Shown here in pieces: positions 1-64,000 of a stretch of 64,000 nt of DNA. Every line of letters starts with the position of its first letter. Position 1 is the first letter of the stretch. The notes below the pieces were generated by a model. That model was not told the origin of the DNA and did no database searches. It saw nothing but the letters and a program-made list of their open reading frames with translations. The position numbers and the translations under genes were made by a program. This DNA comes from Eukaryota sp. TZLM1-RC (Eukaryota > Protista > Metamonada: BaSk clade): contig JAUPSS010000003.1 in assembly GCA_040285825.1 (NCBI GenBank), positions 434,001-498,000 on the forward strand. Reading direction: 5' to 3'.

Positions 1-3000
1 CTAGTCTAATGCTAAGGGTTCCAGAAGCAGTACCAAGGGACTGTGAGGTAGATCCATCAGCAATCTTGTATGATATGGTTTCGTTGGAACGTGCCATGTT
101 ACAATTACTGATGACGTCTTCTGTGACTACTGAGCATGTTGCACCGGAGTCAATTATGCCTTTAACTTCGACATTGTTGATCAAGAAGTTTAATTGTAGG
201 CAGTTGGTTGTGGACTTTATGGATTGTACCATAAATATTGTATCGGAATCATATTCAGCTTGTTCTGAGAAGAAATTAGCTTGAATGTTATGCGTCTTGG
301 TATGTTCCAAGTTTGCCAAAGGATTGATTAGGGAATCTTTCCATGTTGTGTTTTCTGTGTGGGAATGTGTTGTAGTTGTAGGGGTATGGTTTCAAAACAG
401 TGTAAATAGTGACGGGAACGTTTATTATATGATGAAGAGCCCTTGCCTCTGCCGCGAGTGCCTCTTCGGCTACGGAAACCAGAACCTCTAGAACCTCTGC
501 CTCGAGCTTTGTGTTGAGCTTGTTGCTCTCTCCACTTTTTTGCTTCTTTGGCAGTCCTCACTAGGGCACCTTTCAGTCGGATGACCCATTTGTTTACAGA
601 AATTGCATTGGACGTTGACATCAGACTGAGTGGAAGACGGTTGAGTAGAGCTTCCTTCTCGTCGTTGTTGTTTTGGGCGCCTGCCAGAGCTGGAACCTCT
701 TGTTTTGGGGATAGCAGGGGGAGAAGGTACCGTCTGTCTGCGACGGTTCTCAGTCTGGAACGAGATTCTATTTTGATACAAGAAGTCCACGTGATTGATC
801 TGCTCCTTAAAAGATCTAGCATTACAAAAGTTTTCGTATTCTATTTGGAGAACACTGAAAAATTCTCCTAGGGTGTGGCCATCTGAGTAATAATGGGAGG
901 GATTGGACCAGATCCTGAGGAGTCTGTCCCTGATGATGGTAATACCGATGCTTTCAATAACGTGAGAGGCAATTTCCCATTCAGGAAGTCGGTCGACGGG
1001 GTTTCCGTGGATGGTGATGTGTCTCATTTGTTGAGTCAGACCACGAACGTCTTGGATAGCGGTGGAACGCGTTAAGACTCTGCCTATGTTAAGCATGAAG
1101 TCTATCCATCTGTTACCATAATCTCTCTCAGACCAATCCATGTGTACAGCATGAAGTGCGTCCAGGGCTTGATCCAGTCTACTGAATTGGGTTCTCCTTA
1201 GGATCTGTTCCCAAATTTTGCGTTCGTCTCTGCTGGTTGGGACCATGGCGGAGGAAATTGAAAGGCCAGTGCCTTGATACCTTAAAGCGTTGAGAGCTTC
1301 AGGTGTAACGCATTCAGCTAAGCCTCTGGGACTAATGCGCATGGCAGATCTGAAGAGATCCCATTCATGAATTGGTTCACTGTCGAACCGTTGATCAGAT
1401 GCCAGTTCTGCTGATCTAGCTAGTTCAAGTTCTTCGCGAAGTCTAGCAACTTCGCTGGCTAAAAGCAACTTGGGCAGGATCCTCGATGTTGCCTCTAGCC
1501 TCGTCTACAATTCTGTCCGTACGACTCCAGAGGATAAACTTGTTAACAAACTTGAGGAGTTTATCAACGTCTCTCAGATCAGTCGCGTCGAGAGTTGGAC
1601 GTTTAGGGCGGTCTCTGCGTCTGTTGTCTCTATCTCTTGATCCCACCATGGAAGATAGGAGAAGGTTACTATCGTAAGTACCTGAGAAAGTAGAACGTGA
1701 AGAACTAACCGTAGAAGGTGTTGGTTGAGCCGTGTGTTGTGAACTTGTTGAACCAGTGGAAGGAGGTGTGGGTGGAACCACTGATTGTTCCATAGGCTGT
1801 GTAGGTGCTGGAGTTTGTTCCATTGGTGCTAGCACAGTTGGAATTGAGTCTGGACTTGGGGACTCATCACTGACTTCTACTACAACATCCCCTTCAGTTT
1901 GTTCCATGGGAGGATTATGCGAGGATTCTGTAGAAGTTTCCATAGGTTGATCTGTGGAAGGTGGAACTTCGCGTTGGTGAGGTTCAGGAGAAAGTTCTAT
2001 CTCTTCAATCTGGGCTGGAACCTGGTAAGAAGAGATCGCTGGTTGAACCAAGCGTGTTTTCTCTATACGACCTTCTACCATTACCCACTTTAACATCCTG
2101 GATTCTATGCATCCAGGGAAAACGGTGACGAGCTGGAGGGCTCTTTGAAGATTGCCTGATCTTCTGTGGTCGGGACCACAATATGACGCTATATGATCAG
2201 GACGTCTATCATATAGAAAGAGTCTTTCACCATATGTGGTTTCGGTAAACCACCACCCTGTTCTATAATCTCTGTCGATAAGGATATCGAGAGATGCGTT
2301 GTACCCAGGGCTGAACCTAGGGTATGGGCAAGGGTTGTGAACGTTTATGAAGAGGTTGTCTTCATCTCCAGCGAAGCGTCTGAATACTCCTTCTCGAGTA
2401 GTTCTCATGAACCTAACTCCGGGTCTTGGTTCATAAGTTGGTTCAGGGTCATTCCTGGAGGTTTCTGGGGTGATCCTTTCATCGGAAAGAAATGGACCAA
2501 TTCTGGGAGAGATCCATAATCCTAAGTCGTTCTCGACTTTGGGACCGTAGAAAGGAGGCCGTTTGTTGCTCATCTCCGTGGGAGGGATGGCTTCTGGATC
2601 CCCTGGAATGACTCGTGTGTCCCTATATCTAGCATAAGGGTTGTGCTGACGGGAAGCACCATGATTGACACTTGAGCTAGCGTAGGAGCTAGTTTGAGAA
2701 GGGGTAAGTTGAGCAGGTGTAGAGGATGTTCCTCTTCTAGCTTCAATCTCTCTGTCCAATCTTTTTCTGTGTTCCCAGTTTCGTTCTTCTTGGAGAAAAC
2801 GCTCTATATATTCTTTAGAGACCTCACCAGGAATTTTGTCAATTTCAGAAGAAGGTGCCGTGGGAGGGACCTGATGTTGAGGTAGAGGGGAGAATTCCTT
2901 GGGAGGTTCCTCGTACTCAACCAAATCTGAAAAGATTTGTTCGTACCTTTTCCTTTGCTCTTCGGAAAGATACGAAGGAAGGTTCGAAAAGCTAGGAATG

Positions 3001-3725
3001 GAATCACTAGCCTGGTGAGGGGAAACAGATAGATTATTAACTCCACTAACTGTTGAAGTCAGAGGAGATCCTGAAGCTGGAACAGCAGGATTTTGAATGT
3101 TCCTCCTAACAGTTGGAACTGGAGGGAGGAGCTGTTGAGAATGAGAGGGTGGAACCTCAGAACTAGATGAAAGGGATGAAGATGGTACTTCAATGGCCTT
3201 TGTAGAGGAGGAAGAGGGTTGATCTTCTAATCCTTCCTTTGACGCGAGAGAAGGTTGAACAGTCTCTCTGTTCTGAGTAGAAGGTGAAGGTGGTACTTCA
3301 GAACTTCTTTCAGGGAGGGGAGAAGGTGGGACTTCAGACGCCCTTAAATGTGAAGGAGGAAGAGGAGCAACGGAATCCTCAGCATCTTCATAGTCGTAGA
3401 ACACTAATGAAGGGCTTCTTGCTTCCGAAGGAATAGAATCCTTAGGAGGGTTGTCTCCTTCCACAGGAACGGAATCCAGAGGAGGGGAACTTTCTTCCAT
3501 TGGAACGGAATCCTCAGGAAGGGAACTATTTTCCTTTATGGTGGAACCCTCAGGAAGAGTTGCTTCAGGAAGCGCAGAAGCTTCAACCGAAGAAGGAGGC
3601 ACGGAAGCAGGGTCTGTGGTTAGTGGTGAGGAAGAGGGACCAGTCTCTTCCTCAAGGATCCTACGCTGAGCCGGGGACGACCCAATACGTATTGATGGTC
3701 TTGGCTGTTGGTTATTGTCTGACAT
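1..3725 (-). pseudogene. Frameshifted gag-protease of element 1
   Basis: ORFs 1443..3725, 488..1468 and 328..822 align piecewise to the continuous element D polyprotein, with frame changes near 1468 and further downstream. Confidence 0.85.
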
Positions 3726-3846
3726 ACAATGTAGAGTAACAGAAGTGTAATTTATTACGAAGAGGAATTGTATTCTCTCTTCTTAAGCTAACAGGCGGAA
3801 TACTAATAACTAAACTATTAACTATAAATACTATTCAAGACTAACA
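3693..3846 (-). repeat. 5' LTR of element 1 (154 bp), containing the gag ATG at 3725
   Basis: TG...CA termini; same length and organisation as the element D LTRs; host pol sequence resumes at 3847. Confidence 0.8.
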
Positions 3847-6147
3847 GCTCCGGGCAAGCGAGTATTGATAAGTACTGACGCTTCAGATGTAGCAGTAGGA
3901 GGTGTTATTTGGCAAGAAATTGAACCCTACTCCCCTTCAGGAACCCCGCTAAATAAAAGGAAAGTGAAACCTTTGTCATTCTATAGTAGATTACTTACAG
4001 AAACACAAAGAAAATGGTCCACCTTACAAAAAGAATTATACGCAATACTTCTGATTTTAACTGAAAGTTGTTTAGAAAGCTACTTGTTAACTAGACATTT
4101 AACAATTTTTACAGATCATAAAAACATTGCATTCCTGGCTACAGCCCCAGAGAAAAATAGAATTGTAAAGAGATGGCTGCCGATACTATCTGAATTCGAC
4201 TTTGACATAGTCCACGAACCTGGTGAAGACAACCATTGGGCAGATATGTTATCGAGGAATATTGATTTGGATCAAAACGAGGAAACTTCTTCTATTTGTA
4301 GTATAAATATACCAGACACTTTACTTTCAAATTACGAGATACCTCCACTAGACGATGATTCTGATTCGGATCTTGAAGACATCCCTTCAATCTCATCTCT
4401 AAGTAGACACCAAGACCTACCTATTTTTTCTTCTTGGCTGTCTAAGATAAGATCTGAACAACAAATAGCCAAAAACAACAACGACTCTTTATTTGATAAC
4501 GCAATTCTAGATGTAAACACTCAAATTTGGAAAAATAATAAAAACAAAATTTTGATTCCAAAGAGCCTCAGTAAACAGGCACTATTATTAATACATGGTT
4601 TGGTTCAATCTGGTCACCCCAGCAAAAACGATAGTTTACACAAACTGTCCAAAAGCGATTTCTACTGGCCCAATATGAGAAAGGACCTTATTAATCATGT
4701 CAAAAGATGCCCAACTTGTCAAAAAACGGCTCCAGTTAAAAGATCAAAAACACCTTCCACAGGATCTTTATGGGCAGATCGTCCTTTTGCCAGATTAAAT
4801 GTCGATACAATTGGACCCCTAAATTCTGACAACGAAGGAAATAAATATCTATTAGTATTTGTAGACTCTTTTACTGGATATACATTTTTAGTCCCTCTAA
4901 AAGAACTTAATGCCTTAGAAACCGCAGATGCCTTGATTTGGAATGTTTGCGCTATCTTTGGCATACCTATGTTAATTCATAGTGATAATGGACCTGAGTT
5001 CGCCAATGAGACTTTCAAAATAGTGTGTAACAGATTAGCGATTGAGATGAGTAACTCAATTCCCCACTATTCAGAAAGTAATGGACTTGTAGAACGTAAA
5101 CATAGAGACGTTTTTCAATGCTTAAGGAAACTATTAATAGATTTCAATGATTACGGAAATTGGTCTACATACGTACCTATATCCCAACTATTAATAAATT
5201 CTACTAAAAGCAGAAAAACTGGTTTTACCCCATACGAACTCATGTTCGGTTCTTCGATTAGTCCAAGAACAGACCCTGCTAATATATTAGGAAATTTATC
5301 CAAATTTGAAACTAATATCCCTTTATTAGATGACATCAAAATGAAAAACACTCGTCTACAAGAAAAAAGGGAAGAAGCAGAGCGTCACCAAACATTGAAT
5401 ACTCCGTCTTCAGTAGATAATACTAATTCGTGTTTTATAGTATTTAATATTGGTGACTACGTCTTACGTAAAACCAAGCAAAATAATAAATTGCATGGAT
5501 CTTGGAATGGACCATTTTTAGTTATTGACCTTCCTTCCAAATCCACTTTATTATTGAAGAATCTTACTACTGGCACAGAATTAAAAGCTGCCAAGAAAGA
5601 TTGCAAAATCTATAACGCAGAAAATCCACAGGACATTGAATTCCTCAAGGCAGTCGCTGCGGGCGATTCCGAAAAACACGTTATAGAGAAAATCCTCTCA
5701 GAATACCACTCTGATTCAGGTAGTTTCTGTACTGTTCAGTGGTTTGGCGGTGAGACAACAGAAGAGCCACTCTATTCGGTTACACACTCAGAAGCTTATA
5801 AGTTATTTAGTAAGGATAACAAGAAAATTGGAAAACGTACCACTAGTCGACGACAAGGTACCTCCAATGAGTCTACGCCTTCTAAGAAGCCTAGACGCAG
5901 TAATAGAATTAGGAAGAGGAGCTAATTCTTAGTTTATATCGAATATTAATATTATATCGATTATATGTATTTATTTATAGTTATTTCGTTATTTGTATAT
6001 AGTTTTTATTTCATATTTATATAAGCTGATTTATTTTGAAAAAGGGAAGAAGCAGTGTTGGCGCCCTAAGGCTTATATAATATGATTAGAAAATAAATCA
6101 ACTTTTCCTCATTGACTTTTCTTTACTACAATAGACTTTAGGCAACA
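3847..6147 (+). mobile_element. Gypsy element A, 3' half (RNase H-integrase-chromodomain, PPT, 92-bp 3' LTR at 6056-6147)
   Basis: PPT GAAAAAGGGAAGAAGCAG directly before TGTTGG; LTR ends GGCAACA; the sequence then resumes inside a second pol (HWADML). Confidence 0.9.
3865..5925 (+). CDS. Pol fragment: RNase H, integrase, chromodomain-like tail
   Basis: TDASD and TDHK (RNase H); HGLVQSGH/CPTC; DTIGPL, SDNGPEF, NGLVER; GPF motif; VIEKIL...VQWFG...TTEEP. Confidence 0.92.
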   Translation: MISTDASDVAVGGVIWQEIEPYSPSGTPLNKRKVKPLSFYSRLLTETQRKWSTLQKELYAILLILTESCLESYLLTRHLTIFTDHKNIAFLATAPEKNRIVKRWLPILSEFDFDIVHEPGEDNHWADMLSRNIDLDQNEETSSICSINIPDTLLSNYEIPPLDDDSDSDLEDIPSISSLSRHQDLPIFSSWLSKIRSEQQIAKNNNDSLFDNAILDVNTQIWKNNKNKILIPKSLSKQALLLIHGLVQSGHPSKNDSLHKLSKSDFYWPNMRKDLINHVKRCPTCQKTAPVKRSKTPSTGSLWADRPFARLNVDTIGPLNSDNEGNKYLLVFVDSFTGYTFLVPLKELNALETADALIWNVCAIFGIPMLIHSDNGPEFANETFKIVCNRLAIEMSNSIPHYSESNGLVERKHRDVFQCLRKLLIDFNDYGNWSTYVPISQLLINSTKSRKTGFTPYELMFGSSISPRTDPANILGNLSKFETNIPLLDDIKMKNTRLQEKREEAERHQTLNTPSSVDNTNSCFIVFNIGDYVLRKTKQNNKLHGSWNGPFLVIDLPSKSTLLLKNLTTGTELKAAKKDCKIYNAENPQDIEFLKAVAAGDSEKHVIEKILSEYHSDSGSFCTVQWFGGETTEEPLYSVTHSEAYKLFSKDNKKIGKRTTSRRQGTSNESTPSKKPRRSNRIRKRS

Positions 6148-8166
6148 CTGGGCAGATATGCTATTGAGGAATATTGATTTAGATCAAATCGAGGAAACTC
6201 CTTCTATATGTAGTATAAATATACCACATACTTTACTTTCGAATTACGAGATACCTCCAATAGACGATGATTCTGATTCGGACTTCGAAGACATCAAATC
6301 AAGTTCATCCCTAAGTAGACACCAGGACTTACCTATTTTTTCTTCTTGGTTCTCTAAAATAAGATCTGAACAACAAATAGCCAAAAATAATAACGACCCT
6401 CTATTTGAGAATGCAATTCTAGATGAAAATACTCAAATTTGAAAAAACAATAAAAATAAAATTTTAATTACAAAAAGCCTCAGAAAACAGGCCCTACTAT
6501 TAATTCATGGATTGGTTCAATCAGGCCACCCTAGCAAAAACGACAGTCTACATAAACTGTCCAAAAGCGATTTTTTCTGGCCTAATATGAGAAAGGACCT
6601 CTTAAACCACATCAAAAGATGCCCAACTTGTCAAAAAACGGCACCAGTTAACAGAATAAAAACACCTTCCACAGGTTCCCTTTGGGCAGATCGTCCTTTT
6701 GCTAGATTAAATGTCGAAACAATTGGACCTCTGAATACTGATAGTGATGGTAATAAATACTTATTAGTATTTGTAGATTCTTTTACTGGATATTCAATTT
6801 TAGTCCCTCTGAAGGAACTCAATGCCTTAAAGACCGCAGACGCTTTGGTTTGGAACGTTTGCGCAATTTTTGGCATACCAATGTTAATTCATAGTGATAA
6901 TGGTCCTGAGTTCGCCAATGAGACAAGATAGTGTGTAATAGATTAGCTATTGAGATGAGTCACTCAATACCCCACTACTCTGAAAGTAATGGACTCGTAG
7001 AACGAAAACATAGAGACGTTCTACACTGCTTGAGGAAATTATTAATAGATTTTAATGATTATGGAAATTGGTCTACTTATATACCCATATCCCAACTATT
7101 AATAAATTCCACTCAAAGCAGAAAGACAGGTTTTACACCATACGAACTAATGTTCGGATCTTCGATTAGTCCAAGATCGGACCCTGCAAACATATAAGGA
7201 AACTTATCAAAATTTGATTCCTATTTACTTTTTTTAGACGATATTAAAATGAAAAATATTCGTCTGCAAGAAAAAAGGGAAGAAGCAGAGCGTCATCAAT
7301 CATTAAATACTCCGATTTCGGTAGACAATACTAATTCGCCTTCTATAGTATTTAATATTGGTGACTATGTCCTACGTAAACCAAACAGAATAATAAACTA
7401 CATGGATCTTGAAACGGACCCTTTTTAGTAATAGATCATCCTTCCAACTCTACTTTATCATTGAAGTGTTGTTGTTACTGATTAACTAACTTGGTAGACA
7501 GATGAGAAATTTACATGATGACGTGGCACTTGTTCAAGAACAAGTATTTCTATTAATAAATTTCTTTTTTCTTCTTTTCATTTTTGGTATTTCTGTTTAA
7601 CGGCATCAGAAAAATCTGATCACTGGCACCGAATTAAAGGCTGCTAAGAAAGAGTGCAAAATTTATAACGCTGAGAATCCACAAGATATCGAATTTCTTA
7701 AAGCAGTTGCAGCAGGCGATGCTGAGAAAGATGTTATAGAGAAAATCCTCTCAGAATATAATTCTGACTCAGGTAGTTTCTGTACTGTTCAATGGTATGG
7801 CGGTGAGATAACAGAAGAGCCTCTCCATTCAGTTAAACATTCAGAAGCTTACAAGTTGTTCAGCAGGAATAACAAGAAAATTGGAATACGTACTACTAGT
7901 CAACGTAAAAGTACCTCCAATAACTCTATGCCTTACAAGACGCCTAGACGCAGTACTAGAATTAGGAAGTGATGCTTATTCTTAGTTTAGATTAGTTTAG
8001 ATTATTTGTAGTTATTTAGTTATTTGTTTATAGTTTAGTTCATATTTATATAAGCCTATTATCTCTGAAAAAGGGGAAGAAGCAGTGTTGGCGCCCTTGG
8101 GCTTTTATAATATGAATAGAAAATAAATTATCTTTATCTCAACCACTTTTGCAACCTAAGGCAACA
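6148..8166 (+). mobile_element. Gypsy element B, degenerate 3' half of the same family as A, with an 81-bp 3' LTR at 8086-8166
   Basis: Close paralogue of 4236-6147 with stops and frameshifts; same PPT and TGTTGGCGCCC...GGCAACA LTR. Confidence 0.88.
7467..7608 (+). repeat. Solo LTR (142 bp) related to the gag-only element LTR
   Basis: TGTTGTTGTT...TAACGGCATCA termini shared with 53457-53596; absent from paralogue A; flanks GAAG/GAAA (4-bp TSD with one mismatch). Confidence 0.85.
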
Positions 8167-11100
8167 AAATAGGGTAATTGTTCTTCAACTCTGTGAGGTG
8201 CCAAGTTTCTCACTTGTTGGACTCGATGAGTTTGGGGTTTGGTATCAACTAATCTAGACAACATGTCTGCCCAATAATTCTCCTCGCCTGCAGTGTGGAC
8301 TACATCAAAATTGAATTCTGACAGTATTGGTAGCCACCTCTTTACATTTCTGTTCTTTTCAGGAGCTGATATAAGGTATACTAAATTTCTATGATCAGAG
8401 AAAATAGTTAATTTCCTCGAAATTAAATAATTTTCTAAACTACTGTCAGTGAGAATTAGTAAAATTGCATACAACTCTTTATGAAGCACAGACCAATTCT
8501 TTTGTGAAGTTGATAATAATCCGCTAAAGAAGGCAATAGGTACAACCTTTCTCTTAATTAGCGGTGTCGTAGGATCTTTAGGTGGGTTATCTTCTTGCCA
8601 TATTACTGCATCTACAGCCACATCAGACGCATTAGCATTTATTAAAATATGATTGTCTTCTGAGAACAATTCAAGAGGGATATTTGCTTTAATAAGATTT
8701 ATAATCTTACCGAAGGCCTCGTCATGATCAGAAGTCCACTTGATCTTTGACGGTTTGTTTCTGGTTAATTTGTTGTTTGGTTCTATCAAATCAGACAAAT
8801 TTGGCAACCAGTCACGTATATAGTTGATCGAACCTATAAAACTCCTAACCTCAGGTAATGTCCTGGGTTTAGGTAGGTTGATCAGTCCCTCAATCCTAGA
8901 CTCATCTATATAGCGGGTTTTGTTTATAAAAATACTACCTAGAATTTTTATTTCATGTTTGCAAGTGGTAAAGCTACACTTGGGTAGGCCCAGGTTAACT
9001 CTAAAACGTTTGGCGTTCTAGGACCGAATCTACTCTAGATAGAAATTCATCCAGGGTCGAAGCTACTATTATTATATCATCGATATAAATAAATACGCCT
9101 TCAGAATCAAATATTTCTATCATCATGTTTTGGAAGACTGCAGGAACGTTCTTCAAACCAAAACAAGCCCTTTTAAAACTGATCGACATCCCGGAAATTG
9201 ATACGGTAGTTTTATCATTATCCTCTTCTGCAATTTTGAGCTGCCAAAATGTCTTAAATAAATATATTTCTGTCTTTTTCGAGTAGCACGACTAGGCGTT
9301 CTTCGTCCTTAATGTCATCCAGGCATATTCTACAGCCCAACTCATCCCACTCATGTCTAAATGTGGAATGCCCAAAATCATTACCTAAGTGTGATTTATT
9401 ACTCAATTGTTCTATGAATCTAATTGGTTGACAAATTCTATCATCAAACTCACATTCAGCATTTAAGATGGTGCGGTGTTCGCGATCCAAATTAATATTA
9501 AAACCGTGCTTCGTGCGTAGTTCCAAGGTTTGTAATAAGTCTCTTCCGATCAAAATTATTGGTACCAGGAATGATCTGGTGTTCAATCCTTAAAAACACT
9601 TGAGTGGCCAACCCACATTTACATTTTTTTTCATTAAGATTACCATTTTTACATCCTAGGGTCGTGGAGCGAATACCATTTGCCGATCAGTATTCGACAG
9701 TCTTATTGTCATTAACTGTCATATTACATTTAGAAGCTAAATCCATTGATAATGCTGAAAATGCAGCTCCATTATCAATTTCGCCTTGCACTTCCACGTT
9801 ATCTATGGTGCAGGTTAACCGAAGTTACCCGTTAGAACTTTCTTGGCCCTCTGCTACCCTGGATAGTCTAACACTGTGGATAGAACCCACAGAATTGGAT
9901 GACTCTCTAAATCTTTTTAATGGATTTAGGTGTTTATAATTCGAGTCTGTTTTGCTCATTTTATAAATGGAATTGATTGAATTATTTGTAAGATTATTGT
10001 TAAAAGATGTCTAATCATCTGATTTATTACTACTTTTTCGTTTTCTATCACGTTTCTCATCTTATTGATGCTTTTTTGAACCTGCTCTTCCCACTATTTT
10101 AAAACATTTCTCTTCAGGATGTTTATTGGTTTTGCATAAGCTACACCATTGCTCTGAAAGGTTGGGTCGACTGCTTACTCTAGGGTTCTTAAAAGGATCT
10201 TTTGACTGGCTTCGTCCTTTTTGCGCAGGAGCGTGAGCACCAAAAGCTGTTCTTATCAGGTTCATGTTTTTGATCGAGGATTCAAGGCTATTGACCTTAT
10301 TAACAAATGCGTTACCTATATCGTAAGTCGCATCGCCCAGTTTCTCGTTACTCGAATCAAACTTGCCAATCCAAATGATATATGTGTCCATCAATTGGTT
10401 GTTTGTTTTGTCGTTAATAGTTTCGAGAAATCTCTTTGCTGGGTAGACGACAAACGGATTTTTATCCGTTCCGGGCATAATTGTAGAGCGTCGAATTATA
10501 TATATGATCTGCTCTATGAAGGCTGTCCATGAAGATTCAGCGCTCATTCTGCGACTGATTTCAGGTGGTCTTACAGATCTCAAAGCCTTCTCAACATCGG
10601 TAAGGTATTTGTACTGGGTGCTGAGTAGCAAATATTCCCAGATTTCGGCGTCAGATGGTTTGTTGCCTAACACGTTTGTTCGGCCTTCATAATAACTCTG
10701 CCATTCTGCGATGACCTTATTCTCGATTATAAATCTCAAATACAAAGGGTCTATTTCGAAGAACATAGATCTAACGAAATCGGACTGGTGAACAGGTTGA
10801 CCGTATTTGGTGATCGGCGTAAATGCTCTGGTGGGTCCATCGCGATCCCTATCCGTTTTTGCCCAATTGCCAAAATGAAGAACGAAGTCGAAGATCTTCT
10901 TGGCGTCAAACGCTTCATTTAACTTAACTAGGCATCTGAGTTTGTTGTCTATTTTTTTCCTCAATTTTTCCTCGTCTGTTACAGGAGTTCTATAATGACC
11001 GAGGGTATCGACAAGAGAATCTCTGGGAGCATTCGTTCCTAGGGGTTGCGTGGGTGCAGAAGGATTTGCAACAGATGCTTGAGTAGGAGTTGCTTCACAG

Positions 11101-12759
11101 GAAGCTCTCCTAGATGCCACAGGCCCTACAGAAGGTGTACTAAATATATTCATGTTCCTCCCTTCTGAAGGCAGTGTTTCGCCCAACTTTATGATAAATT
11201 TTGTTTTAGGAGGTTCCTCCTGTACAGGTACAGTCTGAGCTGGTGGCCTTAGGTCCACCCAATCTGGTGCATTTTTAAATCCTCTAGGGACCCCTGCTAT
11301 TTTGTGATCATATGGAAGGCAACTACTTTTTATTAAGACGTTCTCACAAACATTTTGGCCAGCTGTCAACTCATGCCTTAAGTTTTGCCATCCATGCATC
11401 AGGGTAAACTAATTTTAACTTGTTAGGGCCAAAACGTTGCTCATTCAATTAAATAACCCTGGTGCCTATTTCTCTAAGTTAAGACTCTTTGGCATGAAAT
11501 TGAAGGGTGTCGCCTCGAGATTCATCGAATCTGCCCCCAAGCATAAGTAAGATGTCCGCAATGGAATCTTTTGGGTGTACGTTCTCCACTAGGAAATGCC
11601 TTACGACGGCCCTAAGGTTTCTACGATGTTGAATATGAGGATACATTTTAGCTATCCAAAATAACCTGTCGTAAGCTTTTTGATTTCAACAAAAATATAT
11701 TTTGTGGTTATCAATCGCATCCCTATGCCATTTGGCAGGCCTGGGAGTAGCAGCTTGATACTTTGAACGAGGGGCACTAAAATCCTCGACTGCACTCATC
11801 CCACACGAGATTGCCGAATTGGTAAGATCATCCAATCTCTTTAAAAGATTTGGACTCTGATCATAACTCTCGTAAACGACGTCGTCAAGTGTTTTGCCGT
11901 GGGCTTCCTCAAAGATAAAGGACCAACGTTTCGATAAATAGTCACGTCTGACCTTCTAAGATTCGGCTGGGTCTACGTCTCCCGAGAGGCGTTCTGACTC
12001 ATTCTCAGCCATTTTTAGTAATTCATCATCACTCCAATCCATTACATCATTGGGAGGATTGGCGATGAGATCCAATAAGAAATCTCTGGTTACAGCCTCA
12101 ACTGCCATTGCTAGTTTCCTTCGGTATGGAGTTGGATTAGAAGGATTGAGTGTATGAGGAGATTCATCATCGATCTCATCCCCTCTTCTGCTGTTGTTCT
12201 GATAATCAGTTCCTCTGGAATCACTTTGTGGTTCCTCACTCAGCCTGATGTCAGAAGTGGGTGAGGAGGGAGTTTTACGTGAAGAACTAGTCGTAGACTG
12301 TTGCTCGCCTTCGCCTCCTTCACCTTCTGTACAAGCGTTAGAATTGTTACTTATAGCAAACGCTTTGAATCTCCGTTGCTCGCTCGGAGTGAGAAAACTC
12401 TTCCTACAAGGAAGGAGCTCCGAGTAGTTGTTAGGGTATGTGTACAGTTCTGTCACATCAACAACGTGATTAACACTCTCCTTATTGGGGAGGTGACTTT
12501 CTTTCTGAGAAGCAAGGTTCTTTTCAGCGGAAAGCTCACTCTCCTTAGGAGGATTACTCTTCCCGAAGGAAGGATTACTCTTCTCGAAAGAAGGATTACT
12601 CTCCGTAGATGGAGGATTACTCTCCTGAGAAGGAGGAATACCGTTAATGTCCTGGCCGGAGCCATTAATTAATGATGCTGTATAATTAGACATTGTACAA
12701 AATAGAGATAAAAGATAAAGATATTGATTAAATTTCACTGGTCCTTATAAAGGCCGTCA
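8167..12759 (-). mobile_element. Gypsy element C, degenerate 5' part (LTR, gag, protease, RT, RNase H)
   Basis: Gag pieces 11956..12738 and 10062..11399 (CSLCKTNKHPEEKC); protease-like EIDNGAA near 9770-9785; RT FGLKNVPAVFQ and YIDD; RNase H 8139..8807. The outer LTR boundary is approximate. Confidence 0.85.
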
Positions 12760-12799
12760 CTAGTGAAGTCTATATGTGAAGTCACTATGTATCTGTATT

Positions 12800-13276
12800 A
12801 AAACCATAAAAATGAATGTTGTTGATGTTGTAACTGTGGAAGTTTGCAAGAGAAATGCCTTGAAGAATGCACAATCCGAAGTATCCTCCCTTGATGATTC
12901 AAAATTGTGAAAACGAAAGAAATGTACAAATCCTTTGAAAGAATTGAAACATGTTCGCCACATGGCCTACCAAATTTGCACATTTGCTATTTCTTTGTAT
13001 GGTCGACTTGGAAAAACTGCAATGAATTTTATTGATGATTTCGAAAATTTTGTAAAAAGAAGAATGAATAAGCTATTTGATTACCATTTGCGGTTAAATC
13101 GTATTGTTTTTACTATTTTCAAAGCAATTCCTAAAATGATTTCGAAAGCTCTGATGTCTGTCGGTGCACATTACGAAAACATTGCTGTTGTACGGTTTGA
13201 TGGTGTGGAAGCTTGTTTTGAAGATATTGATTTTTAGACTGTATTTTTTAGAATAAATAAAATAACAAAAAAACAA
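12800..13276 (+). mobile_element. 3' fragment of a CRE-like RLE non-LTR retrotransposon
   Basis: FAISLYGRLG...NRIVFTIFK...ACFEDIDF matches the C-termini at 34850..35218 and 54564..55226; A-rich tail. Confidence 0.75.
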
Positions 13277-13604
13277 GAAGAATTAAAACCACCTTGTTAT
13301 TGATATTTGTTTGATTCATTTTCTTAAAAGGAATTGTTCTTTTAGTGGTATTTTTGTATTACCATAGTGTCATAAATGCAATACAATAACACATCAGCAG
13401 AGAAATCACAAGGGACAAGGCTGAATGACTGCGTTACCAGTTATATAGGCTCAATACAGTATAATGTGCTCTTTATAAACAAACAACAAACAAAGTGAAC
13501 AAAGTGAGCCTCAAGTAAAAAGCACAGCAGCACACTGCACTTAAATTCACTATGTGAATGTGATTAAGGAAGTGAGGCAATTTATTTTTGGTTACTTTTG
13601 AAAC

Positions 13605-14882
13605 ATGCCAAAACGATCTGGAGGAAGACGCAGCAGTGGAGGTAGATCTCGTCGTTCTGGAGGCGGTATGCGTCGCTCAGGTGGGATGCGTCGTTCTGGA
13701 GGCGGTATGCGTCGCTCAGGTGGGATGCGTCACTCCGGCGGTTTTCACTCTGGTGGTGGTGGGTTTCATGTTGGTGGTGGCTCCTCCGCAGCAGGCTCTG
13801 GTGTTGTAGCTATTTTCATCATTGTTGTTGTGTTTGGAGCAATGTTTAGCTCCGATTCCTTCAGTGAGTCTGGCCACACAGTTATCCCTCGATCTACTCT
13901 CAATGTTGGTAGCTTTGGAGACACTGAATCCATCAGCTTTTCCGGAGCCGATGCTGTTGGGGCGGTTTACAAATGCTCATCAAATCCTGGACTCTCTTCT
14001 GGATACGTAACTTATACTACACCATCCCAAAGTCTCAGGGTTTCTTCTGAATACTATGAAGCCATTGAGTTTCATCTCAACCAAGGCTCTTATGCTTATG
14101 CTTATTTTTCCTCTCAGTCTTATGTAGAATTCTGGTACTTGCAAGGTAAGTCCACTTTTCGAAGATGGAGCAATTATGACAGTGTGAGCCCTCTTTATCA
14201 CTGTGTAGGCCACCATTGTCCCTCACCATCTCCTTCTTCTTTAATTACGGCTCCAACTAATGATTACTACTACTTTGTGTTTGATAATGATGGGTACTCT
14301 TCTTTTTCAACATCTCTCACAATGGAATTCCATCTCACTACACACAATGTTAATGAATGTCAACGTGTTTGTGAGTCTATTTCTGGCTGCACTGTCCATG
14401 GTAGCTCATCTGATGTGGTAATAGTCGCTGGTGATGAACATGGAGATACCACCACTGAATTTAGACTTGTTCGTGACGGTGCTGTGGATGGAGGGTCCAA
14501 TGCTTTAATCATTTTACTCGTTGTGGTTGTCGTAATTGTTATCGGGGCTTACTTTTTGATTAAGAAGTTTTATAAGAGTGATCCTCAACCTGAGGACAAG
14601 GTTGCTGCTAGATCTGATCCCGCACAAATTCCAGGGGTCAACCAAGGCCCTCCTCCCGGTGCCGTGTTACCTCCCAGTGCAATGCCTATGGCTCCTTCCG
14701 TGGCACCTCCTATTCAACCTAATCAGCCTAATCAACCTCTACCTCAATATCAACCAGATCCTCAACCTCCGCATTATATTGTCCCTGGAAGTGATCCTAG
14801 TATGTATGGTCAGCAATCAGGGTATGGTTCGCCAGCAGTACCTCCTTATGACCCTAATCAGAATATGTATCAAACTCAGTAG
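13605..14882 (+). CDS. Two-TM membrane protein with RSGG repeats, an APD1-4-middle-like domain and a Pro/Gln/Tyr-rich tail
   Basis: Intact 425-aa ORF; TM segments VVAIFIIVVVFGAMF and ALIILLVVVVVIVIGAYFLI; FHLNQGS...YYYFVFDN pattern (domain call from memory). Confidence 0.7.
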   Translation: MPKRSGGRRSSGGRSRRSGGGMRRSGGMRRSGGGMRRSGGMRHSGGFHSGGGGFHVGGGSSAAGSGVVAIFIIVVVFGAMFSSDSFSESGHTVIPRSTLNVGSFGDTESISFSGADAVGAVYKCSSNPGLSSGYVTYTTPSQSLRVSSEYYEAIEFHLNQGSYAYAYFSSQSYVEFWYLQGKSTFRRWSNYDSVSPLYHCVGHHCPSPSPSSLITAPTNDYYYFVFDNDGYSSFSTSLTMEFHLTTHNVNECQRVCESISGCTVHGSSSDVVIVAGDEHGDTTTEFRLVRDGAVDGGSNALIILLVVVVVIVIGAYFLIKKFYKSDPQPEDKVAARSDPAQIPGVNQGPPPGAVLPPSAMPMAPSVAPPIQPNQPNQPLPQYQPDPQPPHYIVPGSDPSMYGQQSGYGSPAVPPYDPNQNMYQTQ

Positions 14883-15241
14883 TTTTGTTAGAATGTATAT
14901 TTCGTTTTTAAATTTTTTCTGTTTTTTCTGTTTTTTTGGTCAATGTTGGCTTTGGGTCTATTCACATCATTAAAAACATTGTCATACACAACCACGATTC
15001 GAGCGTTTGTGGGGGCTTCTATTAGCTTTCTAGAACAGTATTGGGTCCTTTTTACAAATAATGCTTTGAAGTGGAGGATGTGCATTGTGTTAACAATGTA
15101 GTGATTGCATTTTAAATCATAAATCAAAGAAAGCGAACCATTTTGATAAGTCTGGTCACAGTAAATTTCATAATAATTTGGGATAGGAAGTTTGAGGTTA
15201 ACAAAAAAAATTCAAATTGAATTATGATCATGTTTCATTTT

Positions 15242-17071
15242 TTTTAAAAAACGTATTTATTGAATTTGTACACTTAATTAAATTAACTCATAACTAATGG
15301 GACGACTATCATTGAACCAAGATTTCCTCTACAAAATCTTGATCTGCTTGCTATCTAGCTAAAGCTTCTCTAATTCGATTGAAAAACCGAGGTAATCTAT
15401 TAATAATGGCAAATTGAATCCGTGAACGCCATAAAAAAACATCAAAACTTTTCATTGTTTTTTCTTGAACCATTTTTTGAAGTCATTCAAAAAAGTTTTT
15501 GCTTCTACTGATAGTCTTCCGTTTATCGAAAATGGGAAAGCAATAAAAACTAGTTGTGTATTTCTACCAGCATTAGCTTCTTCGATATCTTTGACATATT
15601 TTCTATGTTTCTCTTTTGCTTTAAATTCAAAAGCACTCACAGGATTAAATTTTCTTCTGTGAACCAAAGTATCATTTGCAACATTACATGAGACAAAGTC
15701 AACAATAGCTTCAGAATTATCAATCCAATCACAGTATACATCACCTCTATCATCAGAAGCAAAATTATTCAGAGAAAGTGTTTCCTTCAGCAGGGGCTCT
15801 TTGATACACGATATCCTTGCAGTTTGTGCCATATTGAAAACAGTGTCTCTAACAGCATCATGTAATGAAGAACGATAAGTTATCAATTTAGAGCAATTCA
15901 GAGCATGGCGCAAAGTGAGTTGAGGTGAATTCGAACAAATACATTTTTCTTTTGATAATAATTGATTAATGAAGATGTTCAAATATAATCTCATTTTTGT
16001 TACAAATGCTTCATTAGTGACACACAATCCAAATTTTCGTGGTACAATGGTTACAAAAAGTGAAGAATCTGACGACTTGTTTTCACAAACACCCTTTTCC
16101 AATAACAATGAGTGAAGATCTTGATTTAAAACTGCCGAGCTGCATATATTATTATAAAGATCTTTTTCATACATTCCAGTCAATCGTTTCTGTAATGTTC
16201 GAAGAGTGTACTTCAAATTTAAAACATTTTTTCTGGAATATTGCCATTGAATGATTGGGGAAAACATCGACCCCATTTTTCTACATCAATTCTTGAAATT
16301 TCTTCATTTAATGCAAAAACAGTGGAACTTTGCGTTGTCATCAATAAATCTTCCCAATCTGCAAATCTTTCGGAAAACTCAAAGATTGCATTTCTGCATC
16401 CACCAACAAAAGCACACGAGGTAAGAATAGAAGCCTTCGTCCACCCTAAACCACCATAATGTGGACTAAGGTAAGCATGATCTGGAATTTGAAACATTTT
16501 ACATCCCAGTAATTGAGACAGAACTTTTGCACGTAACTCATTAAACTTCTGAGCCAAAGGTCTAGTGACGAGAGGATTGGTAGATCGAAATATATGATTA
16601 AAATTGGAACTAAAACACAGTCTTATAATGGTAAATTTGATGTGTTTTTTTATATCTAAATTCATCATTCGGTCAATTTTGTCAGAAATTGAGTTCAACT
16701 TTTCAAACAATTGTTTGGTAATTTCATCATTATTTCCTAAAAACGAACCCAAATGACGAATAGCATCAATTGAATATAATTTGGCTTGAATTTCAATACC
16801 ATCAACTATTGTGGAAACTGGAGAATTCGATAACAAAACACATTTAAGTAAATTAAGTCGGAGACCAATTTTGGTAAATAATTCTTTAAAACATACAGTT
16901 GCTTGTTTCACAATATTTAAATCACCAATAAGCACAACATCATCCATATATGCAATCATTTTTAGTGAAGGAAACATCTCTTGAATTTGCAGTAAAATAG
17001 GATGAATGGACAAACAAGACAAAAGAGGTCCTAACGGATCTCCTTGCTTTACACCACTTGATGAACTCAAA
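15242..17071 (-). mobile_element. 5'-truncated CRE-like non-LTR retrotransposon (RT + RLE), frameshifted
   Basis: GVKQGDPLGPLL, AYMDD, GGLG; CIC...HALNC; HDAVRD; RGD...D...KHRKY; short poly(A); 12-bp TSD ATGTTTCATTTT at 15230-15241 and 17072-17083. Confidence 0.9.
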
Positions 17072-17176
17072 ATGTTTCATTTTAAATCTATTATGGATTT
17101 TTGGAACTTCAACAATTGCTTGACGTTGGTGGTGCACATTGACATAATGAGCACACTGGAGACAATAGTTGACCTA

Positions 17177-17331
17177 TGATGATCTGTGGGGGTTAGACAT
17201 TGAGTATACCTTAAATGTAATTTATTACCAGGGCATGAGGATTTCCCTTAACTTAAGCGCATGGGCGCAATAATACAATAACTATTAATAAACTATAAAT
17301 AAACTATTATAAATATTGTCCAAGGCTAACA
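17177..17331 (-). repeat. 3' LTR of element D; the pol stop codon lies inside it
   Basis: Direct repeat of 24383-24537. Confidence 0.95.
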
Positions 17332-20300
17332 CTGCCATTTCTTCTTTTCGAGCGTCGAGGCCTGATAGGAGTTGGATTAACATTATTGTTAATATTATCA
17401 GAACGACGTTTACGGCGTGAAGGACGAGAGCGAGTATTAGAAACAGACTTGGAGAATTTTTTATAGGCAGAGGTGTTTTGAACAGTCGAAACCAGCTCAG
17501 TGGTGATATGATTGCCAGGCCATTGGACTTGACAGTAATCACCATCCTGACTGAGGACTTTCTGGATCACGTGCTCTTCTGCATCGCCAGCAGCAACCCA
17601 GGAGTGAAATTCATCATCTACTGTTAAACTGGAATGCCAAGGTTGGAGGTGCTTCACACTGGCTTTAACAACCATACCAGTACACAGGTTCTTGATGTTA
17701 GCTGTGGAGGTAGAGGGTGTGTCGATAACTAAGAATGGTCCTTTGTAGTTACCATGTAACTTAGCAGTGGAAGACGAAGCTCGTTTGACCAATTGGCCAG
17801 GAGAGAAAGGGTTGGCTTCGATTTGGGAATCACGAGGAGGAGCCTTGGAAGCTTGACGGAGCTCTGCTTCCTCCTGTTTCTTCTTCAATCTGGCAAATTT
17901 GGATTGAATGTTGTTGATGTAGGTTGACTCAGACGTTGAGCTTTCGAGGGTCTCTATGATTTTGCCGGGGTCAGCTCTTGGGCTAAAATCTGAACCAAAC
18001 ATGAGCTCGTATGGAGAGTAACCTGTAATCGAACTCTTGGATGAGTTGATTAACAATTGTACATAGGGTATGTACTCTGACCATGCGTCGTAGGCGTTAA
18101 AATCTACGAGCAGCTTCCTCAAATTCTGCAAAATGTCACGGTGACGGCGTTCGACTAAACCGTTGGACTGAGAGAAGTGAGGGACGGACTTTGAGACCTC
18201 TATGCCCAAAAACTCACATAGAGCGTCGAAGACAGCTTTAGAGAACTCAGGACCGTTGTCACTATGGACTATGAACGGGATCCCGAATATCGCGCATACC
18301 TTCCATATGAGAGCGTCAGCGGTAAGGTTGGCGTTGAGTTCTTGGAGAGGGACTATGATAGTGAACCTCGTGAAGCTATCCACAAATACAAGAATGTATC
18401 TGTGGCCGTCTTGATCTTCTGGAAGAGGACCAATGACGTCGACGTTAACTCTTGCGAATGGTCTGTCAGCCCACAAGGAACCAGTTGTAGGGACATGCAG
18501 TTTGGGGACTGCTGCTGTCTTCTGACAGGAGGGGCATTCTTGGACGTGCTTGGTCATGTCTGAAAGCATGTTAGGCCACCAGTAGTCGCTGTTCTTGAGT
18601 CTGAGGAGACTTTCTGCCTTACTGGGGTGGCCACCTTGCGGGAGTCCATGTAGAAGGTTAAGCGTATCCTTAACCAGTGATTGAGGAATCACGATCTTGT
18701 GCTCTGGAGTCAGATAAAGATCTAGACGACTATCCAAAGTACAGTTGTTAAACGAGGTGTCCTGGTTAGCGAGGGCTCGCTTTTGTTCGGACCTGATCTT
18801 GCAGAGCCATGGCTCGAAGAGTGGAAGGTCATTGGAGCATTTGTCTTGAAGGATGAGCACCTTCTCAAATGTATGGAGATCTTCAACGAAGCATCTCTCT
18901 GACTCAGTTTCGTCAATCCTATTTGTGTAGTAGATAGGGTGAAACTCTTGGTCATTGGAATGGACCAGATGGTTGATGGTATGATTGTCTTGGGGCGGTA
19001 CTATCCTAGATAGCATGTCTGCCCAATGGTTCTCTTCCCCTTTAGTGTGAACGATGTCGAATAGGAACTCAGAAAAGATGGGAAGCCACCTTCTGACTAT
19101 TCTGTTTTTGTTCGGAGCGGTGAGCATGTAAGTAAGGTTTTGGTGATCTGTGAAAATGATCAGGCGCCTTCCTTTGAGGTAGTTCTCGAAGCCACTTTCG
19201 GTAAGCATGAGAAGGATAGCGTAAAGCTCTTTCTGTACCGTGGGCCAGTTCTGCTGGGAGTTAGTCAACAATCTGCTGAAGAAGCTGATTGGTCTACATT
19301 TCCTATTGAGTAAGGAAGTACCAGGGTCCTTAGTGGGTTCTATTTGTTCCCAAATCACGCCGCCAACTGCTATATCAGAGGCATCGCAACTAATTAGTAC
19401 TTGGTTATCCACCGGAGGTAAGTTTAGAGGCATATGCTCCGCGATCAGGCGTTTGATTTCGGCTAAATGGTGGTCGTGAGTGTCTTTCCACTGCAGGCGA
19501 CGTGGTTTGCCGTGTGTTAGTTTGATGATCGGAGCAACATGCTTGGTTACCTGGGGAAGCCATTCCCTAATGAAGTTGACTGAGCCGATAAGGCTACGGG
19601 CGTCTTTCACAGTCTTAGGTCTGGGAAGATTCAGTAAAGACTCTGTGCGTGTAGGATCTATGGTCCTGGTTTTGTGTTGGAATCTGCTACCAAGGATCTT
19701 TATTGGGTGTCTAGAGGACACAAAATGGCACTTGGGCAGTCCAAGGCTAACTCTACGGGTTCGAGCCTTCTCGAGGACACGTCTTAGACGTCCGAGGAAC
19801 TCGTTGAAAGTTCTACCTACTATAATGATGTCATCTATATAGATGAATACACCGTCTCCGGAGAAGATGTCTGCCATAACGTTCTGGAAAACCGCAGGAA
19901 CGTTCTTGAGGCCGAAAGCAGCACGTTTAAACATGATGCTTTTGCCAGGGATGCTTAAGGCAGTCTTCTCCCAGTCCTTTTCTGCAATCTTTAGTTGCCA
20001 AAAGGCTTTGGGGAGGTCAAGGGTACCGATGAAATTGGCTTCCGAAAGGAAGACTAGCACATCGGATATTCTGGGGAGATTAGGTTCAACGGGAATAGTG
20101 TTGGCGTTGACTCCGTCCTTGCCGCTGTAATCACCAGTAAGGCGAGGCTTACGATGATCAGGGTATACCACAAGACATACTGGAGAGCTGAACTCATGGT
20201 TCGATGGTACAGCAAATCCAGACTCGACGAGTTCATCGAAGATCTGTTCGGCGACTTTCTGCTTCTCGGGGTTTAACCTACGAGGGGGTCGTCTGACTCG

Positions 20301-23300
20301 AATACTTTCATCGTGAAAGTTGATCTCCATTGGAGGACAGTCAATCCCATCAGCATGCGGCTTAAGGGTGAATGTCTCTTCGAACTCTTTCAAGGTTAGA
20401 AGTAAGGTCTTCTTGTCGTTATCACAGTCGAGGTTAATAGTACAACCAGAAGACTGTATGTGCTCCAACCAACGTCTGGGGACGTTGACGACATCTGAGA
20501 CTTGGGAGATTCGATGGTCGAATTCAGCCTCAGGCAGAAGTAATGTATGATGTTCCTCATCCATCTTGATGAAGAGGCCTTCATCGTTCAATAAGCCTAG
20601 GTGATGCAACAGGTCTCTACCAATTAGTAACATATTGTTGCCAGGAATGATGGCCAAGCTATGTTTCACATGAACTAATTGGGTTACACTACCGAGTCTG
20701 AAGCTCAGTGTGCCTTCTGCTGATCCTAAAGACTTCGACATGATGTTGTTTGCAGACTTAAAGTTTATGCAATGGTTAGTCTTTACCATGTTGCATCTCT
20801 CTGCTAAATCAACAGTGATGACTGATATCGAAGCTCCAGAGTCGATGATCCCTTCTATTTCGCAGTTATTTATTGAAAATTTCAATTTTAAATTTTTGCG
20901 TGCGACATCTGATGTGCGAACCATGAAGATATCGCTGTGGGACTCTGAGTCTGGGTTCGAGTCGAACTCATGAATGAAACAGGGTTTATTTGGTGTTTCT
21001 ATCGTTGTAGTTGTTTTAAAATTCCGGGTAGTCAAAGGATTAGTTAAGCACTTAATCCACTGGTTGGAGACTGAGGTTTGTTTTATGTTTGGTGTTTTAC
21101 GTGCTGGAGAGCTGTCTTGCTCTATAGTAAACAAGGAACATTTGTTTGAACGTTGCTTTGATGAATTACCTGTTGGAGAGCTATCTTGCTCTATAGTAAA
21201 CATTGAATATTTATGGGAACGTTTATTACTACTAGAAGGGCCCTTGCCTCTTCCTCTACGTCTACCTCTGCCTCTACTACTACTATTACTACTACCCCTA
21301 GCCAAATATGCTCGAACGGCATCTGGGTTGGCTTCTCGCCATTGCTTGGATCGCTGGCAATCAGGGTCGGGACATTCGTTAATGGAGTGGCCTGGAAGAC
21401 CACAGAATCTACAGAGACCAGCTTTATCTCTTTCTTTCTTAATTTGCGACTTGCTCCTTTTGGTAAGTTGAGCAGGGGCGACGCTGGAACCCGCAGGCTT
21501 AAATTTGCCTATTCTTTTCTTGTCCTTTGGGTTTGCTCTAACATAGTGACCCATATGTTGTTGATAGCTGTCACTGATGTTGGCCCTTTGCTCGTCATAG
21601 GATCTTGCTGAACACCAACTCATGTATTCAGCAGCAAGGATGTCGACAAATTGTTGTAAAGTATGGTGTTGCCAAACATTGGGTGTGGACCATACTGTTC
21701 TCAGGTTGTCACTGATGGCCTGAATACCAACAGAATCGATCATATGGGTTGCAATTTCCCAGTTTTGAATACGCTGTAGAAAGTGTTGACCATACAAGGC
21801 ACGGTCGCTTGCCCTGACGTCAGAAATGGCAGTACTTCGTGAAACTGTTCTCATTAGCCTCACTGTGAAGTCGCCCCAGCGATTCGTAAAGTCCTGAATA
21901 TTCCAATTCATCTGGACTCTATATAACTGATTCCTCGCCGTTTCTAATGTACTATACTGGCTGAGGTGTAAAATTGATTCCCATATTTGCTCCTCATTGA
22001 TGTTGTCGATAGCTGAGATACTATCAGACATGGACGAAAACCTGCCTCGAGCTCTCAGAGCGGCCAAGCACTCTGGAGTAACACAGGAGGCGATCCTACG
22101 AGGGTCGACTTGAGCAGCAGCTCTGAATCGGTCCCACTCGTGGAGGGGGTTACCATATCTCTGATCGAGAGGGAGGTTCCGGTTTTCTCTGCTTATGGAT
22201 TGAGGAGTGGCAGGAGGACGAGAACGTTCCTCAAGTTGCCTTCTTAATTCAGACACTTCTCTTGCTAGTCTGACTTGAGTAGGATCAGATTCATTGATGT
22301 CTCTCTCTTCAATGGTCCTCTCAGTCCTAGCATACAGAATAAATCTGTCGATGAATTTCAAGATCCTTACTGGGTCAGAGATATCGTTGGCTTCCAGGGT
22401 GGGTTTTCTAGGACGACCACCTCTTTGTCTATCTCTATCTCTATCTTGTGAACTCGCCATAGCTTCCATCAGTAGAGTGTTGGAATACTGGGGAGCTATG
22501 GGAGTGTTAGAAGGAGTTACTCCTAGGAGCCTAGGGTCCTGGGAAGGAGTTGATGGATCCTGAGATTGGACAACTACAGGTTGTTGCATAGTTTCAACAG
22601 TGTCAGTAGTTGCCATTGGCTCATCTTGTTGTTGGTCATCTTGAGGCTCAATGCTCAAAGATGAGAAAACTGTGTCTGTCTCAACTGGGTCAGGCTCAGA
22701 AGTTCTCAATTCTACTGGGTCATGATCGCTCGGATAGTAACTTTGCACATTACCATCGACATTGACCCACAGAAGAGAACTAGAATTGGTGACACCAATG
22801 TTCTCCTGTACATTCATCAGGGCGTCCCTTAGTGGCCTATTCCTTCTATGCTCCGGACCAAAATATGACGCGCAATGGTCTGGTCTGCGGTCTTGAAGGT
22901 ACAATCTTTGGTAGTTCGTAGTGTAAGTGTACCACCATCCAGTCCTGAAGTCTCTATTGATATAAATATCAAGAGAGGCATTGTATCCAGGGCTAAACCT
23001 GGGGAAAGGACATGGGTTACATCGGTTGAGGAAGAGATTCAGCTCATCACCAGCGAAGATCCTCTGTACACCTTCACGAGGAGTTCTGAACCCTCCAACA
23101 GTATCCCGTTGAGGATAATTTGGAGGGGGGTCACAACGAACCGTAAGATTGTCTACTTCCTCCGTTGGGAAGTAGGGACCTATTCTTCTGCGGATCCTAA
23201 AGCCGTGATCATTAACCACTTCTGGACCCCAAAATGGGGGTAAAGCAGCAATGAGTTCATTGGGAGGAATCGATGCAGGATCTCCTAGCATTAACTCAAT

Positions 23301-23597
23301 ACCAGCATTGAGAACTAAGTTTTGAGCTTCAGTTCTCTGTTGGGTAGAGATGAAAGGAGAATCTGATTCCTGGGGTTGGCTTGGGGCTTGATAGGTGTTA
23401 GGCGGTGCAGCACTAAGCACCTGCCAAGCAGCAGGAACAGAAGAAACAACGTGACCTTGCTGAGGAGTCTGGCCAGAGGTTGGAGGGACATGAATTACTC
23501 CTCTAGTAGGAACTCCCGAAGGAGGAACAGATGGAGTTGAATGGACTTCTGTAGGAGCTACCGTAGTAGGAGCAGAAGTATCAGGAAGGCCTGCCAC
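17307..23597 (-). CDS. Gag-Pol polyprotein, main frame (2096 aa)
   Basis: CRFCGLPGHSINEC; IIDSGAS; LDLPKAFWQ, FGLKN, YIDD; CDASD, TDH; HHCC zinc finger, DDE core, GPF; chromodomain-like C-terminus. Confidence 0.95.
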   Translation of the reverse strand: MAGLPDTSAPTTVAPTEVHSTPSVPPSGVPTRGVIHVPPTSGQTPQQGHVVSSVPAAWQVLSAAPPNTYQAPSQPQESDSPFISTQQRTEAQNLVLNAGIELMLGDPASIPPNELIAALPPFWGPEVVNDHGFRIRRRIGPYFPTEEVDNLTVRCDPPPNYPQRDTVGGFRTPREGVQRIFAGDELNLFLNRCNPCPFPRFSPGYNASLDIYINRDFRTGWWYTYTTNYQRLYLQDRRPDHCASYFGPEHRRNRPLRDALMNVQENIGVTNSSSLLWVNVDGNVQSYYPSDHDPVELRTSEPDPVETDTVFSSLSIEPQDDQQQDEPMATTDTVETMQQPVVVQSQDPSTPSQDPRLLGVTPSNTPIAPQYSNTLLMEAMASSQDRDRDRQRGGRPRKPTLEANDISDPVRILKFIDRFILYARTERTIEERDINESDPTQVRLAREVSELRRQLEERSRPPATPQSISRENRNLPLDQRYGNPLHEWDRFRAAAQVDPRRIASCVTPECLAALRARGRFSSMSDSISAIDNINEEQIWESILHLSQYSTLETARNQLYRVQMNWNIQDFTNRWGDFTVRLMRTVSRSTAISDVRASDRALYGQHFLQRIQNWEIATHMIDSVGIQAISDNLRTVWSTPNVWQHHTLQQFVDILAAEYMSWCSARSYDEQRANISDSYQQHMGHYVRANPKDKKRIGKFKPAGSSVAPAQLTKRSKSQIKKERDKAGLCRFCGLPGHSINECPDPDCQRSKQWREANPDAVRAYLARGSSNSSSRGRGRRRGRGKGPSSSNKRSHKYSMFTIEQDSSPTGNSSKQRSNKCSLFTIEQDSSPARKTPNIKQTSVSNQWIKCLTNPLTTRNFKTTTTIETPNKPCFIHEFDSNPDSESHSDIFMVRTSDVARKNLKLKFSINNCEIEGIIDSGASISVITVDLAERCNMVKTNHCINFKSANNIMSKSLGSAEGTLSFRLGSVTQLVHVKHSLAIIPGNNMLLIGRDLLHHLGLLNDEGLFIKMDEEHHTLLLPEAEFDHRISQVSDVVNVPRRWLEHIQSSGCTINLDCDNDKKTLLLTLKEFEETFTLKPHADGIDCPPMEINFHDESIRVRRPPRRLNPEKQKVAEQIFDELVESGFAVPSNHEFSSPVCLVVYPDHRKPRLTGDYSGKDGVNANTIPVEPNLPRISDVLVFLSEANFIGTLDLPKAFWQLKIAEKDWEKTALSIPGKSIMFKRAAFGLKNVPAVFQNVMADIFSGDGVFIYIDDIIIVGRTFNEFLGRLRRVLEKARTRRVSLGLPKCHFVSSRHPIKILGSRFQHKTRTIDPTRTESLLNLPRPKTVKDARSLIGSVNFIREWLPQVTKHVAPIIKLTHGKPRRLQWKDTHDHHLAEIKRLIAEHMPLNLPPVDNQVLISCDASDIAVGGVIWEQIEPTKDPGTSLLNRKCRPISFFSRLLTNSQQNWPTVQKELYAILLMLTESGFENYLKGRRLIIFTDHQNLTYMLTAPNKNRIVRRWLPIFSEFLFDIVHTKGEENHWADMLSRIVPPQDNHTINHLVHSNDQEFHPIYYTNRIDETESERCFVEDLHTFEKVLILQDKCSNDLPLFEPWLCKIRSEQKRALANQDTSFNNCTLDSRLDLYLTPEHKIVIPQSLVKDTLNLLHGLPQGGHPSKAESLLRLKNSDYWWPNMLSDMTKHVQECPSCQKTAAVPKLHVPTTGSLWADRPFARVNVDVIGPLPEDQDGHRYILVFVDSFTRFTIIVPLQELNANLTADALIWKVCAIFGIPFIVHSDNGPEFSKAVFDALCEFLGIEVSKSVPHFSQSNGLVERRHRDILQNLRKLLVDFNAYDAWSEYIPYVQLLINSSKSSITGYSPYELMFGSDFSPRADPGKIIETLESSTSESTYINNIQSKFARLKKKQEEAELRQASKAPPRDSQIEANPFSPGQLVKRASSSTAKLHGNYKGPFLVIDTPSTSTANIKNLCTGMVVKASVKHLQPWHSSLTVDDEFHSWVAAGDAEEHVIQKVLSQDGDYCQVQWPGNHITTELVSTVQNTSAYKKFSKSVSNTRSRPSRRKRRSDNINNNVNPTPIRPRRSKRRNGSVSLGQYL

Positions 23598-24406
23598 AGG
23601 ACTTCTTGAGAAGGAGTAGTAGGATTTGGGCTACCAGCAGGGACTGCAGGAGGAGCTGGTTGTTGCGGAGGGCTGCTTTCCATAGGAACTTCCCTAGAAG
23701 GAATGGAAGGAGCTTGTTGTCCTTCCCCAGGAGCTTCCGTAGAAGAAGTAGAAGGAACTTGTTGTCCTTCCCCAGGAGCTTCCGTAGAAGAAGTGGAAGG
23801 AGCAACCGGAGCGCAAACAATAGATGAAGAGGAAGGCTCTACCCTCTTGAGCTTCAACAGCTCAGATATCTTGTTGCTAGCCGAGTCAGAGTCAGTCTGG
23901 TTGATGATATACTTCAGATATTCATCTAAAGTACTGAACTGTTCAGGACCTAAAAGGGAATCTTCAACCTCTCCTCCAGAACCAGGGGGAGGAGAAAGAG
24001 GTACAAAGTTTTTCACATTAGAGGGAGGAACAGGAAGACTGATAGGAACCACAGGAACGTCATCCGTAGATGGAGTGGAACCTTGACCCGAGGGTTGAGA
24101 GGAAGTATCACTTCTCTCGCCACCAGAGGGTTGTTCTGTTCCCAACTGAGGAGTTTGGGAGGAAGAACTTGTAACATTGGGTTGTGTAACAGAATCTCCG
24201 GAGGGAGGAGTTAACACAGGAGGAGGAGAAGCATTGCTTCCCTCGGACCCAGTTGACAAGGGTTGTTCTGGTCCCGACTGAGGAGTTCGGGAGGAAGAAC
24301 TCGAAGAGTGAGACGTAGGAGGATCAGTCCTAACAGTCTCGGAGTTGTCATTGGAACCACCCAAAGGTGATCCAATACGTATTGATGATCTGTGGGGGTT
24401 AGACAT
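23558..24406 (-). CDS. Ser/Pro-rich N-terminal part of element D Gag, separated from the main frame by a probable 1-nt deletion
   Basis: Starts MSNPHRSSIRIGS, like MSDNNQQPRPSIRIGS in element 1, where this region is continuous with the downstream gag. Confidence 0.8.
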   Translation of the reverse strand: MSNPHRSSIRIGSPLGGSNDNSETVRTDPPTSHSSSSSSRTPQSGPEQPLSTGSEGSNASPPPVLTPPSGDSVTQPNVTSSSSQTPQLGTEQPSGGERSDTSSQPSGQGSTPSTDDVPVVPISLPVPPSNVKNFVPLSPPPGSGGEVEDSLLGPEQFSTLDEYLKYIINQTDSDSASNKISELLKLKRVEPSSSSIVCAPVAPSTSSTEAPGEGQQVPSTSSTEAPGEGQQAPSIPSREVPMESSPPQQPAPPAVPAGSPNPTTPSQEVLWQAFLILLLLLR

Positions 24407-24537
24407 TGAGTATACCTTAAATGTAATGTATTACCAGGGCATGAGGATTTCCCTTAACTTAAGCGCATGGGCGCAATAATACAATAACTATTAATAAACT
24501 ATAAATAAACTATTATAAATATTGTCCAATTCTAACA
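24383..24537 (-). repeat. 5' LTR of element D; the gag ATG (24406) lies inside it
   Basis: Direct repeat of 17177-17331. Confidence 0.95.
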
Positions 24538-25018
24538 CCTAGGCATTTTCCGGCAAGTTGTCCATCGGTGAAGAGAATCAGGAGTAGGTAGTACATTCAA
24601 GGAAAAATAAATTGCAAACTTAATGATTCTAGGAGGTAGATCATCCAACTTGGACAACCAATAATGCGTTCATAATTTCCGAGCTTTGACATTATTCGTA
24701 GTTTCAATAAATGTGATTGAAATACGAAAGTGTGATCATTTTAGATGATTTAGAAAAACTTCATAAGGAGAGTGGCTGTGAATGTGATTTCCTGATTTGG
24801 ATAACAGAAGATCAATTTCGTTATTCAAAGCTGTTCTTCGTTAAATTAACTCCATTTTGAATAATATTAGGGAGTTTAGTAATAAGCGAATTGATGGCTG
24901 AGTTAATGTCGAAAATCTCGCATCACTAGACAGGTGGGGTTTTAGTAGATGCAAGTGTGAATCAAAAAAATGTAATTGCACCCATTACAAAAAAACTAAA
25001 CTTCGTCGACCCTCAAAT

Positions 25019-25942
25019 ATGGATCTTCAATATCTAGGCGCTTCTCCACCACCAGCAGACCATCCAGTATTTACTGAACAAGAAACTGCCGTATCTCCTC
25101 AAATACTTAGCCTTTTATCTGAACTATTGGTTGAAGAAACTCGTGGGCAAGCTTTAGAAACACTATCTCGGAACAGAGAATCCTACTCTTCATTCGCACT
25201 TGCCCTGTGGAACTCTGTTGGTGTCGTCACTGTCCTCCTTCAGGAAATCCTCTCCACTTATCACCTCCTTGTTCCTCCAGTTCTAACCTCAAGCCAGTCC
25301 ACTCGCGTGAACCATGCTCTAGGTCTCCTTCAAGTTATTGCCACTCATTCTGAAACCAAGATGTGGCTTCTAGAGGCCAATCTCCATCTGTATCTTTTTC
25401 CTTTCCTTGCTACTCAAACCCAAACCAAACCTTATGAGTACCTTCGCCTGTCTTCACTTGCAGTTGTGGGTGCCTTACTGAAGAGTGATTTGCCTATTGT
25501 GGTTCCTATGCTTCTCAAAACAGAGATTGTACCCCTTTGTTTACGGATAATGGACAGCTGTCAAACGACTGCCAGAACTATAGCCACATTTACCATTCAA
25601 CGAATTATTTCCGATGAATCAGGTTTAAACTACCTCAAAAACCATCCAGATAAGCTCTCCAATCTTCACAAGGTTCTCAAAACAAATGTTCTGGTCTTAA
25701 TTTCGAAAAAGAATTCAAAGGGAAGAGATTCTGAAGATAAGAAAGACGAACCAGATTTGCAGTTACTTCGCCTTGTTCTTCGTTGTTGGACCAGATTGGC
25801 TGAGTCTGGTGATAATAGGGCATTCTTTTCTGGTAATCCGTTGCCTGCTGAAGTCCTAGATGATTCTTTGGTTCAATTGTTTGGCTGTGATAAAACAGTA
25901 GTCAAGCATCATAGACTGCTGAGAGAATTGATTTCAAAGTAA
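25019..25942 (+). CDS. CNOT9: CCR4-NOT subunit 9 (Rcd1/Caf40)
   Basis: ALETLSRNRE, LWNSVG...LLQEI, NHALGLLQVIATHSETK, YLFPFL, PYEYLRLSSLAVVGALLK, TEIVPLCLRIM. Confidence 0.95.
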   Translation: MDLQYLGASPPPADHPVFTEQETAVSPQILSLLSELLVEETRGQALETLSRNRESYSSFALALWNSVGVVTVLLQEILSTYHLLVPPVLTSSQSTRVNHALGLLQVIATHSETKMWLLEANLHLYLFPFLATQTQTKPYEYLRLSSLAVVGALLKSDLPIVVPMLLKTEIVPLCLRIMDSCQTTARTIATFTIQRIISDESGLNYLKNHPDKLSNLHKVLKTNVLVLISKKNSKGRDSEDKKDEPDLQLLRLVLRCWTRLAESGDNRAFFSGNPLPAEVLDDSLVQLFGCDKTVVKHHRLLRELISK

Positions 25943-26366
25943 ATAAAAATTGTAAATTTATTTTTAGTTTTTTGAACTTTTTATTACTGTATTCTCCTCA
26001 ATAGAACACTCCTTTCACCTACTACTCAACTTTACTTAGGATTGTTCCGTGAGAGAAATTGAAAAACTAAAGCTCGTATCAAATAGTAATAGCAAAAATT
26101 GTTTTGTTTGGTTGCTCCATTCAAGGGTACATTCATGGAGGAGGGGTACAGTACTTTGAGATGTCAAAAACCCTAAATGTCTAAACAAATAGGAAAATAT
26201 TCATTTGAGGAAATCTCATCTAACAAAATCGCTGTAAAAGATATCCCTCAAATCTTGTAAGTTCCACAACTTCAATGATCAGTAGTTGAAAGCGTTTGAA
26301 CCTTAAAAATGAATTAATAATTTGAATCAATTTAAACAAAAAAGTTTATTCAAACTTTTTCCAAAA

Positions 26367-27131
26367 TCAAAAAACAAATTGCTTTAAAAAGTTCTTAACT
26401 TCACCCTTCACCACTGAAGGAATATAATGACCTCCTTCATGATATATGACAAAAGGGTTTGCAAAACACCTCGTTAAAACTCTACTTGCATCTGCTGGCA
26501 CTTGTTCATCCCCAAGTCCATAACAATGAAAAGTTCTTACATCAACTGCTTGACCGGAGTCTAGTTCACCCTTTAAATGAATAGGAACAGCAGTTGAAGA
26601 GGATGTTGATTTTCCTGTCTTACCAAGACTGCTGGGTGATAAGGGGAATGAAGATTTGAGTGCACTTTCAAAAATGTCAGTATTATCTTTAAAAGCATCA
26701 AAGTACGGTAGAAACCCACTGAATATTAAATAAAAACTAGGTTTTCTTATAACAGATTTAATTGAGGTATTTACAAATACAAAGCCTGGGGAACGAACAT
26801 CTGTACTGAGAAGAGTGCTAATAATAGCCACAATGGCTGCTCCCTGTGAAAAACCCAGTAATCCGTCAATTGGTACATCAGAAGTTGCTATATAATTTAA
26901 AACGTATTTAATAGATGCCTCAAGGCCACAGAGATCATCACCATCCCGCTGCCACCAACCATAGCATGCAGTGGGACTGGATTCATCAACGACATGAGGG
27001 GCATCAATAAAGATAAAATTGGTAAAAGACCTTGAGGGTTTACGAAGGGAACCAGTGCGATTACTAAAACTCTTTCCATCCGAACGGTATCCATGGAGAC
27101 AAAGGATATTTGAGTGCCGACTCATTGACAT
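26367..27131 (-). CDS. FSH1/OVCA2-family serine hydrolase
   Basis: ILCLHGY, FIDAPH, GLLGFSQGA nucleophile elbow, HCYGLGD, HEGGHYIP. Confidence 0.9.
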   Translation of the reverse strand: MSMSRHSNILCLHGYRSDGKSFSNRTGSLRKPSRSFTNFIFIDAPHVVDESSPTACYGWWQRDGDDLCGLEASIKYVLNYIATSDVPIDGLLGFSQGAAIVAIISTLLSTDVRSPGFVFVNTSIKSVIRKPSFYLIFSGFLPYFDAFKDNTDIFESALKSSFPLSPSSLGKTGKSTSSSTAVPIHLKGELDSGQAVDVRTFHCYGLGDEQVPADASRVLTRCFANPFVIYHEGGHYIPSVVKGEVKNFLKQFVF

Positions 27132-27358
27132 TGATGATGTTTGAAGAGAGAGATTGTGTATAAGACCAAATAAGAAATTATGAAATGATTTCGGAATTCA
27201 GAGCAAATCAAGATTTTGTAGAGGAAATCTTGGTTTAATGATAGTCGTCCCATTAGTTATGATTTAATTTAATCAAGTGTGCAAATTCAATAAATTAATA
27301 GAATTCAGATTAATTTTAATTTGGATTTATTTTCCAATCAACCAAACAGATACATCTT

Positions 27359-29139
27359 ATGAAAAAACGCATCATCAAAGTACAGGAACTTGTCTCACAT
27401 ACCTCTGATACCAACTGTCTTCACGTAGGACGCAAATCTAATCTTGTATATGCAACTGGTGGAAAGGATAAAGCTGTCAACGTTTGGACTATAGGAGAGG
27501 ATAACTTTACACTTGTATGCTCATCACCAATCTCTTAACTTAGTCACTAAAACATACTGGTGCTGTAGATTCTGTTTCCTTTGATCCTGAAGAGCAAGTC
27601 ATTGCTGCCGGTTCTGATTCGGGAAGCATTAGACTTTTCGATTTATCAAATGAATCTACCTCTCGTACCTTTGTTGGCCATCGAACATCAACCTCATGTC
27701 TTGACTTCCACCCTTATGGTCATGTCATGGTCTCTGGTAGTGTTGACACCAATATTAAGCTCTGGGATATTCGGTCCAGGAAGGACATTTGTACTTACCG
27801 TGGACACAAATCAAACATAACATCTGTCAAAATCTCTCCTCACGGGCGTTGGGTCATTAGTGCAGGGGCAGACGGACAGCTCAAAGTGTGGGACATTACT
27901 GCAGGGAAAGTTCTATCCACCCTAACTACTGAGGGTGGCGTTTTCACTTCACTTTGTTTTCACCCCACTGAGTTCCTTCTTGCCACTGGATCTGAGGACA
28001 GAACTGCCAAGCTGTGGGAGCTTGATTCATTTACTCTTGCTGCAAGCACTCCACTCGAAGCTACTCCGGTCACTTCTGTTGCTTTTGCTGGTAATGGACA
28101 ATGTTTGTTTACATCTACTAACACTTTATTAAAATCGTATTCAATTAACCAACACCAAGAAGATTTAACCAAAAGCCCTATAATTGAACTCAATTGTGCG
28201 GACTCAATAGTAGCTAATTGGGGACAACGTGCTTCTGATTCAGCTAGGGTGAGTGATTTGATTGTTTCTGGACAATCAAGTTTGATGGCGGGAGTTATAA
28301 ACGGAAGTCTCGCGTCTATGCACGTTGCTGATTTATCACTGATTGCCCCTATTGGTACACCCCCAGTTAAGGAAACAATAAATACGGAAGGAGAGAAGAA
28401 AGCAAAAAGAAAGCCAAGTCCGAAAAGGAGTCTTGAGGCGGATGGTAATGTTGAACATTACTCCAATTCAGATGATTTGGTAGATAATATGACTGAAGAT
28501 GAAGCAAAAAAGTCTTTTTCGAGTTCCCTAATACCTCAACCTAAAGATTCTCCACTCGGACTGGATCCTTCCCAGTTTTTGCCCCCCGATGATGTCAGCA
28601 ATCAATCAATTGATGAGTTAGTTTCCTTAATTAAGGATCAGACAAGCGTTCTCCAATCAGTTCTTATGACAAGGGTAACATCATTGAAAGCGGCATCTTC
28701 TCGATGGAACAAGGACATGCCCACAGCCATTAAGGAGTTGGTAAATAGAAATGACCCAGCTATTATAAATGATTTAATAAACGCTCTTGAACTAACTAGT
28801 AGTGATCGCTGCTCAATGGATTTAGAAGTTTGTTCTAACTTCTTAACCACTTTGCCTATTGTCCTGGAATCAAAGTTTGAGTCACATGTAGTTACAGGTC
28901 TTTCGGTTTTCTTAGGATTTGTCAAGACTTATGGTGACTTGGTTGCTGGTACTCTCAAAGGACCAGCCCCTATAGGTGTTGATTTAGAAAGAGAAGCAAG
29001 GAGAGAACGGTGTGCTTTATTCGCAAGGAACTCAAGGCCAATAGTTAATTTGTTGAAGAAGCATTGTAGTAGGAGCAATGAGGATATTGCTTCATTGGCT
29101 AAGTTGGCTTTAGAATCTTGTCAGTCGATACTACCTTAG
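27359..29139 (+). CDS. KATNB1: Katanin p80 WD40 subunit; exons 27359-27514 and 27544-29139
   Basis: Exon 1 (MKKRIIKVQELVSH...ATGGKDKAVNVW) splices in frame to WD40 repeats (SGSVDTNIKLWDIR, FHPTEFLLATGSEDRT) and a C-terminal con80-like GVDLEREARRERC. Confidence 0.92.
27515..27543 (+). other. 29-nt spliceosomal intron GTATGC...CTTAACTTAG
   Basis: GT-AG, phase 0; removal joins 52 codons to the downstream ORF in frame. Confidence 0.88.
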
Positions 29140-29211
29140 AATTTTTGTAAACAATTAAGGTTTTTTTTGAAAACTTATAAATGTATTTCTAGAATTAATT
29201 AAGTGTTGAAT

Positions 29212-31776
29212 TTATCGTGGCGTAAATGGTTCATTTTGGAAGTTGAAATATAGTGAATTTGAGTCTGGGATAATGCTATATGTTATTGTTTTTTTCCTCG
29301 GCCTACAGACTATAAATAAGAAAATTAAGAACAAAAAAACAATAAAAGGCCAAGCCCACGGAGGAATCAAAAACTCCTTTTCTATGGTAAAAGATTGCGA
29401 AGTTCCAGAAATTGAACACAAAGGATTAGATGAATTGAAAAAACCATTAAAAACTCCACTTTGAAATGGGAAATGGTGATTAACTAAATAATTAAAAGAT
29501 GTATTGAAAGTTTCAGAGGTTGAAATCAAAAAAAGAGAGCCCAATGATGAATTACTTATGAAGATCTGTAACGGGCATTCTGGTACACTGGAAACGGATG
29601 ATAACTCAAATAGAATCTTTTTGGGAAAGAAATAAGAAACTGAAAAAATTTGTCCCTGTTTCGGTTCTTGAAATTTTGGAGGTGAATAAATAGGAAACCG
29701 CTCTGACCGGGACGATAACAGACGATTACAGCTATCTGCAACAACTACAAAATACTCTGATAAGGGTTCAACATTCGACGGAATGACTGCATATAAATAG
29801 TGGATATTTGGTCTCCATTCCGCAAGAATTATTTCGTTTGCGGCCTTTCCAGTATGTGCAACTAGATAGACACTAATAACATCAATAGAACCAATGCTAT
29901 TCCAAGTAATGACCAAAGTAGATCCAGGAAACAAAAAGGCGTTTTGAAAATGCGATGTCACATGAATAGAGGCTTCTTTGACGTAAAAGGAAGAAGTGAG
30001 TGCTCCAATAGTATTTTTTGAGCTTTGAGCAAGTAACAATTTATAAACCCCAATACTTACTTCAGGACAAATCAGTACAGCATTAAATCTGTCAAAAAAG
30101 ATGGGAAAAACTTCAGTGGCAACACCATCATCATTAATCAAAAAGTAATCAAACTCTTCTGATTTGATTGATTGATCTTTGATTGACACTGTAGAGTTGA
30201 ACTTCCAGTACCAGGGATTGGATAAAGTAGATTGGGATAACTCTATCGTCTTTTCGAAGATGTAGAAAAGTTTTGATTGTTGGGATACTTGAGGAAACTG
30301 GGATGATTGAATGATTAGATACGATGGCCCAAAATGGAAAGTATCGTTGATTTCAAAGGAAAACGGTCTAAATGCAGGAAAGTCCTTGACCAAAGAGATG
30401 GACCTACTTTGTGACTTTAAAACAACATTAATTGAACTTAAAATCAAAGGAGCCATATTTGAATAAGACAGCATAACCGATTGCCCAACTTGAAAGCTAG
30501 AAAAGGGCTCAGGTTCAAATATTTTGAAAGGTGTTTCAATTATACTGAATATTTCAGAATCTGCGTCTCTTGATGACCGAGACTCTGCAACTATTCTGAT
30601 TCTACACTTACTGCCTAAATGAGATTTGGTGGGTGTGTAATCAAAAAAATCTTGATTTTGAACTGATGACGCAATAGTTGCCCATTCCTCAGACCCAGAA
30701 CAAACTAGTTTGATTGAAATTAGAGGGAAAAACCCCAAGGTTTTCCATTCTACTTGGAAAGGAACTCCATAGATTAAAATGTCCTCAGTCGAGGGACGAT
30801 TCACAATAAAGGCACCAAACGAAATTGTAAAAAATGGCGAATCAAAAACCTCATAAACATCTCTCGAATTTTGCAAAGTTAAATAATACTGTCCTTGGTC
30901 AACATCAGAAATCACCCATTCAAAAAACCCTAGACTGGAATTAATATTGGAACCAATAGTGATTTCATTTTGCGTATTTAATTGACTTGAAAAAGATGAA
31001 ATATTTGATTTCAACATAACATTAAAAAATTCAATTTGGCCCTCAATTTCCCAGGAAAATTTCAATCGCTGACCCTGTGAAAATGAATCAGACTGTAGAA
31101 GAATAAGGACTTCTGCGCCTTGAATTTCAAAGACTTTTGATGAATATTGACCCAAACTATCAATTGCTACTAAGAAAATATTCCTTGAATTAACCATCAA
31201 TGGGCTTGTTCTCCAGTGGAAAGAATTAACAGTGGAAACATTGGAAGCAATTAAATGTCTGGAATTATTATCAGTTTGATAATAAAGATCCACAAATGGA
31301 TGATAACCCTCAACAGCAAAGTTAATTTCAATCAAATCACCTCTATGGAATATTGAAGATTCAATAGGAGAAATAAATGACACGTTTCCTGTCGATAACC
31401 GGAATTCCGGCGATTTCCACCACTGGGAAACGTCAGCCGGGTTCTTAACTGTCAAGAAAACTGATTGGTCAGTGACAGAGGGAACTTTCCATTGCACAGT
31501 AATTCTTTTACTAGTTTCGTTCATGTCTAACTCAGAGATTAAAATATTATCTTTAAAGTACAGACACAGGGTATCAAAATCACCAGATATATCTAGCACT
31601 ATGTTGGAGGTTGATCCAACAAACCAAACATCGCTAGACAAGGGACTTAAGAAGGTCACTGAAGTAGACAGAGGGGAAGAATGCATGAGATCATCAGGAG
31701 GATCAACAGAGAGTCCATCAGCTGAACTGACCACAGAAAGAACTAACAATGTTATTGCAAAGGCATATAGTGACAT
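29212..31776 (-). CDS. Type I membrane surface protein with tandem Kre9/Knh1-like Ig-fold repeats
   Basis: Signal peptide MSLYAFAITLLVLSVVSSA at 31776; recurring P...G...I/V.W units; C-terminal TM WAWPFIVFLFLIFLFIV followed by basic residues. Confidence 0.7.
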   Translation of the reverse strand: MSLYAFAITLLVLSVVSSADGLSVDPPDDLMHSSPLSTSVTFLSPLSSDVWFVGSTSNIVLDISGDFDTLCLYFKDNILISELDMNETSKRITVQWKVPSVTDQSVFLTVKNPADVSQWWKSPEFRLSTGNVSFISPIESSIFHRGDLIEINFAVEGYHPFVDLYYQTDNNSRHLIASNVSTVNSFHWRTSPLMVNSRNIFLVAIDSLGQYSSKVFEIQGAEVLILLQSDSFSQGQRLKFSWEIEGQIEFFNVMLKSNISSFSSQLNTQNEITIGSNINSSLGFFEWVISDVDQGQYYLTLQNSRDVYEVFDSPFFTISFGAFIVNRPSTEDILIYGVPFQVEWKTLGFFPLISIKLVCSGSEEWATIASSVQNQDFFDYTPTKSHLGSKCRIRIVAESRSSRDADSEIFSIIETPFKIFEPEPFSSFQVGQSVMLSYSNMAPLILSSINVVLKSQSRSISLVKDFPAFRPFSFEINDTFHFGPSYLIIQSSQFPQVSQQSKLFYIFEKTIELSQSTLSNPWYWKFNSTVSIKDQSIKSEEFDYFLINDDGVATEVFPIFFDRFNAVLICPEVSIGVYKLLLAQSSKNTIGALTSSFYVKEASIHVTSHFQNAFLFPGSTLVITWNSIGSIDVISVYLVAHTGKAANEIILAEWRPNIHYLYAVIPSNVEPLSEYFVVVADSCNRLLSSRSERFPIYSPPKFQEPKQGQIFSVSYFFPKKILFELSSVSSVPECPLQIFISNSSLGSLFLISTSETFNTSFNYLVNHHFPFQSGVFNGFFNSSNPLCSISGTSQSFTIEKEFLIPPWAWPFIVFLFLIFLFIVCRPRKKTITYSIIPDSNSLYFNFQNEPFTPR

Positions 31777-31899
31777 CGCCTTGCAGCAAAGAAAGGTCAA
31801 ATAGTTGTAACCCGTTGAGGAAATGAATCTTTCATTTCTGTTTTTAGATACCGTTAATTTATTCCAAAAAACTAAACAACAGACCTTAAAATTCAATGT

Positions 31900-32760
31900 C
31901 TTCACGCCCCAAATCGGCCAAACAGAATTGACTGGAAGTTTTTCTTTCATAAAGCCGACCAAGAGATAACAAGGGTACATCACCATTCAAAATAGAAAAC
32001 ACAATTCTGTTCTGACAAAACATTTAGTCAAAAATTCTTCCTGTACGATGTTTCGTTATTTCGACAAAATCATCCAAGAAAGGTAAAGCAAGTGATCCAA
32101 GCGTGTCACGTGTGAAAAACCAAATGGACAAAGGGCATAATGAGTGTGAGATTCAACATTCAAGGATAGCAACTTTGCTTTATATTTGTCAATGTTAGTG
32201 TGTTCGGCAACAGACAGCGTATTCTTGTGTTTTGACTGAGCTAATGGTATAAAAGAATTATTGCACACATCAGTTGATCTCACATCAGTAATGATAATCT
32301 TCGCTTCAAGACCTTCAAGCACTAAATCATCTCTATTATGACCAAAAAAATTCAAAGTATCTTCATCAAGCAAACGAGAGAGTAAAGGTTCTCAATAGGA
32401 AACAATTCTGTGTGACTTTGACATACAATAGAGTTGATCTCTAACATCACCATGGACTTTTGATCGGAAAGTAATAAAGTGTTTACAATTAAAAAGATGA
32501 TTTGGAGAAATTTTTGATCCACATTTGCAAATCAAATTATGAGGCACGTTATTGGACCAAATGAAGCATCGAAGACGCATTGTACAAGAAAATGTAATAT
32601 CATTCAAAAGAAGACGATAAAATTGAGGAATTTGAATAATTAAACAAGATGAAGAACTACTTTGAGTATCTAACAAATAAACTGCGAAAGCGGGATTATC
32701 ATTTTTGACCACACCAAGACGGAAATTCAAATCCAAGCCTTCAAAAAATATTGTAAAACA
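31900..32760 (-). mobile_element. Degenerate CRE-like non-LTR 3' fragment
   Basis: CKCG...HLFNCKHF, HGDVRDQ, ITDV...KYK, LCPFGFS. Confidence 0.75.
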
Positions 32761-33930
32761 ACAAGTAGAAATAGAGTCATCAAATATACAACTAAAGCTC
32801 CACATACTTGAAACCCGCATTTCCCACAATGAAACAGTTAAGTACTAAAGATTCAGAAAGTTTACCAAAAGAAGGAAGTGAATCAGAAATTGATTTCATC
32901 ATTCCCTTGCGAATCGAAAACACAATCCTGTTTTGCCAATAAACACGATTAAAAATTCTTCGGGTTCTTTCCTTTACAACTACACAGAAATTCTTAAGGA
33001 ACGCCAATGCAGCCTTACCTAAAGACCCGAGCAAGTAAAAAACAAAGGGACATAAATTATAATACGCATGAGAGTTGTCATTCACATAAGAAGTTGGTTT
33101 CACGTATTTAGCAATTTAGTATTTTTCCCCAGCAAGAAGAGCATTATTGACATCAGAATTGATGAAATGTTCATCAGAATAATTACAATGGTTAACGAAC
33201 ATGGCATCTAAAATCGTGGAGCTTCCATTTAAGCCAAGAACAACCAAATCACCTCTTGTTAGACCCCGAAAAGCTCTATTGTTAAGTGTGTACTATCAAT
33301 ATTGGGGTCATCAAGAATTAATTTTGATAGCAAAGCCCTCAGAAGGAATCTACTCGACATGATTTGCACATGACATAAATTTGGTCCCTGACATTATTAT
33401 GCAGTTTACTAGTAAATGTAACAAAGTTTACAATTCAAGCGATGAGTAAACAAAAGAGGTTTTCCACATTTACGTGTGTAATGATCAGGCAAATGTTTGG
33501 CCACAAAAAACAAAAAAAACGCATGTTTAAAAGCCGTTCATTTTTTAAAAGGAAGTTTTTAAATAGAAGGAATTTGAGTTACTAAAGCAGCAGCTGCACT
33601 ATTACAAATGTCCTTAAAAAATTTCCGAAAGTGGGATTTTTAGTTTTGGCCAAGTCAAGTCCTACTTCATAATCCAAGCTTTCATATAATTTAACCAGAT
33701 GGTGCTCAAGCTTTTTCAGGCAAAAACGTAAATTTGGGATTGATCAGTTCGGAATTTCTTGAACATTCTGGGAAAAACACTGAATCCAGATATCACTGGG
33801 CAACTTATCTAATTCAAATTGAAGCTGATTTCAGTAAAAATTATATTCACTATTGATCAGATGAAAACCATAAAAGAACCTTTGGAAATTTCAAAAACAA
33901 AATTTTTTCGCTTCCTAAAAAAGCTGTTTT
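32761..33930 (-). mobile_element. Degenerate CRE-like non-LTR fragment, same family as 52578-55271
   Basis: Reverse-complement similarity, e.g. YNLCPFV...LLGSLGKAA...IFNRVYWQNRIVFSI. Confidence 0.85.
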
Positions 33931-35260
33931 AATTTTTAATGAATAATGAACCAATTTTCTAGTAAAATTATTGGAAATTGATGCATCTCAATTACGAAGC
34001 CACATTTTTTGTGGTACAGATTTTGGTGGTGTTGATTTTCATAAATCAAGCTACCTTTGTAAAGCTGTCTTTACTGGAGGCGGTAAAAATTATATTTTTG
34101 AATTTGTGAATCGCTTTCCAAAAAAGTTGATCTCATTGAAAACTGTGGAAGCTCATATCTTACTTCTTTACAACAGGAAATTGAAACTCTTTCACCAAAT
34201 ATTTGGTCTAAATGTTTTCCCTCTAAAATTGTGGAACTTCCTTCAAGAAGCATGCTATCCTTACCCTGGACTTTTGCAAAATTGCAGAAAAAAATCTAAA
34301 AAAAAATAAAGTCTAATAAAAAAATAAAGTTGAAAAAATAAAGTCTATAAAGTTCGAGAAAACTTGGATTATATTGTACGTCTTAGCTTGTCTAAAGAAA
34401 AAATCCCGTTTTAGCAAATTTTTTATTGATCTTGAAGACAGTTGTTCAAGTTGCCTAATCTCACAAATTCCCAACATTGATGGCCTTTTACTTAATGATA
34501 ACCAATGCACCACTGCAATGAGAATGGGATGTTTCTTATGGCCATGTTCGTTACTAAATGATTTAATTTGTCGCTGCAAGAGTGTGGTTACACTTTCCCA
34601 TATTTTAAACTGCAAATATTTTATAACTTATCGCTCAATTGTTCATGACTCTGTTCGTGGTCAATTATATGCCATGTGCAAAAGTTTCAATATAGAGGCA
34701 TTGATTGAGCTTTTAGTTCGTCTTCAGATCAAACTGATGATTACTTTGGTAAAAGAAGGGCAGATTTAGTAGCTCTAGGGATCGATGGTGTTCTCAATGT
34801 TGTGGATGTTGTCTAAGTAATTGTCTGCAAAAATTCTGCTGCTCGTTTAGTGTATTCCGATGATTCGCCACTATCTAACGCCGAAAAAAAGAAAATCAAA
34901 AAGTATGAAGAACCATTGGCACAATTAGGTAGAGTTGAACATGTGAAATATCAGTTTGTACCGTTTGCAATTTCTCTGTTTGGCAATATTGGACTTTCAG
35001 GGTTACACTTTTTTGAAGACTTCAAGAAAAATTTTACTGAAAGGTCTGGTAAAAAAATGAATTCCACTTTTTGGTTTAATAGAATTGTTTTTTGCATTTT
35101 CAAGTCTTTTACAACAATGATTTCCACAGCATTTTTTGCTATTGGTGTAGAATATGAACGAAATGATGTGAGTAGGTGTATTAATAGTGATGCTTGTTTG
35201 GAGGATATTGAATATTAGATAGAATTGAATTTCAATAAAAATACAGTACAATAAAAAAAT
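33931..35260 (+). mobile_element. Degenerate CRE-like non-LTR 3' half with A-rich tail
   Basis: HIFCGTDFGG, CRC...HILNCKYF, HDSVRGQ, KIKKY, FVPFAISLFG. Confidence 0.82.
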
Positions 35261-35312
35261 GCTATTTCACAGAAAATAGAAGAATTGGTAAGAACAATTC
35301 CACCCAATACAA

Positions 35313-37715
35313 TCTTAGCTCATGTGCACGAATATTCATAAAATTAGAGTTAAAACAGTGTTTATGGATCAGAGTTAAGAAAATCAAACTATAACAAGTA
35401 CAAAAAAATTTAAACTATGAATCACGTGATAAGAAACGTGATACTTTTTGAAACGGGTTTAGTTTCAGTTAGCACTGCCTCTTCTTCTTCCTTTTTCACG
35501 TCTCTTCTGGGCAAAAGGATTAGATTACTTGATAAATCAGTGATAGGCGGCTGTGTTACTAATGAAGACTACGAGTTGCTTGGTGGTGGTACCATCAGAC
35601 CATAGGACAGTGGCAATGTCCGATTCAATGCCTAAAATAGCATCGAGAAAGGCCTTTCCGCTGTCAGCAGCAGCTTAGGCATCGAAAACAGATTGGTGTA
35701 ATGAAGAATAAAAGGGCTTTACCAAATGAATAGATGTCTTAAGGCTTGAGCGGGTCACAGGATTGAGCAGAAGCACGGAACTAGGGGATGATACTTCCTG
35801 AACGATATATGGACCAACGTAGTGGCCATGGAGCTTGTCTGGCTTCTCGCGCAGAACAAAGACTCGATCGTTTACTTGAGGAGCATAATTCAGAGGGGTA
35901 GATGGCGGTGTGTTCTTGGAGGCGGAAATTACAAAGGCCCAAGAATGAGTCACTCAGTTAGTGATGGAAACGGTATGTTGGAGATATTCAGGGACGTCAG
36001 GTTCTTGAAGTATAGTTGAAAAGCGATCTAGTATAGAACAAAGTAGTAAGCGAGGAGAGGTTTCGGTGAATATCAGTTGGTAGGGGGAGTGGTTTAGAGA
36101 TGGACGATGGTGGGAGTTGATCAGCAAATTGGAACGTAATGACCACCAATTGTCATTATCAGAGAAGTCAAGTAGTAGTTTCCGGAGGGCTTGAAGGAAG
36201 GTTCGGTGTTGTCGTTCTACTAAACATGTGGACTAATGAAAGTGGGGAATGGACAGGGTGTGTTTGATGTCCAAATAGGAGCACATCAAGGCAAAGATCC
36301 GGTTGGATAAATCAGAGCCATTATCGGAGTGGATTAATTTTGGCGCACCAAATACTGATAATACATGAGTAAAAAGGGCGTCGACTACAGTTTGGGCTGT
36401 GACATCACGGGAAGCAACTAGTATGCTGAGTTTAGAGAACGCGTCCTTAAAATGGATAATGTTTATGTATCTGGCGACATCTGGGGAGAGCGGACCATTA
36501 CTATCACAGTGTAAGTACTCAAAAAGAGCGGCTAGCGAAGTTAAGGGAACCAGTAGGTAAGAGGTGGTGAAAAGGGACCGGGGAGGTCTTCTGGCAGGGA
36601 ATGCAATTCTTGATGTGGGTAGCCAGATCATATTTCACGGATGGCCAATAGTAGTCTAAAGCTTGCAGCTTCTTTTAACAGTCGTCACATGGGGCGTGTC
36701 CAGCTTCAGTGGCTCCGCGAATGAGTAAAAGAATCTCAGAGTGTAGGGATAAGGGAACCAGAATCTTGTACGCTTCAGATAGTTTCTAGCCAGATTGAGA
36801 ATTGATTCTGGAATTGGTAAAGAAAGGATCGTCATCGGGAAGCTTTTGTTGAGCTTTGAATAACTTGTTTATCACAGCCTGGGCAGAGAAGCTTCTGGTA
36901 ACGGGACGAAGGTGATCAAAGCTTGCTGAGGAGTCGTTTGGTGTGGTGGCCATTACGGCAAATACGATTTGGACATCGTTATCGGAGTCAGAGGTAATGT
37001 CGATGAATGAGCATGAGTAGAAGAAGAAAACGTGAGGAAGCATGGCTTGATGGAGTTGTTTTTCAGAGGAGATTTGTCCTAGTTGATAAGACTGAAGGTT
37101 GGAGCTGAAAGGGCAGGATTCTTCGTCGTCAGAACTGGCAGGAGGTTGAGTGAAGCTAGAGAAGTTACGGCGAGGTGCGGACTTAGCTTCTTTACGGAGG
37201 ACAGTGACGGGCTCAGAGGGACTTCCTAAGAGATTATCAGATTCCGAAGTTTGGGAAAGTCTGGATCTCAGCTCAGCTACCTCCTTATTGAGCAACTCCA
37301 CACGATAGTGTTCGGCAAAACGGGAAGAGGACAAGGGCGCGCTGAAGCTGGAGGAAGTCTGGACGTTAGCGGAAGGCGGGTATCTTGTCATGTTTGTCAA
37401 GACATGATTGGACATACGAGAAGTGTAAATCTTTAGCGCCTCAACATAGCAGGAGATGGACACTCGACCGGTATGCTCTAAATACGGGGCGACTGAGGAA
37501 ACGCCGGCAGAGGCAGAGGCAGGAGTGGATTTTTTCGGATCCACAGTAATTACTGTTGGCTTATGTATACGAATATCCATAAAACTAGAGTTAAAACGGA
37601 GTTTATGGATCAGAGTTAAGAAAATCAAACTATAACAAGTACAAAAAAATTTAAACTATGTATCACATGATACGAAACGTGATACTTTCCGAAACGGGTT
37701 TAGCCTTAGCTAAAA
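35313..37715 (-). mobile_element. Internally deleted Gypsy element E (gag start fused to an integrase remnant)
   Basis: Diverged LTRs at ~35313-35474 and ~37554-37715; PPT GGAAGAAGAAGAGGCAG; integrase HSDNG and KLHGHYVGPY. Confidence 0.82.
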
Positions 37716-37734
37716 TCAGCAGAACAAAATAAAT

Positions 37735-38060
37735 GATTTCGAATCAAAGATTCGTTGACTTCTAATTAATTAGACAAGAATTTGACCCGATGTTTGTTAA
37801 ACGATGAGCCAAAAATTGAAAGACACCGAAGGATGAGTTTTCTTCAAAAGTGAGTAAAATGTCCCAAATAACAAATTTTTAAAATCAAAAATATAATGTG
37901 TTTTTCAACGTCACATTCAGCAAGAAAACTTAGATTCTTGTCACAAGTATGCAATAAATTGTTCAACTGGGAATAAATTTCAACTACATTACCAAGCTAG
38001 CATCCAAACAAGTTTCATCCAATGCTTTTTGGTCACAATTAATAAAAGGAATGTCACCAT
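37735..38060 (-). mobile_element. CRE-like non-LTR fragment
   Basis: Reverse complement resembles 52600-52920 (ECDVEKHI...LKICY). Confidence 0.7.
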
Positions 38061-39435
38061 TTGTCGTCGACATTTGTTTCTCTATAAAATATATAAATAT
38101 ATATCTTCATAGCATTTTGACTTACGGATCTACAACACGAATCATATGAAGAACATCATTGACATTACGATTCCATAAACATCCACACTGCTGACAAGTG
38201 AGTTTTCCATGTCTGAAAATGTTGGAGTCTTTGCTCTCCTATAAGGTCTTGGATTAGGGAATCTTCTCAGCCCTATTTATTTTCATGAGGTGTAAGACGC
38301 ACCTTACCGGTGTGTCCTAGAAAACATACCCTGATAATTCAGAGGTCTGAAGTGGAAATATATTCTTAATTGGCTGTGACTTTGGCAATTTCTAATAACA
38401 ACGAGCCTTTTGAAAACAGCAACAAGAGTGTAAACTTTTCCGAGGGCCTTCCATTGAAATATAAGTAATTTTTCGGAGGACGCAAATCAAAAATTACATT
38501 GGGTAAAGACTAAATGTAAATTATGAAATCAATATCAGGTTCTAGCCAACAATAACTTCTTCAAAATATGAAAGACCTCAGAGTGATGATGGTAATTTTG
38601 TTTTCAGCTTATAAAAATTGTGAATTGAAAAAAATAAAAGAGTAGATGAATATAATCTATTTCGAAACAAACTGAGAAAAAAACAGTTTCGATAACATTT
38701 GTACAATTCCGGTAAATTTTACGGTAAATTTCACCTTTATACCACAAAAATAAAGGTCGAGAAATTCATTCAATAATTGTTGAAAGTTATTTTCAAGTGA
38801 GACTAAATATTCTCAAACTTTACATCTGGTGATCCTTCCCATAAATTTAAGATATAAAGTTGGAACCCCCTCAGGTACTGTATGAAAATGACATTTATAA
38901 AAATAATCCATAACTTTCTCCTTTGAAAAATTTTCAATAGTAGCTTGTGGAACTCTACCCTGCTTGACATAATGAATTGCAACAGTTTCCTCTTCAAAAA
39001 TAGCAGTAAACAGCCTCGAATATTGGGAACGGTCTAGATGTTGATGAAAAAGAATCATTAATGTTGATTGAGTTGCTGAGAACGAATCAATCAGTAGCTG
39101 GAAAAACTCTAGCAGATTCAGTAGTGTTTAAGAAGGTGTTCAATAAGAAGGCCTTGATCAAACATTTGCCAAGTCCTGACAGTGGGTGGAGTGTAATTTA
39201 GATTTAGAAAAAAGCTCTTGCTCAAAAATTTACACTGACAAAGAAAACAAAGATGCTTTGTGATTCAAATAAGACTAAGAAAATAAGTCAATTATGTACT
39301 GACTGTTTAAAATTATTTAAATTTTGCAAATTTTAGAAAATAAATTTTAAATCAAATACTTAAACAGTGTTTATTATATCAAGCTCTCCATAAATAATAA
39401 TGTACAAAATAAAATTAAAAAATTAATCCATTCCT

Positions 39436-40803
39436 TCAACGCACAACGGAAGCCAACCTACTCCTTTTATCTCTAAACTGATTACTTAAAATCCTCTGTA
39501 GCCGTGTGATATTCATTTCTTTTTGTTCAATTTGTAAATCAAGCTTTCCAAGTTCCTCTTGAAGAGACTCTAATTGTTCATCATCCTTTACCCCCACAAA
39601 TTCCTTTTCCAACTTTATGGACAAATGTTCTAATTTCTTGAGCTCACTCATCATTGAGGCATGGTCTTCGTGGATAGTAGAAACTTTAGATCTCAAGGCA
39701 ACATCAGCTTTTGTGATGATCTGCAATGACTGTATCAACTCAGATTCCTCCACATCAATGACTTCCGTTGACTTCCCTTTAGCAGCAAGAATATCTCTGA
39801 CCAAAGCACCATGTTCACCGCCATCAACGCTTGATTGCTTGACAGAATCAGCAGGTTGATCCAAATCGAATTCAAACCCTAGATCAACTGGTTCCTCTTC
39901 CCTTTCTTCCCTGTGCTCTTCCTTGATCAGTAAAGCCGAACCTTGGGGACGTGATGTTGCTGTAGAAGGACGTGCTCTCTTTGGAGGAGCTCTTCTTGCT
40001 GTCTGGGGTCGTTGAGGAATTGGCTTCTCAAAGATAGCAGCTGCTGAGGCTTTAACACCGGATGGGGGAACTTCTTTTTCTTTGTTTTCCTGAGGATGTT
40101 CTAAGTGGGGGGATCTCGATTTAGTTGATTCTTGATGGATTGATTGCTGATTGGATTGAATAGGGGGTATAAACGGTTCTGCTGACTCTTGTGGTTGATT
40201 CCTAGATGAAACAAGGATTTCTGCTTCCATTGGAGCAGATTCTTCAGCATTATCGTTTTGCTCTCTTGGGTCAGGAGAAAAATGTCTATTGTCAGGTTGA
40301 TTGGTGTTAGGTTTGGATGGCTCTTCATGGGGTTGAGTCACAGCAGATGATTGTGAGACCTGTACAAGAGGAGGAGAAGGTTGAGGAGAAGGTTGAGGAG
40401 ATGGTTGAGGAGATGGTTGAGGAGAAGGTTGAGGGGAAGGTTGGTGTTGGAGGAGAGATGCAGCTTCAACCATTGCACAAAGCCACTCAGCTGTTCTTTC
40501 TGGTTCTAAACCTGCTACAATTTTGGAAGTACGAACGGGAATATCACGACCCAGAGTTTGGGAAGTGTAATTAATTATCTTCTTAAGCCAGGCGACTTTT
40601 GAAGCCTTGTCCTTGATGTTGGAATTGTCTAATTCTTCAGGAGTAAAGAGGTCAGAAGCAAAAGACGAATTACTGATAAGCTCACAAGTGAGATCGTGTA
40701 GATAACGAAAAGGAGGTTTTGATAAAAGTTTGTCAGAAAGAGGTGTTTTTTGTATAAAAGAACTGAGAGCGTCTCGGGTGTTTGAAATCCATTGGTGAGA
40801 CAT
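39436..40803 (-). CDS. IFT54: Intraflagellar transport protein 54 (TRAF3IP1/MIP-T3)
   Basis: LSDKLLSKPPFRYLHD, IKDKASKVAWLKK, KIVAGLEPERT, RPQTARRAPPK, HGALVRDIL, C-terminal coiled coil; PSPQ repeat at ~40375-40445. Confidence 0.95.
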   Translation of the reverse strand: MSHQWISNTRDALSSFIQKTPLSDKLLSKPPFRYLHDLTCELISNSSFASDLFTPEELDNSNIKDKASKVAWLKKIINYTSQTLGRDIPVRTSKIVAGLEPERTAEWLCAMVEAASLLQHQPSPQPSPQPSPQPSPQPSPQPSPPLVQVSQSSAVTQPHEEPSKPNTNQPDNRHFSPDPREQNDNAEESAPMEAEILVSSRNQPQESAEPFIPPIQSNQQSIHQESTKSRSPHLEHPQENKEKEVPPSGVKASAAAIFEKPIPQRPQTARRAPPKRARPSTATSRPQGSALLIKEEHREEREEEPVDLGFEFDLDQPADSVKQSSVDGGEHGALVRDILAAKGKSTEVIDVEESELIQSLQIITKADVALRSKVSTIHEDHASMMSELKKLEHLSIKLEKEFVGVKDDEQLESLQEELGKLDLQIEQKEMNITRLQRILSNQFRDKRSRLASVVR

Positions 40804-41619
40804 GAGCTACTGGAACAGTGTAATGTGGATGAAATTAAAAGGAAGTTCTTTTCTTTTACAAACTAGGGAATTTCGAGCTTGCATCACTTTTAAGCCACCG
40901 CCTATGGTGTTTCTATATCGATCTACTGCAAGGGGAAGCTCTACTTTAGTCGACAACCACATACGAGATTCTTTAGCAGAAAGGATGCGGAACAAATGTT
41001 TAAGAGCTTGAAATGGTAGTTTTTGATAGATGGATTTCATTGTTGACTTCAAAGTGAGTAAGCTTTTAATCAATGAAATCCATTTATTGGCAACTCTTTC
41101 TCCAGAGAAAAACTTCAAAGCCAAATGTTTCTTCTGCTATTTTTCAATTGTTGTACTTTTTAATGTAGATCTACCATTTAAATCTTGCTCCATTGACAAT
41201 GTTAACTCACAACTCACGACTGTTGTCCTTCTCTTTCTTTATGATATGAATATAATGAAAACTCAACACTCTCAATACCAAAAAGAAATGTTGAGTTGGT
41301 TATTCAACGATTAGCATGGCGAGCTAGTTCACAATAAATAAATGATTTTGGACTATCATCTATCATGGTAACTTGGACAACTGCATAAAATGTGACACAA
41401 TGTTTATGGTTCAAATTTACATAATCAGCACACAGGAGACAATAGTTTAAATCATTCAGGCATTTTCCAACAAATTTTTCATCGATAAAGGTCATCAGTA
41501 GTAGGAAGACTCAATATGGACTGTGTTCTGAAATGAATTTTTGGTTGCTGGTTAGCCTATGTGCTTCAAATTTTTTATGGATTACAGGCAATTTTGGAGA
41601 AAATGAAAATTGATCTTGC

Positions 41620-42530
41620 TTAGAAAAGCAAAATAAATTTTTCATGGTACGACTGTGAGAATAGCTCATTTTTTGAGACTCTCTCCATAGCTATATATAT
41701 TTGTCGATTCTTTAACTCAATAAAGATAGAATTCATCACTTAATAATTGGATGTGGATCGAGATATGGTAAATCTAAAATTGTAAACCATCATCTATTTT
41801 GTTCAACACATTTTGGAGGTGTTGGCTTTAAAAAGTCTTGAGATGTGTGCCAATCAGTTTTTTTTGGACGGTTGAACAAATTCCATTTATGGTTTTTCAT
41901 GTAGATTTTTCGAATATTGCCTATTGTTACATCTCAACAGCAAGTCTATATATGAAGGAGTTATCCTTTGAATGTGAACAACTGCCACTTTAAATTGAGA
42001 TCAAGTTTTTGCCCCAAAGAATTCAAGAATTCCTGACTGTTCTGTTGTAAATTTGACGTTGTGTTGCAAAAAGATACAGCAACAAATGCCATTGTTTTCT
42101 TTCATATTTTAGAAAGCGTGACTCTTTGTGTTAGACTTGGCTTGAGTAAGAAGTACTTTCGCGTTTGCAAATGTTCAACAAGATGAGTGCGACATTACGT
42201 CTTCCACTTTCGTAACAGCGAATTTAAAATTTGTTTTATTTTTATTTATTGCACGTTTTTATGATTCTGTATGACATTTCGTTCCTTTATCTGACAGTTT
42301 AAAAGACAGTTTTGCAAAATACAGATCTCGTAATAAATTGAATTCACCTTTTTGCTTAAATAGAACTGTTTTTCACATTTTCAAGTCTATTCCAACAATA
42401 ATTTCTAAAGTTTCATTAGCTATTAGTGTAGAATAAGACCGAAATGCTGTGAGTAGGTTTAGTAATTGTGATGCATTTTTGGACGATATTGAATTCTAGA
42501 TAGTATTTTAGGTCAATAAAAATATATAAA
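41620..42530 (+). mobile_element. Highly degenerate CRE-like non-LTR remnant
   Basis: Patchy similarity to 34000-35240, clearest at the 3' end (42350-42500). Confidence 0.6.
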
Positions 42531-42539
42531 TAAAAGTAG

Positions 42540-45500
42540 AGTTGCGGGAAAGCATAATTTATAGCTGTAAGTGTCAATATTAGGTTGGTTAAATCGGGTT
42601 AGGATAAAGATAATTTCATTTAAACCTATATGATATATAATAATTTTTCTATCAATAACGTGGAGCTGGAAGGGACTTCTAGAAATAGATATAGGCCTAA
42701 CCAAGATCCGTGTAACTTATTTGGTTGTTTTGTCCTTCGAAGATCATAGTCACCAATATTAAATATATTTTCAAATATTCATTGTTTCAATTGTTTCAGT
42801 ATTGTAGAAGGGGATTGTTTTTGGTGGACAAGCGATTCCATCTTTATTGGGCTTTGTTGCTGTATTGAGCTTAAAAATCGGACAAACATTTATTATACTG
42901 ACTATTATTTAAATTAATCTGATATTTAGACTTATCTATTTGCCGAGCAAAATCTTTTTCACTATAAAAAGTTGATTCCATATGGCCTTTTTGGTGAGTC
43001 TTAATTGTGTTATCAAATATTGCTTCAGCATTTAGCAGAATGCGGCGCTCTTCGTCTAGTAAAATAACTAAACGGTGATATGTCATCAGCCCAAGTTGTT
43101 GTAACATGTCTACCCCAATTAAAAATTTGTTCGAACCCAACATAATGGGAAGAGTATGTTTTATTGATACTTGGTTCGCAATGCTACCCACATTGAGCGT
43201 CAAAATGCTTTGTGCACTTCCAAGCGAATTGATTGATACATTAGTAGCGGGGATGGACATTGAACTCATATTTGCTAGGTCACGAGAAATGAAAAAACAA
43301 TATGCAATTGTGTGTATCAAGCCTTTTATGATAAGATTGTTAATTCTGACTTAAAATTGTAAAAACTGAGGCTGCAGGAATCTGTCGTGGTTGTGGTTGT
43401 GCAAGATATTGATTCTACGTAACCAGTGATCAACTTGCAAGAGTAGGTGTGGAATTCACCTGTCTCCAGCTTAAGTTTGGATGCAGCGTTCCTCAATAGC
43501 TTAACCGTCTCTCTATTTTTTTCCACTTTCATCCATGTCATCATATCAATCCTAACTATTTTTGCTATTAAAAAAGCTCACCAGTTTGTCCTTCGAGTAA
43601 CTTTTTTTTAAATTCGTCAAACAGTGGCTGCGTCAAAGCCAAAATGTTGATACCTGTTGAGAAACATGCTCCACTGAAGATATCGGAAGGGTGAACACTC
43701 CACTCACTGATTCACGTCTTTGAGTTTTGCAAAAACATTTGTTATGTAAATCGACATCCTCTAAATATCTGGAAAACTTTTCTATGTATATGGCAAATTT
43801 GCTTCCGGTGTTTTCAATGGATTTAACTATGCGCCAATTTAATTGAGGTTTATGTAGGGCTGATTTCGTATCATGGAGTGAACTGAACCGACTGTGTTTA
43901 CAAAGCAGCAGTATTTCTGTTTAATCCATGCTAATTATTTGTTGTGGTTTCCAAAATGATATTATCCTATCACTTATGGTGTCCGAAACTCCTATAAAAT
44001 TAGCCGTGACTAAAATGTACCTAAACAGGTTGTAGTTTTGAAATGGTTGGCCCTATTTACTAAATGATAGTTGGATCAATTCTATAAAATTTGGTTTTTG
44101 TAACGAATTTAATTAAGATTAAAGTGAATCAATCTGTTGTTGTAGCTGAATTGTGTCACCTTCTTGCAGAGCTAACAACTGAAATAGACTACTGATCATG
44201 TTTGATATTTCTTGTTGTTGAGGCAAGCTTGATTGAGGCATTTTGATTTCATCGACATTGGCTGCGCCTTTTCTACCTGTTTCAGCTTAGGGTGCAAATT
44301 CTAGCAAAAAAGAAACTATCTTCATCCGAGTTTCGGGGAATTCGATTCTGGGTGGCTTATTCAGTGGTTCATGTTTTTTTGCTTTTGATCTATAGTGGTA
44401 TCCAACGTGAGATTGTTAATTTATGTTTTTTTGCTTTTGATCTATAGTGGTATCCAACGTGAGATTGTTAATTTAGAAGCAACTGGCGTGGGTCGTGTTC
44501 ATTTGCGTTTTGATTGTGACGGTGGATGAAAAGTCTTGTCTACTTAACTCGGGACCTGGTTGATGAAATGTCGACTCTTTCATATGTATTGTCGTCTCTA
44601 ATGGTTTGAAAAGCCTTTTTAATGCCAATGATGGAGGTGAAAACATATGCCTTGTTATTAACCCATGTCACTCAATTTGCACATTATGGTGATTGGGAGG
44701 AGATCTGTCTGTGGAGAAGACTGCTGTTTCCATAATGCATGGTCTCGCCTTCAGTTTACTCTTTGCTCCCTATGTATTGGTCTGAAAGGTTGAGCAGCAA
44801 GTCTCATCTCAACGAGTTCAGAATTTGATGAAAATGGGTAAAATTCGTGAGCCTCTCTAATTACCGTGTAATCTATTCTGAAAGCGGATGTGTCCTTATA
44901 TCAAAACGTATCATATAATTATCGTGTATCATATAATTTGTCCAACCCTGTTCTACACCAGTTTGTTGGAAATGAACATCCTTAAATCCGTCGATTCGAC
45001 CGCAGAAGGCTCGCCCATATTTGATAACCTCTTACCACCGAATTCGTAAGTCGTATTTGTTGAAGGTAGCGCTTTTGCCTATAACATCGAAAATGTTTGC
45101 GCGAAGTTTGGAAATAATGAATTTATAGGAGGACTCTAAAGGGGATAACCTTATCCTACGTTCTGCAGGTCTTTCCGACGATTCTTGACTTTCGAGGTCT
45201 AGGAGCGCTATAGTTTTTCTTAGCATCTGGTGGATTGAAGGAACTTCCCTTAAACCGATTATAGTTTCATTTAGGGTTTGTACCACACAATTTCCGACGT
45301 CAATGTACTGGGACGAATCTGATGGTAGGGACTTCACGATTCCGTTGGCATGTTTTGTTACTGTTCTCCTCAGCCAATGATGCGAGAAGTGATTCTATCT
45401 CTTGACATTTGACAGGGGGGTTATCTTGTGAACATTTGGCCGCCGTCAGAATTGTATTAGCTGACAAGTAAGCGTTTTGATTGGGAGAGAGTTCCTCCGA

Positions 45501-46173
45501 ATGAGTTAGGTTTGGAGTGGATTTTTTGACCCGAATTTGTGTATCATGCAGGGAGAGGGGATCTCCGCTAGTTTGTAAAGAAGTGAGGTTTTGACCCGTT
45601 CTTAATTGGCTTTGAATGGGGTGAGAAAACCCAAACTTATATGGGCAGGAGGGGTGAATTGCACTCGAACTCGTTTTCTTGTCCGAAGTACTCATTGTAC
45701 TTGAAATTATATTCAGAGGATGGTGAAAACGATCTCCTCTTGAAGCTGTCTGACATACCTCAGACTTCTTTTGGCTGCTTAAAGCGCTGTTGTTGTAACC
45801 TGCTTTTCGTGCCTAAAACGCACAATAACTATTGTTGCAGAAAAGCTGATCTGCAAGCTGTATGTGTTGGTGTGAGGTTTACAGTAAAATCGGGTTAGGG
45901 TCTCAGATAATTCTATTTAAACCTATGTGTTGGCTTATGTGCACGTTGGTTTTCCATTAACTAAAATCACAGACGTTTATGGAACAGAATTAGGAAAATC
46001 AAATCTAAATTAAACAAGAACGATTTTATGCTTAAGATGACGTGTTACATTACGCCATACTTTCCGGAACTGGAAGGAGGAGTTTTGCCAGGATAACATA
46101 TGCAATAGATAATGAGATATTCACTAGTGAGATTCCTCTAAAAGCCAGAAATGTGTTTCCATAGAAAATCACA
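42540..46173 (-). mobile_element. Degenerate Gypsy element F (gag and protease remnants)
   Basis: Protease-region ORF 42871..43320 homologous to 58215..59045; LTR-like repeats near 42540-42700 and from 45833; 52-bp tandem duplication at 44371-44474. Boundaries are approximate. Confidence 0.7.
45928..46098. repeat. Solo LTR (171 bp) related to the element E LTRs
   Basis: TGTTGGCTTATGT...ATAACA; perfect 4-bp TSD TATG. Confidence 0.85.
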
Positions 46174-46785
46174 ATAGGTATATGGGTGATCGAACACCTC
46201 CCCGTTGTTCAACTTTGTCAAACAGTGAATTACGTGGTGCCACCCACCATAGTTGGTCGAATTCATTATTTTATACAAATAAACTTCATCATTAGTAAAT
46301 CATTACTTTATTCTTGTATCAATTGGTTGTGCTAATTTCCGTGGCCTGGTAAAAAAAACCTTTTATGCGAATGCGTATCCCCCAATAATGCTTATGATGA
46401 AGTTGAATATTCAAGAGGACGCCTTCATGCCATACAGCTCAGCAACTTTGCTGGTAAGATGGGTGAACATTACGTTGTTGATTGCCATGGTTCTGTGATA
46501 CTTTGTCCCAATTGGGAAAAAACTCACTGATGGTTGCTGTTTTCCGTCCCATCCTGTTAAAATCAATCCATATTTTGTTTCAATAGTTATAGGTTTAGTA
46601 ATTGGCGTGTAAGTGGAATAAACTTGTTTAATAATAATGAGCAGTCAGTCAGGCATGTCAGAAAGTAATAGAATTTCATAGGCGGAAAAAAACACCTGTT
46701 GCCGGAAGGCATATTTGCAAGTTGTATGTCAGAATGTATGTGTTATGGAAAAGGGGATTGGGATAAAAGATAATTTAATTTAAAT

Positions 46786-47202
46786 CATACCTGGGCATGA
46801 CAACTACTCTCATTTGTCATGACACTGTAGTTAAACAACGATATTGTATATTTTTTATAAATTTTTTTGTTGTATTTAAATTTTGTTCTATTTAAATTTT
46901 ATTTAACAATTTCTGCAAACAACCAAAATCTCTTCATTAACCACGGCAACATAGATCTCCACAACTATTGCGGTAGTTGCGCTCAAAGACGAGGCTCCAT
47001 GCCGGATGTGTACTATTTTGAAGGGAGTGCAGTTTGAAGCCCTCAGTGGGTGTCTCGTTCAAAGTTGTGGACATGAAGTTTTTGAATAAATGTGTCTTTA
47101 TTGATTTAACGTGTATGTTTTGTACAAAAGATTCAATTTGTCATAACACCATGACAGCAGTGTTGATTGTCATAACAAGTCATGACGTTATGCCCAGGTA
47201 TG
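46786..47202. mobile_element. hAT-like MITE inserted in an LTR-like sequence (~46741-47253)
   Basis: TIR CATACCTGGGCAT(G/A)AC; 8-bp TSD ATTTAAAT/ATTTAAAC. Confidence 0.85.
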
Positions 47203-47373
47203 ATTTAAACCTATACTATATTAAGGTACTTGCTAGTGAGATAACTACGAACACTGGTTTTTCAAAAGAAATCAAATTCATCAAGACTTGATTTGAATGG
47301 ATTAAAAGCATTTTTTGGGTATCTGTTTTCTAGTGTAGACCTCTTTCCATTGTTATAGACAATCTCTTTAAGA

Positions 47374-48273
47374 ATGGCTCCCAACGTTTCTTCTTTTCTC
47401 GGTGATGTTCTTGCCATTCCTCAAATACATGATCTTATTGGTACTAATGCAGAGACGTTTCACAATGTGTTCTCTTTCTACTCTATGGGAACTAACCGCA
47501 TGACGGAAAATCAATTTGTTGTTAGCATCAAACGTCTAAATCTCAATTGCGAGAATATGCCAACGCCTGCAGTCCGCCAAATCTTTCATGAACTAATAGA
47601 AGAGTATAAGGGACTTGAACGCAACAAGCCAGCTTCTACAAGCCCTTCATCCTCACCAGCTTCTCTTATGCTTTCCCCAACAATGAACGCCTCAAGTCAA
47701 AACCCTGATTCCATTGGCACAGGTCCTCGCAATGTCGTCAAGAGTATCTCGTTCATCCAATTTGTTGAAGGGCTCATTCGCATAATCTATGATAAGTTTG
47801 CTCACCTCAAACAGTACACTCTTTGTGAAAAGCTAGAATTTACCATTGCTTCCCGATTAGCCCCCCACGTTGAAGAAATTGAAGCAGCCAAGAAGGAAGA
47901 AGCGCATTTTACTGCATGTGTGGAGCAAATGACTCCTGAACAAAAATCAACTTTAACGAGAATATTCTCAAAGTACTCTACCCGGGACACTAAATACTCA
48001 TCAAAGAAGGAACTCCGAATGACCCACTCAGGTTGGATTAAGTTTCTTAAAGAAGGAATGTGGATCGGAGGTGGTCTTTCGATGATGGCAGCCAACAATA
48101 TTTTCACCAAACTCACAGGGGAATCTGTCAGAAGTGCTGTTGTAGGAGCTAGCCATGGAGTAATGAAAGTTGGAGATTTTTTCAAGGCAGTTGCAATGGT
48201 ATCTCATGTATTATATAGTGAAGGTGATGCTTTAGAGTCGTTTTTGGACGAACTTATTCAGTTAAAAATGTAA
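47374..48273 (+). CDS. Hypothetical protein with two TPPP/p25- or EF-hand-like helical modules
   Basis: Intact 299-aa ORF; repeated F..Y...M...F/W...IF...F/M..F pattern. Confidence 0.55.
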   Translation: MAPNVSSFLGDVLAIPQIHDLIGTNAETFHNVFSFYSMGTNRMTENQFVVSIKRLNLNCENMPTPAVRQIFHELIEEYKGLERNKPASTSPSSSPASLMLSPTMNASSQNPDSIGTGPRNVVKSISFIQFVEGLIRIIYDKFAHLKQYTLCEKLEFTIASRLAPHVEEIEAAKKEEAHFTACVEQMTPEQKSTLTRIFSKYSTRDTKYSSKKELRMTHSGWIKFLKEGMWIGGGLSMMAANNIFTKLTGESVRSAVVGASHGVMKVGDFFKAVAMVSHVLYSEGDALESFLDELIQLKM

Positions 48274-48303
48274 TAATGGAATAAAACACAATTATTTTGT
48301 AAT

Positions 48304-49236
48304 TTATAGCTCTATTAATCCAACTTCTCGGCATGTGTTTTCTTCCCATTCCAGCAACATTACCTTGTCCTTCCTGTCATTTTCTACCCCCAAAACCAAC
48401 TTTCCTTCTCTCCACAGTAGTTTGCTTCCTGAATCCAACCAGGGAGATGACACAAAAGAACTCAGTTTAATAACTTGGTGAGAATGATCAACCAATGAAA
48501 ACAAATGAACGCTAGACTTTGATGAACTTAGGCCAACAAAACAAGCATCTGGAGAAAAAGAGAGAAACATGGGGCTAGCTGAGGAGGCCCCTCTACGAAA
48601 CTCTGCTCGTTTCTCTGCACTGTTTCCCGAGCTAACCCAAACACGCACATTTCTTCCTGATCTGCTAACAGTTGCTATAAACAAAGTATTGTGATTTAAG
48701 GAACATTCAATTTTGGATATAGACTGGGAGTGAATGTTCTCTAGCATGATAGGAACCGATGATTTCCTTCGTATAATTAAGGAAGATTTTAGTATGGAGG
48801 GATGTACAAAAATCCATTCATGACTATCACGAACAAGTGACATAGCGCCAGTTGGATTGGGTGCTGTATCTGAAAAATAAACAAGGGAGAAGGAGTGGTT
48901 TGTATTTACTTGAAAAAGGTAAACCTTGGTCTGGGTTGATATGGAAAGAAAACAGGTTTCACTGTTAGGAACAGACTTCATACCGAGGATGTTTCCTTCG
49001 AGTTGTAGCTTCTTGTCATGAATTGTGGCATTTGAGGGGTGTAAAGTGAGAAAGAAGACAGTAGAAGGATGTTGGACAGTGAGAATTGCACCACATTGGG
49101 GAAAGGTTGGTACAATATCAGTAACAATGTAGGGAACTGTACATGTGAAACATGATGTCAACGTTGTCATATCAAACGTTGTAATACTGTTACCATGAAA
49201 GAACAAATCATTGCCCAATCGACAATACCCATTCAT
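48304..49236 (-). CDS. PROPPIN (Atg18/WIPI-like) beta-propeller
   Basis: ATVSRSGRNVRVW, EFRRG phosphoinositide-binding motif, LSFSPD, SSSKSSVHLFSL; likely start MNGY at 49236. Confidence 0.85.
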   Translation of the reverse strand: MNGYCRLGNDLFFHGNSITTFDMTTLTSCFTCTVPYIVTDIVPTFPQCGAILTVQHPSTVFFLTLHPSNATIHDKKLQLEGNILGMKSVPNSETCFLSISTQTKVYLFQVNTNHSFSLVYFSDTAPNPTGAMSLVRDSHEWIFVHPSILKSSLIIRRKSSVPIMLENIHSQSISKIECSLNHNTLFIATVSRSGRNVRVWVSSGNSAEKRAEFRRGASSASPMFLSFSPDACFVGLSSSKSSVHLFSLVDHSHQVIKLSSFVSSPWLDSGSKLLWREGKLVLGVENDRKDKVMLLEWEENTCREVGLIEL

Positions 49237-49283
49237 AAAAACAATGTGCGAAGCTACTGTTAGGTACGGAAAGTGATAAAGAA

Positions 49284-49960
49284 ACTTAAAGGCTTTTTTG
49301 AAAAATGTTGAGCTGTGGTTGATTTTTATGTTGAATACTGTGATTTGCAACTCGGGTGCTTATTTTCAAATTCGCAACACCCACCCACCCAGTTCACAAC
49401 CAACCTCCTCTCACGTCTCCCCATCAATGCCATACACCTTCGATCTTCTTTTATCCCATGACAATCTTCCTTCTCTACGTGATGCACTTATTTCTATGGA
49501 AAAGTCTCAATCATCAGCTCTCTCGTCCCTTAGATATCATACGAGTGAAGATACTCGAGTTAGGGCACTTTATACAGTGCTTTTCCTTGGTCGAACCCAA
49601 ACCGAAGTTGGTCAACTGTTTTGGGTTCACCAAACGACAATTTCGAAGTGGGTACATGATCTTTTTGAACCCAACAATAAATCAGCAATTTCAAGATGTG
49701 TTTTGACAGATGCAGATGGTGAATTTCTGGACCATTTATTGAACACCCGTCCCCTTCTATTTTTAAGAGAGATTAAGACTATTTTGGAAATTCATTCAAA
49801 TAAACAAGTTTCGGTTTCAACCATACATAGATTTTTGGTAGAGAAAAGAAATTTCACCCGTAAAAAAGCACGCATGGTTGTGCAAAAAGCCAAAGCAGAA
49901 CCCATTCACAGTTTTTCTAATTATTTTCGTGGTAATTTCGGAATTGTCATCCAGGAACAG
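49284..49960 (+). mobile_element. Left end and N-terminal half of a Tc1/IS630-like transposase (HTH + winged HTH), truncated before the DDE domain
   Basis: HTSEDTRVRALY...TEVGQLFWVHQTTISKWV; RPLLFLREIK...VSVSTIHRFL...FTRKK; 37-bp end sequence at 49284-49320. Confidence 0.8.
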
Positions 49961-50277
49961 TACAATTCCCCCAAACAAAATGCCCCAAACAATATGCTAT
50001 TGTGGATATAATCCCATTGCCCAACCTTTTGTTATGTCTCTTTCTGCTCGCCACATCAATTCTGGTGCTTTGCTTTCTTTTGGATCTGACTATGAAAAAG
50101 TTGGAGCTAGTGTTTTTGTTTTGGAAAAGATGGATTTTTTAGATGTTGATTTATAGGTTGTCATTAAAAAAATTAAAATAAAATATACACACCTTAAACA
50201 TGTGGTCTGTGACATATTACAGTATGAATGGAGATGATGTTATGACATCATTGTGACTGGTTGAAGTAGAAGTGAGA

Positions 50278-50405
50278 AAACATAAAAGCATAAAACAACC
50301 ATAAACCAACCATAAAACCATAAACCAACCATAAAACCATAAACCAACCATAAACCAACCATAAAACCATAAACCAACCATAAAACCATAAAACAACCAT
50401 AAACC
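50278..50405. repeat. Compound minisatellite of ATAAAACC/ATAAACCAACC units
   Basis: Tandem units visible directly in the sequence. Confidence 0.9.
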
Positions 50406-50422
50406 AGATCTTGTAAACCAGA

Positions 50423-51088
50423 TCATATGAATGCAGTAGAAGACTCAGAATCCCTGGCAAAGGTTCGAAATAAATCCAGTATTCGATCACCATTCAGCAA
50501 TAGATTTTGAGACAGTAGGGGAGAGGGGTTAGAAAAAGGACGGAAGCAAGTGACGAGGGTAGAGAGACGTTGATAAAGAGAAAGAAGGAAAGGGTGGGGC
50601 AGGGTTGAGGTTGTTAGTTTGTACAAGAAGGAGACAATTAGTTGCCGATCATGATTCCATGATGGGGTGATGAATGATGGTTTAATTGAGCAAAGGAGGA
50701 TTACTATTGCCGAAGCATGGGATAAGTCACAATCAGTGTTGAGTAGTGAAAACCAGTGTTTGGAAAAGTTTTGGAACTGAGGATGAAAACATGCAGGAAG
50801 TAGACTCTTCTGTAGCTTTAATACAAGGTGTGGAACATCAGGAATAGAAGAGAGGGAAGACAGCCAGACTGATTCATATGAAGTCCAGGCAGCCACAAAA
50901 GAACTTGAGGGAAGGGACCTATGACAATGTAGTAACAGCTCTGTGTTGATCATTCTACGAAATAAGTGCCCCTGCATAGTAGAGACTTTTATATTTGATT
51001 TGATTCCAGAATCAATCTTGTATTCATGGTTATATTCCATAGAGGAAGGAAGAAAAAAAACTTTACTTAAAATAAAAGTGATTCTCAA
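50423..51088 (-). CDS. Hypothetical helical protein
   Basis: 221-aa ORF with two W...L...P...W-like units; start uncertain. Confidence 0.4.
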   Translation of the reverse strand: MRITFILSKVFFLPSSMEYNHEYKIDSGIKSNIKVSTMQGHLFRRMINTELLLHCHRSLPSSSFVAAWTSYESVWLSSLSSIPDVPHLVLKLQKSLLPACFHPQFQNFSKHWFSLLNTDCDLSHASAIVILLCSIKPSFITPSWNHDRQLIVSFLYKLTTSTLPHPFLLSLYQRLSTLVTCFRPFSNPSPLLSQNLLLNGDRILDLFRTFARDSESSTAFI

Positions 51089-51264
51089 TTTCCGACATAA
51101 AGAGTGGTAGTAGCTGCAAGCAAGGATTCGTCGGAGAAGGTTCGTAGTAGAGTAAATGATGAAATGTTGTAAGTGATGAAATGAAATTCAATTACGAATC
51201 TGGGGAATGATGACAACCCAACCAAACTTCACTCACCAACTTTTGTAACATGTAGGCTTTTTTG

Positions 51265-51477
51265 ACTTAAAGGCTTTTTTTGAAAAATGTTGAGCTGTGG
51301 TTTCACAGAACAAAGCCTCGCGACTTGATGTATCTAAGTGGATCTACCAAATACTACTATGGCATTTGTAGATCGGTCTCAAAAGATTTTGTTTCTGTAT
51401 GCTCAGGTTCCCCATTCATCTCCTCAACAGAGCATCTGGGCAAATGTATTTTTTTCGGCCACAATTCCGCTTTCTTC
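51265..51477 (-). ncRNA. Candidate Fanzor omegaRNA scaffold ending in a transposon-end sequence
   Basis: Directly downstream of RuvC-III; stems 51341-51352/51364-51374, 51305-51314/51388-51398 and 51399-51404/51430-51435. Confidence 0.55.
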
Positions 51478-53456
51478 TTAATTTGAATATTTTTTTGCAG
51501 CGGAAATATCTTTGTCATATACTATTTGACACTCAGTACAAATACGCATCTGCCATGAGATTGCTTGAATATTCTCGGCCATGCAACAACTTGACAGTTT
51601 GCTTGTATTAAATTCACTGGTTGACAAGTGCTTCAAGTCCTTTTGATAACACAACCATTTTCTGAAAGCCCTTGCTGATCCATATCGATTGACTTTTCGG
51701 CAATGAGAAGGTAAATTAGCAGAACCCACAGCAAGATAGAGTTTTTCAGGATGTCCAGCCAGCCTTTGAAATTAGTTGAGACTCTCTCTGAACCGTCTCT
51801 CTTTTCGTCTGCGGTTATCAAATTTAATTATTTTCCATTTCTGGCGATTACTTTCCAAATACACTTTCTTCTTGACCAAATTCCAATGGTTCAAATATTG
51901 GTTGAAATTTTCAACGGAATAATGGTTGGGAGAGTGTTTACTGAATGAAGTTTTTGTCATGTATCTTCTGCCAGTTGGACAAGGGATAATTCCACATTGA
52001 TAATCATTTAAGAAGAAACCACATAATCTTGATTGTCCCAGATCAACGCCAATAAGGGGCCTTTCAGGTAAAATTTCGACTGGTTGTCTACGTCTTCGAC
52101 GGGGCATTTTTTCAGTGCCCTTCAGCTGTGTTTCTCTGGTTTTGTTGGCATTAGGGTCACTTTTCATTTCATTTTTTGATCTTCTTTTCTTTTTCGGTGG
52201 TTCATCCAGCTCATCTGTGTTTTCTGAGTCATTATTGTTACCTTCAAAGATCAAAAGCAGTTCATTTCATTAGTTTTCAATAAAATTTTTGAAATCTATT
52301 ATTCAATCTTTTACTGTTGATATTGAATTTTTGCTAAGGACAATGTTTGAATATTCGTTTCAGACATGTATGGTTGATGAACTTTGTGTTGGAAGATGAT
52401 CCTTCAATAAGTGGGAATTTTTCAGAGTGGAAAACATGTGAAGGTACCTCATGAAATTTATGAGAAACTAAAATTTTTATTCTAAATTTCTTCCAGCAAT
52501 GCATGTGAGAAAAGAAAGTGAGTAAGTATTGTGCAATTTTAAGATTAAAGAGAAAAAGCTCACCAATTTCCTTTAATCTTTGATGATTGGTGGAGCTCAG
52601 ATTCCTTTTATCAATTATGACCAACAAGCTTTTAAGTTTCTTGGATGTTGGCTTGGCAATTTGGATGAAATTTATTCCCAGTTAAACAATTTATTGGAGA
52701 AGTTTGACAAGGATCTTAGTTTTATTGCTGAATGTGACATTGAGAAACACATCAAATTTTTTTATTTTAAAAATTTGTTATTCTGGAAAATTCACTCATA
52801 TTTTAAGGTCAACTCCCCTTCGGTATCTCTCAATTTTTGCAGATCTTTTAACAAACTTCGAGTCAAATTTTTTTCTTTTTTTATTAGAAGTAAATGAATC
52901 TTTAATTCGAAGTCATGTATTTTGTTCAGCAGATTTGGGTGGCATTGGATTCACCAAATCTTCGATTCTGTGTAAAGCAGCATTTTTGGGAGGTGGTAAA
53001 AATTTTGTTTTTGAATTTTTCCAAAGGTTCCCTTTTGATGTTCATCTGATCAATGGTGAATCAAATTTTTATTTGAATCAACTTCAAATCGAATTAGATA
53101 ATTTGCCTAGTGATATCTGGATTCAGTGTTTTCCTCAAAATGTTCAAAAAATTCCCACCCGATCACTTCCAAATTTACGTTTTTGCTTGAAAAAGCTTCA
53201 GCACCATCTGGTTAAATTATATGAAGGCTTGGATTATGAAGTAAGACTTGGCTTGGCCAAAACTGAAAATCCCGCTTTCGGTAATTTTTTAAAGGATATT
53301 CGTGATAGTTCAGCTGCTGCTTTAGTAACTCAAGTTCCCTCTGTTTATGGACTTTTGTTAAAAGACAATGAATGGCTTCTAAACATGCGTTTTCGTTGTT
53401 TTCTGTGGCCAAACAATTTGCCCAATCATTTAACTTGTAAATGTGGTAAACCTCTT

Positions 53457-54559
53457 TGTTGTTGTTGCACTCAAATTGAATTAGTAGGTTTCGTTGTATT
53501 TCGACTGATGACGTGATACTCATTTATGAATCAGTTTTATTAATAAACAACAGATTTCTCTCTCCCCTTCGTGTGTTCATCTGCCTAACGGCATCAATAA
53601 TTATTGGCCCTTCTTATTTCAGATGACTGTTCCTTCTGTCAACCTCCCGTCTCTTTCTTCCATGAAAGTTGAAAGTGTTCTCTTGTTCCTACAAGAGTGG
53701 AAGATCTATTCTTCTGTGACTTCTAAGAAAGAGCTTGTTCCAGCAAGACTCTTGGTCGATTCTTTTCTGTTAGAGTCCCTATCTCTCCAGAAATCCGACG
53801 TCTCTTCCAGTGACGATGTTCTTCTTAGACATCTTCAATCTGTCGTATCGTTCGCCACGTACGAAGATTTTAGTCTGGCTATGTCAGAACTGAAGCTTGA
53901 TGTCCGTATTGGTGACGTCCGAGAACGTATGTCCTGTTACCTGCGACGTTTCCTCCAGGTAAAGAGTAGGGCTTCCGGACTGAAGTTACCAGACACAGCT
54001 TTTCTGAATCGATTTGCCAGAGGAATTCTTCCCGTAGGTCTTCAACGTTCTCTACTAGCGAGAATTCGAGATGATGTATTCCCAGATCTTCACTCTCTTG
54101 TCGAAACCACTACTGATGAGCTGTTGGACTGCTCTAGGGTTGCTTCATGGACTCGTGGTTTCAAAACCTCAGTGAATGATGTGGAACGTACGGCTGGCAC
54201 TAAAACGAGGTCCTCTTGGCGCTCTCAGGATTTAAAAAATCAATCGTGCTTCAAGTGCCACAAGCCTGGACACATCTCCCGCGATTGTCCATCTAAAATC
54301 AAACATGAGGTAAATTATTTGTGTCACACAAACGATGCACCAAAGAGTTTAACAAACCCCATATCTTCCCTCTATTGAGCCAGTACTGTATTTGTCCTCA
54401 GAAAAGTGGGAAAAAGTAGTGTTGTTGTTGCACTCAAATTGAATTAGTAGGTTTCGTTGTATTTCGACTGATGACGTGATACTCATTTATGAATCAGTTT
54501 TATTAATAAACAACAGATTTCTCTCTCCCCTTCGTGTGTTCATCTGCCTAACGGCATCA
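53457..54559 (+). mobile_element. 1103-bp gag-only LTR mini-retrotransposon
   Basis: Identical 140-bp LTRs at 53457-53596 and 54420-54559; 4-bp TSD TCTT; PPT at 54401-54419; empty site visible in the paralogue near 33441-33470. Confidence 0.95.
53623..54378 (+). CDS. Gag protein (capsid-like region + CCHC knuckle), 251 aa
   Basis: Intact ORF; FARGI helix; CFKCHKPGHISRDC. Confidence 0.88.
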   Translation: MTVPSVNLPSLSSMKVESVLLFLQEWKIYSSVTSKKELVPARLLVDSFLLESLSLQKSDVSSSDDVLLRHLQSVVSFATYEDFSLAMSELKLDVRIGDVRERMSCYLRRFLQVKSRASGLKLPDTAFLNRFARGILPVGLQRSLLARIRDDVFPDLHSLVETTTDELLDCSRVASWTRGFKTSVNDVERTAGTKTRSSWRSQDLKNQSCFKCHKPGHISRDCPSKIKHEVNYLCHTNDAPKSLTNPISSLY

Positions 54560-56106
54560 TCTTTTGTTTACTCATCTTTTGAACTGTAAACATTTCATTA
54601 CGTTTAGAACCAAAGTGCATAATAACGTCAGGGACCAAATTTATGTAATGTGCAAATCATATCGAGTAGATTCCTTTTTAGAACCGCTGTTATCAAAATT
54701 AATTCTCGATGATCCCAATATTGATAGTACGCGTTACAACAGAGCTTCTATGGGTCTGACTAGAGGTGATCTAGTTGTTCCTGGTTTAAATGGTAGTTTT
54801 ACTATTTTGGACGCCATGTCTATTGACCCTTGTAATTCCTCTAACGAACATTTCATTAACTCGGATGTAAATAATCCTCTTCTTGCAGGCGAAAAATATA
54901 AAATTGCTAAATATGCGAAACCCATTTCCTCGGTTAATAAAAATTCTCATGCCCAATATAATTTATGTCCATTTGTTTTTTCTTTGCTTGGATCTCTAGG
55001 TAAGGCTGCTATGGCTTTCCTTGAGGATTTTGTTGTAGTTGTAAAGGAAAGAACTGGAAGAATTTTCAATCGTGTTTACTGGCAAAACAGGATTGTATTT
55101 TCTATTTTTAAGGGAATGGTAACACTAATTTCTGATTCACTATCTTCTTTTGGGAAATTTTCTGAATCTTTAGCGATTAATTGTTTTGATGTAGGGGAGG
55201 CAGGTTTTGAGGATGTGGAGTTTTAATTGTGTATTTCATATTTGTTGTTGAATAAAAATAAATTGCAAAAAAATTTCCTTTAATGAAAAGGTGATTTTAT
55301 CATGTGAGAACAGAAGGGAAGCAGTGGTAGGAACTCTTTGCAGGAGATTCAAGATAAACTTACATGCAATTAATAAAAAGAATCTTTCTCTTGAATTATT
55401 CAGAATGAAATTGATGTAGTGTTCAAGAACAGAATCAACAACTACTTCCTCCGGTTGGGCTAATAGTTCATCTGGCAAAAGTGAGAGAATATTATTGCCA
55501 AAGACATTTGTTTTATCTAGAGCTCCACAATGAGCACGAATAAAGTTTTTAACCCAGGATTGACAAACTTTAGGTAATATTGTCTTCACGTTAGACGCCA
55601 ATTGACGAGCCCGACAAGCAGAGTAAGGGGAAAGCCCTTTTCTATTGAATAAAATTACATTTCTGAGACTGCAGCCAAGCATTGAGAAAAAGATTGAATG
55701 AATTTCTATAAGGCACCAAAGAATTTTCCCACAAAGAAACAAGAGACCTGTCTTGTGGGCATTCAGGAAGAAATCCACTGTAAAAGATATGGAGTAATTG
55801 GCGTTGGCCTTTAGATGTGGAAGGCTTTGGAAAAGAACCAGTGGTGATGACGGTCAAAAAAAGATACCATATATCCTGTTCCACTAAAGCTCTAGATGCC
55901 AACGGAAAATTTAGAAGAAAAGATTTAAGCAATAAAGAAGCTTCATGACAAATATCGGTGACCAAAGGAAGGTCAGTCCGAATTTGTTGCACCGCTGCAG
56001 GGGTGAGCAGCGAGTTAAGTGCACAAGACCGAGTGAATACACGTGACACAAAATAGATGTCGGTCATGTAGTGAGAATTAACAGCTCATCTATCAAATTT
56101 TACACT

Positions 56107-59100
56107 TGTCACCCCATTTTCGACTTCTTGTTGCCTGTTCTGGGAGATTTTTAACCCTCAACTTGGTTTTGGGAGGTTTTCGCTATTCCCACACTTTCCC
56201 CTCACTTTATAAACTACCTTCTTATTTCCCTCACTTAAATTATTTTTTCGAGCTTTAGGACTCCCCTGTAATCATTCAACTTGTTTTTAGTACTCCCTCA
56301 GTTCATGCCCATTACTGGTCCTCCACAAACTACAACTTATGCTGCTTCACCACCGACGCCTACGCTTACACCCACGCTTCCATTACCCTTTTTCTACACA
56401 ATAATTCTAGGCTTTCGTTCGCTACCCCCTGTTACTAACCTTTTCTCAGTCCCAATTCGTATATGCCGATGGAGCGGACCGATCAAGAAGAAATCTGTTT
56501 GTTTCTTCTCTCAAATTCTTCCCAGAGTTGTGTGGTACTTGTACCTTTTATTTTTCAATTGTTTATTCGTTTGGTTACTTTGATTTTTCTTGAACAATCC
56601 TTGGATGAATCTTTTTCTTTCACCCCCCTCTCATTTGAATTTGTCTCTAACGAAGGTTATGTTGAGGGGTGAAATCTAGCGTTGAAAAATATCTTTCGGA
56701 GAAGATCCTTCTCACCCTCCTTCCAGTAAAAGTTCGAGTACAATGAGTGCTCCATTTAAGGAAACGAGAACCACTCCTTCCTCAAGGATTTCGGATGTAG
56801 TTCATCCCACTCCTCCACAAACGAATTCAGGTGTTCCCTAGTCAACTTCCCCTCAAACGAGTTCGAGTGTCCCACATTTCACTTAAGGTGAAACGAGTTC
56901 AGGTGTTTTTCACCTCACTCCCAGTCAATTTAGTTCGGGTCAACACCCCACTACCACACAAACGAACGCAAGATTCTCGTCTCGCTTCACATAGCATGAG
57001 TTCGGGTCAAAACCGCTCTCCCAATTGAAAAGTACACTTAACGGGTTGTACAACCCTGACCACGGGCATTTTTTCTCAAGTCAAAGCTCCTGTCATAAGC
57101 CCTGAGTTAGAAGCGCTCCGCGCCACTCTATTAAAGGAAGAGAGTGAAAAACAGGAACAAACGGACTTCGTAGAGTCCGGACTATCAGATACGTCTCTGT
57201 ACCCAGACGTGGAAAATGGTGTCTCGATACAGAGATTAAGTGAGATCATAGTCGTTTTTAGGGAAATTCCATTGACCCCAAAAACACTAAGAGATTCCAT
57301 AGCGCTTCTCAACCATACCTGGGCATGACGTCATGACGTCATGACAAAAAGTGTCATGACAACGTGTCATGACAAACAGCCTTTTTGTCATGGTTTATGA
57401 CAGTCTGATTTTAGTAGTTCAGTCACTTGTTATAATAGTTGAACATCACAATAAAACATACCTGGGCATGACACACACCCTCATTTATTGAATGAAAACT
57501 GTTTTGACCTTATTAGCAATCAATAAATTAACATTTTTTTTTATCTCAATAATTATTCCAGTTTTAAAAATAAAAAAATAAAATTTTCTAAAAAAAATAA
57601 ATTAACATTTTGTCATGAGTGTCATGATTGTCATGACGGAATTGTCATGACAAACGTGTCATGACAGTGTCATGACAAACGAGGGTGGGTGTCATGCCCA
57701 GGTATGTTCTCAACCAAGAAAGCAAAGAGTTGTCGGATAGACGTGCAAAACGCAGAATAGGACTATCCTCATCAAATTCCTCTTATAAATTCATCATGTT
57801 TAAAACTCGCGCTGCAGATTCGATTTTATTGGAAAAAGAGCCACCTTTGACATGTATTATTTTAGAATTCGGTGGTTAGATGTCTTGGAATATATTAAGG
57901 ACTTCTCCGGTAAATAAGATGGACCCGAGAGCGTACACCTCCTCCCAGACTAGTTTAGACCAGGTTTGGACAGAATTTTCGACAACAAAAGTACTTCTGA
58001 AGATGATTATATGGTAGTCAGAGAGGCTTATGCATACTACCCATACTCATCAAACCCTGATCTCGTTGAGATGAAACTCGTTTCTCAACCAAAGAGGTTA
58101 AAGTAGATTTAGAAGCCAAGGTGACCGTGGTACAAAAGGTACATTGTGGATACATGTTTTATAGAATCCAATCATCGCGCGCTACAGCTCCCAAACTGAG
58201 ACATACACATTCAATTGATTAATTGGAAAAATACAGCTCAAGCAACCCTCTTGAACCCACTCTCTTTCGGTAATAATAATAAATTGGATAAATATTGGAT
58301 TTTAAGCAGCCTAGAAAGAAATGTATGCAATCGAGCAGATGAATTTGCACCTTGTATAAACCACAGAAGATCCAAACAGCCTCAGTTTTCAGAACTTTAC
58401 GTTAGAATTAACAATACTGTCATAAAAGACATGATAGACACAGCTGCATTTTGTTCTGCCATTTTCCTTGACCTAGCAAATAAATGTGCAATGTCCATAA
58501 ATGAAAACGACATACCACAATTCATCCCTGCTGGCAATGTATCAGTGAAATCGCTTGGGAGTACACAAAGCATTCTGACGTTCAATGTTGGCAGCATCGC
58601 GAACCAAGTATCAATAAATCATACTCTCCCCATTATACCAGGTTCGAACAAATTTTTAATTGGGGTGAACATGTTAAAACAACTTGGGCTATTGACATCT
58701 GACCGTTTAGTTATTTTATTAGACGAAGAGCACCGCACCGTGCTGAATGCTGAAGCCGTTTTTGATAACAGGATTAAAATTCACCAAATTGGCCATGTAG
58801 AATCAACTTCTTGCAGTGAAGAAGATTTTACTCAGCAATTAGATAGATCTCGATGTGAGATTAATTTAAATGACAGTGAGTATAATAAGAGTTTGTCTGA
58901 TATATTACCTCAATACAAGGACGTATTCAGCGAAAAGCCCAATAAAGATGGGATCGATTGTCAACCTATGACGATCCCCTTCTACAATACTAATACAATT
59001 ATACATAAACCAGCTCGGGGCCTCAGCCCAAAAAATTACAAATAGCCAATCAGATTTTTGATGAATTGATTGAAATGGGATATGCAATTGAATCGAACTA

Positions 59101-59270
59101 CAAGTTTAGTTCCCCAATAATATTAGTGATATACCCTGATGATCGAAAACCTTGGTTTACGAGCGATTTCAGCGGTAAAGATGGAGTTAACGCTCATACA
59201 ATTCCGGTCGTGCCCAACCTACCATTGATCTGAGATGTTTTGGAATTTTTGAGGCTGGCCAATTTCACTC
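56107..59270 (+). mobile_element. Degenerate Gypsy element G (gag remnant, protease, RT N-terminus), same family as F
   Basis: MIDTAA protease motif; DGIDCQPM; FSSPIILVIYPDDRKP...DFSGKDGVNA. Boundaries are approximate. Confidence 0.75.
57314..57706. mobile_element. hAT-like MITE
   Basis: 16-bp TIR CATACCTGGGCATGAC; perfect 8-bp TSD TTCTCAAC; arrays of GTCATGAC; extra internal TIR copy at 57457. Confidence 0.92.
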
Positions 59271-59329
59271 GATAGAGTTCCACTGCAGAAATGCTGAAAT
59301 GTTTTCTGAAATTTTTCGCCATTTTGAAA

Positions 59330-59900
59330 ACAGTCTAACAGCTTCATGTAATGAAGAACGATAAGTTAATAATTTGGGACTATTTGAAATTTCAAATTTG
59401 TAAATTCTTGTACTGACGTAATGTCATAAGTTCCAATTGCCATTTCAATTTATGGCACCATTGGAAGTGAATGACGAAAATCTCCTGTCATTCAATTGAT
59501 GGGGTTTTTAGTAAGTAAATGTATTAGTGCAGGTTTTGGTTGAGTTTTAAAATGTGTCAGTTCCATGAATGAAGAATAAATCAAAATTTTTTACCAGTTC
59601 TTTACTTCAATTGATATCATGTCAATTAATAAAGGCGCTCTTGAAACAAATCCTTTATTCATGATTTTGTTGAACCTATCAACAATGCGCTTACACTTAG
59701 AAACACATTTGGTTGTATTACAATGCCTATACATCTAACATTCACACATAATTTTTTTTAGATATATTTATTTATTCCAACAAGAACAAACTATATGACA
59801 AGGTTAAAATTCTATGTCTTCATAACCCAAATCAGCCAAGAAGAATTGACTGGAAGTTTTTCTTTCATAAAAGCGTCCAAGAGATAACAAAGCTGAAGAT
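59330..59900 (-). mobile_element. Scraps of CRE-like non-LTR elements
   Basis: 59333-59370 resembles 15841-15885; 59842-59890 resembles 31924-31972. Confidence 0.5.
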
Positions 59901-60159
59901 AATAAGGGAACCAAATATAACACTCAAATGAAATGTAACAAAAAAACCAAACAATGCTTCAGATGCTTCGCTGAATATGTTGGCAGTGATGGAAGCACAT
60001 GTAAAAGGTGGATATAGACCGGAATACCTGCAGAGAATTAAGGTTGACAAAGGTCCAAAGAAAAAGGTATCAAGGAGAAAATCTTCCAAAAAAACTCATT
60101 CTCTCTACATTGGTGTAAAAAGGACACTTATTTCATTGTTGTAGACATCATCTGTAATA

Positions 60160-61491
60160 ATGATCAATGAACAGCGTGGAAAACCTCGTCTAGCTCAGAT
60201 CCGTGACCGTTATCTCTCTGATGCGACTCTTCAGCAGCATTCTCTCCCTTCTAAAAAATCTACCACAAATCTATCACGTGCTAATCTTTCCCTTCCATCT
60301 CTTACTGTACGCTCACATTCTCGTTCCACTAGAGGTGCTGTTTTCAAAATCTGGAAAGAGGTCGAACGTCAAGAAAAAGAGAACCTTAAGCTCAAGGAAG
60401 AGATCCATAATCTACAGGAAGATCTTGGCCGCAAAGACGACAGCTATTCCCGACGTCTATCTCAGTACCAACAGCAAGTTGACAGTTTAAAGGAAAGAAT
60501 CAACAGAATTGAACCTTCTCAAACAAATCATTCAATCAATCAGTATTCTGACCGTATGGAACGTCATCGAGATTTAGTTAAACAGATCAAATCTCATGCT
60601 GGCTGCCTAGAATCAGCCATTAAAACCACTGTCAAGGACGAATTTAACATTATTTCCAGAACTTTTACCCACAAGGTGCACGATGCAGAAGCCAAACTCC
60701 AATCTGTACGCTCCCAACCACCATCTGATGACGTTCTTCAACTTCAAAAGGCCATGGACACTGCTAGAGGTGAGGAAAGGTTTCTGTCAGATCAGTTGAG
60801 GGAGCTTGTTGATAACAATGAAGTTATTGCCAGTCAGAATATTGAGCTTGTGAGGGAAATTGACTCGTATAAAAGGAAAAATTCAGCCATCGTTGATGAG
60901 CTCGGTGAGGAAAAAAAGCGTTATCATCAGCAATGTCAACTTTTGCGGGATTTTGAAGAATCTATTGAGAAGAAAAAGCGCAGTATCAGTCGGCAAAATA
61001 GTTGCCACCTCAATGAAAAGATTCCAAAACTACAATTAAAACAAATAAAGGAAAGTACGGAAGGCAGAAGTAGTTGGCAGTCGTGCTCATCACGTGCTCA
61101 ATCAAATCATCAATCAAATGATGACGTGAAAGTCAAGGGTGGTCAATCAGCTAGACTATTAAAGAGCCTTAATACTGCTCAGTTGGATAGGCTCTCAAAG
61201 TCAGCCAGAACTAATTCAAATACAAAAAGATTTGGTGTGGATAATCTTGAATCTCAAGCTAAGAGACTTTCTGGCTTACTCATCAATAAGAAGAAGACTC
61301 TGAAACATTTGAGGAAAAAACACTTAAAGTCAATTAATAACATGAATGAATTTGAATTTTTAATTCGAAAATCTTTATCAGGTGTTCGTAATTCAGATAA
61401 CTTTAATTCTTTATCACCCCAGGAAAAAGCCAAACTTATAGAAATGAGTCTTTTTTCAGAAACCTTATTAGATAAACTAAAGGCAAAATAG
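60160..61491 (+). CDS. Coiled-coil protein of unknown function
   Basis: Intact 443-aa ORF rich in E/K/Q/L heptads. Confidence 0.7.
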   Translation: MINEQRGKPRLAQIRDRYLSDATLQQHSLPSKKSTTNLSRANLSLPSLTVRSHSRSTRGAVFKIWKEVERQEKENLKLKEEIHNLQEDLGRKDDSYSRRLSQYQQQVDSLKERINRIEPSQTNHSINQYSDRMERHRDLVKQIKSHAGCLESAIKTTVKDEFNIISRTFTHKVHDAEAKLQSVRSQPPSDDVLQLQKAMDTARGEERFLSDQLRELVDNNEVIASQNIELVREIDSYKRKNSAIVDELGEEKKRYHQQCQLLRDFEESIEKKKRSISRQNSCHLNEKIPKLQLKQIKESTEGRSSWQSCSSRAQSNHQSNDDVKVKGGQSARLLKSLNTAQLDRLSKSARTNSNTKRFGVDNLESQAKRLSGLLINKKKTLKHLRKKHLKSINNMNEFEFLIRKSLSGVRNSDNFNSLSPQEKAKLIEMSLFSETLLDKLKAK

Positions 61492-61698
61492 AGGTGAGTT
61501 TTTTTAATTAATTTCAGTTCTGTATTTTATTACATCACCCAATATCTTCATTTGAAACTTCGAAGACAAAGATTTATTTAAAAGAATTTCATAATTTCAA
61601 AAATATGAAAGGAAATTGTTCAATAAATGCGACAAATTACGAAAAATCTCAATAATTTATAACTTTTTTCTCTATAAATAATATTATACAAAATATAT

Positions 61699-64000
61699 TC
61701 AAATACAAACACACTCATACACACCTTCTTCAGTACTAAAAACTAACGTTACCCTATCATTGGTGGGATAAGTAGCGAAAGAAGGTTGAAAAGGGACTAG
61801 TTTTACCGAAAGAATTGGCCTTGCAACTAACAGGACATTAGCAACCAATTCTCCCGTGACTAGTTTAAAACAACTCAGTGAACCATCTTGATGGCCAATT
61901 AATATTATATTATCGAAAACACCAACTGGCCAATCAGAAACATCAAGACTTTGAGCTCTAGTTTTGAGCTCCCGTGAATAACAAAATCTTCCATTGACCG
62001 TATAAACGAACAAAAGATTATCAACAACAACAACTACATCTCCAGTAGTAGTAAAGCCTTTGAGTAGAGGAGTTTGAGGTGAAGAAAGACCACTGGTGAG
62101 TGGTAAGGAGAGTGTTCGAATTGGGATCAGACGGAAAGAGTCCCATAAAGTGACTGTAAATGCATCATCGCAAGTAACAATAACATTGTAATTAGAAACA
62201 ACATGGATTGCGCATACTGTACAACCAGAGAGCCGGAGACAGCCCACAAGCGAAGGACATACAATGTTACCCAAACAACCTGAATTACCCTTAAACAAAC
62301 ATTTTTCGACGTCATAAACCTTAATAACAGAGCCAAGGACAACAAACAATCTATTACCATCAATGGCGAGAACATTATCTAGGTTTGAGCAACAGCTATC
62401 AATGGAGTCAAAAAATAAATCATTAAAGTAGATGAAAAAAGTTGTTTTTGGTTTCGACTTTTGAACAACATAAAGTATTAAAGAATTACAGCATTTAATT
62501 AGAGTTAGACAAAAGTCGATATTGAAGATCTTGACCATTACTGAATCCTCTTTCCTATAATACACCACATCATCCTCTATCCAATAGAGGCCAGTGATGT
62601 TGGTATCGAGTTTGATTTTATTGACCACTTTCAGACGGTCTAAACTGGTCAAAGGGCTCCCTGACTGACATGTGGGTACTTTCCGTCGAGAAGGATGAGG
62701 CCGAGGAAACAGTTGAATCGGCATCTGGCCATAATTCATAATCTGAACTTGACGAGCTTCACTCATAACACAGTCCTGGTCCTGGTCTTTTGCACTTTCT
62801 TTGGAGTTTTGGAACTTTTTGATTCTACTTTTGCCATAAGTGAGTGGATGGAAAACATTGACAGATTCCACGGCAAATTTACCCCTCTGTTTATAACCAA
62901 AAACTAAATCAATCCAATGTGGAAGGTACTGTGAAACCAGAGGACTTTCAAGGGCTTTCCTATGGAGAAAAACAAACTCTCTGGCATTACGGGCCCACAA
63001 AGGCAACTTGACATCATCGACAGGCTGCTGATTTTGTCGAACTCCAAGCTCCAGGCCGAGAGAATTCAAAAGTGATTCATCGTTATAAAACAATTCCGGA
63101 ACCAGCTCTTTAACATCTTGCATAGAAGTCATCCCATTACCAGATACACCACCCCAAGTGAGGGTAATGTCATGAAACAGTCTGTCTGGAAGATCGTATT
63201 TGCCATCATTGAGAGAGCGGTGGAGAGTTGCAAAGGGCTCTAGCCTGACCAAATAGTATAGAGCAGTAGATGCATTCGAAAAGTGAGATCCATAATGATA
63301 GGGAGTTTCGTCCATCGACAGAAGCTCATAATAACGCTCAATAAATCTTTGCATTCTGACTGGATCTTGTGCTCCAATAGGTTTGGTTAGATCACGGTAG
63401 AAACCAGGGTTGGAGAGGTCAAAATTTGAGGAATTATGATCCTTAATAATGACAGGAAAAACTGGATACTGTGTCACGTCATGAAAAGATCGTCCTGCAG
63501 CTTGATTGAGCCTTAATAGATACTCAAAATTTGTAAGCCTGCCTTCAATCCAATCTCGAGTCGTCGACTCAGTTTTAAGAGTCTCTCTGTGCTCGCCTTC
63601 CTTTTCTACCCCGTCATCTTGTTTAGAGCTTGATGACGTATGATTACGTGCCAAATGATTAGTGATTGAATCAAAGGCGGCGTCCCTTGTTGCGGTGCAC
63701 TCAAATGCAATCAAAAAAGAAATACAAGCTGATCCTTTCTTGCCAAATATTTCCAAGGCCTTGTCATCTAGCAAAAAGGTTCTCTTGTAAGCTCCCAAGA
63801 TTTCAGTATATCTATAGGAAAACCAATGACCCCCAGTCTGTACATACGCGGTGTTGATGCTCTCATCAGGAACAAGCGGCGACCACCAATCAATCAGCTC
63901 TGGTCCATTACATCCAGATTCATCATAAGAAGAGAGAAAATTCATAGCCTGGGAAGAGCAATGTTGGTGTAGTGGACGGAAATGTAATGAATCTTGGGAC
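61699..64000 (-). CDS. PH-BEACH-WD40 protein; reading frame is open to the right window edge
   Basis: WIEGRLTNFEYLLRLNQAAGRSFHDVTQYPVFP, YHYGSHFS, DVKELVPELFY, WIDLVFGYKQRG, YGQMPIQLFPRPH. Confidence 0.95.
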   Translation of the reverse strand, partial: SQDSLHFRPLHQHCSSQAMNFLSSYDESGCNGPELIDWWSPLVPDESINTAYVQTGGHWFSYRYTEILGAYKRTFLLDDKALEIFGKKGSACISFLIAFECTATRDAAFDSITNHLARNHTSSSSKQDDGVEKEGEHRETLKTESTTRDWIEGRLTNFEYLLRLNQAAGRSFHDVTQYPVFPVIIKDHNSSNFDLSNPGFYRDLTKPIGAQDPVRMQRFIERYYELLSMDETPYHYGSHFSNASTALYYLVRLEPFATLHRSLNDGKYDLPDRLFHDITLTWGGVSGNGMTSMQDVKELVPELFYNDESLLNSLGLELGVRQNQQPVDDVKLPLWARNAREFVFLHRKALESPLVSQYLPHWIDLVFGYKQRGKFAVESVNVFHPLTYGKSRIKKFQNSKESAKDQDQDCVMSEARQVQIMNYGQMPIQLFPRPHPSRRKVPTCQSGSPLTSLDRLKVVNKIKLDTNITGLYWIEDDVVYYRKEDSVMVKIFNIDFCLTLIKCCNSLILYVVQKSKPKTTFFIYFNDLFFDSIDSCCSNLDNVLAIDGNRLFVVLGSVIKVYDVEKCLFKGNSGCLGNIVCPSLVGCLRLSGCTVCAIHVVSNYNVIVTCDDAFTVTLWDSFRLIPIRTLSLPLTSGLSSPQTPLLKGFTTTGDVVVVVDNLLFVYTVNGRFCYSRELKTRAQSLDVSDWPVGVFDNIILIGHQDGSLSCFKLVTGELVANVLLVARPILSVKLVPFQPSFATYPTNDRVTLVFSTEEGVYECVCI

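Follow-up and report, generated by a model that had tools for sequence, protein, structure and literature searches.

The minus strand of one stretch of the genome of the soda-lake flagellate Skoliomonas litria (Eukaryota sp. TZLM1-RC, GCA_040285825.1) carries several short open reading frames on both sides of nested retroelement insertions, which raises the question whether these are the remains of a single gene and, if so, to which protein family it belonged. Within the stretch analysed here (64,000 nucleotides, hereafter the window), positions 56361 to 51298 of the minus strand are very probably an old, dead copy of a mobile element of approximately 3 kb without a transposase gene, whose sole gene would have encoded a TnpB/Fanzor superfamily protein of about 645 amino acids, with Fanzor1 as its most likely type. 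The gene remains extend over positions 56067 to 51416 (minus strand, approximately 645 codons) and are split by two nested retroelements. A preliminary description had placed the gene at 51265 to 56067. The coding start at 56067 agrees with this, but homology to the family stops at 51298, positions 51297 to 51265 lie outside the element, and the coding remnant finishes at the ancestral stop codon (51418 to 51416) rather than at 51265.

Reassembly of the gene across the nested insertions

The larger insertion, described before as a non-LTR insert bounded by a target-site duplication, was recovered at 52578 to 55271 on the plus strand as a 5'-truncated non-LTR retrotransposon of 2,694 bp. It ends with AATAAA...A5, and the 13-bp target-site duplication AATTTCCTTTAAT was found by sequence inspection at 52565 to 52577 and 55272 to 55284. 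Its ORFs correspond to sequence located downstream of RVT_1 in L003 and L004, it shares 99% identity with a second insertion, found in the paralogue L005, and the empty site is present in paralogues and in read contigs. The gag-only element reported inside this insert is likewise real, a 1.1-kb LTR element on the plus strand (53457 to 54559) with 100% identical LTRs (53457 to 53596 and 54420 to 54559), the target-site duplication TCTT(T) and a gag ORF (53623 to 54378) encoding a zf-CCHC domain (E 6.6e-6). Sites without this element occur in the window itself (33453 to 33457) and in L005, and read contigs leave out the corresponding 1,107 bp.

Excision of 52578 to 55284 yields a single minus-strand frame of 270 codons, in which ...ITFSLKEI is followed directly by GELFLFNLK..., exactly the in-frame join of two ORFs proposed earlier. 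The join is ancestral, since the DNA of four paralogues (L004, L005, L006 and L007) is uninterrupted at the insertion site, the NCBI protein P0038 spans it (...ITFSSKEVGELFLFNLK...) and in one read contig 52564 is joined directly to 55272, so that exactly 2,707 bp are absent. Taken together, the annotated proteins P0001, P0005 and P0038, paralogous DNA and read contigs read through every junction.

All parts of the element lie on the minus strand. Its 5' non-coding part (56068 to 56361) has no exactly defined left end; homology extends to 56361 in L001, to approximately 56222 in L004 and to 56192 in L005. Piece A (55651 to 56067, codons 1 to 139) starts from an ATG common to the paralogues (kept in L001, L004 and L005) and is 46% identical to the region of P0018 and P0023 immediately upstream of their Fanzor core. 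Piece B (55285 to 55640) covers part of the N-terminal half (about 118 codons) and aligns with proteins of the P0011, P0038 and P0039 type, while piece C (52337 to 52576, 80 codons) shows 67% identity to an ORF of L004 (5419 to 5679). Piece D (51775 to 52266) holds a basic, NLS-like linker and RuvC-I (GVDLG, 52050 to 52036), the latter at the alignment position where all relatives have an IDP/VDP motif. Piece E (51497 to 51771) contains RuvC-II, the zinc finger and RuvC-III, as assigned by Pfam PF07282 (E 6.9e-5), a motif test and the alignment. The ancestral stop codon TGA (51416 to 51418) follows ...ALLRR in the frame given by P0001, P0007 and the alignment. Downstream of it, the first 118 nt of the putatively omegaRNA-like 3' non-coding region (51298 to 51415, 96% identity to L008) end in a break at 51298.

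The possibility raised earlier, that the N- and C-terminal halves match unrelated families, was tested, and both halves were found to be collinear with the same intact relatives. Read through with an X at each break, the protein matches P0011 collinearly (581 columns, E 1.6e-49), and P0018 and P0041 align with it in their N-terminal parts. The collinearity of the halves, the relatives' scores above the Pfam TNB threshold and SpuFz1, a Fanzor1, as the best Foldseek match of a relative's modelled RuvC half support the view that all pieces derive from a single decayed TnpB/Fanzor gene.

Decay of the window copy

The claim that this copy is dead was borne out by comparison with eight paralogues: the frame is shifted by 1 bp at five points and closed by a stop at two, two short deletions keep the frame, and the 3' end is cut off at 51298. 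The breaks listed earlier are all present, but the list was incomplete. An additional T (+1) shifts the frame between pieces A and B (55648 to 55649); it is missing in L004, where the corresponding ORF (4781 to 5167) is uninterrupted, and in L005, and the read contigs are one nucleotide shorter at 55648. Two in-frame deletions, of 9 nt (approximately 52456 to 52461) and 3 nt (approximately 52422), distinguish piece C from the read contigs and four of the paralogues. The TAG stop at 52334 to 52336 corresponds to TAC (Tyr) in L005, L006 and L007, to CAG in L004 and to a 52334 C>G exchange in the read contigs. Between pieces C and D, two 1-nt deletions (52266 to 52286) shift the frame, where P0005 and P0038 are uninterrupted. 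The TAA stop at 51772 to 51774 is replaced by AAA (Lys) in six paralogues and by ACA in L004, and read contigs show 51774 A>T. An A7 run (51490 to 51496) causes a +1 A frameshift, the run being A6 in the read contigs as in every one of the eight paralogues; removal of one A restores AAKNI, as suggested previously and as present in P0001 and P0007. A second +1 A frameshift relative to paralogues and read contigs is located at 51449 to 51455.

Approximately 165 to 175 bp of the structured right end are absent from the window copy, while five paralogues and the read contigs retain them up to the terminal hairpin. The missing part was not found elsewhere in the 64-kb window, so that the 3' truncation is not a simple insertion split, and no inverted repeat of at least 14 nt was detected that connects the sequence at 49.3 kb to that at 51.3 kb. 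Judged by its sequence, the window copy is able to make neither the protein nor a complete guide RNA.

Were the small lesions errors of the long-read assembly, the nested insertion and the loss of the 3' end would be the only damage to the copy. Homopolymer runs indeed contain or adjoin four of the five frameshifts, and no read contig covers the Fanzor part of the locus at 99% identity; the contigs found there represent a 95% identical paralogue and not the exact window copy, so that the single-base lesions have the assembly as their only source. Such errors are nevertheless a very improbable explanation: the nearest read contig differs from the window copy by 53 substitutions compared to 16 gap letters in 1,154 bp, which indicates real divergence rather than indel-dominated error. 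The window copy is, moreover, 4 to 20% apart from its paralogues, both stops are substitutions, and read contigs agree almost perfectly with the young insert located in this stretch.

The order of events can be read from the sequence. The Fanzor copy decayed first, acquiring the five frameshifts, both stops and the in-frame deletions and losing the terminal 165 to 175 bp of its right end. After this, a young LINE-like element inserted in antisense orientation via target-primed reverse transcription and left the 13-bp duplication, and the gag-only LTR element finally entered the LINE. The identity of the two LTRs makes this last insertion the most recent event. The nested insertions provide a clean relative chronology for three mobile-element families of the TZLM1-RC genome.

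RuvC active site and placement in the superfamily

GVDLG (52050 to 52036), SEFNTSK...CC...CTEC (51618 to 51529) and DKDISAAK (51516 to 51493) are all found where they had been reported. The RuvC-I Asp is encoded by 52044 to 52042, the CC...CxxC zinc finger by 51588 to 51529 and the RuvC-III Asp by 51510 to 51508. The residues formerly interpreted as a RuvC D-E-D triad with a zinc finger are present, but the Glu of SEFNTSK (51615 to 51613) is the relocated Fanzor-type residue, and a Gly (51726 to 51724) occupies the canonical RuvC-II position. In the rearranged RuvC-II of Fanzors, Gly or Pro replaces the canonical Glu and a conserved Glu is located approximately 45 residues downstream (Jiang et al. 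2023, PMC10530073); G500 and E536 are conserved in Fanzor1 (Bao & Jurka, PMC3627910). The alignment of the window family shows LAVGSAN, VWFGNGG or AMGDAAF where the canonical Glu would stand, with (D/S)E(F/Y)xTS conserved 37 residues further on, and as read from this alignment the family has a rearranged, Fanzor-type RuvC-II. The read-through motif D-X145-TS-KL-(SS)CC...CTEC-X5-KD conforms to the TnpB/Fanzor motif D-X(125,275)-[TS][TS]-X-X-[C4 zinc finger]-X(5,50)-RD (Bao & Jurka 2013, PMC3627910). The last motif position is KD in the window copy and RD in the paralogues.

The C-terminal piece of the window matches Pfam PF07282 (Cas12f1-like TNB/OrfB zinc ribbon) with 23.4 bits, below the gathering score of 26.3, whereas the intact relatives P0009, P0011, P0012, P0016, P0023 and P0025 reach 28 to 33 bits and exceed it. 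This TNB match was the only one obtained for individual window pieces against Pfam and PDB, none of which matched a solved Fanzor by sequence, and profile searches of the PDB gave matches limited to Cas12m, the TnpB-like LaTranC and other RNA-guided nucleases. Fanzor1 of Spizellomyces punctatus (SpuFz1; SPu-1-1p, 633 aa; PDB 8GKH, 9CEU) shows no sequence-level match to the window family. The RuvC half of P0039, a relative 20 to 25% identical to the window protein, was modelled with medium confidence (pLDDT 67); Foldseek gave SpuFz1 as its best match (E 1e-5), with PpFz and Cas12j/f/g next, and the best matches in BFVD and ESM Atlas were giant-virus 'transposases' of 600 to 880 aa with a TNB domain. 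A full-length AlphaFold model of P0012 (pLDDT 36) was left out of the structure searches. A RuvC (RNase H-like) fold with an inserted zinc ribbon was found in the window family, and its proposed tie to known Fanzors is carried by one domain, the motifs and the one medium-confidence model of a relative's RuvC half. By analogy with characterised Fanzors, the protein would bind a structured RNA from the 3' end of the element and cut guide-matching DNA with a single RuvC site, for which it would use the Asp of GVDLG, the relocated Glu of SEFNTSK and the Asp of RDISAA, with the zinc finger between the last two.

The rearranged catalytic Glu, the TNB zinc finger and the RuvC fold are shared with the Fanzor2 of Acanthamoeba polyphaga mimivirus (ApmFz2, PDB 9B0L) and with IS607-type systems. 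Bacterial TnpB (ISDra2, PDB 8H1J; IS200/IS605) has in common the D...TS..C4...RD motif, PF07282 and, as a candidate here, a gene for a structured RNA at the 3' or right end, but differs in its size of about 400 aa, the canonical RuvC-II Glu, the dependence on TnpA and the prokaryotic host. The window family resides in a eukaryotic nuclear genome; its copies have eukaryotic genes as neighbours, on contigs 1.35 to 6.9 Mb long (GCA_040285825.1), and eukaryotic retroelements have inserted into them.

The earlier statement that the protein fits Fanzor1 agrees with the length of approximately 645 codons, the Gly/Glu pattern and the structural ranking. Placement in the Fanzor1 clade appears likely on these features, from which, rather than from a tree, the label is taken. 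It is rather unlikely that the family belongs to the TnpB superfamily outside this clade, whether it formed a eukaryotic radiation of its own or stood closer to Fanzor2 or TnpB2. Foldseek places SpuFz1 first, sequence identity among the best structural matches is highest for the Fanzor1 structures, and ApmFz2 and ISDra2 TnpB come clearly further down the ranking. RuvC-I is preceded by about 400 aa, a length also seen in SpuFz1, and the spacing between Gly and Glu is 37 compared to 36 in SPu-1-1p. Furthermore, the element has a single ORF and lacks the serine recombinase TnpA of Fanzor2/IS607-type elements, and HTH_OrfB_IS605 (PF12323) was not matched in the window pieces, P0005, P0009, P0011, P0012 or P0016.

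Ends of the element and its relatives

Complete paralogues share a conserved 3' non-coding region of approximately 273 nt with an 11-bp terminal hairpin, which in one of them folds at -85 kcal/mol (z -4.9). This region is a candidate omegaRNA-like sequence; an Rfam search of the window, L003 and L008 matched no family. SPu-1 has terminal inverted repeats (TIRs) of 33 bp and duplicates TA (PMC3627910). In the family studied here, comparison of the left end with the right end revealed no TIRs, and the right end of complete copies carries the terminal hairpin instead. No transposase ORF is located inside the element, and a hAT gene adjoins one copy only (L004). The features of a recognisable eukaryotic transposon (TIRs/TSD or a nearby transposase) were not found for it.

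With neither a transposase of its own nor TIRs or a target duplication identified, the remnant could be taken for a former host gene domesticated from a Fanzor. This is hardly credible in view of at least nine dispersed copies on five contigs, which have non-coding ends in common and include copies of 80 to 96% identity, an internally deleted derivative (L001) and 5'- or 3'-truncated copies, the pattern of a repeat family.

For the mobile family favoured here, active relatives had been expected elsewhere in this genome. None of the nine copies of the same family is intact, but a sister family in TZLM1-RC has ORFs of 577 to 621 aa (judged by ORF only). Intact ORFs were also found in the strains TZLM3-RCL, with nine 592-aa copies, and GEM-RC1; the intact relatives range from 539 to 1323 aa. 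A tiled profile of the window family, built from the RuvC half only, matched 15 proteins among 1.84 billion representatives, 13 of them from three sister genomes; P0011 (659 aa, E 2.6e-38), P0012 (592 aa, 4e-8) and P0016 (539 aa) are among the matches. No relatives beyond the three sister genomes were detectable by sequence, and a region-limited homologue search gave no further ones. P0023, the closest intact relative of the window family in TZLM3-RCL, is fused to an XPG (FEN1/EXO1-type) nuclease in a single ORF. The window family starts directly at the Fanzor N-terminus without a fused nuclease, and no relic of XPG or another nuclease was found upstream of the window ATG. No mention of Fanzor together with Skoliomonas, metamonads or XPG was found in the searchable literature.

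The locus itself is ordinary, a fossil without function, and its value is that of a marker, which shows that Skoliomonas and relatives have very divergent Fanzor families of their own. Tentatively, and with the odds slightly against it, the sequences may point to a deeply divergent Fanzor lineage confined to Barthelona-Skoliomonas metamonads, undetectable by sequence from other Fanzors, with a hairpin right end in place of TIRs, potentially active members and one XPG fusion. The intact relatives are candidates for compact RNA-guided nucleases.

Reading frame and lesions of the gene copy

On the minus strand, the gene copy consists of five stop-free pieces, A (56067-55651), B (55640-55285), C (52576-52337), D (52266-51775) and E (51771-51497), followed by a short tail that continues in two further frames to a TGA at 51418-51416. 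A 13-bp direct repeat (AATTTCCTTTAAT) is present without mismatch at 52565-52577 and 55272-55284. Deletion of one repeat and the 2,694 bp between the copies fuses B and C to a 270-codon frame, in which ITFSLKEI is joined to GELFLFNLK. With piece E as query, four annotated 'hypothetical proteins' of Eukaryota sp. TZLM1-RC (76-86% identity) were found, and eight paralogous loci (L001 to L008), 80-96% identical to the window element at the DNA level, were taken from GCA_040285825.1 for comparison. The window's insertion point is uninterrupted in L004, L005, L006 and L007, in the annotated protein P0038, which reads ...ITFSSKEVGELFLFNLK... and contains B, C, D and E in this order, and in a 1,283-bp read contig from public DNA runs, which jumps exactly from 52564 to 55272. 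The in-frame join of B and C upon removal of the insert, proposed in the preliminary description, is thus confirmed. P0005 bridges C and D, an ORF of L004 (4781-5167) bridges A and B, and P0001 and P0007 read ...RDISAAKNIQIKKKAELW(P/L)ERYICPDALLRR up to the stop.

Lesions were called relative to the paralogues and the read contigs; the single-base ones rest on the assembly, the contigs of the Fanzor part representing a 95% paralogue. Besides the nested insertion on the plus strand (52578-55271), the minus strand shows, compared to the family, an additional T at 55649/48, two in-frame deletions within piece C (9 nt and 3 nt), a TAG stop at 52336-34 (Tyr or Gln in other copies), two 1-nt deletions (~52285 and 52266), a TAA stop at 51774-72 (Lys in six copies), an additional A at 51496-90 (the A7 run already named in the preliminary description), a second additional A at 51455-49, and an exchange of Arg for Lys adjoining the RuvC-III Asp. 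The right end is lost as well: family homology stops at 51298, while five paralogues and the read contigs run approximately 165-175 bp beyond the matching point. The missing end was not found elsewhere in the 64-kb window. With its frameshifts, stops, insertion and right-end loss, the copy is dead, as originally stated. It still encodes the catalytic Asp, Glu and Asp and four zinc-finger cysteines; the earlier claim of intact catalytic residues therefore holds for the coding sequence, but is without consequence because of the many lesions.

The 1,283-bp read contig departs from the window at each of these lesions. The young insert is nearly perfectly represented in contigs X1-X3 of the public DNA runs. 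For the Fanzor part (51364-52564 and 55272-56237) the contigs contain only the 95% paralogue, with a depth roughly fourfold that of the flank, and the window's own version was not among the read contigs of these runs.

The family is a dispersed repeat, since an internally deleted derivative and several truncated copies exist. The former (L001:6001-6539, P0001) has its first ~65 codons joined to the last ~100, and the annotated intron of P0001 is artefactual, a result of the deletion. L004 harbors an extra ~157 bp inside the Fanzor ORF (5676-5836) with an 11-bp direct repeat, TTCAA(A)CAATGC, on both sides, which is possibly a small non-autonomous insertion.

The nested insert and neighboring features

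The 2,694-bp insert is located on the plus strand and carries AATAAA...A5 at its end, immediately upstream of the repeat. Two reverse-transcriptase genes annotated on other contigs (L003 and L004) align, in their portion downstream of RVT_1, with the ORFs of the insert, which identifies it as the 3' part of a non-LTR retrotransposon truncated at the 5' end. Within it lies an LTR element (53457-54559) with two 100% identical 140-bp LTRs and a gag ORF of 251 codons containing a CCHC zinc knuckle. The site of the LTR element is uninterrupted in the other LINE copy of the window (33931-32779) and in the LINE copy of L005, and read contigs omit 1,107 bp there. Further copies of this LINE family (80-85% identity) are found in the window at 32779-33931 and 37713-38052. 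A copy of the 140-bp LTR (97% identity) is present in a related LINE on another contig (L003:1967-2110), on the strand opposite to the window LTRs. In L005 (4397-5737), another copy of the window's Fanzor family was hit independently by the LINE family of the insert; this second insertion, 99% identical to the window insert, is in sense orientation and has a 12-13-bp duplication of its own, ATGCTTGGCTGC. The NCBI model P0038 (932 aa) is chimeric, combining ORFs of the Fanzor and of the LINE.

Just past the truncated end, 168 bp (51088-51255, minus strand) are 98% identical to L002 1280-986, which covers the first codons of an RRM_1 gene on a different contig and the sequence upstream of them. 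A 46-codon ORF (51225-51085) ends with the RNP2-like motif TLYVGN, and the segment appears to have arisen by a recent partial duplication of a gene start. A weak tblastn match of piece E to 58645-58818 (minus strand, E 0.53) may be another zinc-ribbon relic or due to chance; a plus-strand ORF that overlaps it (58215-59042) has a weak gag-type aspartyl protease match (E 6.6e-4).

Protein family, fold and active site

In piece E, Pfam identified only a Cas12f1-like TNB domain, slightly below the curated cut-off. A profile of the RuvC half (A3, 222 columns), tiled from unaltered ORF pieces of the window and paralogues, was run against 1.84 billion cluster representatives and matched only 15 proteins at E<=1e-3. 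Thirteen are convincing and originate from TZLM1-RC and the sister isolates TZLM3-RCL and GEM-RC1. The other two, scattered and low-complexity, appear spurious. The full-length relatives P0011 (659 aa), P0012 (592 aa, one of nine such copies), P0016 (539 aa) and P0023 (1,323 aa) all score above the PF07282 gathering score. The window read-through, with X placed at each break, is collinear with P0011 over 581 columns (27% identity, E 1.6e-49), and its N-terminus is 46% identical to P0018 and P0023. Both halves are thus parts of a single protein family, and the alternative that they stem from unrelated ones falls away. Profile searches of PDB sequences matched only Cas12m, the TnpB-like LaTranC and other RNA-guided nucleases, every time in the zinc-ribbon/RuvC-III region.

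A full-length AlphaFold model failed (pLDDT 36). The RuvC half of P0039, a distant relative, was modelled from a 24-row alignment with a pLDDT of 67 (core 80-92). Its first Foldseek match in the PDB was Spizellomyces Fanzor1 (SpuFz1, E 1e-5), followed by Cas12j, Cas12f, Cas12g and Parasitella Fanzor1, with Mimivirus Fanzor2 at rank 36 and ISDra2 TnpB at rank 42. The closest models in BFVD and the ESM Atlas were those of 'transposases' from giant and insect viruses, 600-880 aa long and with a TNB domain. The fold is therefore that of a Cas12/TnpB/Fanzor RuvC domain. The model appears to favor Fanzor1 over Fanzor2, without separating the Cas12 types from Fanzor1.

With D-X145-TS-xx-C4-X5-(R/K)D, the read-through fits the motif of Bao & Jurka (PMC3627910). 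The canonical RuvC-II position is occupied by Gly (LAVGSAN), and a Glu conserved throughout the family alignment is located 37 residues downstream in (S/D)E(F/Y)xTS. This layout is the Fanzor 'rearranged catalytic site' of Jiang et al. (PMC10530073) and also agrees with the Fanzor1-conserved G500/E536 of SPu-1-1p (PMC3627910). Similar to SpuFz1 are also the length (~645 aa) and the ~400 aa ahead of RuvC-I. The linker contains basic clusters (KKKRR, RRRRR), which look like putative nuclear localisation signals. What links the family to characterised Fanzors is one Pfam domain, the pattern of motifs and the medium-confidence model of the distant relative P0039; Fanzor1 is somewhat the likelier label, not a demonstrated one.

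Element architecture and intact relatives

Complete copies comprise 150-300 bp of 5' non-coding sequence, a single ORF and ~273 nt of 3' non-coding sequence. The 3' part is highly structured (-85 kcal/mol, z -4.9 compared to shuffled controls) and terminates in an 11-bp hairpin, GTGAATTTCAC...GTGAAATTCAC, with a 17-nt loop; complete structured right ends with this hairpin are found at L008:4926-5198, L003:6600-6872 and L006:5190-5367. Neither terminal inverted repeats pairing the left and right ends nor a transposase were found in the element. By analogy with TnpB and Fanzor, the 3' region may represent an omegaRNA scaffold, for which the flank of the element would supply the guide. Five copies have a right end, and in each of them the annotated gene that follows lies on the same strand, at a distance of 30 nt (L003:6872-6903), 39 nt (L008:5198-5238) or 65 nt (L006:5367-5433) from the hairpin. 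Where the hairpin is lost, the conserved core is 99 nt (L004:7056-7156) or 156 nt (L007:6557-6714) away. None of the five right ends abuts the ATG of the next gene.

The closest intact relative is P0023 of TZLM3-RCL (L009:2501-6472), an uninterrupted 1,323-codon ORF with a ~97-aa leader, XPG_N and XPG_I, a linker and a Fanzor part with TNB. The leader ends with DVEPNPG, which is 2A-like, but the next residue is M, not P. The XPG_N/XPG_I part corresponds to a FEN1/EXO1-type nuclease. A literature search retrieved no paper pairing Fanzor with Skoliomonas, metamonads or XPG.

Within the TZLM1-RC genome, a sister family that shares 20-25% identity across the RuvC half comprises at least seven ORFs of 577-621 aa in one 90%-identity cluster, and multi-copy ORFs of 589-592 aa are encoded in TZLM3-RCL and GEM-RC1. 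The earlier suggestion that active relatives may exist elsewhere in the genome thus holds for related families, but finds no support in the window's own family, in which none of the nine copies seen is intact. The window locus is a dead copy of a known kind, and the wider lineage is the more interesting subject.
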